DNA of 64,000 nt from Okamejei kenojei (lineage: Eukaryota), in the NCBI GenBank assembly GCA_035221665.1, contig CM069143.1:10044001-10108000 (forward strand), written 5' to 3'. Shown here piece by piece: positions 1-64,000 of this stretch. The position numbers and the translations under genes were made by a program. The notes under the pieces are model-generated. The model saw nothing but the letters and a program-made list of their open reading frames with translations, was not told where the DNA came from and searched no databases. The number at the start of each line of letters is the position of its first letter. The stretch's first letter is position 1.

Positions 1-88
1 CAATTCCTTCGCCCCATAGATGCTGCCTCACCCCCAGCACTTTTGTCTACCTTCGATTTTTCCAGCATCTGCAGTTCTTTCTTAAACA
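1..88 (+). mobile_element. 3' end of short Penelope-like repeat (runs off window start)
   Basis: atagatgctgcctcacccccagcacttttgtctaccttcgattttccagcatctgcagttctttcttaaac matches the 3' half of the repeat seen more completely at 50031-50160. Confidence 0.65.
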
Positions 89-351
89 TTTAACCATAAA
101 AGTTGTTCAGCAACAGTAGAATGCAATCATCAGAACATGGAGCATGTGGATATTGCTGGGCATCCCATGTGGATATCATGGGATGTGGATATTGCTGGGA
201 GCTCAGTTGACATTCAACATCTCTAAGAGTCATTAAAAGTAGTGAGGACTGAGCTTTCTGTTTATGTGAAGGTTATGCTTATGTGAAGGCACTCCTGCAG
301 TGATGTTAGGAGAACAGATCCAAGATGGTGCTTGAACAAGCTCAAAAGGAA

Positions 352-1040
352 TGAGTCAAGAGTGTTTAATTGTCATATGTACTGGCAATGGAACAATGAC
401 ATTCTTACCTGCTGCAGCTTAACAGGACCATAAACATAATAACACAGAGATAAATATATAATAATCAATAATACAATAAATTAACAACTGTAATAATAGA
501 TGGATATACATTATTTTGCAAAAATAGTTAAGTATTTAATTGTCATATCTATTGGCAATGGAACAGTGGAATTCTTACCTGCTGCAGCTTAACAGGCCCT
601 TAGATACAGTAACTCAAGGATAAATGTGTAATAATCAATGTTAATAAATGAATAACCATAATACTAGATGACTATAATTGTGAAAGACTGAAGTCCTTTG
701 TGCAACCAAAGACACATATGTGTGTAGAATATAATAGTTGCTGAGGTTAGTGTGTGGTGTTCGTGCCTGTTGGTTGCTGAGCTATTCTTGAAGCTGGTGG
801 TTGCATTTTTTAGATTTTTTTCAGACCTTCTTCCCAATGGTAGCTGCTCCCTGCAGCCTCCATTCTTTGGCGTTTGAGTTACTGAACCATGCTGTGATGT
901 AGCCAGTCAATACACTCTATGGCGCACACCTGTAGAAGTTTGATACTGCACTCAGGACATATCAAATCTCTTTAATTGTCTAATGAAGTGAAAAGTATGA
1001 GCTTTCTTTGTGAATGTCCTGGGCCCAGAATAGGTCTTCA
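352..1040 (-). mobile_element. Decayed Rex1/Babar-type LINE 3' end with duplicated tail
   Basis: gagtcaagagtgtttaattgtcatatg...attcttacctgctgcagc is the reverse complement of the tail at 47815-47885; the tail occurs twice (about 366-495 and 535-663). Confidence 0.65.
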
Positions 1041-1152
1041 GATAAGTTGCATTCATACTTCATTACCTGGTATTCCATTTGTAGACACTGAAGATTGTTT
1101 CTGGGTTCAGTTGGATTGAACTTTCATGTGGGTGCTCGTGCAGCAGACCAAG

Positions 1153-1467
1153 GTTTAGTTTAGTTTTAGTTTAGAGATATAGAGAGGAAACAGACCCTTC
1201 GGCCCACCGAGTCCATGCCGACCAGCGACCCCGCATACTAAAACTGTCTTACACAAACTAGGGACAATTTACACTTATACCAAGCCAATTAACCTATAAA
1301 CCTGTACGTCTTTGGAGTATGGGAGGAAACCGAAGATCTCGGAGAAAGGTCACGAGGAGAACGTATAAACTTCGTACAAACAACACCCGTGGTGGGGATC
1401 GAACCTGTGTCTCCGGTGCTGCGAGCATTGTAAGGCAGCAACTCTGCCGCTGCGCCACCGTGCTGCC
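1153..1467 (-). mobile_element. HE1-like V-SINE
   Basis: tRNA-like head with B box (gttcgatcc on minus strand), V-domain-like ggtttcctcccatactccaaagacg, CR1-like tail, (TAAAC)n end. Confidence 0.85.
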
Positions 1468-1920
1468 TTTCATTGTCATTCATTGCCTTCATTCTTCATT
1501 GTCTTTGGAGCTGCAGTCCGTGAGACTCACAGGGAGATTCTGCAGCAGCCCTGGTGTCTCTGCAGATCCCCAACAGCAGCACATGCAGCTTACAAAAAGC
1601 AGATTCAGTTTCTGGCCAGGATGCCAATGGTACCCTCCAGGATGCCAATGGTACTCTTTACAAGAGAGGGTTTGGGCAGTGGAAATCATTACTGACGCAT
1701 ACACATTTAACTTACACATAGTAATTATCACATCATTAAGTGGAAATGATGAGACTGTCCTTAGAGCATTTGATATTGTGAACAGCCTTCCTATGATCTG
1801 AAGCTGTCAGAATTCTAAGTGGAAATATGACCTGGGATCCAGATAGCTCCAGTCCATAGGATGGCAGATCACAACATGGAATGTTCCCTGGCTTGTTCTT
1901 ACCTCCAGTATCCCCACCCC

Positions 1921-2025
1921 TGCTTTCAGTCTGAAGAAGGGTTCCGACCCGAAACATTACCCGTCATTTTTCTCCGGAGATGCGGCCTGACCCACTGAGT
2001 TACTCCAGCATGTTGTGTCTATCTA
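1921..2025 (+). mobile_element. Short Penelope-like repeat with degenerate hammerhead core
   Basis: ctgaagaagggttccgacccgaaacattac at 1931-1960 followed by the family body gatgcggcctgacccactgagttactccagca. Confidence 0.65.
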
Positions 2026-2786
2026 TGGAATGCTCTAAGCCAGCCCCAACAAAACCCACAAGTAATTGGGAATCCCATCAAATAGCTGCAGCTTTGTCTG
2101 TCTTGATTTCATCTGCATGGATGGATGTTTGGTTGAGATTGAGGGCTGATGTGTGATGGACGAATGGGATAATGAGTACCCACATGGATAATTATGGGGA
2201 GGGTGGTAGAATTAGTCCTGGGACTTGGGTTTGCAAGTTCAAAGGGGTTGCAGCATAGAGATCAGTGAGTGGAGGGGGCTTGGTGTAACTTGGAGGGGTT
2301 GGATATCTGAAAAATTAAACGGGTTGTCCCTGGAGAGGACAGCAGTTGATCTGAATTCCTTGTCGTCCAGGTTATCCTGCAATGCCTCAAAGTGGAGTGT
2401 TGAGCTGGGAATGGCGTCAGAAGCATACAAGTAACTCAAACTTAAAACCCCAGTCAGATTTCTGGAATGATACCAAATCATCCAGAAATGGTTGACATTG
2501 CAATTCACTCAGAACGTTGTCAATTTTCAGTTGTTTAATGTTGAAACACAGCAGCATTGTTTGGGGCAAAAGCGTCCTTGTATAATTCTAAAGATTTAAC
2601 TGCATATGAAAGTAACCATCAGCAAGTGGTAGAGATATTTACTTTTGTTCACCTGTTACCAGCCAACTGCTGTATAAAGGACAGAAATGACTGAGTTTTG
2701 TAGGAATGGAGAAAAATGCAACGGGAATTGATTGGCCAGAACTTGCTGCCAGTGGTCAATTCCAGTCACACATGGGAGGTAGGAAG

Positions 2787-3157
2787 CAAAGATCCTATAG
2801 CAAGTAAGATGGATCACTCAACGTATTACGGTGATGGGCAGATTCATGGGTAATTTTCGGCCCCATTTCCGTAACCGGTAATCCGTAACCTAGTGCGGAG
2901 ACGGATGCCGGTTACGGAAACATCCTCGTAAAAATAAAAGTTATCTGGTTAAAATCTTCTCCTCATTTTCAGAATTTTAATTTATTAACACAAACTGTTC
3001 CCCTGCAACGTTGATTACACTGCGGGTAGGGTCGGGTCGGGTCGGGTTACTGAAATGGATGGAAAAAAAAGGCCCACGTTCCGCTCCGTTGCGTACTACA
3101 CGTCAGCCCGTTGCATTTAGAAGGAGTGGTCTATCTTGCTCTGCTATAGGATCTTTG
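2787..3157. mobile_element. MITE with CAAAGA-starting TIRs and 8-bp TSD (P-element-like or hAT-like)
   Basis: TIR caaagatcctatagca / tgctataggatctttg (16 bp perfect, imperfect to about 33 bp); TSD gtaggaag at 2779-2786 and 3158-3165. Confidence 0.85.
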
Positions 3158-3324
3158 GTAGGAAGTGCAGAACAAACCCCATGCTTCATCCACAGTCTGA
3201 ATGAATACAGCCATGCATCTGGTTTAGTTAGCTGTCAAACATTGACTATTTATGAATATTTCTGTGTAAGAAGAGTCCAACCTCAAGGTGCAGCAAAGTA
3301 TCGTTGGTGAAGCGCACCAGTAAC

Positions 3325-3560
3325 CCTTTTGTCTCCTTTTGTATCTCTCACCATTGTCCACCCACCTGCCAAACAAAAACCTGCCTCATCTGTACCCACC
3401 TATCACTCGTCAGGCTTTGTCCAACCTCCACCTCTTTTCCAGCTTTCTCATCCCGACTACAATCAGTCCGAAGAAGGTTTCAACCCAAAATGTCTCCTAT
3501 CCATGTTCTTCCGAGATGCTGCCTGAACTGCTCTGTTACTCCAGCACTTTTTGGGGTTTC
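3325..3560 (+). mobile_element. Decayed Penelope-like repeat (longer pyrimidine-rich 5' part)
   Basis: cagtccgaagaaggtttcaacccaaaatgtc (eroded hammerhead core) then gatgctgcctgaactgctctgttactccagcacttt. Confidence 0.6.
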
Positions 3561-5189
3561 TTTCAGAGCACCAGAAATTTCTGGAATTGCAGGAATCCCA
3601 GATTAGATGGCGCAATTCACGAAATGTCAGCAATTCCACATGGAGGGTCCTGTTCAATGATAACTGCTTTGTGCAAGACAGGAAATGCTTTTGCTGCTAA
3701 CTTTTTTCGAACAAAGTTGAAAAGGAAATAGTATTTTTTCTTTGGAGAAACCTTTGACATTTTCGATATGCTGTAATGTGACATGCCAGGGAAGATGTTT
3801 TCTCAGGTTAACGTTGGCCGATAGCAAATCACAACAGCTGGAAGTCTTGTAGCCACAGAGCAACCACTTGTAAAAGCAGTGCACCTGTGGTAACAGACTG
3901 TCAGACCCAATTCCGAATCCCGAGAGTGCCGCTGGTTCATTTGGACGTTACAGCAGCATTTGGAAGTGCACTGGTCGTTCCCTCTTATTGTGCCCTAGGG
4001 TCACATGTAGAGGCTTCGACTTTCTTTGTGGCATAATTTTTGTTGATTAATGGTATTGCTGTGGAGAGTCCCAGAGCCAGCTCTTTTGTGGAAGATTTGA
4101 CAGGGGTACAGCCTGGAGCAAAGGCTGTCAAGTGATACGCTTTGAAATTGAGCTTCCACTAATATTAACTGGGGAATCATGGGCCATGCTGTTATAGCTC
4201 GCGAGTCTTGCGTTGGCTTTTGGTGGCTATGGCAGAATGCAATGCGGCTACCTCTAGCCTTGTTTTAAATAAGTGTGCTGATAAATTAAAGAACGGCGGA
4301 GTCTGATAAGACTTGAGTGTTATAATTAACTCTGGAGTAGTCTATATTACAGAAAGTAGATACATTACCGATAATAAAATTGATCAATAGTTCTGTAAAA
4401 TGGCTGGTTCTTTTTCATTTAACAACAAAAAAATCAGTAAGCACAATAATCATTAGGAGATTATAATCAGGAGACTTTAATCCTATCTGTTGTTCTGCAT
4501 GTCTTGGTTGTGCTGTTCACACTTATTGTTTTTCTGTATTATATAGGCTGATTTTTAACCACGAAAGTAACTTCTCTCAATTACTTACCAATGCCTCTGA
4601 AGATTGTTTTTTCACTTCACAAGTATAGATAGAACAATGTTGCTATTGACTTTCTATCAACTCAGTGATTTATAGCTCAGTGATGTTACCAGCATAATAA
4701 GCCAGATTGAAATTCAGAGAGTCTGGTTTTATGTGGAACGCCTTTGTGGATCATTCACACGTGCCTTGTCCCATACTGTGGGATGGTTTGCAGTGGGACC
4801 TGTGGAGCGTGGTAGGGTGAAGGTGTGAACATTGTGAGAACTGCAAATAATAAAAGCGAGAATTTAGTGTAAATGGCAACTGGGCATCGAGGTTGTGTGG
4901 AAAGCTGATCAGAGGGAGGAGAGAGTCTCATCAGCACATTTTCAGCACAACTTGATCTGCAGGTTGCATGGTGGTCCAGGATATCAGGAGTGTCCAAAAA
5001 CAGGAAGAAGTTTCAAATGAAATAAATGATCTGAATGTAAATGTACAAATGGAAACAAATTCCAATGATTATTAGATCCTCTACATAATTGGAGATAGAA
5101 AATATGATTCTTTCTGTTATTCTGAACTATTACGATATATAACTGATAGAGTTGTGCAACCGGCATTAATCCTGTATGCAACTACACAC

Positions 5190-6425
5190 TGTTTGTTCAA
5201 GTATCTGTCAATATTACTATTTCTACCTCGTCCAACCTCCGCCCTCTCCTCTGGTAGCTCATTCCAGATGTGCTTGGAGTGAAAACGTTCTCCTCAGATC
5301 CTCTTTAAAGCATCTCACTCTGACCTTAATCCTATGCACTCTGGTTATAGCATACCTTAGCATCGAAATGGACATAGGCAATTACCAATGTCTCTCATAA
5401 TTTTATATATCACTGTCATGCCACCTTTCAGCCTCCTTCGCTACAACGAGAAAACATACCTTCCTGATAACTCAAGCCCTTCAATGGAAGCAAAACCCTT
5501 GTGAACCTTTCCTGCATCCTCTGAACCTTAATCCTGTCCTTCCTAAAGTGTGATGACCGGAACTGCACACAATACGCCACCTGCAGCCTAACCAAAGTTT
5601 TGCACCTCTATCACTTGATGTCCCAAATCTTACACTCAATGTAATGGCCATTTACCTATGTTCCCATTAATGGGAAACAATGTACGTATCCCAAAGTGTC
5701 TCAGTTCAACAACATGCCCCAGGCTTCTGTCATTTGCTAAATATGTCCTGCCCTGGTTTATCTTCTCAAAGTGTATCACTTTGCTGTTGAGTTAAATTTA
5801 ATCTTCAAACTTTCCCAGTTGAAATATATCCTTTACAGATGCTGCTTTACCCACCGAGTTCTTCTAGCATTTTGTTTTGCTACGGATTTTAGGATCTGCA
5901 GTCTTTTGTGCTTCCACTACCACTCTCTGCCTCCTACCACCAAGTCAATTTTGTATCCAATTTGCTACCTCATTCTGGATCCTATATGTTTCAATCTTTT
6001 GGATGAGCATACCGTACCTTGTTAAAGGGCATGGTAAAGTCCACCCAGACAACATTCATTGTCCTGCTCTTGTCAAACATCTTGATCATCTCTTTTTTCA
6101 AAAAATTCCGTCAAATTCACGAGGCATGACTTCCCATGTACAAAGCCATGCTAACCCTAATCGGTTCTTGTCTTTCCTAATACAAATAAAACCTGTCCCT
6201 TAATATCCCTCCCAATAACCTTCCACCACTTATGTAAGGCTCACTGTCCTTTAGTTCCCTGGCTGCCCTTCGTAAATATACGCATGACATTAACCCTTCT
6301 CCAGTTTTCTGATGTCTCATCTGTGGCTACTGAAGATACATACATCTCTGCCATAGCCCAAGCAATCTCCTCTCTTGCTTCTCACAACATCCTAGGTTAC
6401 ACCAGGTTAGGTCCTTGAGATTTAT
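5190..6425 (-). mobile_element. Old, degenerate CR1/HER1 LINE ORF2 fragment
   Basis: Eroded counterparts of the CR1 at 15555-16078 (gaccggaactgcacacaatac, gaccttaatcctatgcactctgg); no intact ORF. Confidence 0.65.
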
Positions 6426-7887
6426 GGAATGCAGAGAAGGTTGGCACAATTTCTTTTGATTCCTCTTTTATCCAAAGAAGTAATGGATGGGAATAGAAAA
6501 CTGGAAAATGCACAATCTCATCCCGTAACAAGCTGTGATTCCTCTAAATTGCAGCGGGTTATGCAAATTTACACTAACTTCGATCATAAAACAATGAACT
6601 CCTCGCAATATTAATAAGCAATCCAATCTGCTTCAAAGTAAGCTTGCAAAAATGGAGGGATAATTAGAAACCTAGATTGTGATTAAATTCTGCTTTCTGT
6701 GGCATTTCACTGCAAACAGTAACACCGACAGATGCAACATAATGTACTTAGCATAAGCCAAGAACTTTTTTGTCTCATGGGGCTAAATCAGTGACAGGAA
6801 CAAACTTAAAAAGGAAGAATGTTAATTTGTATCCTTGACGATATTTATGTATTCATTACAGTGCCAGGAAAACACCAATTACAGTGCGGTACCGTTTTCT
6901 CAGTAATTATGCTCAGATTAATAAATATAATTTTGAAATGAAGTCAACATAAATAATCCTAACCAGGAGAACAGGTTACTGCTGCGGCTTAAGCCTGTTT
7001 CATCTACTTGTGATCATAGGTCATCATCAGAGTAATGTAACTGAAATGAACAGACTTGGCAAACAATGCTGTTCCTCCAGACACAGTGGATGCTGAGAAA
7101 AACATCATCAATATTGTTCAATTCTTCAGAGAAATTTGCTGGGCTGTAGGGGAAGAGCAGGCGAGTGAGACTAATTAGAAACCTCTTTCAAAGACCTGTC
7201 GCAGGTAGGAGGGATCAAGTGGCCTCCTTCTCCGCAGTATGATTTCTGCTTTCTTTGAAGTTTTTTAACAATGTAATTATGGCAGTCATATTATCAAGAT
7301 TAAATCAATGAACCTTGGAACCATGCTTTCATTAGGAAAACTTCTCACCCCTTATGTAACAAAGCTTTGGCCTTGCCCATTCATACCCAAGACCATTCCT
7401 CAGGTCTTCCTTCACGATTACCCTCTGTTCTATTATGTAAATGCTGTACTCCATTGGGTGGCTATATTGTCATTAACATTCTGTATTGCGATTATTGTTT
7501 GCCTGACCAGAAATTATAATTGGATAATTTTTGAAAGCCCATTATTAAACTGACTGCCCTTTTTTTTGTGCTAGCGAACCTCAGCACTGTATTTCCGACT
7601 TTGGATGACATGCAACTCATTCTTAAAGAAAAGCATGGCTGTCCAAACAAAAACACACTATTTCTAGTCACATTTTCCCTCTTCTATGTTTTATGCAGTT
7701 TGTGGATATATTGTTAGGGATGAATTGGTCAAATTGCTGGGAATTTACAAACTGTTAAAACCCTCCTAGAAGCTTCTTTCTAACCAATCCTTCACTTAAT
7801 TGTGTTTGGGATAGAATAAAAGCCCATGTTTTATATGTTTGCTCCTCTGACAATATTTTGCTGATTTTAATCTATAAACCTTTGTTC

Positions 7888-8094
7888 GACACACCATTCT
7901 GGAGTAACTCAGCAGATCAAACAGTATCGCTGGAGAAAAAGGATGGGTGACATTTCGGGTCAGAATCCTTCTTCAGACTCTGGTTCTGACACGAAACATC
8001 ACCCATTCTTTTCCTCCAGAGATGCTGCCACTGAGTTACTCCAGCACTTTGTGTCTATCTTCGGTATAAACCAGCATCTGCAGTACTTTTCTGC
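7888..8094. mobile_element. Fold-back (inverted) Penelope-like hammerhead repeat
   Basis: Minus-strand arm 7888-7978 ending ccttcttcagac, then plus-strand arm 7982-8094; arms are reverse complements. Confidence 0.75.
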
Positions 8095-8701
8095 AATTTG
8101 AACAGATTGCAATAGTTTTTCGATGTTTCAGGATGTCAGGAATATTTTCTGTTTTCATGGCCTTGGCTCAGCAGAGTACCCAGCTGCCATGATGTTTGTA
8201 GTGAAGCTTGGTCCAGTCCTGCCATCATGATGGAGTCAAGCTGTGGAAGGCACCTGAGCATGCAAGGCCTCATTGTGATCCAGGGAGTTGCTTCCTTCTA
8301 CAAGTTTGGGACGCTACAACTGCTCAAGTTAGATGCAAACATTCTTCAAGGTTCATTACTCAAAATGGGCAACTTGTTGCTGATCCAAAAGCAGTCCCAG
8401 ACTCATTCATTTTGGAGGCACCAGAGAATTTCTGTTGGTTGTGACTGTCCTAATCACATAAGGAAGGATTGTTACCCTAAATTTGTCCCAGTTAGCAACG
8501 CGTGCTACGCAACCCGAGTAGTTGTGTTTTTAAATGTTCTCTTTCCGTAGACTGACACTTATGTGGAATATTCAATGAACTGGTGACTGGGTTAGCTTAT
8601 TGTTAGTACCTTCTATAGTATCATCAACCTGTGAGCTTGGACTGAATGTCTTGTGAGTTTTTAGACACAATGAACTGCTGGAATCTTGCATAGAACACAA
8701 A

Positions 8702-9032
8702 GGAGGTGCCCGATTCGGATGTCCTGAGGAGGTCCTCCAGTCTCGACGTCGGACTTCCATCACCCCGACGATCGGGCCTGAACATCGAGCCGTCCGGAGC
8801 GGCGAGAGCGGCTGGTTCGGGAGCCCCCCTGACCACGGGAGGACACCAGAGGAGGACGACTGAATTTTTGGAGCCTTCCCTCACAGTGGGAATTTGATCC
8901 CGCTGTGTGGGGATGTCTGTGTTAAAAAAAACCTATTGTGTCCTGCTCTCTTTATTATTTACTTGTATGGCGACCACACATTTCACTGTACCAATTGGTA
9001 CATGTGAGAAATAAATGTATCTTGTATCTTGA
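8702..9032 (+). mobile_element. Non-autonomous retroposon with GC/CpG-rich body and LINE-like 3' tail
   Basis: GC-rich 8702-8900; tail tttcactgtaccaattggtacatgtgagaaataaa then tgtatcttgtatcttga; appears to split a Penelope-like repeat (aacacaaa...aagtacaccagtaactc). Confidence 0.6.
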
Positions 9033-9039
9033 AAGTACA

Positions 9040-9168
9040 CCAGTAACTCTGTGGGTCAGGCAGCATTTCTGGAGGACATTGATAGGTGACGTGTCAGGTC
9101 GGGACCTTTGTTCAGTCTGAAGAAGCGTCCCACCCAAAACGTGGGATACTCCAGCACTTTGCATTCTT
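9040..9168. mobile_element. Fold-back Penelope-like hammerhead repeat, decayed
   Basis: gtaactctgtgggtcaggcagcatt...ggtgacgtgtcagg (minus arm) then cagtctgaagaagcgtcccacccaaaacgt...tactccagcacttt (plus arm). Confidence 0.6.
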
Positions 9169-9619
9169 CCCAGTGAGTTTTGATGTTGATTGGGATCTGT
9201 CACATGTCCAAAATCAACCTTCCCATGAGTTCCAGTTGCTCTGTTCTTGTGAGTTGCTTGGCCACCATTCTTTTGCTTCAGTCAAAAGGAGCTGGGCATG
9301 ATCTCGCATAAAGCCGGCAAGACATCAGCCAATATATAAAAAAGATTGAAGTTCAGTGACATTCTAGCCGTTATAATGACCTCAGTTTTCTTCTAAGCAG
9401 GTGATAGATCTCACTAGTACCTTGCATAGTGCTTAGAATGTGATCCCATGAGTAGGAGCACTAATGAAACGGTGCTAAAATAGGTTATTATGGTACGTAA
9501 TGTGCAGGGAGATGCCTTGCAGCAGCTGTGCTGGAAACCTGGTATCAATCCCTGCCATCTGCTGGCTTTTCCACCATAATGTATCGCCTACCACTTGGTA
9601 GGTATAGGTTACCTGTCCA

Positions 9620-9840
9620 CAGGGCCGTTTTAACAGCATTGTAGGCCACCGGGCAAAGCAGTGCACTGGGGCCCCTACACTTCCAGTTTATTTATGCCGA
9701 ATCAAATATGCCGTCATGCACTTGTGATATTTTTCTCAGTTTTCATGTTCTACAATAACATTCTACGATACATAGATTAGCATGGGGCCCCATATGCTCA
9801 TGGGGCCCCAGGCAACTGCCCATGCGTTAAGACGGCCCTG
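9620..9840. mobile_element. hAT-type MITE
   Basis: TIRs cagggccgttttaac / gttaagacggccctg; TSD cctgtcca (9612-9619) vs cctgtcaa (9841-9848), 7 of 8 match; subterminal ggggcccc palindromes. Confidence 0.85.
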
Positions 9841-10705
9841 CCTGTCAAGCCTGGTGTTGGGTGGGACATAGCAAATGGATGTTCAGACATGATGGTTGGG
9901 GCACTTGCAGCCATAGGTGGGGGTGGGCGATGGCTGATTCATGCATTGACTGACATCCAATCCCCCTGTATATTTGGTTGTGCTGTTCTCCCTATCCACA
10001 GAGTTCTCTCTGTGGGAACATATTCAGCAACAGTCAGCAACCACTGTTGAGTCCCACACCTCAGTGCTGAGTGGTTGCTCAGTTCACTCTAGCCACCCAA
10101 CACCAGCCCTTGCAGGTTACCTCTCCTCATTGAGCCATGGGCGTCACATTGGGACTGCTCAAGGAAGGAAAGGACTTGTGCCAGGCTTCAGGCAGAGAAA
10201 TGTGTGTCAAGCAGCCCAAGTAGATGTATTTTTAAAGTAACTCTGTACTTCATCGAGTTGTGAATGTTCAGACTGGAGGACCAAGAATGCCTCAACAAAT
10301 CCGTGCTAAGTATGTTACCAATTAATTTGTCCAAATTTAGACTTGGACAAACTAGTCCTTTTTGCACATCGGTACAATAACTCCTTTGGACCTTATAGTG
10401 GTGCTGATGAATCTATTGAATACCTTTGGCGATATTCCACTTCCTTGCCATCGTTGTGATTTAAAATATCACCTTAGTCTCACGGACTCCCTTTAACATC
10501 CTGCCAATGGTGATGATCGGAAATATTTTGGATGAAGTTTCACACTATAAGACAAAATGGTATTTGCAAAAAGCTCCTGAAGGTTATTGATTGTTAAATA
10601 GAATTGTGGTGAATTTCTGTATCCACTATTAATTGTGTACCTGTGTAGGACAGATTTCAACATGCTAGTTCATGGCCTCTGCCAATTCAACACACCAGTG
10701 CTGCC

Positions 10706-11029
10706 GCACGGTGGTGCAGTGGTAGAGTTGCTGTCTTACAGTGCTTGCAGCGCCAGAGATGCTGGTTCGATCCCGACTAATGGTGCTGTCTGTACGGAGT
10801 TTGTACATTATCCCCTTGATCGTGTGGGTTTTCTCCGAGGTCTTCCGTTTCCTCCCTAACTAAAAAAGACGTACAGGTTTGGAGGTTAATTGGCAGGTCT
10901 GTATACAAGGTATAAGTGTAAATTGTCTCTAATATGTGTAGGATAGTGTTAATGTGCGAGGATCTCTGGTCGACTCGGACTTGGGTCGAAGGGCCTGTTT
11001 CTGTGCTGTATCTCTAAACTAAACTAAAC
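10706..11029 (+). mobile_element. HE1-like V-SINE
   Basis: A box ggtggtgcagtgg, B box ggttcgatccc, V-domain, tail gaagggcctgtttctgtgctgtatctctaaactaaactaaac. Confidence 0.85.
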
Positions 11030-11332
11030 AGCAGGAGTCTTGATCATAATCCACAACTTGGATGCAGGTCATGTTATTAGACTCCCATTTTTTTTTACAG
11101 ATGGCAGTTGATCTGTTTAGAGGACACTCATCCTATACCAATTTATTAGTGCAAAACTCCTTCCCAGCACTGTGGGAATAACATCAAATCAAAATGTTTT
11201 TGCTGGGTAACCAACAATATACAGTAACTCTTATGGAAGGAGAACACAATGTTTACTACTTTGTACAGTTTATCAACATGGTGAAAAATGTACTGAGACT
11301 GAGGAGATGAAACCTTGTTAGCAACTCCTGCA

Positions 11333-11882
11333 CTACAGTTTTGGTCTCCTAATCTGAGGAAAGACATTCTTGCCATAGAGGGAGTACAGAGAAGGTTCAC
11401 CAGACTGATTCCTGGGATGGCAGGACTTTCATATGAAGAAAGACTGGATAGACTTGGCTTGTACACGCTGGAATTTAGAAGATTGAGGGGGGATCTTATA
11501 GAGACTTACAAAATTCTTAAGGGGTTGGACAGGCTAGATGCAGGAAGATTGTTCCCGATATTGGGGAAGTCCAGGACAAGGGGTCACAGTTTAAGGATAA
11601 GGGGGATGTCTTTGAGGACCGAGATGAGAAAATTATTTTTCACACAGAGAGTGGTGAATCTGTGGAATACTCTGCCACAGAAGGTAGTTGAGGCCAGTTA
11701 ATTGGCTATATTTAAGAGGGAGTTAGATGTGGCCCTTGTGGCTAAAGGGATCGGGGGGTATGGAGAGAAGGCAGGTACAGGATAGGATACTTAGTTGGAT
11801 GATCAGCCATGATCATATTGAATGGCGGTGCAGGCTCGAAGGACTGAATGGCCTACTCCTGCATCTATTTTCTATGTTTCTA
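11333..11882 (+). mobile_element. CR1/HER1 LINE 3' fragment, relatively young
   Basis: ORF 11315-11701 QFWSPNLRKDILAIEGVQRRFTRLIPGMAGLSYEERL...RTRGHSLRI is the CR1 ORF2 C-terminus; 3' UTR ends tctatgtttcta. Confidence 0.92.
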
Positions 11883-14142
11883 AATGTGCTCTACTAACTT
11901 AGTTACTGATACCATAGAGCAGATTTTACCAGTATTTTCAGTGCAAATTACTTAAAGGGCAGAATAAAAACAATAATGGCAAACTCTTGTTCGAATTAAG
12001 TAACATGCTGTATGCATGATGATTAATTTGTAAATATCACCAATAGCATCAAATAAATATTTATTCGTGGAAACCAAATTTCCAAGATGATAAACAAAAT
12101 TTAGTTTTTCAGAACTTCCGATTGTATAAAACATAATTTTCTTAAAAGTAAAAAGTCATCTGTAAACTGATCAAAGTTTGCTTTGGCACTATCCGGCATG
12201 AATATTCTTTCTAAACCAACCGTTACTTTGTGCTTGATGGTACAGATATACCATGAAAAGTTTCACGGAAAACTAAAAAAAAGGCTCTGGGAATGAAGTT
12301 GAATATCAATCCCTGAAAAGAACTAATGTGCTTCAGGACAAAGGAAATAAAACGAACCGAACTGAATACCAACGAAAAACCATATGTTAGCACCAAAGGC
12401 TGAAGTAAACAGTCTTCGTTTTAGAAATGAAGTGCATCCCAATGCAATTTGCACACATATAAACGTTAAGCCTAAATTTGGATTTTAGGGATTTAGAATA
12501 GCTAGCTTTTTAGATATAATAACATGTGGGACTATATGTAGCATAGGAACTATGAAAGAATATGAAAACAACGCTTAAGGACTGCACAGATGTCAAAGAC
12601 ATTACTCATTCTGTACCAATACTCAAAACTGTTTCAGCTCATGAATTAGCCATGCACAACTTTGTACTGTGAGCTGAACATGTTAGCAAGCATTCTGCAT
12701 TGGTAATTAGTACTTTAAACCACAGGAGAGTGCCTCCTTTAGAACAGTGACAGAAAATTGATCAGTTTGAATCACCATAGCAACTGGTATGCCCTTATAT
12801 TTTCTGCTATGCTGAGCATATTATGCTTTCTGAAAGTTAAGAAATGTACTTGTGAATTGTTCTGATAAACTACTCAATGCTGCAAATGGATGCCAAGTGG
12901 TGAGGGAAAGAGGTAGGGGAGAAAGGGTTGTCTTATGAACTGCCCAGCACCTGATAACAAGCTTAAGCGTTCATTGGTTGCCATGACATTTCCTTTGGAA
13001 AACAAATGATGTATGGAAACACCTTAAAATTAATACAAAGTGCATGGAGCTTTATGACAATGTGAACCTGTCACATTTATAATGGCAGACAATAAGTGAT
13101 GATTTATGAGCTGTCACTATGGTAACAAAACCTCACAGTGCTCTTTGGCAACTTTATAATAGGGTTTTTACGGACTTCTGGGGTGTTTGTTGGAGACCTT
13201 TCAGAGAGTCTTCGAGTATCTTAATCCATTCCGATTCATTTAAATCGTATGCAAACGACACATGGATTGTAAAAGAATGTTAATGAACAAGATGTATTCT
13301 GAAGTCCTTGTCATTTAATCTAACAAGTTCCTAAGATTTCACAGAATATTTCTGGAAGGCTATTTTAATATGTATTAAAATTATTAGTTTGCCTTTCCAA
13401 AAAATGTATTTGATCCATTAGTTCGTAACTTTTATATTTGGTGCATTGAAATCATAATTTGACTATCGTGGGGTTTGCTAGGTTTTGTGAAGCAGTGCTA
13501 AGATTTGGTATAATGCGCAGAATACAGTTCCCACAAAACCCTGGAGGCAGTATGTTTGTTACCAGTAAAATGTCAGAAGATGCAGTGGCCCGAAAGTAGA
13601 CATAGTCCCCATCTGTGCACTGTGAGCAGCTTGATTGTAATCTTTGACTGGACAGCATGCAAACAAAAGCCTTTCACTGTACCTCGGTACACATGGCAAT
13701 AGTAAACTTAACTAAACTTGCAGAAAATATAATGTTTGAAAAGGTTTGAAAGGTCTCTGGATACAATAAGGAATGCTGCACTTTCTGAAGGATCGAAATA
13801 TCCGGACTGATTCGAACAATAATACCAAGATGTGCCTTATGACATGGAAACTGCGGAAGCATCTATAGGAAAGCATTACATTTGAGATTTGTAGGTATTT
13901 GTATCATTGTCGACACCACCAAGTTATCTCAATGAACCGTCCCATTGAAATCTTGGGCAATGAAATCATTGGTGATGTCGCAGGGTTGATTAGCCTTGTA
14001 TGCGGATAATTAATGTGTATGTAGAACCTCACCATAAAGTTCTGGTAAATTATCCCATGTTGTATAAAACATGCCTTTCAATTACATCACAATAATGTAT
14101 ATTTCTGTAGCTTGGCAGGCGCTTCATGGAAAATGTTCAAAT

Positions 14143-14476
14143 TTTAGTTTATTTTAGTTTAGTTTATAGATACAGCACGGAAACAGGCCCTTCGGTCCAG
14201 CGAGTCGGCACCGACCAGCGATCCCTGCACATTAACACTATCCTACACACTTGAGGGACAATCTTGACACTTATACCAAGCCAATTAACCTACAAACCCA
14301 TATGTCTTTGGAATGTGGGTGGAAACCGAAGATCTTGGAGAAAACACACACGGTCACAGGGAGAACATACAAACTCCGTACGGACAACACCCGTAGTCGG
14401 GATTGAACTTTGTTCGTCTTTGGTGCTGCAAGCACTGTAAGGCAGAACCTCAACCGCTGCACCACTGTGCCGTCCC
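14143..14476 (-). mobile_element. HE1-like V-SINE
   Basis: Same architecture as 1153-1467; tail tttagttttattttagtttagttta. Confidence 0.85.
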
Positions 14477-14544
14477 ATGTTGTTATCCCCAGATAAATGT
14501 TGTTTCTGTCCCATTTTAGAGCCAATGACCAATGGCTTGGTCTA

Positions 14545-15060
14545 AGAGATAGGTGTTAAGAAGTTTCCTGAAGACGGAAAGAGAGAGAGATGGAAGTTGA
14601 AATGGAATGTGAGAGCATAGAGTCTGGACATTTGATGAACAGCAACCTTTTTGGGGTGTCAGAATTTTGAGAACAAAATATTTGGAGGATCAGAGGGCTG
14701 GAGAAAATTGCAGAAAGGGGAATTGAGGAAGCTACAAAGGGATGTGAAAAAAAGGTGAATATTTTGAAATCAAAGTGATGACTGGGGGCCAGTGTAGAAA
14801 AGTTAAGTTGGACTCAGGGAAGTTGGAAGCAGAGGCTTTCAAAGTGGAATCTGGAATGGGGAGGCTTGCCTAGAATATTTAATTATCGTAAAATCTAGGA
14901 TTATCAAGACATGTATGTGTTGCAGCTTATGAGCTGATGTAGGGTGATGTTGGCCAATATTGCAAATATAGACAGTCTTCCTAATGGGGATAGACATGTC
15001 AGAAGCTAAAGTAAGGGTCAAATGCATTGAGGTTGGGAATAATCTGGTTAAGTTTTGGAC
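14545..15060 (-). mobile_element. Ancient L2-like LINE remnant
   Basis: Purine-rich plus strand with gaatattttgaaat...gggggccagtg, i.e. eroded HW(L)P..FKI-type L2 C-terminal motif on the minus strand. Confidence 0.4.
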
Positions 15061-15554
15061 AGTTGTCCTGAGGAATCACATCTATGTAGACATTGTAGCA
15101 AAGGAAGATTTTGAAGTATCAGTGGTGATCTATCATGGGTTGTTTCCAAAAGAAAACCATGTGATTTTTCTCATGGGCTTCCAAGAGACACCAGGTTGTG
15201 TTTTGGTTCTGGTAACGATTGTGTCAAAATGTCTCATCATTTTACCTTTCATCAGAGTGCAATGAAAGGGTATTGACCTGAAAAATTGATTCTATTTCTG
15301 TCTCTATGGATGTTTCTTGACCCATTGAGCATTTCAAGTGTTTTCTGTGATTAGTTCATATTTTGTCATATTTTTGGTCTTTAATTCTAATGAACTCAAT
15401 TCCATGTACATAGTCTGGTTGTACGATTCATTAGGTTTTCTTATAGTGTCAGTATTTTTTTGCATTATTTTAATTTTGAAATATATATAACTTTTTAAAG
15501 AAATGTTGCAATATTCCCACTATTTCTAAACATTGAAGACACTCAGAAACAGTG

Positions 15555-16078
15555 TCATGGAGTCATAGTGTGATGCAGTGTGGAAACAGGCCCTTCGGCC
15601 CAACTTGCCCACACTGGGCAACATGTCTCAGCTACACTAGTCCCACTCGCCTGCGTTTGGTCCATATCCCTTCAAACCTGTCCTATTCATGTACCTGTCT
15701 AACTGATTTTTAAATGTTGGGATAATTCCTGCTTCAATGACCTCCTCTGGCAGCTTGTTCCATACACCCACTACCCTTAGTGTGAAAAAGTTACCCCTCA
15801 GATAACTATTGAATCTTTTCCCCTTCACCTTAAACCTATGTCCTCTGGTCCTTGATTCACCTACTCTGAGCAAGAGACTCTTTGCATCTACCCGATCTAT
15901 TCCTCTCATGATTTTATACACCTCAATAAGATCGCCCATCGTCCTTCTGCGCTCCAAGGAATAGAGACCCAGCCTACTCAACCTCTCCCTATACCTCAGA
16001 CCCTCCAGCCCAGGCATCATCCATGTACTGTAAATCTTCTCTGTACCCTTTCCAGCTTAACAACATCTTTCCTATAAC
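15555..16078 (-). mobile_element. CR1/HER1 LINE 3' fragment
   Basis: YRKDVVKLERVQRRFT and MMPGLEGLRYRERLSRLGLYSLERRR...RTRGHRFKV...RVVGVWNKLP across a frameshift; 3' UTR to 15555. Confidence 0.92.
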
Positions 16079-16620
16079 TCAACAACTTTCCAATAACAGA
16101 AGGAAAAACTTTGACAAAGGGGGGTGTCAGAAAGCAAGCAGGGTGTGAATCGAGTCTAGTTTCGATCATTTGTTGCCAGTTGTGGCTTGTTCTACTTTGC
16201 AAAAGGACTGCAGCAATAATGGCTGGAGCCATTGTTGGGTCAGTGCAGCTGGTGTGATTGAGGAGGGCTGAACATGACGTGCATTCGGGACCAGTGAGAA
16301 ACACCAAAATAAAATCAAGTCTTCCATGCTTGGGAATGCACCATTTCTCAAAAAGTTTTATCGAAAAACAGCAGATTGACAGATTAAGTATAGTATTTGT
16401 TTTAATGAAGATTGAAGCTCTATCTACATAGTGTAACACTGTGGCATTTTCCCAATTGTGGAAGAGGTCTTTTTGCTAATTCATTGTGAAGTGTCTGCTT
16501 CTCACACAAGTACTCCACGTGGCATGTCTGATTTAATCAGTGCTGAATTATAGACTGTTGTGTGTGGATTTGTACAAACTAGATTGCCGGTATTTCCGAC
16601 TTTAATAAAAGCATTAGAAC

Positions 16621-16759
16621 AACAATGGCATAGCTTGTAGAGCAAGCACTACCTCACAGCCCCAGAGACCTGGGTTCAATCCTGATCTCTGATGTTGGCT
16701 GTGTGGAGTTTACACCTTCTCTCTGTCACTGCATGGGTTTCTTCTGGGTGCTTTGGTGT

Positions 16760-16792
<33 letters not shown>

Positions 16793-17012
16793 ACTCCACC
16801 CCCCCCCCCCCCCCAACCCCCCCACTGTATATTGTTTCTTGTGTGTATGTGAGTGGCAAAATCTGGGTGGAATTTAATCTAGAGTTAATACTGTATTTAG
16901 CAACACACAGAGATAAATGTTAGATTAGTTTAGTATAGGATTAATGTATATGGATAGTCAGCATGGATTCAATGCCCAAAGGACCTGTTTCCATGCAGTA
17001 TTTTCAAATAAA
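16621..17012 (+). mobile_element. Old V-SINE with internal poly(C) expansion
   Basis: B box gggttcaatcc, gggtttcttctgggtgc, C-tract about 16762-16824, tail aaggacctgtttccatgc. Confidence 0.7.
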
Positions 17013-17574
17013 AAATCCATCATTTATCATTGGTCAAATAAGAGTACTTCACAATGATGTGAGATCAGCATTTCCATGAATTTAGTTTCAGGTCTGTTGT
17101 GGCAAGTACAATTTATACTTAAATATATGGGCTTCATCTTCCAATCCAATGGTCCAAACTTTTAAAATTGAATTATTGCACAAATAATTCTTAATGATTG
17201 CACAAATATTTATAATATAAACTCGAAAGAGTGAAAACTTGCTGTTTGATTAACCGGAGACAATTTTTGTTATTTGAGAAGAATTGAATCCAATACCAGA
17301 GCTGCCAACTCTCACGCACGGAGCGAGAGACTCGCGCATTTCGCCAAATTCTCACACTCTCACGCCAATCACAAATTTCTCACGTTCTGACGTGAGAAAT
17401 TCTGTGATCAACGAGAATTTCAAAACTCATATCAACTGCATGGGCCGCAGGAGTTGGAGAACCGGGGCGGAGGGAGGGATGGGAGCAGAAGCAGCGGCGG
17501 GGGCAGATGCGGACAGGGAGCCGGGGCTGGCGAGTGTTTGCTGGGCTGGCGAGTCGCTCACTGCAGCTCCGGCC

Positions 17575-17735
17575 ATGGAGCAGCCTCAGTGCAAGAGTCC
17601 CGGGCTGTCGGAGGTTTTGGAAGTGTTGCGCCGCTGCCGTGAGAGTCTCTGTGTCGAATTCGCCCTGGTGACCGGCATGGACCAGGCTGTGGCTCGGTGC
17701 ATCCTGGAGGACAACCTGTGGCTGCTGGAAGAAAG
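17575..17735 (+). pseudogene. TDP2: TDP2 (TTRAP) exon-1-like fragment, N-terminal UBA-like domain
   Basis: gccATGg start; RRCRESLCVEFALVTGMDQAVARCILEDNLWLLE resembles recalled TDP2 N-terminus RRLLCVEFASVASCDAAVAQCFLAENDWEME; CpG-rich; no downstream TDP2 exons seen. Confidence 0.75.
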
Positions 17736-17837
17736 GTACCAAGCACTGGGTAGAAGCGGTGGAAGATAGTGGCCGTTAAATGGGGTTGGTTGGAGAAAGC
17801 ATCCTGCTTGCCTACAAGACTTTCACTTACTGTAACT

Positions 17838-18181
17838 GTAGGAAAAATGTTCCTGATATTGGGTGAGTTCAGAACCAGGGGTCACACAGTTTAAGAATAA
17901 GGGGTAGGCCATTTAGGACTGAGATGAGGACAAACCTTCTTCACCCAGAGAGTTGTGCATCTGTGAAATTCTCTGCCACAGAAGGCAGTGGAGGCCAATT
18001 CACTGTATGTTTTCAAGAGAGAGTTACATTTAGCTCTTGGGGGAAGCGAAATCAAGGGATATGGGGAAAAAACAGGAAAGAGGTACTGATTTTAGATGAA
18101 CAGCCATGATCATATTGAATGGCAGTGCTGGCTCGAAGGGCCGAATGGCCTATTCCTGTACCTATTTTCTATGTTTCTATG
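17838..18181 (+). mobile_element. CR1/HER1 3' fragment nested in the TIR element
   Basis: agaaccaggggtcacacagtttaagaataagggg...gatcatattgaatggc...tttctatgtttctatg, homologous to 11560-11882. Confidence 0.85.
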
Positions 18182-18247
18182 CTTGATTATGGCAATAAAA
18201 CTGAGCCACTTGATTTTTAAGCATTCATGCATGGTGGAGGTAAATGT

Positions 18248-18472
18248 AGTCATAGACTGATACAGTGTGAAAACAGGCCCTTCTGTCCAACTTGCCCACA
18301 CCCGCCAACATGTCCCAGCTACACTACCTGCTTTTGGTCTATATCCCTCCAAATCTGTCCTATCCATGTATCAACTGTTTCTTAAATGTTGGGATAGTCC
18401 CTGCCTCAACTACCTCCTCTGGCAGCTTGTTCCATACACCCATCCGCCTTTGTGTGGAAAAAGTTACCTTAA
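18248..18472 (-). mobile_element. CR1/HER1 3' fragment nested in the TIR element
   Basis: Close match to 15555-15795 (aacaggcccttc...caacttgcccacac...tcctctggcagcttgttccatacaccca). Confidence 0.85.
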
Positions 18473-18479
18473 AAAGTTA

Positions 18480-18701
18480 GCTCTTCAAAATACTTCAAAC
18501 AAAAAACATTGAAATCATACTTCTACAATGCATTAAAACATGATTTTAATACATCAAATTTCGAAAAGTCCCTTCCCTGGGAGGGGGGGGGCAGCCCCCT
18601 CCGACACCCTACCCCCCCGGTCGCTCCACTCCCTCGCCGGGTACCTCCAAGGCCAGTGATCGCTCAGCTCCCCCACTTCCAAAAACACTCCGCGGCCCTT
18701 G
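18480..18701. mobile_element. Orphan terminus of a second hAT-like element
   Basis: G/C-run subterminal block ending tccgcggcccttg, resembling a CAGGGCC-type TIR; partner end not found. Confidence 0.4.
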
Positions 18702-19254
18702 GTTCAGACAGAGAGCACTGCCAGATGTGAGCGGGGAACTGAGGCCAGTTGTCCGTGATGTCTGGATCCCAATGCTCAGTGCTTCATGTTTCGGAGTTGG
18801 CTAATGTTATTGATTTGTAATTAGCCCGATTTGTAATTAGTTGACAAAATCTTAATTTATTAATCTGGAATATCCAGGGGGATGGGATAAGTGTAATATT
18901 AAAATGACATGCAAGGTGTCAGGCTGTCTGTCACAACATACAGCCCCGATAACCCATTATTTCCTTCAGTTAAATATTGGGAAGGTAGCACTATTGTCAT
19001 TTGCTAATCAAAACAAAGATCTTTTTATTCTTGTGTTATGAATACCATAGAAAATATTATGTACTCTCAAGATGACATTAAATAGAATAATATTGCCTAA
19101 ATATATAGTTATTGGACTTTGCATTTCGTAAAAGTCCCAGCTGAGAGGAAGACCGCAAAATACTGAAAATATTGAGGGTGAAAATGACTTCAGTACAGTT
19201 TGTTAGGGAAATGAAGGAAATTGTGACAGAATACATACACAGCTGAGTGAGTAT

Positions 19255-19435
19255 AATTTTATGGATGAGAAATTGTGTTCAACCAATTGATGACTTCTTT
19301 GACAAAGTAACTAGCATGTTAGATAACAAGGAAGCCAATGAATGTAGCAAATTTTGTTGTACAAAAGTTGGTCCGTGAAGTGCCCCATAAAAGATTACGC
19401 ATTAGATAAGCACCCGTGGACTTGAACATAATAGG
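19255..19435 (+). mobile_element. Degenerate CR1 RT fragment
   Basis: Eroded C.TNL..FFDKVT..D...VPHKRL motifs (ttctttgacaaagtaact; gtgccccataaaagatta). Confidence 0.55.
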
Positions 19436-20271
19436 TTAAGTCCAGGGGGTCAGATATGGGCTTTATGTGTGGGCCAGATATATTGTCAGTGCAGAGGGGT
19501 TCGGAGCAAGGCCAAGTGTGCATCCAGAGTCAAGGTCTGGAATAGTATTAGGTGTGCAGTCAAAGCTGGGACAATGGGAGTGTTCAGCACTGGGAACCTA
19601 AGCAGGTCAGCAGCTATGATCAGGGTAGATTAGGGGGCCAGGTGCAAGGCTGGACAGGGTCTGGAATGAGAGAAGGTATGCAACTGGAGTCAGGGTCAGC
19701 AGTAGTACCAGGTGTGCAGTGAGACCCAGATTGGTCAACATGGGCCAAGTGCTTGATTATAATCTGATTTCCATACATGAATACACTAAGATCATTCATG
19801 TGCTGCGCCTGTTCATCAGAGCCTGGCTCTACTGTGGAATGTAATTAGGAATGTAATTTAGCCTAACCTTATTCATACCTAATTCAATTTAAAGCATAAA
19901 TATTGCATTCAAGTGTAAGTTAAAAGACTCGCTACAGTATGCACCAGATTGCACAATTTCAAGCTGAAAAATGCAAAAGCTCCATACAAATGGGAGGAGG
20001 GACCCCCCATCGACCCCCCATCCACCCCCCCCCCCCTCAGTCGCTACGCTCCCTCGGGCTTGGTCTCTCGCAATTTCTCATTCCCAACTCTCACCCAATG
20101 TTGGCAGCCTTGCAATACCAAAATAAGTTTGAACACCTTTCCTGGATACTTTCCTCTAATTAAATCAAAGTTAAATAAAGAATCATTTTCCCCTCTTTAA
20201 TTCTTCAGTCGTTCCTAAAACTTTTACAAAATAAACTTTCTATTACAGAGGTTTTAGAACATGTTTAAGAT

Positions 20272-20482
20272 CTACCTCTTTGGTGACCCTTGGACTATCG
20301 TTGATTGGACTTTGCTGGCTTTACCATGCACTAAACGTTATTCCCATATCATGTAGTTATTCACAGTAAATAGCTCGATTGTACTCATGTATTGTCTTTC
20401 TGCTGACTGGATAGCACGCAACAAAAGGTTTTCATTGTATCTCGGAAACTGTACAAGTGACAACAAACTAAACTGAACTGAA
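20272..20482 (+). mobile_element. LINE 3' UTR fragment (Rex1/L2-type tail)
   Basis: gtattgtctttctgctgactggatagcacgcaacaaaag...gtgacaacaaactaaactgaactga; related tails at 13660-13718 and 32905-32997. Confidence 0.6.
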
Positions 20483-20909
20483 AGTGGTATGCAGCAATTT
20501 ATTCAGAAGAATGAGAGACTGTTGTGAAATGTATTACTTTAAAGCATTATTCCAAATCTAATAGTTATTGGTTTAGCAAATAGCCCTTTAGTTTCAATGA
20601 TTGATATAATTTTCTTTATAAATGCTCCTCTTCTCGAACACTAAATCCATTCCTTTTAATAAAATCTATTGTAGAATAGCAGAGTAAAAGAAAGCCATTG
20701 GCCAATTTTGTCTGTTCTGCATACACTGGAAGCCACTAACCATTTAATCGCACATCCCTCCATTTTCTCAATGCCCTGCATAATTTTCCTCCGTCTTCAA
20801 GATACATTCCATTACATTTTGAAGTTGAATCTGTTTCCATCAATCTTTCTGGTGTTGTATTTCGTTAACTGAATCTTCTTCAGCTGGTGACGATCGGTTA
20901 ATATAGGGT

Positions 20910-21212
20910 GGGACGGTGGCACAGCAGTGGAGTTGCTGCCTTACAGCGCTTGCAGCGCCAGAGACCCGGGTTAGATCCTGACAACGGGTGCTGTCTGTAC
21001 GGAGTTTGTATGTTCTCCCTGTGCCCGCTTGGGTTTTCTCCGAGATGTTTGGTTTCCTCCCACACTCCAAAGACGTACAGGTTTGTTGGTTAATTGGTTT
21101 GGTATATGTAAAAATTGTCCCTAATGTGTGTGTTGGACAGTGTTACTGTACCGGGATTGCATAAAGGGCCTATTTCTTTCTGCACTTTATCTCTAAACTA
21201 AATTAAAACTAA
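20910..21212 (+). mobile_element. HE1-like V-SINE
   Basis: ggtggcacagcagtggagttgctgccttacagc head, ggtttcctcccacactccaaagacg V-domain, tctctaaactaaattaaaact tail. Confidence 0.85.
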
Positions 21213-24200
21213 GATGACTGAGCTTGATGAACACCCATGGCTTTATGTGACTTCCATTGGAATGGATTTAAAGTTTAGCTCAGTGGTCACTTCATAGCAG
21301 GGGACCATGACGCAGTAACTGGAATGGCCTTTGTCACAAATGACAATGATTCAAGGAGAAAAGACCAAAGTAACCCTGGTGGAAATAGAAGCCCCCCTAC
21401 TGCAGTGAAGGCAACAAAAACCTTTTGCAAATTGGAAGTACCAGCATCGACTTGAACAGATTTTACATTATTCTGGTTTCAGTTTCATTGCAACATTTTT
21501 GATGACTATTACTAATATAGTAGCTTGAAATATGCTGTGTGCATCTCAACAGGGGGACACGGCATTGTCTGGATCATACAGTACTTCCAGAGAGCTTCTA
21601 TATGTGTGCTGACAGCATTGTCCTTTTCAGACCTAGTCCCAGCAGAGTTAATATATTCCATAATTTATAGGATTGGGTTTAAATGTGACATTTTGTCCTC
21701 ACACCCACTATGAATTTCAAGATGCATTACATGAATAAACCAAACATAGTCTATCCACAAATCAATTAAATATGGAATAAAATAGACTAAAGCAAATACA
21801 GAAAATGTTATGTCAGTGGAAAATGTTTCAAAACTTTGAGTTTTCTTAAGAAATGTTCTAACATTTGTTTTCAGAGACATATTATTTCCAAAAATCCGAA
21901 ATGCCAATGAGCTAATTTGGGGCAGAGTGATACATTTTCCCCTCAATTTCTGAAAATGAGGGGAAAATGCTTTGGGTCATTTGCTATTCCATTAAATAAT
22001 TAGAACATGGGTTATGAGACATGAACATTTCTCCCTTTGCATCTCTTTCAATTTACCCCTTCATTACATCTTTCTTTTCCACTTTCCCTCATGCTTTCAC
22101 CTGGTTTCCTTTGGAAAGTGTTTGACGATCTTTCATTCACGGCATGTAGGACTGCTTGATTTGAGGAACTCTTCTGATGAGCACTAATATAGTTTAATGA
22201 TTGTCAGGAGGTGCACTTCCTCTGCTACTTTTCTACCTCAGAATTTGCTAACTGGATTGCAGTGCTATATTCTCTGTCATCTTCAATCAACTGGGACTAC
22301 AAGGATGTCAAAATGCATCCTTTTGCTGCTAATGTTAACCTGTGATCGTGTTGAGTTAGAAAACCATTGGAATACCATTCACAGTCCAAATGATACCTTT
22401 AAGATGTTTAACAAGTAGTCATTTCATCTGTCTGCATCACCATACCAAGATTATTTCTGTTTGTTCAAATATCCAGACAGAAACCTTTTGATAACGATAC
22501 CTTGCATTTCCATTATTCAATCATTAAAGGATAGTAAAACAATGTTGCTAATTGCAGGGCAGTGAAGATTTTTACTCTGCCTCAGCTGCTAAATATGTTT
22601 ATGCAACGTGGCTTCTTTGGCAGCCAGAATGCAGTCTGCTGTGGCTTCATGTTATTACCATATAAATATGACCAGGAGTCGCTAATCACACAGTGAGAGG
22701 GCAGCAAATGCAATATAAAGAAATGCTGAAAAGTTGGTATTGAAGTCTGCATGGTTGTGAAGTACACAAAAAAAAATCACTGTTGGAAGCCTATCCTCTT
22801 TACGGGCTTTCAGGATTTATTTAATAGCCATATTCAGTCACTCGGCACAATTATTTTAAAAAGAAAATCCCAGCCGGCAACTATTGTATGTAGATTTGAA
22901 TATTAGGTATAAAATAAATGATCCTCACCAAGGCGTCTAGTTTTTCTCTCTTCAAAGCAGATTGAACAATGAAAAATCATTCCAGAACCTTGTATGTAAT
23001 TATGTTAAATGAATAAAATATGGGACCATGAGTAATTACAAAAATATGAGCTTTGGCAATTTGCAAGAACACCTGTTGTCAAAGGAACTGAATTTTAAGG
23101 CATTTTTGCTTTTTTGCTGGTTAACCTAATGATCCCAGGTTAAAAATTAATTAAACTGCATAGGACATGTTAGTCGTTTGGCTATTTTACCATATGTCTA
23201 AAAGTTATTGCTGCTTTAGCTTATGAAAATGTTGATTGGTTCTCAAAAATGATTTGCCACAATTTTAATAGTAAACAGTTACAAATGGAGAGCATTGGTA
23301 TAATCAGAATGCAGTTATTAATCCAGCCTTTCATTACCGTTCATCTGTTGCCCTAGTGAAAAGGCATCACAATGTTGATCGACCACGATGGGTTGGCATA
23401 GTCTATAACTTGTGGAGCAGCAATGACTTGGGCAGTACATTGCTTCAGTATTTCAACTCACTTTTTGAAGCTATGTACCATGCCTTAAATGGACTGTGAT
23501 ACAAATTTGACGCGTGGGAATCTGTGCGTGAAATTAGCAGAATAAGCACAGCAGCATTTTGCAGTCCATTTTGTCTCCAAATCGAGATGTGGCTGCTCAA
23601 CTCTGCTTTCATCGCCTCGCATGGATCCTTGTTCTTAATCAGCCTGCCCCTCTAAAGTGTTGTGGCCATGTTGCACTGTGCGCCCCTTTACCTTGTGCAC
23701 ATGTGCGGCACTGCATAGTGATCACTTTGTTTCTAAGGAATCTCATGGCCTGCACTGGACAGTGGTTGCCATGGAAACTCTAGGTGGAGTAGATGGCGCG
23801 ATTGAATTGAATGGCGGAGTAGACTAGATGGGCTGAATGGCCTAATTTTGCTCCTATGTATTATGGTGTGTCTTCTGGTCTTATGGCGTTGGCCTCTGCA
23901 AAATCAATGGAAAATGCTCGCTCCAAAGTGCAAGGAAATGCTTGAGGTTTCTATCACCTGCACTGAGGGAAGAGATAAAAGGAATACTGGCTCCCCTTGG
24001 GATCTTTACCACCTGACCTCACCGCCATAGTTATTCTGACAGGCTTGTACATTGACCAACTAAGTTGATATTGCCAATGAAAAATTGGACTCAAAGAAAA
24101 TAACTGATCTTTCTTTCTCCCGTACTTTCAATGGCAGAAAACTAAAAAAAAAACCTTCATGGTAAGTTTGAAAGTTGACTTCAGAGATGACAGCTTGGTC

Positions 24201-24399
24201 TTTATAGGTGAGTTGCCTTGTAGTAAAGTTTGGAAGAAAGCGGTGTACATTGTGTAATGTTTGCTGGTGAAAAGAAACTAGAATCTGTTGTACACAGCAA
24301 TTTCCCCAAACATGTAATGAAAGCGTCACTTAGTTGTGGTGATTATGGCAGCCAATGGGAGCCCTGTGAAAATACTGTAAGCAGGCTTTCTTTCATGTT

Positions 24400-24620
24400 T
24401 TCTTTTCACCCAGAGAGTTGTGAATCTATGGGAATTCTCTGCTACAGAAGGCAGTGGAGGCCAATTCACTTGATTTTTCAAGAGAGTTAGATGTACTATA
24501 GCTCTTGGGGAGGAATCAGGAACAGGGTACTGATTTTGGATGATCAGCCATTATCATATTGAATGGTGGTGCTGGTTGGAAGGGCCGAATGGTCTACTCC
24601 TGCACCTATTTTCTATCTTT
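24400..24620 (+). mobile_element. CR1/HER1 3' fragment
   Basis: ttcacccagagagttgtgaatct...gatcagccattatcatattgaatgg...ctactcctgcacctattttctat. Confidence 0.8.
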
Positions 24621-26530
24621 CTGCTGTAAGTTGTTTGGTCTCAAAGGAATGGATTGGTGATTTGGAAAGTGATGCTCTGATCATGTCTGCATTTGTTAAG
24701 TTATTCTTTGCAGCAGTTGGAAAGCAGATTACGAAGCAAATCACAAAAAAGGCAATGGGCAAATCTGTTTGTGCAGGATATAGACTTATTCAACAAAAAT
24801 AAAATATTTTTTTTGCCAAAACAAAAATCCTGTTCCACTATCCAGTTTCCTTCATTTGTTAATAGAGTTGGAGAATTAATCAGAGGAATGTTGTTGAGTT
24901 CATAAGTAGTGGATGTTAGCATTCCTCAACTAATGGCAGTTCCCAGCCTCACGCAAACACTTGGCTTTCTGCAAACTAAATTGAGTATTTTTCCTTATGT
25001 TCATTTAGATTTTTTAAATCTACTTTTATTTTCTGCTCCTTTATTTCAATTATATCCTCAGGTACATAAATGGAACAATTCTGACCAGGAATTCTTCTAG
25101 TTGCTGTTAATACTCTCAGAAGTTAAATATATAGTTTTAGTATTAGATTGATTTTTTTCCCTTGGAGCAAACAGAAATGAAGTTATGCTTGTAGTTTCAA
25201 TATATTGACATATCTTTTCCAAAAATATACCCATGACAAACAGGCAAAATGAACTAAATAGTTTTCTGTTTCAAAGTGGGTATTTTGCAGTTTCAGTTTT
25301 CTGTTAAACATGCCACTTCCAACTGGAAATGACCAGATAATTAACTAAAATAAACATGCAATTATTAAACATGCGGTTGCCAAGGAAATAAGTTCATTTA
25401 TTTTTTTTGTCATCTCTCTGAAAAAAGCAATTGTGTGAAAGCTTTGTTTACTGGAGCTTGCATGTTGAGGCTGCCAGTGTGAAAGGTGAAATGCACGTGA
25501 AATTTGACCAAATCTTCTGGTGCTGAAATGTGATGGAATGTTGATTAATGAGCGAGATAATAGACCCAAGAAATATGCAATAAGGCTGACAAAATGTTTT
25601 TGTGTGCGTGGGTGAGGAGGGCACTGTAATGAGCCTCAGGACCTTTGCATTATTAACCATTATTACTTAGCTCCTTTATGCTTTATAGTTGAATCACAGA
25701 AGCGGTGAAAAATAGCTTCCTGTAATAGTTTAATATTATAGGAAGTTTGACATTTGATTCATAGGTTCTCCAACTGGCCTGGAACTATAATATTGTACAT
25801 GCTTCATATGCAATTAAATTAGAGGCTAATATGTTGGACTGGCAACAGAATAACTGCCCTGAAAGTCATGTACATGCAGCATTCTATATCTGGTTACATC
25901 TTAGGAGTAAGTTTGACCAAATGCAATAGAACAACAAATCAGTGTCTTTTATTGGAGGGCACAATTGCCAGCAGATCGGAAATACTGATTGAAAATGATT
26001 AGAAGGTTAACCTGTTTTTATAAATCCATTGAAATCTAACTTGTGACAAGAGTAGACTTTACAGAATCTATCGTTTTTATTTTTTTCATTTGGAGATTTT
26101 CATTGAGGTATATTTGCTTTACAGATAGCCACCTGAGCCATTCATTTTTAGTGACAATCTTAACTTCCAGGTTCTCTCTGTCAAGTTTCACAATGGGATG
26201 CAGCAAACTATTCACAACCTCTGCCACTTTTCCTTAAACATCCAGTAGACACCACAGCAAATCAGATAGGGACTCTTCCTCTCTGGAGCGGCTTACAGCT
26301 TCTCATTTGCTGTGTATGAGCAGGTTGAAATAGCGAACTCAGGTGACTCAGGTAAACAAACCGACATCTATACTTAAGGTTACCAATTGACCCTGAGTTC
26401 TGAACCAATTGTGTCCATTGGACCAAAAATACCCACCAAGACCAATATTCAGATTTCCTTTTCATAATACTTTAAAGGACACTATTCCCTGAAATACAAT
26501 GTTCAATTATTTATTCAATGAATGCAATGT

Positions 26531-26830
26531 ACAGCGGAAATTTATAGCGCTGCTGCCTCAGAGCGCCAGAGACCTGGGTTTGATCCTGACCTCGAGTGCT
26601 GAATGTGTGGAGTTTGCACATTCTCCCTGCGACCGCTTGGGTTTCCTTCGTGCGAGTTTGTAGGTTAATCGGCGCCTGTAAATTGCCACTAGTGTGTAGC
26701 TAGTGTGTAGGGAGTGGATGAGAAAGTGGGATAATATAGACCTCGTGTGAACGGGTTATCGATGGTCGGAGTGGACTCTGTAGGCTGATGGACCTTTTTC
26801 CATGCTGTATCTCCAAAAATTAAAAACTAA
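26531..26830 (+). mobile_element. V-SINE
   Basis: gctgctgcctcagagcgccagagacctgggtttgatcctgacc head; tail ttccatgctgtatctccaaaaattaaaaact. Confidence 0.8.
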
Positions 26831-26964
26831 TTTCACATGTTGAACTGAACACTATAAGTAAATAAGAGTTATTTCTTATCTGGATTGTGAAATGGGCAGT
26901 AAGAAAACATTTTTATTAAAAATAAATGAATTATGTCTTGCCCTGCTGAAGAGGAAAGCTGTGC

Positions 26965-27300
26965 AGTTTAGTTTAGTTTGTTATTGTCATATATACCGAG
27001 GTACAGTGAAAAACATTTGTTTGTGTGCTATCAAAGAAAAGACTCTGCGTGGTTACAATCAAGCCACCCACAGTGCACAGATAAAGGGTGCAACATTTAG
27101 TGCAAGATATAACATTGAAGTCCAATAAAGTCCGATTCACAGATCTCCAATGAGGTAGATGGGAGGTTAGGACAGCACTGTAGCAGATGAGAGAAATGTT
27201 CCATTGAAAGCAGCACTAAAGAAACTGTCTCTGAATCTGGAAGTATGCTTTTTCAAACGTCTGTACTTCTCACCTGGTGGGAGGGAGAAGAAGGGGAAGT
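26965..27300 (-). mobile_element. Rex1-type LINE 3' fragment
   Basis: agtttagtttagtttgttattgtcatatataccgaggtacagtgaaaa tail; aagaaactgtctctgaatctgg (eroded RFRDSFF motif). Confidence 0.6.
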
Positions 27301-28714
27301 GAATAATGTAATTAGTTAGCATCATTAATACTTTGGAAGTTTAGATTTTTCAGTTTGTTGTAATTGTTTAATTATTCTATATAAATTGATGATAGAGTTT
27401 TAAAACAAATACTCGCAATTTGTTGCATCTTGTCATTGATTTCCAGCATTGGATTTGATCCCCAGATGCTTTCTAATGCTTAGATCAGCTAATAGAATGC
27501 AATATTGTTATTTCTGTCATTGACAGCTTTATAATTGTAACTTTCCAAAATATGGAGCAATCACGACTTCCCTGAATCGGATTTTGACAAATGTTCCCAT
27601 GTTCAATGATATTGATGAAACACTGTGCTACATAGATGTAACTTTCATGTATCTATCTTAGGGTTCATGCTAACATAACAGCTTTGAACTTTATCATTTG
27701 TTTAAGGCCCGTCAGTGGTCCACGAGCCCATGAATTATGGAAGATAATATCAATCATCTTCCCAGACCTCCTCCTGAACTTTTGGAATGTGCTAGTGTCT
27801 GTATGTGTGTGTAATCTATAAGGGCATGATCCTGATTTCCTCAATGAGTCACTGCTGTTGGCTCAGTTCACACTTGAAGAATGTCTGAGGTACCAGAAAA
27901 CTTATAAACTCAGCGAAAGAAAAGTTGTATTATATATGTCATGTCATTTAAATAATAAATAGTCCAGAAATAATAGAATAAATACATGAAGCATTAAAGC
28001 ACATTTTTTTTGCCTCTGACAATGGCAGCAGAAATACACGAAGGAAACTATAGATAAATTAGGTTCTCTTAATCAGGACTCAGTAAAAAGGATCATGTTT
28101 TGCATATCACAAATAAATTTGTTTCTAGTTAATGATGTAAAAATCTCCATCTAAAATTTTGAATTGCTCCATTAAGATCAGATTAGTGATCTTTATTTTT
28201 TTTGAAAGCTCAGTAAATAATGAATTCCAACACTTGCGGGTAATAGTAGCTACAGAAATTCAAACAAGAGCCGACAAATGTTACATCTGTTTACTATTAA
28301 GATTCAGAGATAATCAAAAAAGTATTTTTTTTCCCTGTAAAGGAACTTTTATAAAAATGGTCATTAATTTCGCTGTCTGGGAATTTTATGACAAAATAAA
28401 TAATGTAAAACACAGATGTGCAGTTTAAGTTTGGTTGACACTCATAGAGCCTTCCCTGATCACACTCGGCTGGCTGAAGGACTCAAGGGTGACTCTGGTG
28501 GTTGAGATTTTCTGTGAACCTGGATCAGGTGCAAAGCAGAAGGTGAATTTACCACAGGGTCATCTATGGTGCGAACTGACCTATTATCCATCTACTGTAG
28601 GTCTTCCAGATTCTGGATTAAACTTTCATCAAATCAATAATTATCTCTTTAGAAACTGTTTTCATTTTTTTATATACTTGCTTCTATTAATTTTAATTCC
28701 ATCAAAAATATAAA

Positions 28715-30590
28715 ACTTGATGCAGGGATAGCATGTTTGGTTCCTTATCTGTTCGTTATTCACTTTCTCCTATCTCCATATCTTCATATCTTGTGATCCT
28801 TTTACCATCCAAAGATCTGTCGAACTCGGGCTTGAATATACTCAGTGACTGAACATCCATGGCCTTCGATGGAAGAAGTTCTGAATATTTACAAATATGT
28901 GCTCAAAGAAATGTCATCATCTAAAAATACTGAGACCATGCCCTCTAGTCCTAGACTGGTGGAAGCTCCCTGTTAATCTTTCTCAGAATCTTGTAAGGAC
29001 TCAGTGAGATCATCTCATTCTTCTAAACATTAGTGAGTGTGTGCAATCTTCCACAGTCACCTCTCACTGGGCAATCCCCTCTTCCCAGGTTTCAAAATGG
29101 TGAGTATTTTTCCTTCACGAATCAAGAGCAAAACTTTTACCAACTACTACGGATGCACATAGAAAGTATACTGTGAAATAATAACTGCAGAAGAACTCCA
29201 GACGGCCTGTGGGCTGCTGTCATACCCCAGCAGCAGGCCTGGCTTGCCCGCCGTAGAACTGGGGAGGCCACCTGGAGTGGGAGCCTTGTCCGAAGCTTGT
29301 CTCTTGCAAACCGGGAAACCGAGAGTCGGAAGGTGGTGGGATTCGGCGATGGGGGCTGAGCTGGACAAAGGGCTGGTAAGCAGATACTATCTTCTACGCC
29401 CTCAAGGTTGGCTGTGAGAGCGCCCCCCAGGGCACGAAGGCTGAAAGCTGAGCGAGAGAGGGACGATGGTTCGCAAGCGATCTGGATGGTGAATGGAGGC
29501 GACGGCTGCAACGGGCCTGTTTGGCCAGCTGCGGCTGGGACTTTGAAAATGGCACCAAAAGCTGGCAACTCTAGCATATAGACTCAGTGGCCTGTTTATG
29601 AACATTTGGTACTTATGGCAATAATCTTATTGTTCTGTATGCAAAACAAAATTTCACTATACCTTGGTACGCGTGATAATAAAAAGAACCATCAAACTAT
29701 TCAGGTTGCATCTCAGCTTAGTTTGGGAACAGCTCTGCCCAAGACAGCAAGGAATTACAGAGAGTTATGGATGCAGCTCAGTCCATCACACAGACTTCCC
29801 ACCATTGACTCCATCTATACTTCATGATGCCTCGGAAGAGCAGCCAATGTAATCAAACACTGGTCCTACCGTATCATTCCTCCTTTTCCCTGCTCCCATC
29901 TGGCAGAAGGTACAGAAACATGGAAGTAGCTCCACGGGAGCAGCTTCTTCCCCTCTGTTATCTCTGATCACTCCTTCTTAGTAAACACCAGTTGTTGCCC
30001 ACTTGCTTAAATCTCTGTATCACTTCCAGATTATTTGCATCTTTTTCATTTCCCTCCATAGTGTATCATCAGCAAACTTAGATGTATTAGGTCAGTTTCT
30101 TCACCCAAGCTATTAATGTAAATTTGAATGGTCAAGGACCCAGGAGTGATCCTTTATCTCTGTCTCTTAGCAATCGCCTATCAATCTGAAAATGACCAAT
30201 TATATACCTGTGTCCTAATTTAACCAAAGTTTTATTAATGCTAATATGTTATCTCAAGTCCTTTGAGGCTTTATCTGTGTAACAACTGTCTGTTCAACAT
30301 ATTTTTAAAACATCTTGAATATCCACTGGTTCCTCTTTTTTCTGTCCTGGTGGTTATATTTTCAAACGAAAATTCCATTAGATTTTGCAAACACTATTTT
30401 TCTTCATAAAAACAAATTGCCTCTATTATGATTTCATAACTGTCGTGTTACTACCTCCTTAGTGATGGATTCTGGCATTTTGCTGATTCAGATATGAGAC
30501 TAACTGGTCTATTACTCCCTGTTGCTTTTCCTCCCTCTTTTCTTAAATAATAATGTTACGATGGCTACTTTCCAATTTGCTGCGACTCTT
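28715..30590 (-). mobile_element. Ancient CR1 fragment(s) interrupted by younger insertions
   Basis: Eroded CR1 motifs gtgtatcatcagcaaactta (K-F-A-D-D-T on minus strand, about 30062-30079), cttgaatatactcagtgact, actaactggtctatta. Confidence 0.55.
29130..29962 (+). mobile_element. Rex1/Babar 3' fragment split by a GC-rich retroposon (about 29176-29700)
   Basis: NYYGCT*ESIL-like segment at 29140-29174 resumes as GCISA*FGNSSAQD...LPSGRRYR at 29704-29917; insert ends tttcactataccttggtacgcgtgataataaa. Confidence 0.65.
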
Positions 30591-31295
30591 CCAGCAATTT
30601 TGTGTGAAGTTACCAGTCATTCTAGATTGCCAGCTTTGAAAAAAAAATCAATGATATTGCTGCAGGAAATCAAGTACAAAGATAGCAAGTCTTTTTTATA
30701 TGTAATGAATACCGCTTAAAAAGATATTAGTAATATTCCTGATCAGCAGTTCTCCTATTTATTGGCAGTGATAATAGCAATATTTTATTTCAGTATTTAT
30801 CCATGATATCTTATGTTTGTGGATAGACCTATCTACAATATTCAGAAACAAGTATGTCCTTTATTTTGCCATATCTATACTCAAAGCCAACTTGGAGTAA
30901 GGTAGAATTACAACATCTCAGCCTAGGGAACATTGATTGTAGAAAACATGCGTAATAACCATTGATTGTGCGACCATGGGATTTACTGAGTGTAGACTTG
31001 CGGTATTCCAAAGATCATGTTTTTTTCAGAACTTTCTAATTTTTTTTGGCATTAAAGACCTATCATTACAGCAAATCATTTGACGTTGTTGTCAGTCTCA
31101 TCTTATAGAATTTCCTGATGAACTCATAATCGGAAGACTGTGAGTTAAAGTTGAGTTTATAATCTGGCCTCTTGAATAGCAGCTGCATTGTCTGCGAGAG
31201 CCCATTTAAAACGCAACCTAAAACCAAGGTTGGGAAGAGCCTCCCATAGTCCTGGATGACAATAGTGCCACAAATGTTAACTGCTATCGCATTAT

Positions 31296-31462
31296 AGACA
31301 CGAAGTGCTAGAATAACTCAACGGGTCAGGCATCATCTCTGGAGAAAAGGGAAGGGTGGCATTTCGGGCTGGGACCCTTCTTCAGATGCTGCCCGACCCT
31401 CTGAGTTATGCCAGCACTTTGTGTCTTTCTTTGATATAAACCAGCATCTGCAGTTTCTTTCA
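31296..31462. mobile_element. Fold-back Penelope-like hammerhead repeat
   Basis: Minus arm ends catttcgggctgggacccttcttcaga (31386), plus arm gatgctgcccgaccctctgagttatgccagcactttgtgtc...cagcatctgcagtttctt. Confidence 0.7.
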
Positions 31463-33992
31463 ACACCTGCTATCTCATTGCCATTTGTATGATCTTGCAA
31501 GTAGACAGTTGGGCATGTCCACAAATCAACAATGATGCTTAAAGAGGTTCCGCAGTACAAAAGTTGTTGTATTAAAACCTTAATGCTACATAGAACCTTG
31601 ATATATAGTTACATACGAGCAAAATTCATTCACTGAGAAAAAACTGAGGATGAATGGTCCTCAGAAACATAGAATCAAAATTTAAATATATCATCACCAC
31701 TTCACCTGCAAACTTCAACAGTCCAACAAATTTTAAAGAATATTTTAGGTTTCAATCAGTTTATTTAAAATCCATGGAGAGTTCTTATATTTAATATTAA
31801 TCTTTCTTCCGATTCAGTGATGAATATGTGTGCAGTTAAAAAATCAGTTCCAAGGCATCTTGTATGTTATTGTGTATATAATATTCAGAGCAAATTGAAA
31901 CCCTATAATTAAAGCAGATTATATCAACTAATAATTGGATTATTCTTTTCTCAGTATATGCACTTTTGAGAGTTTAAATGCTGCACAAAGAAGCATTATA
32001 TCCTTTTTGTAAAGAGGAAAACCGTAAGAACCTCTTATAATAAAAGCAGGAAAGTACCAAAACTTAAAAAAATAGAATTTGGTTGTAAAAATCATGACAA
32101 GACCCATGGTTTTCTGCCTCTTTCAGATTTTCAGCATCTCATGTTAATTGATATTCACCTAGAGTTTTATCAGTGTTTTGAGGGCTCTGAAAGATTATGG
32201 TAATCAATTGCACTCTGAGGGTATATGAGGTTGTGGGGAGTGTGGATTGAGTACAAAATATGAGGGTTGGAAAAGAGACAGAAACGTCATGCTGGTGATC
32301 GAGAGGGTGGGAAGTAACAGTGTGTGGAAAAATGAAAAGGGAGAAAGGAAGAGTAAGAAGGAAAAATAGAATAGTGAAGAGAGAGATGTGGGGAGAAAAA
32401 GAGAGGAAGTCAGATCACCAATAAAACATGAGTGTGAATGAACTTGCAATTGTTGGAGATGGATGGTGCCTTGTAAGACCATTCACATTGGCTCAAACGA
32501 CAGATACAGCAAACCTGAATATATATGTAGAATATCTATGCAGGAGAATCAAAGTTAGCTTTCAGGCTTTAGACTCTTCAAAGTGAAGAATTAAATGCTT
32601 CTCCCTTCACAGGAGATAACTGACGTTGAGCATTTCCAGTTCACAGTTATTTTGGTTATCTAGCCAGAGGCACTCTATTCCTGTTAATCTAAAGCAATCC
32701 TATGCTCAAGAAGAATTCAAGAATTCCAGTAATTCAATTAAGCCACCTCCTGTTGCACACACTGTGGTTTCAAATCCTTAAGTCTCTTTAAATTAAAACC
32801 AATAACTAGACCTCATCACCATTATTTGTGAAAACCACATCTCATTCATACCTATTTTGGTGATATGGTGTAACTTGCTCCATCTCTGAGGTTGATTGGG
32901 CAAGTTATTGTATTGTCTTTCCGCTGACTGGTTAGCATGTAACAAAATATTTTCACTGTACCTCGGTACACGTGACAATAAGCTAAACTAAACTAAAGAT
33001 ATGAGTGTGTAGGAAGGAACTGCAACCGAAGATAGACATAAAATGTTGGAGCAACTCAGCCTGTCCCGCTGAGTTACTCGAACATTTTTGATTCTATGAA
33101 AGAGACTCGTAGATGAGCTGACTGCAATAGTAAACAATTATTCTTGATATCCTTAAACCTTCAAAACTTATTGAGTTTCATTGTGAGGGATTTTCAACCT
33201 CTAGTTGTGTGCGTCTCTCCCAGAATATCCACAATGGGCTTAACTTTATGATCTAATTTGGCCATCTGCTACAGTTATCTGCCAGGCTTTCACATGGCAA
33301 CTCAACATTCTTGCCCAGTGAGTCAGGAACCTGTTTACATATGCAAGCTGTGGATTGATGGCACTTGTAGGATCCTAATTGCAATTGTCATGGAGAAATG
33401 GACGGAGCATGCAAATTGGCTGCAAATTCCATTTTTCCCAGTTGTTGAGAGGCCGAACCATGGAATAATTGGAACATTGCAAATTGCCCTGATAAAGTAA
33501 GTTGGGATCCTCAGTGCCTGTGGAAGATGCTTCCCCTTTGCAGCTTAATTTCATTTTATTGTCTTTTTTAAAAATAAATTAAATTTAATTTAATACTTAC
33601 ATGAAGTCGGACAAATGCTTCTCCAATTTCTGCAATCACATTCCAGCTTATTTTCACCCCCCAGGATTCATGCCTTCCTCCTACTCACTTATCAACAACT
33701 GCCATTGGATCTGTAAAGGGATTGCCCCATTTTGCGTCACATTCAGCTGGTAAACTGCAACAGACCTTTATTCGCGGGCAGCAGCTGCCAGTAAATTTCA
33801 GACAGTCCATGCTCGGCAATGGTGCAGGTTCTATTGTGGAACTTGTGGGTTCACCTCTGATGATGGGCTGGTGCTGAAATGTCTTAAATTAACCAAATGA
33901 TCACATTAAAAAAAAGACATTTACTGTTTATAAACTAGGAATTATATAATTGTTCTCTAAAAGAATTAGAATTGAGCAAAATAAAATAGTAA

Positions 33993-36142
33993 TGGCCCTG
34001 TCTCACGGTGCGAGTTGACCCACGAGGTACCCCGAGTGACAGACTCGTGGTTGTGTACGAGACTTCAAGTTTATGATCAAGTGTGTAACCGAGTTCCCAC
34101 GGGTATGTCATTTCTGCGATGCTCCAACTTCCTCTCCCGAGTTACCAAGTTCCTCTCCCATTACTCTTGAGCCAACCGTGAATGAAGGTATGTTTTAATA
34201 AAGCAACAATGTTAAAATACATCTCCATCCTGTGGCTTTGAGTTATTTCAGCGCGGCCGCATCTATTGATATGACCTACAAAGGGAAAATGCGCATCCTC
34301 CAGTAACCAATAACGTGGTAAGTGCATTTCTTGTTGTTTTATGTTTTTAAATACTGTCTTTCCCGGGGTGGGGGGAGAGCTCAGTTCATAGTATTTGGGG
34401 AGTTTGGCGTTGTGAAGGAGGGGATTGGGGTCAGTAACCCACTTGCCGCGCTCCGGTCTGAGTGCAGGTAGATGGGACTAGGTGAGTAGTGTTCAGCACG
34501 GAGTAAAAGGGCAGTGATGGCCTGTTTCCGTGCTGTCATTGCTGTATGGTTTTATTGTGGCCGGGGAGTGAATTTGCTTGGGTGGCAGCCGCAGCGCTCC
34601 GGGCACGGACAGCAGAACTGGCCGCCACTTCCGAGGAAGGAAGCAGCTCGGGTGACGGACATTGAGCGGNNNNNNNNNNNNNNNNNNNNNNNNNNNNNNN
34701 NNNNNNNNNNNNNNNNNNNNNNNNNNNNNNNNNNNNNNNNNNNNNNNNNNNNNNNNNNNNNNNNNNNNNNNNNNNNNNNNNNNNNNNNNNNNNNNNNNNN
34801 NNNNNNNNNCCACTTCAGAGGAAGGAAGCAGCTCGGGTGACTGACTTTGAGCGGCCGCCGGGACCCGACAGCAGGCACACACACAGATACACANNNNNNN
34901 NNNNNNNNNNNNNNNNNNNNNNNNNNNNNNNNNNNNNNNNNNNNNNNNNNNNNNNNNNNNNNNNNNNNNNNNNNNNNNNNNNNNNNNNNNNNNNNNNNNN
35001 NNNNNNNNNNNNNNNNNNNNNNNNNCTTCAGCAGCTCGGGTGACTGACTTTGANNNNNNNNNNNNNNNNNNNNNNNNNNNNNNNNNNNNNNNNNNNNNNN
35101 NNNNNNNNNNNNNNNNNNNNNNNNNNNNNNNNNNNNNNNNNNNNNNNNNNNNNNNNNNNNNNNNNNNNNNNNNNNNNNNNNNNNNNNNNNNNNNNNNNNN
35201 NNNNNNNNNNNNNNNNNNNNNNNNNNNNNNNNNNNNNNNNNNNNNNNNNNNNNNNNNNNNNNNNNNNNNNNNNNNNNNNNNNNNNNNNNNNNNNNNNNNN
35301 NNNNCCCTTCTTCAGACAATCCAATGTCCCATAATATATTCTTTAAATATTAAGTTTTCTGTTGAAAGTGTGGTGCCGTGGTTACGGGTGGTCGGAAGGA
35401 AGATGATGAGGTCTGGTACAAGTTTACTTTGTTTTCAGTAATCAGGCCTCTGTGTTGGCCGATGTCTGGTTGATCGAGCGTTCATACAGTTGCGAGCGAG
35501 CGAGGTCCATTTATAGGAGCAAGGAACGCGAAGCCTCTGAGGGTTCATTGTTCCCCTGGTTTGGATTGCTCCCAGGAGAGCGGGCACAAAGACAAATTTA
35601 GGCATTTTTCTGTGGAAGGGGGAGGGCAGTATAGAATCGAAAGCATTGTAACAGCAGCACTCTCCCCAACACGAAACACAGCGCAGCGTAAACAATTAAA
35701 CAGCTTCACTTTTAAAAGCAAAGACACACGTTAAATTACATGGCCCCAAGAAATCGCCTCTCAATTGCTTCAGGGTTGGAATTGAAATATATATAATATA
35801 TATAATATGTATATACATATTATACTACTTTGGTTCAGTCCCTTTCAGATTATAAAAAAGTTCCCACGATAGACTCACGAGACACTAAGGTAAACGCACG
35901 GGCCATTACGTTACTGCAACGAGTTTAAATGTTTCCATTTTTAATTTGACTCGTGGAAAAAATCAAACATGTTTGATTTTTTTCACGAGTTAACAAGTTT
36001 CCCGAGTACCTGCCGTTAGCGCCACGAGTGGACAAGTTGAACGCGCGATTTCCGACGTTGCCGCTACGTTCATCGTACGTGACCACCACGAGTGAAAACT
36101 CGGGGTCACTCGTGGGCCAACTCGCACTGTGAGACAGGGGTT
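33993..36142. mobile_element. Non-autonomous PIF/Harbinger-like element (contains assembly gaps)
   Basis: Imperfect TIR of about 45 bp ccctgtctcacggtgcgagttgacccacgag / ctcgtgggccaactcgcactgtgagacaggg; 3-bp TAA TSD at 33990-33992 and 36143-36145; repeated cacgag/ctcgtg subterminal motifs. Confidence 0.8.
34620..35053. repeat. GC-rich tandem repeat broken by N gaps
   Basis: Unit containing gcagctcgggtgac(t/g)gac(t/a)ttga seen three times (about 34643, 34828, 35031). Confidence 0.6.
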
Positions 36143-36362
36143 TAAGATTAAATGAGAACTTACCAGTTTGAAGTTTGATCTTTATTTTATGAGGAGGTAC
36201 GATGAGGAATTATGTGAAGAAGCCCCGCCAGGCGCATGTGCGTCATACTTCAAAGTAGCGGCGTGAAAACACAGAAACTATAGTCGAAGTGATATAGTAA
36301 GACTCAGAAGACTAGAACTACCAGATGTTCTTTGCGATTATGAGGGCCGGGACCGGAGGGCA

Positions 36363-36473
36363 CGTAATCCCTCATCGTAACTCCTCATAAAATAAAGATC
36401 AAACTACAAACTGGTAAGTTCTCATTTAATCTTACTATTTTACTTCGGAGTCACGTGAGTGACTACGTGAAGA
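36363..36473. repeat. DIRS internal complementary region (circle-junction template)
   Basis: ...gttctcatttaatctta|ctattttacttcggagtcacgtgagtgactacgtgaaga; junction at 36434/36435; left part complements 36143-36213, right part complements 39906-39944. Confidence 0.95.
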
Positions 36474-36669
36474 TTTCAAAGCTCTGTGATTTCATGCCAT
36501 AGATCCATTCCATATGACACACTGCTTCAGTTGACGCAGTAGTGAATAAATAATGTATTGAACATTGCTTCGAATTATCCAGTAATCATTTTTAATAATA
36601 ACAAACAAACAGTAATGACCCCTCTGTCCCAGGGGGAAATTTACAAATGAAATTTAGAAAGAAAAGAAA

Positions 36670-37046
36670 TCAAACCAAACCCAAAACAGCATGCCCAAAA
36701 TCTTGTACTGTCAAGACAGGTTTATCATAAAATCTGGAGAAGGTCGCCTCCTTAGACCATCCTGCGGCCCCGAGGATTTGGTCTAGAGGCACGTCCTGTG
36801 CCTTCGCTGCGGATGTTGATGCCGCCCGGGTGGAGTGAGTGTCTACTCCAGCACAATCCAAAACCTGTTTTAACCATCTAGAAATAGTTTGTACTGACAC
36901 CTTTTTATGCGTTTTTTTGTGGCTGATGAGCATTGTTGTCTCAGAGCCTCTGAGACTCATAGTTATCTCGATATATTGACTCAGGTGCCTGACTACACAT
37001 AATGTTTGATCAACGGGGTATGCTTTAAAGCTTACTTTGGTACCAG
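36670..37046 (-). pseudogene. DIRS tyrosine recombinase C-terminal part
   Basis: TISRWLKQVL..AGVDT-HSTRAASTSAA...ILGAAGWSKEATFSRFYDKP (H-x-x-R, W and Y catalytic motifs). Confidence 0.9.
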
Positions 37047-37047
37047 A

Positions 37048-37245
37048 CTGTTCCAAGGGCTTGGATTGTCGAGTAGGACCATGGATGTGATAACTGCAGC
37101 TTGGAGATATAGCACTAAAAAACAATATGTGTCATATTAAGAAATGGGAGATGTTTTGCTTGCAGTCAGATATATCTTATCATACTGCAAGCATACTGGA
37201 TGTATTGGAGTTCCTTGCTACATTGCATTTTGAGCAGGTCCTCGC
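37048..37245 (+). pseudogene. Inverted fragment of DIRS recombinase N-terminal domain
   Basis: Plus strand reads GLSSRTMDVITAAWRYSTKKQY, then after a frameshift IKKWEMFC...ASILDVLEFLATLH; opposite orientation to the rest of the element. Confidence 0.8.
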
Positions 37246-37248
37246 CAA

Positions 37249-38450
37249 TACTAAGTAATTTATACCATGCCTGTGCAGGATTAAATCCTCTTGCACATTC
37301 CATCTACCACAACAGCTAAACTCGCTGTCCGTGGCTCCCCATCCCAAAGCACTGACATCTGTTTGTAAAACCAGTGAACGTTGTTGAACCAAAATGTTTT
37401 TGGTAGTTTGTGCAATATTGATGATCCACCATTGTAATTTGGCGATGGCTTTGGCTGGCAACTGCATAGGTCTATCAAAATGACCTGCATGTTCTTTAAA
37501 TGCGTGTTCTCTAGCTCGTTGCAGACTTTGATAGTGCAGGGGTCCAAACTCCACTGCAGGGAAAGCTGCCACCAATTTACCAATAACACTGGCTACTTCC
37601 CTGATGGAGGGTTGTTTTTGTTCAGCGAGGCTGGTACAGACCTCCCTGATTTCAACAGCCTTGGCCGTAGGCAAAGTCACTGACATATCAACTGAATCAA
37701 TGACAAACCCCAAATAATCAATTTTTTGGGATGGCTCTAGCTTGTATTTTGTTGGATGGACAAGAAACCCTAACCTCTCAAACAGGTGCTGAAACTGACT
37801 CCTCAGCTGTTTCCTGAGTGTTGCTTATAATTAAAATATCATCTAGATAAGCCATCACAATGTGATTCTGTGCACGAAGTACGCCAGAACTGGTTTTAAC
37901 AATTTCGTGAACAACCCAGGAGCTGAGGTTAACCCATTGGGTAATGCTTTAAATTGCCACAGCTATCCCATCCAACTAAATTTCAAGTATCTTCGGTACT
38001 GATGATGAATTGGTACTGAATAATATGCATCTTTCAGATCTGTGGTTGCCATATAACAATCTTCTGATAACAACTTAGCAGTATTAAAGGAGTCTGTTTT
38101 AAAATGCCTATACTGGACATAGGAATTTAACTGGGTTAGATCCAGAATGACGCGACACCCACCATCTTTTTTCTGTCTGGGGAATATATTGGACACAAAT
38201 TGTTGAGGATGGTATGTCGTCCTCTCAATTACCCCTTTTTGGAACAAACCCCAATTTCTTTATTTACCTGCAGAGTTTCTGGTCCAGAAAAAAACAATAC
38301 CCGAGTAGGCATATTTTGTGCAGGTGGATGAATTCCTGACATAAACTCTATTCGAGACCCTGAGTGTCCAGTATAAACAGATCAGATGTTAAGCAGCATA
38401 ATTCATCATAAAATAACTGTAACCTACCCCCATCCGGAGGTTGTTCCCCA
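37249..38450 (-). pseudogene. DIRS RT and RNase H (frameshifted, truncated)
   Basis: FVSNIFPRQKKDGGCRVILDL, DLKDAYYSVPI, LPNGLTSAP, YLDD at 37838-37849, LQTDVSALGWGA, HGINYL. Confidence 0.92.
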
Positions 38451-38596
38451 GAGGATTTATCCTGGACTGAATGAATCACCCGTACCTCCATAGTCGACCT
38501 TGGAGTTCTTGTTCACCTTGCCATGCTGGGGTTGTAGTTGGCGAATACAGGTGGGTAATAATGCCGTCCAACTGGTACCACTCTGCTTGGCCCCCG

Positions 38597-39739
38597 TCAT
38601 GTCGAAAACGAACAGCAAGGTGGCATCCTGGCGGAAGGGACGCAAGTCTTCATGAGGCCTAACGTTTTGGCCTCTTCTTCCATGTCTTTGACTTGTTTGA
38701 GCAGGTCCTCACCAAATAAATAATTTGGCGCTTGAATATTGGACGACCTGCATACAGCAAATCGTGGGTTTATAGCTATCTTCTGGATGCAATATTCTTC
38801 AAAGTATGCATTGCACAGCAGGGCCAACATATCCTGCTGTGTGCCGGACATCGGTGCCCCTCGGACCATTTTTCCGAAAGCCGTGATGCCTGCCCACACC
38901 AATTTGAGGACTCGCTAGAATCGGATCTCCTGTCCACGCATCATTGCACTCATTTGTGCCCAGATAGCAGGGTTCACAGTGGGCACTTTGAGCGACGCAC
39001 AATTAACAGGTGTTACATATCGGGTGGCTGTTTGTTCCATGATGGAATCCTGTAGCTGGTGAGAGGCCATGTAGTTGATGTTGACCGCCAGGTTTTCCTC
39101 CATGGCTTCACCAGTACCTCCCAGAATGGCAAAATTTCTTGCTACATCCAGGACACCTGGAGCATGGCTCATGTGCCTTGATGTGTGCCCAAAAGCAGTG
39201 ACACCAACTTCAGGGTCAGACTCCTCCTGCCCTGGCTCTCCCAAGTCTTGCTCCAGGGAGGTCTCTACAAGCCCTAAACAAGGTGCTGGCGAGGGTGATT
39301 CCCACTGATATTCATAGGCGGTATAGTCTTCTTCGCCATATGGGCCTCTACGTGATGCTGTCTGGGGAATCCTAGGGGCAATCGACCCTGATTGAAAAAT
39401 TTTGTGGCTCATTAAAGTTTGCAACATTTTGTCCATCTGATCGTGCCGTCCCTATACCTTTTTATTAGAAGGAGGGGAGTCTTCCTCATCAGACCCGTCA
39501 GATAAGACGGGCCTGAGAGATTTCCTTTTGGCCTTCCTCCCTGGTGGAGTGGCCTCAATGCCCTGAAGCGCTGGAATTAATGGAGGCAGTTGAGCTGCCG
39601 GTAGATCAGCAGCCGGTGTCGGAGCCGGCGTTACTGCAGCCGGTATCTCCTGACCCAATCTGCGAGCACTAACCGCGGGCCCGCGCGTTAAGCTCCTACT
39701 ACGGACAGATTTCTTCCCAACTCGCTCCATTGCTAACAA
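38597..39739 (-). pseudogene. DIRS gag-like ORF1 (broken by stops)
   Basis: ORFs 39452-39739, 38915-39436 (P.NC..LKVPTVNPAIW) and 38597-38902 (YLFGEDL) sit in the gag position. Confidence 0.75.
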
Positions 39740-39945
39740 CTCCTGCTGGCTCCCGAGCCAGACTCACGGAGTTTAAATACCCGCAGGAAAAGTTTTAAAT
39801 TCACTTACCTGCCGGTTTACTACTTACCGCTGGTGGAGCTGCACTCTCCAGCCCGTCGGTGCGCCATGCGTCGGATGTAATGACGTGCATGCGCCTGGCG
39901 GAGCTTCTTCACGTAGTCACTCACGTGACTCTGAAGTAAAATAGT

Positions 39946-40247
39946 TTAGCACAACAGGGAAAGAGGCCATTCAGTCCATCAAGTCCAGAGCGACCATCCA
40001 TTCACACTTGTTCTAGGTTATCCCACTTCCCCACTCCCTACACACTAGGGGCAATTTACAGAGGCCAATTAAGCTACAAACTCGCATGTCTTTGGGATGT
40101 GGGAGGAAACCAGAACACCCAGAGGAAACCCACGCGGTCCTCGGGTGAATGTACAAGCTCCACACTGACAGCACCCAAGGTCAGGATTGAACCTTGGTGC
40201 CCAGCGCTGTGAGGCTGTAACTCACCAGCTGTGCTACTGTGCAGCCC
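39946..40247 (-). mobile_element. V-SINE abutting the DIRS end
   Basis: gtctttgggatgtgggaggaaaccagaacacccagaggaaacccacgcggtc V-domain; ggattgaacc B box. Confidence 0.8.
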
Positions 40248-41588
40248 ATGGAAAGGTTTTTTAGAATTTTCTGCAGCAGGAAATAAAATCAGATCAAATT
40301 ATTTTAAGATGCCATGTATCAATGTGTGACAGTAGAAAGTAGAACATTATTTCCAGTGTAAAATGAAAATCTTTCTCAAAATGTTTTCCAAGGACATTTT
40401 GTTGCAAACATGTGTTCATTCTACCCCGTGTCATGTTATTTATGATGATTTTTTCTTAAAGATCAATAAAAGCTGAGGCATAATATATTTTGCAAGGAAT
40501 CTTGTTACATGACAATAAACTCTCTTGGATATATCTTGGATATAATCAACGTTCAATTGTCAGTAACGTAAACATTTTTAGGATTTACCATCCTGTTCAC
40601 ATTCCGATTTTGTAGACAATATTGAATGGAATTTCACCCCTGCAACCCCTCCTGTGCTCCCAACGGGTTGCACTTGAGGTACTCTGTGATTACTGAGTAA
40701 GGTGGTTGGATTTTCAATGTTCTCTCAAAAGGCCCACCCACCCTTTCTGTTCAGTAGCTATGAGGGTTGAGTGATAAATGCTGGCAAGGCCATCAATGCC
40801 CACATCCTGAAAACTGATTAAGTAAAATGAAAATATACCATAGTGTACATGCTACAATTTTACTGTTGCATTGAGTGCAGTATCAAAAGTAAATTCTGTA
40901 GTTTCTGAAGTCAGCATTTTAACAAGAGAAAATGAATGAGTTGAATCCATACTCTTTCCTTGTCAAGTTTTGGCAAAGCATAGTTATGATCGATGAGGTA
41001 ATAAATGAGTGCAATATGTACAAGATTGACTTTCTGTTCACTTAGATTCTGATAAAGTAAACAAGCTGCACAGAGCCCAGATGTCTACCTATTATGTCCC
41101 TTTCACCATCTGCTTAATTTAGTTTTGGTATGCAGTGGGATGAAGCTGATTGAAGAATCAGTAATATTCACTTTTAATGAGCCAATAAAGCAGCCGGACG
41201 CACGCACCATAAGCAAAAGTCCGCATGCAAATAGGAGCATTGGAACAGTTCATGTTTTGTTGCATGTTATTTCAATTATTGCTTCAATTACATTGAGGTT
41301 GTAATACAGTGGGCACCAAAGATTGTTAATAAACTTCAAAATGAATCACATAATGGCTTTTGTTTTATTGGAAAAGAATTGTTATGGAAATGCAATGATC
41401 AATCTGGTCTGTGTAGGTTTTGCCATTGGGGAATCCAGATGTTTAAGATTCTTTGTGTCCTGTGTTTTGACTCACAAGGTTCCTACTTTTGCTTCAACAG
41501 GTTCTCTCCTCAACACTTAACAATCTAGACTTTCGTTTAGCTGGGAATGAATGACTAAACAGGTGATTGCAGCCAGGTTAATTTTCTT

Positions 41589-42266
41589 TTTTTTAAACAA
41601 AAATAAATTAAATCAATTATTGCAATAATATATACAACACAATACCAAAAAAACCCACCACCATAATACAAAAGCACCTATTTATCTAAACAAATATTGT
41701 TATATACTATTCTTATATACATAACTAAATATACTCTTATACAACTATATTACAATCCCTGTCAAAGATGCATTTCACCCCCCACCCCCCAGCCCAGCGA
41801 TCCTGAAAATCCCCCAAGGCGCCCGTGGACAGCGTACAGTCCCTCTCTAAAACCACCCAGGCGCGGACGTAACCACAAAAAAGGGGCAGTCCTCTTCCGC
41901 CTGGCACCGTATATCTTGCGGATGGCCAATTTGGCCCAGCCCAGCAGCAGAACATCTTCAGCCCTACCCTTTCCCCTACGCACAGGGTGTTCAAAGATGA
42001 GGATGGTGGGTGTGAAGTACAGCCAGAAGGCAAGGAGCAGCCACTTTAGGTATTGGAAAAGGGGCTGCAACCTCACACAACTCCATATATATGTGGAACA
42101 CAGACTCTACCAGCCCGCAAAAGTGGCAGGCGGCTGGCGAGTCTGTGAACCGGGAGAGAAACGGGTTGCACGGGACTCCTCGGTGCAGTACCTTCCACCC
42201 CAGATCCCCGATGTCGAGGGGAAGAATCCCTGCATCGAGGGACTGCCACTGGAGGGGGGTTCTCAG
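41589..42266 (-). mobile_element. Tx1/L1-type LINE 3' fragment with 13-bp TSD
   Basis: Poly(T) and U-rich 3' UTR at left; C-terminal peptide ESVFHIYMELCE / RLQPLFQYLK..LL.FWLYFTPTILIF..LAIR; TSD ggttaattttctt at 41576-41588 and 42267-42279. Confidence 0.85.
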
Positions 42267-42745
42267 GGTTAATTTTCTTGCTAGGATCAGTTGAGTGTGG
42301 TAGTAGTGGAGTTGCTTTGGGGATTCAATGTGGTAGTCTAATACTATTTGGGGGCAAAGATATATGTGGGATAAGTGTGGATGAAAAAATAATGGACAGC
42401 TTAGGAGGCTGTTCTGAGCTCATTGAGATTAATATTTTACTATGGCTAGGAACCTCATCTGACCCAGGACAAAACTTATAAAACATTGTTTCAAATCTGA
42501 GGTTTCCCGCCTTGATGAAATATTTAGGTTTACAAGTTTGCTGTTGTACTACGGATTGGAAAGCTAGGATAAAAGATGAACATTGGAATTAATAACATGT
42601 CAAATTTCCAATGTTTTGCTTTAACATCTCACAAAGCCTCCTTCCACTTATTTTTGCAGTAAAATTTCAACCCTATATCTTAAAAAATGAGTAGACAATA
42701 ACAGATAGTCATGAACTATGCACATTTTTAATGTAAAATATAACA

Positions 42746-43036
42746 GGCAGCTCAGTGGTGCAATGGTAGACTTGTTGCATTATAGCACCAGAGAACCGTG
42801 TTCAATCCTGACTGCAGGAGCAGTCTGTAGGGAGTTTATATGTTCTCCGGGTGCCCCGGTTTCCTCCCACATTCCAAAAACGTGCAGGTTTGTAGGTTAA
42901 TTAGTTTCTGTAAATTGCCCCAGGTTTGTAGGATGCGAAAACATGGATAACGTCGAACTAGTGTAGAAGGGATCATAGGTCGGACCGGACCAGTTGGGCT
43001 GAAGGGCCTGTTTCCACTCTCCCTCTCTAAACTAAT
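42746..43036 (+). mobile_element. V-SINE
   Basis: gttcaatcctgac B box, ccggtttcctcccacattccaaa, gaagggcctgtttccactctccctctctaaacta. Confidence 0.8.
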
Positions 43037-44004
43037 TGCAATAAACTTGACAGTAGTTTTTATACGCTTTATGACAACTTCTGTATGACAATCAACACCT
43101 AATTTATTTTACTAAGTAGGAACTTTCCCCGCCCTCTCTCCAGCTTTTTGTGCAGGAGGTGTTGACTCATAAAGGACATGGTTGCATGGCACAAGCAATC
43201 CTATTATACATTACCAAACCTTTTATACTATATATATATAATATATATACACAAACTGCAGCACTGTTTGATCCTCACAGCTGAGGACCTGGATAGTAGG
43301 CAAGAATATCACTTTATATGTCTACTTAAGTACAATTGAATTTTTCCCTAAAAGCTTGAGCAATGTTGACCTGGAACATTGACTGATATTTTAGGGCTGG
43401 GAACGGACACAGAACCAGAAACTATCTTCTGAATAAATGCAGTGAAATGTTGGATTTGTTTAAGTAGAACATTAGCTCTTGTTGGATTTACTGAGTCTAT
43501 TTAGAAGACTTCAAATGGTGGATTGAAAATGCTTAGCTCCCTCAAGCATCTCATCCTGTTAGCTGGTTGGATTATTGACAGTATCATTTATGATTTGTTA
43601 AACTCTAAAGTATAGTCTTAAGTAGCAACAAATTAACTGCAACAGTATTTATGAACTAGAGCTTTTAAAAATAGAGAAGGATTTTATTAAAAATGAATGA
43701 AGTGAGATTTGTTATGTAACACATTAAACTATATGGACAGCTTCATCTAAACTCAGTGAAAATCATCAGAATTTAGTAAAATAGATTAATAGAAGAAAAT
43801 TGAAACATGGAAACTATGGAAAGATGACTTCAAACAAAAATATCAGCATATAGATGTTGGTCACTAGGGGAACAACTTGGGGAAAAGGGTACGTATGGAT
43901 TTTCATCATCAATGCTGGACCAGGTTTAATTATTTTAATTCTAGTCCAAATATATACAACTAAACAAAAAATAACTTTAAAATATTTTTGTAAATATTTG
44001 CATA

Positions 44005-44195
44005 CCACGGTGGCGTAGTGGTGAAGCTACTGCCTTACAGCTCCTAAGACCCCGGTTCGATCCTGACTACAGGGTGCTGTCTGTATGGAGTTTTTATGTT
44101 CTCCCCGTGGGTTTTCTCTGAGATCTTCGGTTTACTCCCGCACTCCAAAGATGTACAGATTTGTAGGTTAATTGGCTTGGTATGAATGTAAAATT
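44005..44195 (+). mobile_element. 3'-truncated V-SINE
   Basis: cacggtggcgtagtggtg A box, ggttcgatcc B box, V-domain; followed by Penelope-like tail cagcatctgcagttcctt. Confidence 0.8.
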
Positions 44196-44664
44196 GCAGC
44201 ATCTGCAGTTCCTTGTCTGCGGAATGTAGTGTTACAGTTCTAGAGAAAGTGCAAGGACTGAAAAGAAGTAGATTGGACGTTCGGGAATACATCCTTAGTA
44301 TGGGACATTATGACTTATTAGGACATAAAGGAAATCAGGGGAACTGTTTTTCAGTTCTGGGAATGATGGGACACTCACAATTGGTTTGTGAAATGCAATT
44401 GAACCACAGAGTCTTAGCAAATAGAAGCAGCATTAGGCTATATGGGCCCATGGGTTTAAGTTTCTATTCAATTTTGTGCCTAACTCTTGACATCAAGCCC
44501 ACGTTTCTGTCTATTCCCTGTATTCTTTTGGTTCCTTTTGGGATGCGTCCATGATAAGGTTGGTGCAGATCCACAATGAATGGTTAGCGCGCATTCAGGG
44601 ATAAATGCGGGGGAGAAAATAAAGAGCCAAAAGCAGTACATCTCCAAGCTTTTACGGGAGGTAT

Positions 44665-44953
44665 AGTTTAGAGATACAATGTGGAAACAGACCCTTCGAC
44701 CTCCCAAATCTGCGCTGACCAGCGATCACGCATACACAAGCACTATCCTACACACTAGGGGCAATTTACAATTCTTACCAAAGCCAATTAACCTACAAAC
44801 TTGTACGCCTTGGAATATGGGAGGAAACTGGAGCACCCGAAGAACACCCAGGTGGTCATTGAGAGACTGTACAAACTCCGTACACACAGCACCCAAGGTC
44901 AGGATCGATCGGTGCTGTAAAGCAGCAACTCTACTGCTGTCCCCTTGTGCCGC
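44665..44953 (-). mobile_element. V-SINE
   Basis: agtttagagatacaatgtggaaacagacccttcg tail; gggaggaaactggagcacccga V-domain. Confidence 0.8.
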
Positions 44954-45084
44954 CAGTGCAGCACAAGAAGACTATGACTTCAACCTGCAAACAACTTGGC
45001 GGATGTGCAGACAAAAGCATAGGAAATCTTTCTGCTTTAATGTGCGTTCATCCTGACCCAGGCGGAAGTCTGGTCTTTGCATCA

Positions 45085-47885
45085 GTATCTTTGCACCAGT
45101 ATCAGTCTGGAGACTGGGCAATGTTCAAGGACTTGGCAACTGACCTGAATGAATATGCCACAGTGGTTACAGACTTCATAAGGAAATGTGTGGAGGACTG
45201 CATTCCAACAAAAACCTTCCGAGTGTTTCCTAACCAGAAGCCTTGGATGAACCATGAGATCCGCATTCTTCTGTAGACCAGATCCTGGGCATTCAGGTCT
45301 GGCGATGCAGAGGTGTATAAGAAATCCAGATATGACCTTGGTAAGGCCATCAAAAAGGCCAAAAGGGACCTGCTCTAAGCTGGAGGATGAGATGGATTTT
45401 CGACAACTGTGGCAGGGCTTGAATGCCATCACCTCCTACAAGGCAAAATCAGGAGGCAGCTCAAACAACAGCAAAGCATCATTCCCTGACAAACTCATTG
45501 CGTTCTACGCATGGTTCGATAGGGAGAACACTGATGTGCCTTCCCGAGCCACCATTCGCAATGACGGTATTACAATCACAGTCACATAGGTCTACATCAG
45601 AAGATCCTTCGGAGGGTGACCCCTCGGAAAGCGCCTGGACCTGATGGTATACCCGGTCGAGTTCTCAAGACCTGTGCAGACCAGCCGGCGGGAGTTTTGG
45701 CAGACATTTTCAACTTCTCATTTCTGAGGCCTGATGTTCCCACCTGTTTTCAGAGGGCATCAATAATACCAGTGCCCAAGAAGAGTAAGATGACGCGCCT
45801 CAATAACTATCGACCAGTGGCACTAACGTCTGTGGTGATGAAGTGCTTTGAGAGGTTGGTTATGGTGCACATCAACTCCTACCTCGACAAGGACCTCCAC
45901 CCACTACAGTTCGCATACCACCACAACAGGTCAACGGAGAATGCAATTTCACTGGCTCTCCGCTCCACATTGGACCACTTGGACAATAAAAACACTTACC
46001 TCAGTCTGCTGTTTATAGACTACTGCTCGGCGTTTAATACCATCATCCCCTCCAAGCTGGTTACGACCGGATCCTCCTCCACACCCTGCACTTCCTCGCC
46101 CTGGTCCACCGTCTGGACACCAAGTGGCAGTCGGTGTTGCCTTCCGGTCGCGAGGGGGAGCAACCGGTGACGGTCCCTCTACATAGGGATTCTTTCCCTC
46201 TACTTTGGGGACCTGGGGTGGAGGGTACTGCACCGAGGTGTTCCCTGCAACCTGTTTCTCTCGTGGTTCACAGACTTCTGCGGGCTGGAAGAGCCTGTGT
46301 ACCACGTGTATATGGAGTGTGTGAGGCTGCAGCCACTGTTTGAATACCTAAAGGGGCTGCTCCTTACCTTCTGGCTGCATTTTTCACCCACCATCCTCAC
46401 CTTTGGACATCCTGTGCGCAGGGGAGAGGGTAGGGCCGAAGATGTCCTGGTTGGGTTGCTCCTGGGCCTGGCCAAGCTGGCCATCCGCGAGTCACGGCGC
46501 CGGGTGGAAGAGGGCTCTGCCTGAGCCGGCTGCTTGCCCCTTTTCCGGGGTTTCATCTGCACCCGGGTGTGGTTACAAAGGGGATACGCCCTGTCCATGG
46601 CCACCCTGGGGGATTTCCGGGACCGTTGGGCACCGCAGGGGGTTGTGTATCCTGGACAAGGATTGTAATTTAGTTGTTTAGTAATTTACTTGGTATATTT
46701 GTTTTGTCTTGTGCTATGGTGGTGGGTTCTGTTTTGTTTTATTGCGTTGTAAATACTATTTTAATGTTTGAATAAATATTTTTGATTAAAAAAAAAGTTT
46801 TTACCAAGCTCGCGGAACTGGGTCTCTGCGCATCCCTGTGCAATTGGATCATCGACATCCTCACCCACAGACCACAGTCTGTTCGAATTTGCGGAAACAC
46901 TTCATCCTCAGTAACAATTAGTACGGGAGCACCTCAAGGCTGCGTGCTCAGCCCCCTGCTGTACTCACTCTATACTCATGACTGTGTAGCCAGACATACT
47001 GCAAACTCCATCATCAAGTTCGCCGATGACACCACTGTTGGATGAATCATAGATGGTGATGAGTCAGAGTATCGAAGTGACATCGACCGACTGATCAAAT
47101 GGTGCCAGCACAACAACCTTGCTCTCAACATCAGTAAGACCAAGCAACTGATTATGGGCTTTGGTAGGGGAAGGATGAGGACCCACAATCGTATTCACAT
47201 CAATGGGACGATGGTGGAGAGGGTCAAAAACTATAAATTCCTGTCATGCATATTTCCGAAGATCTTTCCTGGACCCAACACATCGATGCAATTATAATGA
47301 AGGCACATCAGCGACTTCCTGAGAAGATCACGGAGATTCGGCATGTCGAAGAGGATTCACTAAATTTCTACAGGTGCACGGTAGAGAGCATTCTGACTGG
47401 TTGTATCGTGGCCTGGTTCGGCAACTTGAACGTCCAGGAGCCGAAAAAACTACAAAAAGTTGTGACCATTGCCTGGTCCATCATCGGCTTGGACCTCCCC
47501 ACCGTTGAAGGGAACTATCGTAGTCGCTGCCTCAAAAAGGCAGCCAAAATCACCAAAGACCCACACCATCCTGGTCACACACTCATTTCACCATTGCCAT
47601 CAAGAAGAAGGTGCAGAAGCCTGAAAACTGTAACGTCCATGTTCAGGAGCAGCTTCTTCCCTACAGCCATCAGGCTATTAAACACAGCAACAAATAAGCT
47701 CTGAGCTCTGAACTGCAAAAGACTATATTATTATTGCACTATATTTGTTATTTATTGAACTTTTTTTTTCTCTTCCCCTGTTACGTACTATGTTTACATA
47801 TTCACATAGTCTGTTGTGCTGCAGCAAGTAAGAATTTAATTGTCCCATCCGGGACATATGACAATAAAACACTCTTGACTCTTGA
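45085..47885 (+). mobile_element. Rex1/Babar LINE, 5'-truncated, frameshifted
   Basis: [88 protein letters not shown]; tail gacaataaaacactcttgactcttga. Confidence 0.93.
46065..46796 (+). mobile_element. Tx1/L1-type 3' fragment nested inside the Rex1 RT
   Basis: Interrupts IIPSKLV|TKLAELG; peptide FCGLEEPVYHVYMECVRLQPLFEYLKGLLL; aataaa plus poly(A); short ttac duplication at 46061-46064 and 46801-46804; same family as 41589-42266. Confidence 0.88.
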
Positions 47886-48058
47886 AACTGCTGGAAAAAC
47901 TCAGCAGGTCAGGCAGTATTTGTGGAGTGAAATAGAGACCCAACAAATCCGTTGGGTCAGTCTTGAAGAAGGATCCTGATCGAAAATGTTGTCTACCCAT
48001 TTCCTTCCACAGATGCTGCCTGACCTGCTGAGTTCTTCCTGCAGTTTATTTCTTGCCC
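47886..48058. mobile_element. Fold-back Penelope-like repeat, older subfamily
   Basis: aactcagcaggtcaggcagtatttgtgga / tccacagatgctgcctgacctgctgagtt arms flank an eroded tgaagaaggatcctgatcgaaaatgtt core. Confidence 0.65.
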
Positions 48059-48935
48059 AAATCTTTTTTTAAAATATTTGATTTTCATTATAAATAATTC
48101 TGGACACTCAAAATCTTCAAGTACATTCATTTTGACCAAATTACATTTTCTATTGTGCAGAGATAAGTGTCACTGACTTGGTAGCTGCTGGCATTTGTAT
48201 TGAACCTGCCATGCTATGTGATATCTGAAAAGATTCTTGACTGTGGTATCACCAACAAGGCATGCATTGAATGCACAAGAATACGGTGTGTGTTAGCTTT
48301 ACTGCTCTTTACAGACCTTAGAAGGTGAGCAACCTACAGTGAGTCATGAAACCGGCCTGGTCTCCTGGTGTCAAAAGAGTACCCTCTTAAACAATGTTAA
48401 AAACAATAAAACAATGCAATGTGCTCCAGTTTTGTGAAAGTCATAGTCTGTATTTTCTTGGGTGGTAGTCATGTGAACAGTCATCTCATGAGGTGCATGT
48501 TTGATACTGGAAAAAAAAACAATAGATGTGCTAATGCAAATCATTAGCTGGGTTAGATCATGTTCTTGTTTTTGTGCATAAAAAGTGTATCTAACAGAGT
48601 CACTCCCAGTTGAGTATGTCTTTTAGAGGTGTTGTCACTGCTGCAGTGTAAAAATAAAATACCACCTGTTTCAGCCTGCTTTTCAATCCCAAGGCAATGC
48701 CTAAGATAGAAACAGTAGCTCTGATTGCGTTTCAAACTCTGACATGTATAATTATTTAAACTTGAGTTGAGATTACTTTCGAAGAATGCTCCCCCGATCT
48801 TATCAAATTCTCCCCATCATCTTTTGAAACCAAAGATCCAGAAACGGCTGCACTCCTTGCAATGCTGATTGGCACCACTTATGTGGCTTCTGGCAAAGTG
48901 GGTAAAAGCATTATTCTGGTCTGGTTACCTAGTAT

Positions 48936-49345
48936 TCGTAGGCCCCCTTCGGTCATGGCTGACCATGGGTGTCTCCAGGGTTGGAGGATGCCAGTGCGTG
49001 ACTTTGTTTAACGTGGGGAGACTGGTGCACGGACAGCCACCACACGGTCCTTGACAGATCTGGGTCAGGATCCACTGGCATGGAGTCCAAGACGACCGGA
49101 GACCCTTTTCTGCTGCAGCCTTCATCCGCCTTCCCAGCTGTTGTGATGCTCCACTAAGGTCAGCCATCATCCTCCGCCTATTCCACCGTTGAGGTCTTGG
49201 TTGGATTGCTCTTTGTCAGAGACCTCCCCCTAGACCTTACTGCCAAGGGATGGCCCCACTAGGAGCATAGCTCCAGACGGCATCGCTCTCAGGATCTCAG
49301 GGCCACACAAGCTTCTCCACCACAACGTGACAATCCACGGAGAAG
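48936..49345 (-). mobile_element. Short non-autonomous RTE-derived element
   Basis: Minus 5' end gtcacgttgtggtggagaagcttgtgtggccctgagatcctgagagcgatgcc resembles recalled RTE/Expander 5' UTRs; 3' end cccatggtcagccatgaccgaagggggcctac; imperfect flanking repeat tggtta(ta)cctagtat. Confidence 0.6.
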
Positions 49346-50030
49346 TTATACTTGGTTATACCTAGTATAACCAATAATTTTTTACACTATTTTCGTATTG
49401 TATATTTATTTGCAGTTGTTGCGTTACAGTGCATGTAAAGCTGCAGCAAGCCTTTCACTGTTCTGTTCCATTAGGAATATGACAATTAACTCTTGACATC
49501 CAAGTACATTATTATTTCAAAACCCGTGTCCTCTAGATAATGCCATTATTCAAACAACCATTTTGATTCTAAAATGATACCTTCCAATATATGAATTCTA
49601 GATCAATGTCAAATATTAATATATGTATTCCAAATGCATCTGAAGATCTTCCTCTGCTATCTTAGAGAGGAGTTGATTTGTTGAAACTAAACTTTAGACA
49701 TTTTGTAAACTCACATCTACACTTCCATGTGTGTCCATTATCATCTCTATTGAAACTATTCCTTCTAATTTTTTTGACAACACGTTAACTGTCTGTACCA
49801 GGCAGGTATCTCACAGACTAAGGATAAGCCCACTGTGTTGCAAAATCTAGCCATTTCAGCATTTCAAATCAAGTCAGTAGGATTACATCAGTAGAATGTT
49901 CGGCCAGTCAGCCCAGCCACATAGTACTTTTGATATCTCTTAATTGTTGGCCAAAGAAATGTGCTTGTGTGAATCATGATTCAATGCATTAGGATACAGA
50001 CACAGCAGGGCAACAGGCTCAGTATGCAGA

Positions 50031-50160
50031 GTTTTAAAGAAGGAACTGCAGATGCTGGAGAATCGAGGGTACACAAAAAGCTGGAGAAACTCAGCGGGTG
50101 CAGCAGCATCTAAGGAGCGAAGGAGATAGGCGACGTTTCGGGCCGAGACCCTTCTTCAGA
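50031..50160 (-). mobile_element. Young Penelope-like short insertion with intact minimal hammerhead core
   Basis: Minus strand tCTGAAGAagggtctcggcccGAAACGTCgcc; TSD acaggctcagtatgcaga at 50013-50030 and 50160-50177. Confidence 0.8.
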
Positions 50161-50705
50161 CAGGCTCAGTATGCAGATTAGCTCTCAGGGAACTTCAGAG
50201 CCGAGTGTTGCTGCAACATTATTTTGAGAGAGCGTCTTGCAATTGCACTTGAGCTCTTTAACAAAATGTCAACGTTACTGATCAACGCACATCTAAAGTG
50301 AACATTTTGAAATGTTTAAAACGTGTAAACTCCATTAGCTTGCTTGTACTTTCATGTGCCTTTAATTTCTAGGATATTATATTCTTGAGAGATTCTGTGC
50401 CCTTCAGTTTCCGCAACTCGATTAAGAGTGTCTTTTTTATATGCAGTAACAGCAAAGAGAACTTTCAGAATAGAGCCATATATTTTACAATTACTTTTAT
50501 TCTCTTTTTAATTATTTCAGCCTCTCCTTTCATTGTTGCCAGTGTAACCCATTTTTTCCTGTTCTGTTCCCAAAAGGTCAATAAATGAAGATAATCACTA
50601 GGATCCACTCGGATCCAATGCAGCGCCCCAGAGAATCCAGAACAGCAATTACTTCTTTATTTAACTGTGTTGCCCTCCAAATGATCCAGCAGAAATAGGC
50701 CCTCT

Positions 50706-51182
50706 ATGATTCTGCACCTTTCAAATAGTGATTGACTCATTTGTATTTCACACCACTTATCTGCGTTTAATGCTTAATCTCACAGATAAGCAGCATTTAT
50801 CTTCGTCCCAGTCTTGCAAGCTCTTTTGGAAAAGATCATTCTGAATTTCAGTCACTGTTTGTATAAAGAAGTGCTTCCTGATTTTGCTCCCGAATGCTCT
50901 GACTGTCCCACGTCCTGGATTCCCCAAGGGGGAGGGTAGTACCGGAAAATGTTTAAATTGCCAGCAAAGTCTTTGATGTTGAAGGTGACAAGTTCAGATT
51001 GACTGTGGCTTTGAACCTACAAACATTACAGCACAATGAACCAACTCAAATCAAGATGTGGACCATCTAACAGAAATCAAGCTCGCAATGATTCTGCACC
51101 ATTCAAGTAGTGATTGGCTTATCTGTATTTCAACTGCATTTATCTGCCTTTAATTCTTAATCCCACAAATAGATTCCATTTA
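50706..51182. repeat. Diverged direct repeat pair of about 95 bp
   Basis: atgattctgcacc(t/a)ttcaa(a/g)tagtgattg...ttatctgc.tttaat.cttaatc.caca at 50706-50799 and 51088-51182. Confidence 0.75.
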
Positions 51183-51630
51183 GTCAAGTCAAGTCACTTT
51201 TATTTAAAAACAACTCTCGTTGACCAAAGTGCTTTACATTGGTGGAGGTACTAACGTTATACAACATTGGTTCACAGATTAAGTACATACATAAATACAT
51301 GCATATAGCCCTCCCTCAGAGGACGTCAAGAAAGGCTTGAGAGTAAAGATGGGTTTTAAGTCTCGACTTAAAATAGTCGATGGAGGGGACAGTTCTGATG
51401 GGAAGAGGGATGCTGTTCCACAGTCTAGGAGCTGCAACCGCAAATGCGCGGTCACCCCTGAGCTTCTGCCTAGACTGCGGGATGTTCAGTAACCCCAGGT
51501 TGGGCGATCTGAGGGACCTGGAGGTGGTGTGGTGGGTAAGCAGACTTTTGATGTAGGTGGGGGCAAGCCCGTTAAGGGCTTTGTAAACAAAAATAAGGAT
51601 CTTGAAATTTATTCGGAACCGCACAGGGAT
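51182..51630 (-). mobile_element. L2 LINE 3' fragment, low divergence
   Basis: Uninterrupted RINFKILIFVYKALNGLAP.Y...RSLRS...GDRAFAVAAPRLWNSIP...FKSRLKTHL; tail aagcactttggtcaac...aataaaagtgacttgacttgact. Confidence 0.92.
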
Positions 51631-51654
51631 CCGTGATCCGGGATCCGGGACGTG

Positions 51655-52760
51655 CTACAGCCATGGTTCACAGGGAAGCCATTCTGCCCTTTGAATGTGT
51701 TGATGCAGCTCGTTTTACCAGCCCTCCATCTATTCCTCAGAGTCCCACAAAAACTTTTTTTTCAAGTAATGATTAAGTTCCCTTTTGAGATGCCCAATTG
51801 CTGCATACAACATTTTTACGTATGTCATCGTTAGCTCTTTTGCCAATTTGATTCTTGGTCTCCAACCATCTCAATCTTTTACTATCACACCTCTCTTTAC
51901 CCTTCATTGCATTAAACTTTCTCACCAGAAAAAACATCTGCCTATTCTGTCTAAGGACTTTACATCGTTTGTAAGGTGTGTAGCCCATACTATATGTGGT
52001 CAAGTGTGAGCAAAACCAATGCTTTAATAAATGTCATCATAACTTGCTCACATTTGCCCTCGATGCTTTTATTTGTGTGTGTTTAACTGCTTTGTTAACC
52101 TGTCCATCTACCCTTAAATACTTACCCTTGATATTGCACTTTCATCCCTAGTTCTTACTGATCATGTGTTAAATGTGTTCAATTTTATATGCCACATTTG
52201 CCCACCTCACTAAACTCATTTTGTCATAAAGTCTATCACTATCCTACTCGCTTCCATGAATTGTATATTCTGTAAACATTGAGACGCCTCTAGTTCACCC
52301 AAATTGTTGTCGATGTATACTTGGAAAACACATGTCCTGGGATTGACTCTTGAGAATCATCGCTGCACCCTGCCTCCAGAACAGAAAAACAACTTTCATG
52401 TTTCTAAACCAGTTCCCAGTCCATTGTGCCCCTTTTATTTTATTTTGCTGACAAGCCTGTTATGTGGTAATTCAATAAAGTAGACCACATACATCACATC
52501 AACTATATCATCTTCATTAATCCTCCAGTTAACTCATCAAACAACTCAAATACATTATCTTTTACAGACCCCATGTTGGATTATGTTAATTAATTCATGC
52601 TTATCCAACTTTTATCCACATTATTGTTTTGAAAAGTTTTTCCATCAGCAGATTTGTTTTTTGTTGCTAATTTATACTTACTTCCTTTTTCAACTTGGTT
52701 CTGACATTTGTAATTCTCTGACACTACCTCTATCTCTCAGATGCATTGAAGGACTATGAC
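51655..52760 (-). mobile_element. Ancient CR1-like remnant
   Basis: Eroded CR1-like blocks (acaagcctgttatgtggta, tcctccagttaactcatcaaacaactc); no ORF. Confidence 0.45.
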
Positions 52761-52834
52761 GGGTACCTTTACCGTTATGTGATAATATGTGAATGCAAAT
52801 TACTCACTAGATTGTTTTTAAAGATTAGAGTGTA

Positions 52835-53146
52835 GAGGAACAGCATAGAAATAGGCCGTTTAACCCACTGAGTCCATGTGACCCATCAATCACCCATCGG
52901 TACTAGTTCTATGTTATCCCACTTTCTCATTCACTCACTACACACGAGGGGCAGTTTAATTGAGGCCAATTAACGTACAAACCCGCACGTCTTTGGGATG
53001 TGGGAAGAAACCCCAGCACCCGGAGGAAACCCACTTGGTCACAGGGAGAATGTGCAAATTTCACACAGGCAGTATCAGTAGTTAAGATTGAACCTGGGAG
53101 CTGTGAGCCATCAGCTGTACCAGCTGCGCCACTGTGCCACCCTTGC
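52835..53146 (-). mobile_element. V-SINE
   Basis: gtctttgggatgtgggaagaaaccccagcacccggaggaaacccac V-domain; gcgccactgtgccacc head. Confidence 0.8.
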
Positions 53147-54932
53147 GCCACTGCTAAAGTTAACTAAATAGGCAAGGTACACTCCTGGGGACCAAAAGAT
53201 TTAAAAAAACAAGGATTACGTGCTCATTGTTATGTCTTTTGTGATGCATGAGAAATTCATAATTAGCATGAGTCTCTTAGCAAAATCACTGACCTTATCA
53301 GGTAGAAACTGAGAAAAGAATTCTGTAGTTCCTTTTGAAAGGGCAATAAGTCTGAATCCAAAATTGAATGGGGAAAAATGGGCAACAGGGAAAGAATGAG
53401 AAAAACTTGGTTTAAATTGGGCACATTTTGTGTTGTGTTAAAAATCACTGGAAAGAGTTAACATCACTTTTTTTGCAGCATACAATCTGTGACTTTTTTT
53501 CAGTTCTTTAGTAGAGTGAGTAAAGAATGGACATATGGAAGTAGCTTCCTCCAGAGGTACAGCGGGCACAGTTTGTTTCTCATTTTGCATGTTGGCACAG
53601 TGGCAATCAGCTCCCAGGGANNNNNNNNNNNNNNNNNNNNNNNNNNNNNNNNNNNNNNNNNNNNNNNNNNNNNNNNNNNNNNNNNNNNNNNNNNNNNNNN
53701 NNNNNNNNNNNNNNNNNNNNNNNNNNNNNNNNNNNNNNNNNNNNNNNNNNNNNNNNNNNNNNNNNNNGACTTGTAAGTTTTTGGCCTCATTTTTGAGCAT
53801 GTTTTTTATATTACATTGTTTGATAGAGTGGTTAGATTACTGAAATAACAAAATGGTACAAGTAAGATGCCGTGCGCCTCTTAATGTTATCTGATTGTGG
53901 GGTGTTGACATTCAGCTAAACAAAATGCAGCTACATAATAAGCTAACGGGAAGCACCTGTGCTTCTTCAGGAAAGAGCTCTTCTCAATTTTGACAATGCA
54001 AATTCACGTGCAACAAAAGGAGAAAATGTGTTTTATTCATCCTGAGGGAACCTTGGATCTCTTGTTAAGTTCGCCTCATGGAAAATAAGCACTATGTGCC
54101 TCAAATCTCAAAGGTTATCAGCTTTAGTGCAGTGATACATTTACTGTAGATCCCTTTCCAAAACAAAGCAGATGAAAATATCACAAACGGCACTGCACAA
54201 AGCTTTGCTTTCCAGGTGAGCACAGTTAGCCAGAGCCTTTGCCTTTCATCGCTCTTGGAAGTTGTAAATTTGCTTCAGAGTAATGGAAAGGTTACAACAG
54301 TAAGTTGGCAGTTCGAGATATGTTTTCAGTTTTCATCATTATTTTCTCAGAAGCACATTAGCACCGAGGGCTGGCAGGTGTTCTGGTCGACTGTGAATGT
54401 TTATTTGGCACAACAACAGAAATCTGCCAAGAAGATGGCTTGGGATAAAGCAGTAGTGATAGTGGGAATCTCAGTCTTATCTGACAAGATTTACGTACAA
54501 CATTAAAGCAGACGCTGAACACATATCAGTTTATATTCTCTTAAATGCATACCTTCATGAAACAATAACACTGCAATGTTTAATTGTACAATATTCACCT
54601 AGAGAGCAACATGTTTTAGCGTATAAGCACCCTGCACTCTTGTTATCAGTATGGAAGCCATGCATTTTTGATTCCTGCCACCAATGAAAAACCAAATGTA
54701 CTTATGAAATGGATATATATTTGTCAACTAGAAGCAGCTCAAGTAATTGCTAAACCTTAAAAGATCTTGGGTTCTCTGAATAAGTACATATTTAATGCAT
54801 GAAAAAGAAAGGTAATTGACATAAAACTTGTTTCTGTCTCCAAAATGTCACAAAGTCCCATGCTCATGCTCCAGCTTCCACGCAGCGACAAACTGTTTCA
54901 GTAAGCATGGCTATTTTTCCCCATCACAGACA

Positions 54933-55030
54933 CCTCCTCCATTGCAACAGTGACCACATCTCAAAAGTACCTAATTGGTTTGGGAGTGCTTTGTGATCTT
55001 CTGGAGTTGCAAAAGGTATATAATAATTAT
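54933..55030 (+). mobile_element. Ancient DeuSINE (SacSINE1/AmnSINE1-like) 3' remnant
   Basis: cattgcaacagtgaccacatctcaaaagtacctaattggtttgggagtgctttgtgat resembles the recalled tail acattacaacagtgactacacttcaaaagtacttcattggctgtaaagcgctttgggac. Confidence 0.55.
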
Positions 55031-55710
55031 TAATAGCTTTTTGTATGGACCCACTGGAGATAGCATTTTGGGAATTCTGAAGCACAGTTTCCCAGTCAGT
55101 CGCTGAAATAGGTGTAACCATTCACACCATTATTGGGAGAGGGGTTGAGGAGCTCATGGCTGTGCCAGGAATTCTGACTGAAAAGCTGTAGGGTGAATAG
55201 ATCATCAGATCTGCCCTGCTCAGAATTATTTTGCACTGTGATTCCCAAATCGTTCATAATCACAACCTCCTGGTTATGACAGGAGGAAGAGTTCATTGCG
55301 AACCCTATCATTGTCATGATCACGACCACCTGTTTGGCTGTATCCAATCCCAACTCCTCTCCAAACCTACCTGAGGCTGATGCACAGAGCTGGGTTGGAG
55401 ATGGGATGGCTCATATTGAACATACATGTGAGGATTGAGGATTATTTCCTACTGATTCTCTGGCCTCTCATCAGCATGGGCCCATCACAAAACGTCCCAT
55501 TATTTCCAGAGGTAAATGGATACTCGGGCCAGCTGAGGAATCCAGCCATGCATCCAATATTAATCAAACATCCTCCCGCTACCCAGACACATGGCATTGT
55601 CCATCAAGTACATTTACCCATTACATTTTTCAAGGAAAGTGAACTTATTCTTAGATCAATTTTTCTGGTTTGTAATTTGCTTTTAAGATCCACGTTTTAA
55701 AAATTATCTT

Positions 55711-56112
55711 CAAGATTCAAGAGAGTTTATTGTCATGTGTCCCAGATAGGACAATGAAATTCTTGCTTTGCTTCAGCACAACAGAATATAGACGGCATGA
55801 ATACAGAACATGATCAGTGTGTCCATATACCATTGTATAAATATATACACACATGAATAAATAAAACAGATAAAGTGCAAATAAACAGATAATGAGCTAT
55901 TAATGTTCAGAGTTTTGTTTCAGTTGAGTTCAATAACCTGATGGCTGTGGGGAAGAAGCTGTTTCTGAACCTGGACATTGCAGTCTTCAGGCTCCTGTAC
56001 CTTCTACCTGAAGGTAGCGGGGAGATGAGTGTGTGGCCAGGATGGTGTGGGTCCTTGATGATGCTGCCAGCCTTTTTGAGGCAGCGACTGTGATAGATCC
56101 CCTCGATGGTAG
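55711..56112 (-). mobile_element. Rex1/Babar 3' fragment
   Basis: SRCLKKAGSIIKDPHHPGHTLISPLPSGRRYRSLKT..SRFRNSFFPTAIRLLN, close to 47520-47700; tail tcaagattcaagagagtttattgtc. Confidence 0.9.
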
Positions 56113-57959
56113 TTTCCACTATGAATATAGAAATCCAGCTGGCAGCAATCAACAGTTTCCCACCTTTCATCATGGTTAAGTTGATTGAAATGATCTGTTC
56201 TGAGAGGTTTGATTAACTGGGGTGCTGGGCTGGGCTGAGCTCCTTGTACATTCTGGGAAGGGTGGGCATCATTGTGAAAATGACAGGATGGCTTTCTACC
56301 CAATTGAAAGGGTAAATGTAGTTTCCCACCATTGAAATTTGCCATTTTCCCCCCATTCTGGGAAATTTTAACCAATATATTTTCATCCTGTTCAAGGTTA
56401 GTTACATCGCCTAACAGATGTGAAAATATACATTTTGCATCTGCCCCACAAAAGTAAAGTGAACTTCTGTTTTTAAGCTTTTATTGATATGATTACTGTA
56501 TAAAGGAGGTAATTTCTAGGTTACAGTTCACATAACCCTGCTGAATTGAACAGCAGAGCTATGATATGAAATTAATGATTTACATACCTTGCATGCCAAA
56601 AGACACCTGCCTACAAATATACTTTGTGTTTAACTGCTCCTAAAAATCTTTCATGCAGCCATAAAATATATATTGTGTGTGATTTTTTTTTTCTTATTCT
56701 GATGCACAGAAGCACATAGATCAGTTGGCAGCAACACCACATGACAAACTTTGCAGCTTATGCCTTTCTATCAGTAGCAAAGGGCTGACCAAATACATAC
56801 CGGGTTTTCAGATTATGAAGTCATGTAACAGCAATTCATCAAGGTGTCAGCTAGGCTTGATCGGTGTTAGATATATTCGCTATTTAGCCAAGAAATATGC
56901 CTGAATAGATTAAGGTTTAATTAATGTGTTGGGTCCTTTTCAGACTGATAACTACTATTTAAAATTATATTTTAAATCTTGGGGAGACAAAAAATAATTA
57001 AAAGCCAGCACAGCGTGTTTCTATTTATAATAAAGATATCAGGTAATGGTCCAAATGTAATGCAGCCTTTGTTTTAGTGCCACAGTTCACATAGCTACTG
57101 TTAAATGGTAATGTTCAAATCCTGGTCCTAAATAAAAAGTAAATGGGTCGCATGGTCTTGAATTTACGTAAAACCCAATCGTGTGAATCCTAATACAACA
57201 CACTTTTGTTTTACTAGCAAAAAACTACAGAAGCAATAGATAATAAATCAGTAAATCTGTTTCATGTGAATGCGTTCCATGGAAAAGAAAATTGTTGCAA
57301 ACGTGTACTTGAAAGCTGCTGGATGATGTTTATTTACTGGAATGGATTTGTTTATGTGATTATGCTGCAATTTTTGTAAAGCATTGGTGTGAAAATTTCT
57401 ATGATGGTGTGCTACAAAATAATTTGTCTTTTTGCAGTTTGATGCACCATTTATTTAGGTAATAAGGACTTGAAAATATATTTTACTATATTAGAACATA
57501 AATTGAAGACAAATTGGATTACTGGGTAAATCTGCAATATTAACACCAAATGCTGAGCATTTTTATATATAGTTTATAACTTTGGGTCCTCATTTTGCTA
57601 CGAGGATACTTGCATTGCTCACAATATTTCTTATCGGCCTTTGTATTAGAAGTCCTTGTAGCCAATGCCTAGTGCGTTTTACAGCATCTGTGAGGACAAT
57701 ACGGGAAACAACTGCCTATATCTGTAACTAATCAAATTGAAGGACTTAAAAAGAACAGAGCATGTCTCAAATCAGAATATTTAATTCAATTCAAATTGGT
57801 ACAGCAAGTGAAATTAAAAAAGGAAAGAAAAATTGGATTGTTAGTGTTAAGAGAGTCCAAAAATATTAAAACTAATTAAAATATTTGACTACTGTTCTTC
57901 AATCCCGAAAGTAATTTTAATCTGGAGACATGAAGCCCTATAATTGATACTTTCCTCAG

Positions 57960-58560
57960 TCCATTTGTAGAAGTTTGTCAGAGTATATGGTGAACAAGCT
58001 GAATCTTCTTGAAATTGTCAGAAGTTAGAGGGGCTAACATGCCTTTTTCATGATTACATTGATGTGCTGGGCTCAGGACAGGTCAACTGGAATGTTAACG
58101 TTGAGGAATTTGATGCATCATTACCACTGACACACCAATGATAACTGTCTCAGGGACTCTTGACTTCCCTTTTCTGAAGTCACTGATTAGTTCCTTGGTT
58201 TTGTTGATGTTGAGCATCGCTCCTCGAGATGTTTTATTCTCTTTCCTGCACGCTGTGTCATCATCTGCGACTTGGCCAACACCAGTGGTGTCATCAGCAA
58301 CTGTATAAGATGTAATTGAAGCTGAGTTTAGACGCACAGTCATATGTGGAAAGTTAGTAGAGCAGAAGGCTAAGTACACAGCCCGAGGTGCACCTGTGTT
58401 AATGATTGAGGTCTGCCGATGAGGAAGTGAAGAATCCAGTTAGAGGGAGGTCTAGGGGCCCAGGTCGTGGACCATGGTGCTGAATTTGGAGACGGTGATT
58501 GTGTCAATGCCGAGATGTACTCAATGACAATGTGATATATGCATTCCTGTTGTCGAGATG
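57960..58560 (-). mobile_element. Degenerate Rex1-type RT fragment
   Basis: VADDTT, LNINKTKELI.DFRK and NWIL.FL.GRPQ motifs in short minus-strand ORFs. Confidence 0.7.
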
Positions 58561-61064
58561 CATCATATAGAATAGATCCACTAGCCAAGAACACAAGAAA
58601 ATGGGACCAGGATTAGGCCATCAAACAGCTCAAGCCATGTAATATGACCGTGGCTGATCTATGCTGACCTCAACCCCCTGTCATTAGCCTCAGCTGAATA
58701 ATGTAGTATTTACAGGAGCATGGCACCTTGGACAGCACCTTACTGATTTCTGGCTTTAACTGCATCTGTTTAGTTGCTGGATTTGTCATCTGATATATAT
58801 GGTAATAACACTGAGTGTTGATTGTCTCATAAATGTTTCTACCTCCGTTTTTGGCTGAAAAACCTTTGTTTTGCCCATCTCCCAATTTACACAGTTATTC
58901 TTCTTTCTGTTTAGATATTTTATTCATTTCATATAGTATTTTCCAGATTGAGAGATTGGGCAAGTGACTATATCTCAGAACCTTCTTCAAGAGATCTATC
59001 TGCGTAACAATGGATTCATTTGCTGGAAGATTTTTGTTTTTGTGTAGACTTGGATTGATTCACTCTCTGTGGAGACCAGTCTTACCCTGACGGCATGAGG
59101 ATCAGTCTAATCCATTGAGCAGCAACTCAATGGAGTGGGAATGGTGATTCAGATGCTAGATCGGTATAGCTGTTTGGGGATGGGAGAATGGCTTGAGAGA
59201 CCAAATTGGTAGTGATTTGGACAATGGGTTTGGAGGTAGATTTTTCACAGCAATGGTTAGTGGGTTGGGCATGTGAATAGTGGAAGGGGGATTGGTGAAG
59301 CTCAGAATCTGGTGGCATGGTGGTAAGGCACATAAGGACGAGCTGTTCTAACATTAAGCATTTGACTTAAAGGTGGCCCACAGGAGGCAGGTGTCAAGCA
59401 CCAAACACCAAGGCGTAAGACCCTTGAACCTGCTTCGGTAAGTCTCCTTTAAGTAAAAATGAGATGGGCTTCAAAGCATTGTTAAGGCCTGTACCTTCTT
59501 TTGACCATATATGCATGGTCCTAAATCACAGAAGTGACATGCAGGTGTGTGCTGCTCTTGCGTAGTCTGGGCTATGCATATTAGCCGTATGAATGTTTTG
59601 GGAAGAAAACAATATGGGACATGATAGAGCCTGCAGTAAGTAAAAACCTTTCCCTTGCAAATTAAATATTTTTATGTTGAAATTATAACATGCAGGATAG
59701 AAAAATGTACGCCAACCAAAGTCTGCATATTCTCATAAACTTCTCCAAGGGATGTTTAGCGTTGGTATAATGTTGTTAGGTGTTTTTAAATCCCCGAATG
59801 TATGCATGGAGACTTGAGTTTAAATTAAAATTAAAACTGGGACCTCCTTAAGGATTTTCTAATACCATGTAAATGCAATTGACTGTTTCATTCTATCAAG
59901 CCTCATTATGTGTTGTGTTATTAGCGGCTTGTAGAATTATTCATTAATATTTCACCATCTCAATAGCCAATGTATGATTTACAATCTCAAGATAGGGGAA
60001 ATACATTAGACTTCTTTAAATTAAAATCTGTATTATTAATTATTGTAAACATTTATGAATATTCTTATTTATTTTTTCTAAGGGTTCTAGTTGGTTACGT
60101 CAAAAACTTTATATTACTCTATTTCTGCTTTGACTGCACCCCAAGGTGTTTTTCCTAGTATATTTAGTGAGGCAGAGCAAACATATTCCCAATATGTTGG
60201 TCATTAGAAGGTGTCATGGGCGTTCAAGATTTTGTGGATTGTGAAAAGATCAACATCAAGATGTAAGTGTTACTAGGAAGATGCTTATACCTAATTATAC
60301 ATGCTTTAATGGTAAAGAGGGCTTATGTAAGTTATTTGGTTATAGTCCTTGCTCACTACAGCTTGCTCTCAAATTGAATGAGTGTACAAGTGAAAAACTG
60401 TCTCTGATAAACTGGACATCGTGTACTGGGTCCATATTGTGCAATAAAGCAGTGTTTGCTTGTACGCTCATTGCAATAAATAACACAAAGTATCAAGTTA
60501 AGAGGTTGAACAACCACAAAAGTGATTAATGTTGATTGTTCATTAAGCATCGATGGCACTGCTTGGCTATAATCAGATTAGTTGTGCAATAGAGTGCATT
60601 TGTTCTGCAGTCTGATTGTTTCGCCATCAGCGAGTCAAAGTGTCATGTTGCCCGTGACTCTGGATACGTTTTGCCATTTTTTAAATTAAATCTAGTAAAA
60701 CCATCAATATGAATTGTAACTAGTAAAACTAAAGCAATGCACTGTAACAGGAACGAGATGTCACAACATTTTGGTCTCAATTAAACTCTGACCAGGCAAG
60801 GATGCACCATCTCTGACTGTAAAGGCATCCTCAGCTTTGCATTATAGCTCTGATTTTCCAGAACTGTCCAAATTCTCCCCAGTCAGGGCAAACTTTACCA
60901 GCGTCTTGCCCAGCAATCTCTGAGGAAGGCCTAATCCGATTTAAGTGATTGTTGGGCTGTAGACAAGTGGACCATAAGCTTGAAGAAGACATTCCTGCCC
61001 TTATTGGAATTTAATCTCTGAAGGAAGGTTGGGGAGAAGGTGGAGAAGGGGTGGTATTCAAGGT

Positions 61065-61266
61065 GTTATCATCCTTACTTTTTTGCATATCCTTCATTTA
61101 TTTGTTCTATTCTCTCTATATCACGCCTATATCTCTTGTTTCTCTTTCCCCTGACTCTCTTCTTCAGACTGAAGAAGGGTCTCGACCCAAAACATCACCT
61201 ATTCCTTTTCTCCAGAGATACTCTCTGACCCGCGAGTTACTCCAATGTTTTTGTGTCTATCTTCGA
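61065..61266 (+). mobile_element. Penelope-like repeat with hammerhead-like core
   Basis: cttcttcagactgaagaagggtctcgacccaaaacatcacc; upstream part shared with 63670-63895. Confidence 0.7.
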
Positions 61267-62920
61267 CATTAACACAGGCCAGGTTGTAGCAATAACCCCT
61301 TTGCCTGTGACAGGTAATTCTGCAAATATTTATTCGATGGAATTAAATAAAACTGCTTCCATGCCACTTGCCAACCGTTATATGCTACTATTAAATTAAA
61401 ATTAACAAGGGAGACCCATATATGTAGCTCGGTCAGAAATGTATTAATGTAATGAAAAATTATCACACAAACAAACCAGTTTAATAATAATCACATTTTT
61501 ATTCGATTATCACAAAATGGGATACAAGATGGAGTGTGGTGGGGGTAGGGGTGATTGTGGGCAGTCTTTTCAGAATTAATTCCAGAAAACTCTGGAAACC
61601 TTAGTTGATCAGTTAGAAATAGTTAATGTATGCCACGAGCATAACTAGAAACCTAAGCATCCTTCAGATTAAAAAATATGCTGCTAATTTTAAATGAAGC
61701 TAAATATTCATTTACCAGTATGCAAGCACTACCAGTGGTCTATTCATGCCGAAAGAGTGCTCCTCTGGTAGATGGAAAACAAGGAATGTCTCTGCTTATC
61801 TTCGGGAATCTTTAACTTAAAATGTACACAATTCATCTGGGATATGTTGGTTATCAGAGGAAAAATTAAAATTGAAGTCTCTGCCGACTGCTCTTTTCCA
61901 TATATATTCTACTCGGATTCATTATAGATTAACAAGAGATTATAACTATTGAGTTAACTGGCGTTACTTAAAATTCTTGTTTGTAGACAAACTAGGTGAA
62001 GAAGAATATTAGGCGACTTTCACTTAACAAATTATTTTTAGGGCAAAGTGCCAATGATAGATGATTAATTCTTATTATATTTCAAATAACCCTTTATATA
62101 CAAGGGCTTTAGCTGAGTGAATTGGACATTTAGTGTTAGTATCATTATAAAATATGTTTATCCATGTGAGGTCTAGTGAAGGTTAAAGATGTACTTTTTT
62201 TTCTGTTTGTTGAAGCACTCAGCGTTGCAGGTAATTGCCTGTTCATTTGGTTGTAAAGAACTCAAAATATAACACCATTCCCTTTGGACAAGTACATCAT
62301 GGAGCATATTATTCACTTTGTGATATCAGAATTATTGTGGTCAGAGATTATGCATAGAGGCCAGTAATTCAGAGTCTGTAAAAGCTCTGTCTGTTTAGAA
62401 ATTGAACAACAGTGGAATTACATTCACAATAGGGCAGTCTGAATCCTAGGTGTTATTGTGCTCTTTTATGCTTATCTCAAGAACAGCTGTGTATTTCTCA
62501 AACTGTTCCTTCCTGGCTGCATGAGAGTCTTCATTATTTAAAAACAAGAAGTTCAAATTCTTTCAGTTGTCATTAAGAAGAGAACTATGCTCGGGTTTAT
62601 AATGACCATTAAGTCCTACCGATTGAAACAGCTCAGTCAGAATTTCTCCATTACACTAGATGATGTGAAATGATTGTATTTCATTGAACCTTTTCCTTTG
62701 TTCCACTAGTTTGTCAAAGTGCACGGGTCAGAATTTTTTTACAGGCTTTTAAATTCTGCTTCCTGCTTGGAAAGAGTCCATATTTCTGGATTTATGGATT
62801 GATTAGTAGATTACTTCGTTTGCTCTCTCCTCACAAAATGTTCAAGTTGCAATGATAACACTGTTTTCCTTTGAATGAGGAAGCCGTTAATATTTATCTC
62901 TGTTTCTGCGAACTTATCAG

Positions 62921-63010
62921 ATCTTAAATGCATAGATTGGGGCTGGGACACCTTTGAGGATCAAGGCAGTCTCGAGTTTAAGTTTGTTGTGGGTTTCCAT
63001 AAGTTATCTG
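62921..63010 (+). other. Candidate 90-nt symmetric (phase 1-1) exon, product unrecognised
   Basis: Acceptor tttatctctgtttctgcgaacttatcag, donor G|GTAAGT, open frame LKCIDWGWDTFEDQGSLEFKFVVGFHKLS. Confidence 0.25.
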
Positions 63011-63669
63011 GTAAGTCCTAAAGACATTATAGGAACCCCTTTCTAAATGAAAGGAAACACAAGCTGTAATTATTTTGATAAATGTTCTTATTTACAGAAG
63101 CCAACATTGAGCATTTGTATTGATTCTCTTCAGTGGCTAAGGACTGGAGCTTTGGGAGGGGTAAGGCCAAAGAGAGCTCAGTTGAAATGTGCCCACTTCT
63201 TATCACCGTTGTCAGAATGATTGGCCTCTTAGGAGAATGCAAACTGATCATGGGCTTTCCCCAGTCTCTACTGATCCGTTAAAAACACTCACTAGAAAAG
63301 GTATTGTTTAATGGCCAGTGAAGAGAACAGTCACATTGACGCTGATCTGCCAGCATTGGTTGATGATCTGGAGAGAATATTGAGTTTCATAGGCTTGCTA
63401 ATACAGATAGATATTCATTAAGCCAGCTGCTCATGGAAAAGTAAGAGAAATTCGCAGAACCGATCCCTTTTGCCTCATCCCTGATCCTTTTAACATTAAT
63501 GTTGAAACAGGTGTATTACAATAGTAGTATAGACGTTGAATCTTCCTCTTGAGCTGAGACCTGTTTTGTGGAGTATGTTTTATTTTGTCAAAACATATTT
63601 GAAGCACATTTGCCTGACCGAGTAAATTCTCTGGACTGTCCTGTTGAGTCTCATTGTCTGTAATCGTTC

Positions 63670-63895
63670 TCACCTAACAAACAGCCAACAATAGCCTGTT
63701 TCCTTTATCTTCGTTACTTTTTTGCATATCTTTTATTTCGTTTGTTCTATATCTCTCCATATCACCATCGATATCTCTCATTTCTCTTTCCCCTGACTCT
63801 CAGTCTGAAGAAGGGTCTCGACTTGAAAAGTCACCAATTCCTTTTCTCTAGAGATTCTGTCTGACCCGCTGAGTTACTCCAGCGTTTTGTGTTTG
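63670..63895 (+). mobile_element. Penelope-like repeat with hammerhead-like core
   Basis: cagtctgaagaagggtctcgacttgaaaagtcacc...tgacccgctgagttactccagc. Confidence 0.7.
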
Positions 63896-64000
63896 TCTGG
63901 CAACTTGCAATCATACTGTGCCTCAAAGTTGGTAAATCACAATGTGCAAGGTAAGGGAAGAAAGAATATTGGGAACCAACGGTTTGGGGAGTGAGTTCCA

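Follow-up and report, generated by a model that had tools for sequence, protein, structure and literature searches.

A high-copy transposon family carrying the 5' end of TDP2 in the genome of the skate Okamejei kenojei

Introduction

Plant Pack-MULEs are high-copy, non-autonomous terminal inverted repeat (TIR) elements with mosaic interiors and a bias towards the G+C-rich 5' ends of genes. In animals, multicopy elements of the Pack-TIR kind have been reported at a much smaller scale: a survey of 100 animal genomes gave four multicopy cases (Tan et al. 2021, PMC8277862), and the multicopy example that it describes from the western clawed frog, Pack-hAT-N8_XT, has three copies (PMC8277862). Within the hAT superfamily, groups named hAT5, hAT6 and hAT7 are described with target-site duplications of 5, 6 and 7 bp, respectively, and hAT5 and hAT6 are placed in a lineage that includes Blackjack (PMC12730594).

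Here we describe a TIR transposon family in the skate Okamejei kenojei that carries the beginning of the host gene TDP2 in at least 1,514 copies. The analysis starts from a 64,000-nucleotide stretch of contig CM069143.1 (positions 10,044,001 to 10,108,000; hereafter the window), in which a sequence-only reading had proposed a Pack-type element with a TDP2 exon 1-like fragment. Our literature search found no publication on a TDP2-carrying skate element; Repbase or Dfam may catalogue the family.

Results

Structure of the element in the window

Positions 17297-20112 of the window are a single copy of a family of non-autonomous TIR transposons of about 3.3 kb. The flanking CAATAC repeats, the imperfect 13-bp TIRs, the subterminal motifs and the open frame on which the sequence-only reading was built are all where it had placed them. 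The left 6-bp target-site duplication (17291-17296, read from the sequence and the family table) and the right one (20113-20118), neither of which has a strand, enclose TIRs at 17297-17309 (plus strand) and 20100-20112 (minus strand) that agree at 11 of 13 bases here and at 12-13 of 13 in the family consensus. Comparison with a sister family and with transposase-bearing families defined a left end with TCTCACGC-type subterminal repeats (17297-17387, plus strand), and alignment of the sister family to consensus 2996-3346 defined a shared right end, also with subterminal repeats (19756-20112, plus strand). The motif TCTCAC/TCTCGC is present four times in the first 100 bases and twice in the last 70, and is absent from the same strand across the 2,646 bases between the ends.

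The interior is a mosaic. Next to the left end lies a fold-back on the minus strand (17391-17421), recognised from inverted self-matches, which is an inverted copy of approximately 17356-17387 and marks the left junction of the cargo. The cargo itself, on the plus strand, consists of a remnant of the TDP2 5' UTR (17459-17478), the coding part of TDP2 exon 1 (17479-17730), whose frame is open in this copy, and part of TDP2 intron 1 (17731-18470), whose donor GT is mutated in this copy. Two pieces of this intron are also found in the host intron, and we take them to be the 3' piece of a LINE (17838-18180) and a SINE-like sequence (18253-18462); both were shown to have high copy numbers. At the right junction lies a templated insertion, a short filler (18471-18481, plus strand) that duplicates the final bases of the cargo. 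Beyond it come the right half of another small TIR element, which is also found standing alone (18482-18701, plus strand), and a non-coding interior without assigned strand (18702-19755). No origin for this last segment was found, the best 40 genome matches scored all being copies of the family. The copy also lacks approximately 500 consensus bases at 19004/19006; it is decayed and probably inert.

Size and relatives of the family

A query comprising the left end and the exon returned 3,421 first-look candidates in the 2.76 Gb genome. Forty loci were scored, at 88-100% identity, and in most of the 39 copies other than that in the window the match starts no more than a few bases from the first base of the TIR. 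A majority consensus of 3,346 bases was built from 20 copies with both ends, 19 of which lie 4-6% from it and one 11%. A 27-base exon motif, counted with up to 2 mismatches allowed, occurs 1,515 times (747 + 768; reversed control, 0), and one of these occurrences is the host TDP2 gene. Besides that gene, the cargo is present in at least 1,514 copies, 1,515 being a lower bound for exon matches, some of which may be segmental duplicates. The suggestion that the element may have spread the TDP2 fragment is borne out by these matches and by target-site duplications at distinct loci.

The exact 33-base left end occurs 372 times in the genome, and the first 30 of these occurrences comprised 12 members of the TDP2 family, 17 members of a TDP2-free sister family and one truncated copy. 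The sister family shares consensus positions 1-91 and 2996-3346 with the TDP2 family and has a G+C-rich interior of its own. A composite subfamily was also recognised, in which an additional left end lies outside the first, the exon start is partly repeated and the left flank is GA-rich. Sampled words of the family were present at a fraction of 0.39-0.54 in sequencing runs bearing seven organism codes from eight studies, and the family is therefore common to several related species; in each of the four runs compared with the left flank, its unique part had no cover, and no empty site was seen.

The cargo derives from the 5' end of TDP2

The peptide read from position 17575 matches the UBA chain of human TDP2 (6q00, residues 3-36 of 45; E 1.3e-5) and, as the sole match among 232 candidates, TDP2 of Leucoraja erinacea (P0002; 74% identity, E 3e-14). 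TDP2 is the best protein match, and the identification of the cargo with the N-terminal UBA-like domain of this protein holds. The peptide matches two UBA-like Pfam families, both below their cut-offs (PF14555 at positions 3-30 of 43), and the domain is incomplete in the cargo, its remainder being encoded by TDP2 exon 2. The open frame runs from 17440 to a stop at 17767-17769. The ATG at 17575, previously taken as the start, does exist, but alignment with a second skate TDP2 (P0003) places the true start codon at 17479 and gives an exon 1 of 84 codons, in which 17575 is an internal Met. The splice donor also has to be moved: the true donor is at 17730/17731, mutated in the window copy, and the position suggested earlier, 17735/17736, is the next GT downstream.

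An intact seven-exon TDP2 gene was located with P0002 on another contig (C2:145.913-145.942 Mb), such that the real gene lies elsewhere, and 107 of 113 scored matches to P0002 elsewhere cover only the exon 1 part. A search of the genome for TDP2 with PF03372 gave LINE endonucleases only. A host TDP2 without a start codon was considered and rejected, as the start was found upstream in the alignment with P0003. The family consensus from 163 to 1182 aligns with host TDP2 from the 5' UTR through exon 1 to ~0.7 kb into intron 1, and the LINE and SINE-like pieces lie at corresponding places in both. At the host locus this alignment spans the cargo only, which puts the parent sequence outside any TIR element. 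A longer variant (two of 30 loci) keeps host sequence to approximately 175 bases upstream of the start codon; the main form is without most of the upstream TDP2 promoter. Because the cargo includes intron 1 with its repeats, the TDP2 5' end was captured at the DNA level and a retrocopy is ruled out. This intron-containing alignment to the donor gene, in an element with no transposase inside, upholds the earlier proposal that a non-autonomous TIR element captured the start of TDP2.

At the left junction of the cargo, ~30 end bases recur in inverted orientation; at the right junction, 11-12 bases of filler derive from the adjacent cargo. The capture breakpoints consist of fold-back on the left and filler on the right rather than plain microhomology, although later deletions blur the left junction. 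Microhomology had been considered for the right junction and was rejected in favour of the templated filler. These two features suggest that template switching, in the course of DNA repair or replication, brought the 5' UTR, exon 1 and part of intron 1 of TDP2 into the element.

The captured exon decays neutrally

Non-CpG changes in 49 copies comprised 297 nonsynonymous and 94 synonymous changes, a nonsynonymous fraction of 0.76 versus 0.74 expected (P 0.49). These copies were picked by DNA or by end, and the neutrality is a family average, with which a few co-opted copies would be compatible. By contrast, 40 copies picked by protein likeness showed fewer nonsynonymous changes than neutral (P 1e-4), an apparent constraint that we ascribe to the way in which these copies were selected. 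Across the family no purifying selection is evident on the exon, which is likely to be a passenger. Eighteen of the 49 copies are frameshifted, six contain stops and 20 keep the start, the frame and the donor. CpG sites differ approximately four times as often as other sites among the copies, which is consistent with germline methylation of the copies.

An alternative is that the CpG-rich gene start helps the element, through open chromatin or transcription and hence faster spread, and that some copies lend a promoter and first exon. Bat Helitrons with promoter and first-exon cargo are reported to be more numerous than those with other cargo (PMC4224331), and the 20 of 49 copies with start, frame and donor, as well as the composite subfamily with its doubled exon start, would fit such a benefit. 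Against this, sampled left ends belong at least as often to the TDP2-free sister family as to the TDP2 family (17 of 30 versus 12 of 30), although the interior of the sister family is itself G+C-rich. The main form has also lost most of the upstream promoter, and the window copy has lost its donor. No acceptor gene is evident in the window either: 239 open frames of at least 62 residues elsewhere in it match reverse-transcriptase families only, a search from which short exons would escape. We consider a helpful cargo unlikely, if still the best placed of the alternatives to a neutral passenger. The roles previously suggested for the cargo, as a mobile promoter or first exon, a decoy peptide or a small-RNA source, have so far gained no support, as no purifying selection is evident on the exon and the UBA piece is incomplete.

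Rapid change of the host exon

The copies also provide a reference for the evolution of the host gene. Among 75 aligned residues, the element equals P0003 where the host differs at 14 positions and the opposite holds at three, while nine residues unite the element and host TDP2. Identity to P0002 is 59% for host exon 1 and 81-98% for the later exons. At the nucleotide level, host exon 1 differs from the family consensus at 28 of 234 bases, with 21 changes from A/T to G/C and one from G/C to A/T; in the distal intron repeats, the two directions are balanced, 15 against 15, and the bias is gone. From these alignments, the host TDP2 exon 1 appears to have changed fast towards G+C since the capture. 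CpG decay on the element side may account for part of this bias.

Hotspots of the promoter type have been reported, and GC-biased gene conversion at a promoter would yield change towards G+C without selection; we regard this as the simplest cause of the host exon change. A more elaborate scenario is an epigenetic conflict, in which silencing of the ~1,500 copies extends to the promoter and exon of the genuine TDP2 gene, and selection on the host gene favours divergence as an escape from cross-silencing. The asymmetry of 14 residues to three, the low identity of exon 1 relative to the later exons and the CpG decay of the copies would all be expected, and a conflict of this type arising from captured genes has been reported in maize (10.1101/777037). 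The host changes, however, run in one direction (21 versus 1) and fade to parity in the distal intron repeats, a pattern that gene conversion would give with no selection at all. We consider the conflict less probable than a helpful cargo and favour gene conversion acting on the host exon alongside neutral decay of the copies.

Target-site duplications of mixed length

Both ends were readable at 37 of the 86 loci examined. Exact duplications flanked 15 of these 37 pairs (two of 5 bp, seven of 6 bp and six of 7 bp), seven pairs had duplications with one mismatch (two of 6 bp, two of 7 bp and three of 8 bp) and 15 had none; mismatched flanks gave a chance level of ~0.06 exact matches of at least 5 bp per 37 pairs. 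The two termini do occur together at other loci with matching duplications, as the earlier proposal required. The composite form accounts for nine of the 15 pairs without a duplication. Its outer left end was found in seven of the nine, and when this end was used, five exact duplications of 6, 8, 6, 7 and 5 bp emerged. In total, 20 exact duplications were obtained at different loci (three of 5 bp, nine of 6 bp, seven of 7 bp and one of 8 bp), a small count from copies picked as top hits. The sister family behaved similarly. Both ends were present at eight of its 11 loci, of which four gave exact duplications (6, 7, 7 and 8 bp), two gave near-matches of 6 bp and two showed no duplication.

A 530-base control element with nearly the same TIR showed 8-bp duplications only, where legible (three exact and several near-matches in 15 pairs, read by eye), which makes it unlikely that the length mixture in the TDP2 family arose from the way duplications were called. 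The 6-bp duplication of the window copy had been flagged as atypical for a hAT element. It is true that 8 bp is the canonical length, and only one of the 20 exact duplications has it, but lengths of 5, 6 and 7 bp are on record for hAT groups (PMC12730594), so that a length of 6 bp is not in itself foreign to the superfamily. What is unusual is the mixture of lengths in one family, of which 6 bp is merely the commonest. The single 6-bp length of hAT6 is likewise not reproduced, since nine of the 20 exact duplications are of 6 bp, and given these mixed lengths we describe the element as hAT6-like and do not file it as hAT6.

A probable hAT-type carrier

Short 13-bp TIRs with subterminal repeats confined to the ends are a feature of the hAT superfamily that the family shares. 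No remnant of a transposase was found within the TDP2 element itself, and TDP2-family ends were found at none of the top 30 PF05699 loci (1.5-kb flanks) and none of 20 longer hAT loci. One of 20 additional hAT loci, L318, had a matching terminus, limited to the terminal 19 bases: its PF05699 frame (E 1.9e-10) ends ~280 bases before a right terminus that matches at 18 of 19 bases. A query with L318 gave 61 matches, and three of the 30 loci fetched share 18-19 of the last 19 bases. These three loci are 86-88% alike, which implies an age similar to that of the TDP2 family. One of them is a 3.75-kb element with a broken transposase and a left end like that of the TDP2 family (z 6.5); this sole transposase-bearing copy with both ends has no readable duplication, and the other two showed no left end within the stretch fetched.

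A further transposase family was found with a pattern for a transposase motif. Its left end is laid out like that of the TDP2 family, apart from a one-base difference in the repeat (layout score 83 versus 21 ± 7 for shuffled sequence), and nine independent copies gave six exact 6-bp duplications, one exact 8-bp duplication, one near-match and one site without a duplication. Overall, three transposase-bearing families resemble the TDP2 family in left-end layout, with z 6.5-9 (6.5 for two of them), and two of the three make 6-bp duplications. The subterminal repeats differ between the TDP2 family and the PF05699-bearing copies, which are thus not the exact parent, and none of the hAT loci checked (30 + 20 + 20) held an autonomous element that shares the subterminal repeats of the TDP2 family. 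Tip100-like and Ac-like families were rejected as partners because TDP2-family ends are absent from them. A young transposase family, with copies 97-99.7% alike, does not qualify as the mobiliser either, given its different ends and an apparent age far below that of copies that lie 4-6% from their consensus. In five tries, one left end of this young family was found, with a 6-bp duplication.

The shared last 19 bases and the left-end layout of families with 6-bp duplications point to a carrier that is likely hAT6-like. Judged by the ends alone, the likely mobiliser would be a hAT6-like hAT. The rarity of 8-bp duplications (just one of 20 exact), the missing exact partner and the lack of a transposase remnant in the element could instead speak for another TIR superfamily with variable duplications, the likeness of the ends then having arisen by convergence or chance. 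Such a coincidence would have to extend to a terminus of 18-19 matching bases out of 19 lying ~280 bases past the stop of a PF05699-bearing frame, and to a left-end layout common to three transposase-bearing families, two with 6-bp duplications. We regard a carrier from outside the hAT superfamily as improbable, somewhat more so than the epigenetic conflict, and retain the hAT6-like assignment.

Discussion

We conclude that the window contains a decayed member of a high-copy TDP2 carrier family, which probably gained its cargo by template switching, was probably amplified in trans by a hAT6-like hAT transposase and has probably carried the cargo since as a neutral passenger. A transposase with loosely fixed cut spacing, making staggered cuts 5-8 bases apart, would give the mixed duplication lengths. 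The open frame of the cargo and its 74% identity to a skate TDP2 could suggest that this is the genuine first exon of TDP2, or that it belongs to a paralogue or retrocopy of the gene. This idea can be dismissed, since C2 holds the complete gene including exon 1, the copies come without any later exon (107 of 113 scored matches cover the exon 1 part) and the cargo includes intron sequence.

The TDP2 carrier family has several implications. Mixed duplications of 5-8 bp point to a hAT lineage whose target cuts may not be rigidly spaced. The copies retain TDP2 exon 1 in an older form, against which the apparently fast change of the host exon towards G+C becomes visible and gene conversion can be tested versus silencing conflict. 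If the conflict were true, gene capture would have led to epigenetic conflict in a vertebrate, with a cut-and-paste transposon of unusually loose 5-8-base cutting having scattered the start of a DNA-repair gene to ~1,500 silenced sites. In practical terms, so many copies will interfere with the annotation of TDP2 and with the mapping of reads.

Compared with known systems, the family resembles plant Pack-MULEs in being high-copy and non-autonomous, with TIRs, a G+C-rich gene 5' end and a mosaic interior. Pack-MULEs, however, have long TIRs, duplications of ~9 bp and many cargos at low copy, whereas the skate family has 13-bp TIRs, duplications of 5-8 bp and one cargo at very high copy. Among the hAT groups, hAT5, hAT6 and hAT7 share duplications shorter than 8 bp with it (PMC12730594); as described there, each has one length, whereas the TDP2 family mixes 5, 6, 7 and 8 bp. 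HelibatN3 of Myotis bats is comparable in scale, with about a thousand copies and the same kind of cargo (PMC4224331), but is a rolling-circle Helitron as opposed to an element with TIRs and target-site duplications. In this sense, TIR elements in a cartilaginous fish did what Helitrons did in bats.

The closest counterparts are the multicopy Pack-TIRs of animals. As presented in the survey, these are likewise TIR elements carrying a G+C-rich gene 5' end captured at the DNA level from an identifiable parent, and have transposed repeatedly with distinct duplications (PMC8277862). The TDP2 family shares with multicopy Pack-TIRs the TIRs flanked by a target-site duplication, the identifiable parent gene, the capture at the DNA level and the repeated transposition after capture. 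The word 'shark' is absent from the main text of that survey (PMC8277862). As far as the sources cited here go, the spread of a gene piece on such a scale is rare for TIR elements in animals: with at least 1,514 copies of its cargo, as opposed to the three copies of Pack-hAT-N8_XT, the skate family raises the ceiling for animal TIR gene capture by more than two orders of magnitude.

The host TDP2 gene and its surroundings

Intron 1 of the intact host TDP2 gene begins with GC, whereas the TDP2 element consensus has GT (G000:C2:145913502-145920010; loci L082 and L083). Either this is a GC-AG intron or its donor and acceptor have both shifted by 4 bases; alternative sites that keep the frame are present, namely a GT located 4 bases further along and, at the other end, a CAG lying 4 bases inside exon 2. 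In the neighbourhood of the gene, the last TDP2 exon is present in three additional copies, at G000:C2:145731333, 145757021 and 145967605, with 41-81% identity over the exon to P0002, the Leucoraja erinacea TDP2 protein. Three left ends of the TDP2 element with partial or full cargo were also located on the opposite strand, at a distance of 17-26 kb on the upstream side of the captured exon's source (G000:C2:145887230-145896396), and these look like ordinary composite copies rather than the founder.

Related element families

A genome search returned 890 candidates for a sister family whose 91-base left and 350-base right ends are the same as those of the TDP2 element (L192-L221, L231-L241), and which has a G+C-rich interior of its own, without TDP2. 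An element of ∼530 bases, with 2,102 first-look candidates in the genome search, carries a TIR nearly the same as that of the TDP2 element and is flanked by 8-bp duplications (L292-L311); an example copy sits inside TDP2 intron 1 (G000:C2:145917675-145918163). In its G+C-rich interior, a short frame opens with an ATG and has a donor-like site after it, possibly another captured first exon. Copies of a young hAT family (L370-L390, including L375 and L376) are 97-99.7% alike; two of them feature 848-codon open frames, and one has a 6-bp duplication.

Reverse-transcriptase remnants

Among the 239 window frames scanned, the only Pfam matches were reverse-transcriptase fragments of LINE-type elements (PF00078) at 37966-38259 and 45565-47042. 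Within the TDP2 element itself, positions 19244-19423 of the interior gave no search match but look like part of an old LINE's reverse transcriptase in a very decayed state, which suggests that host DNA was captured a second time.
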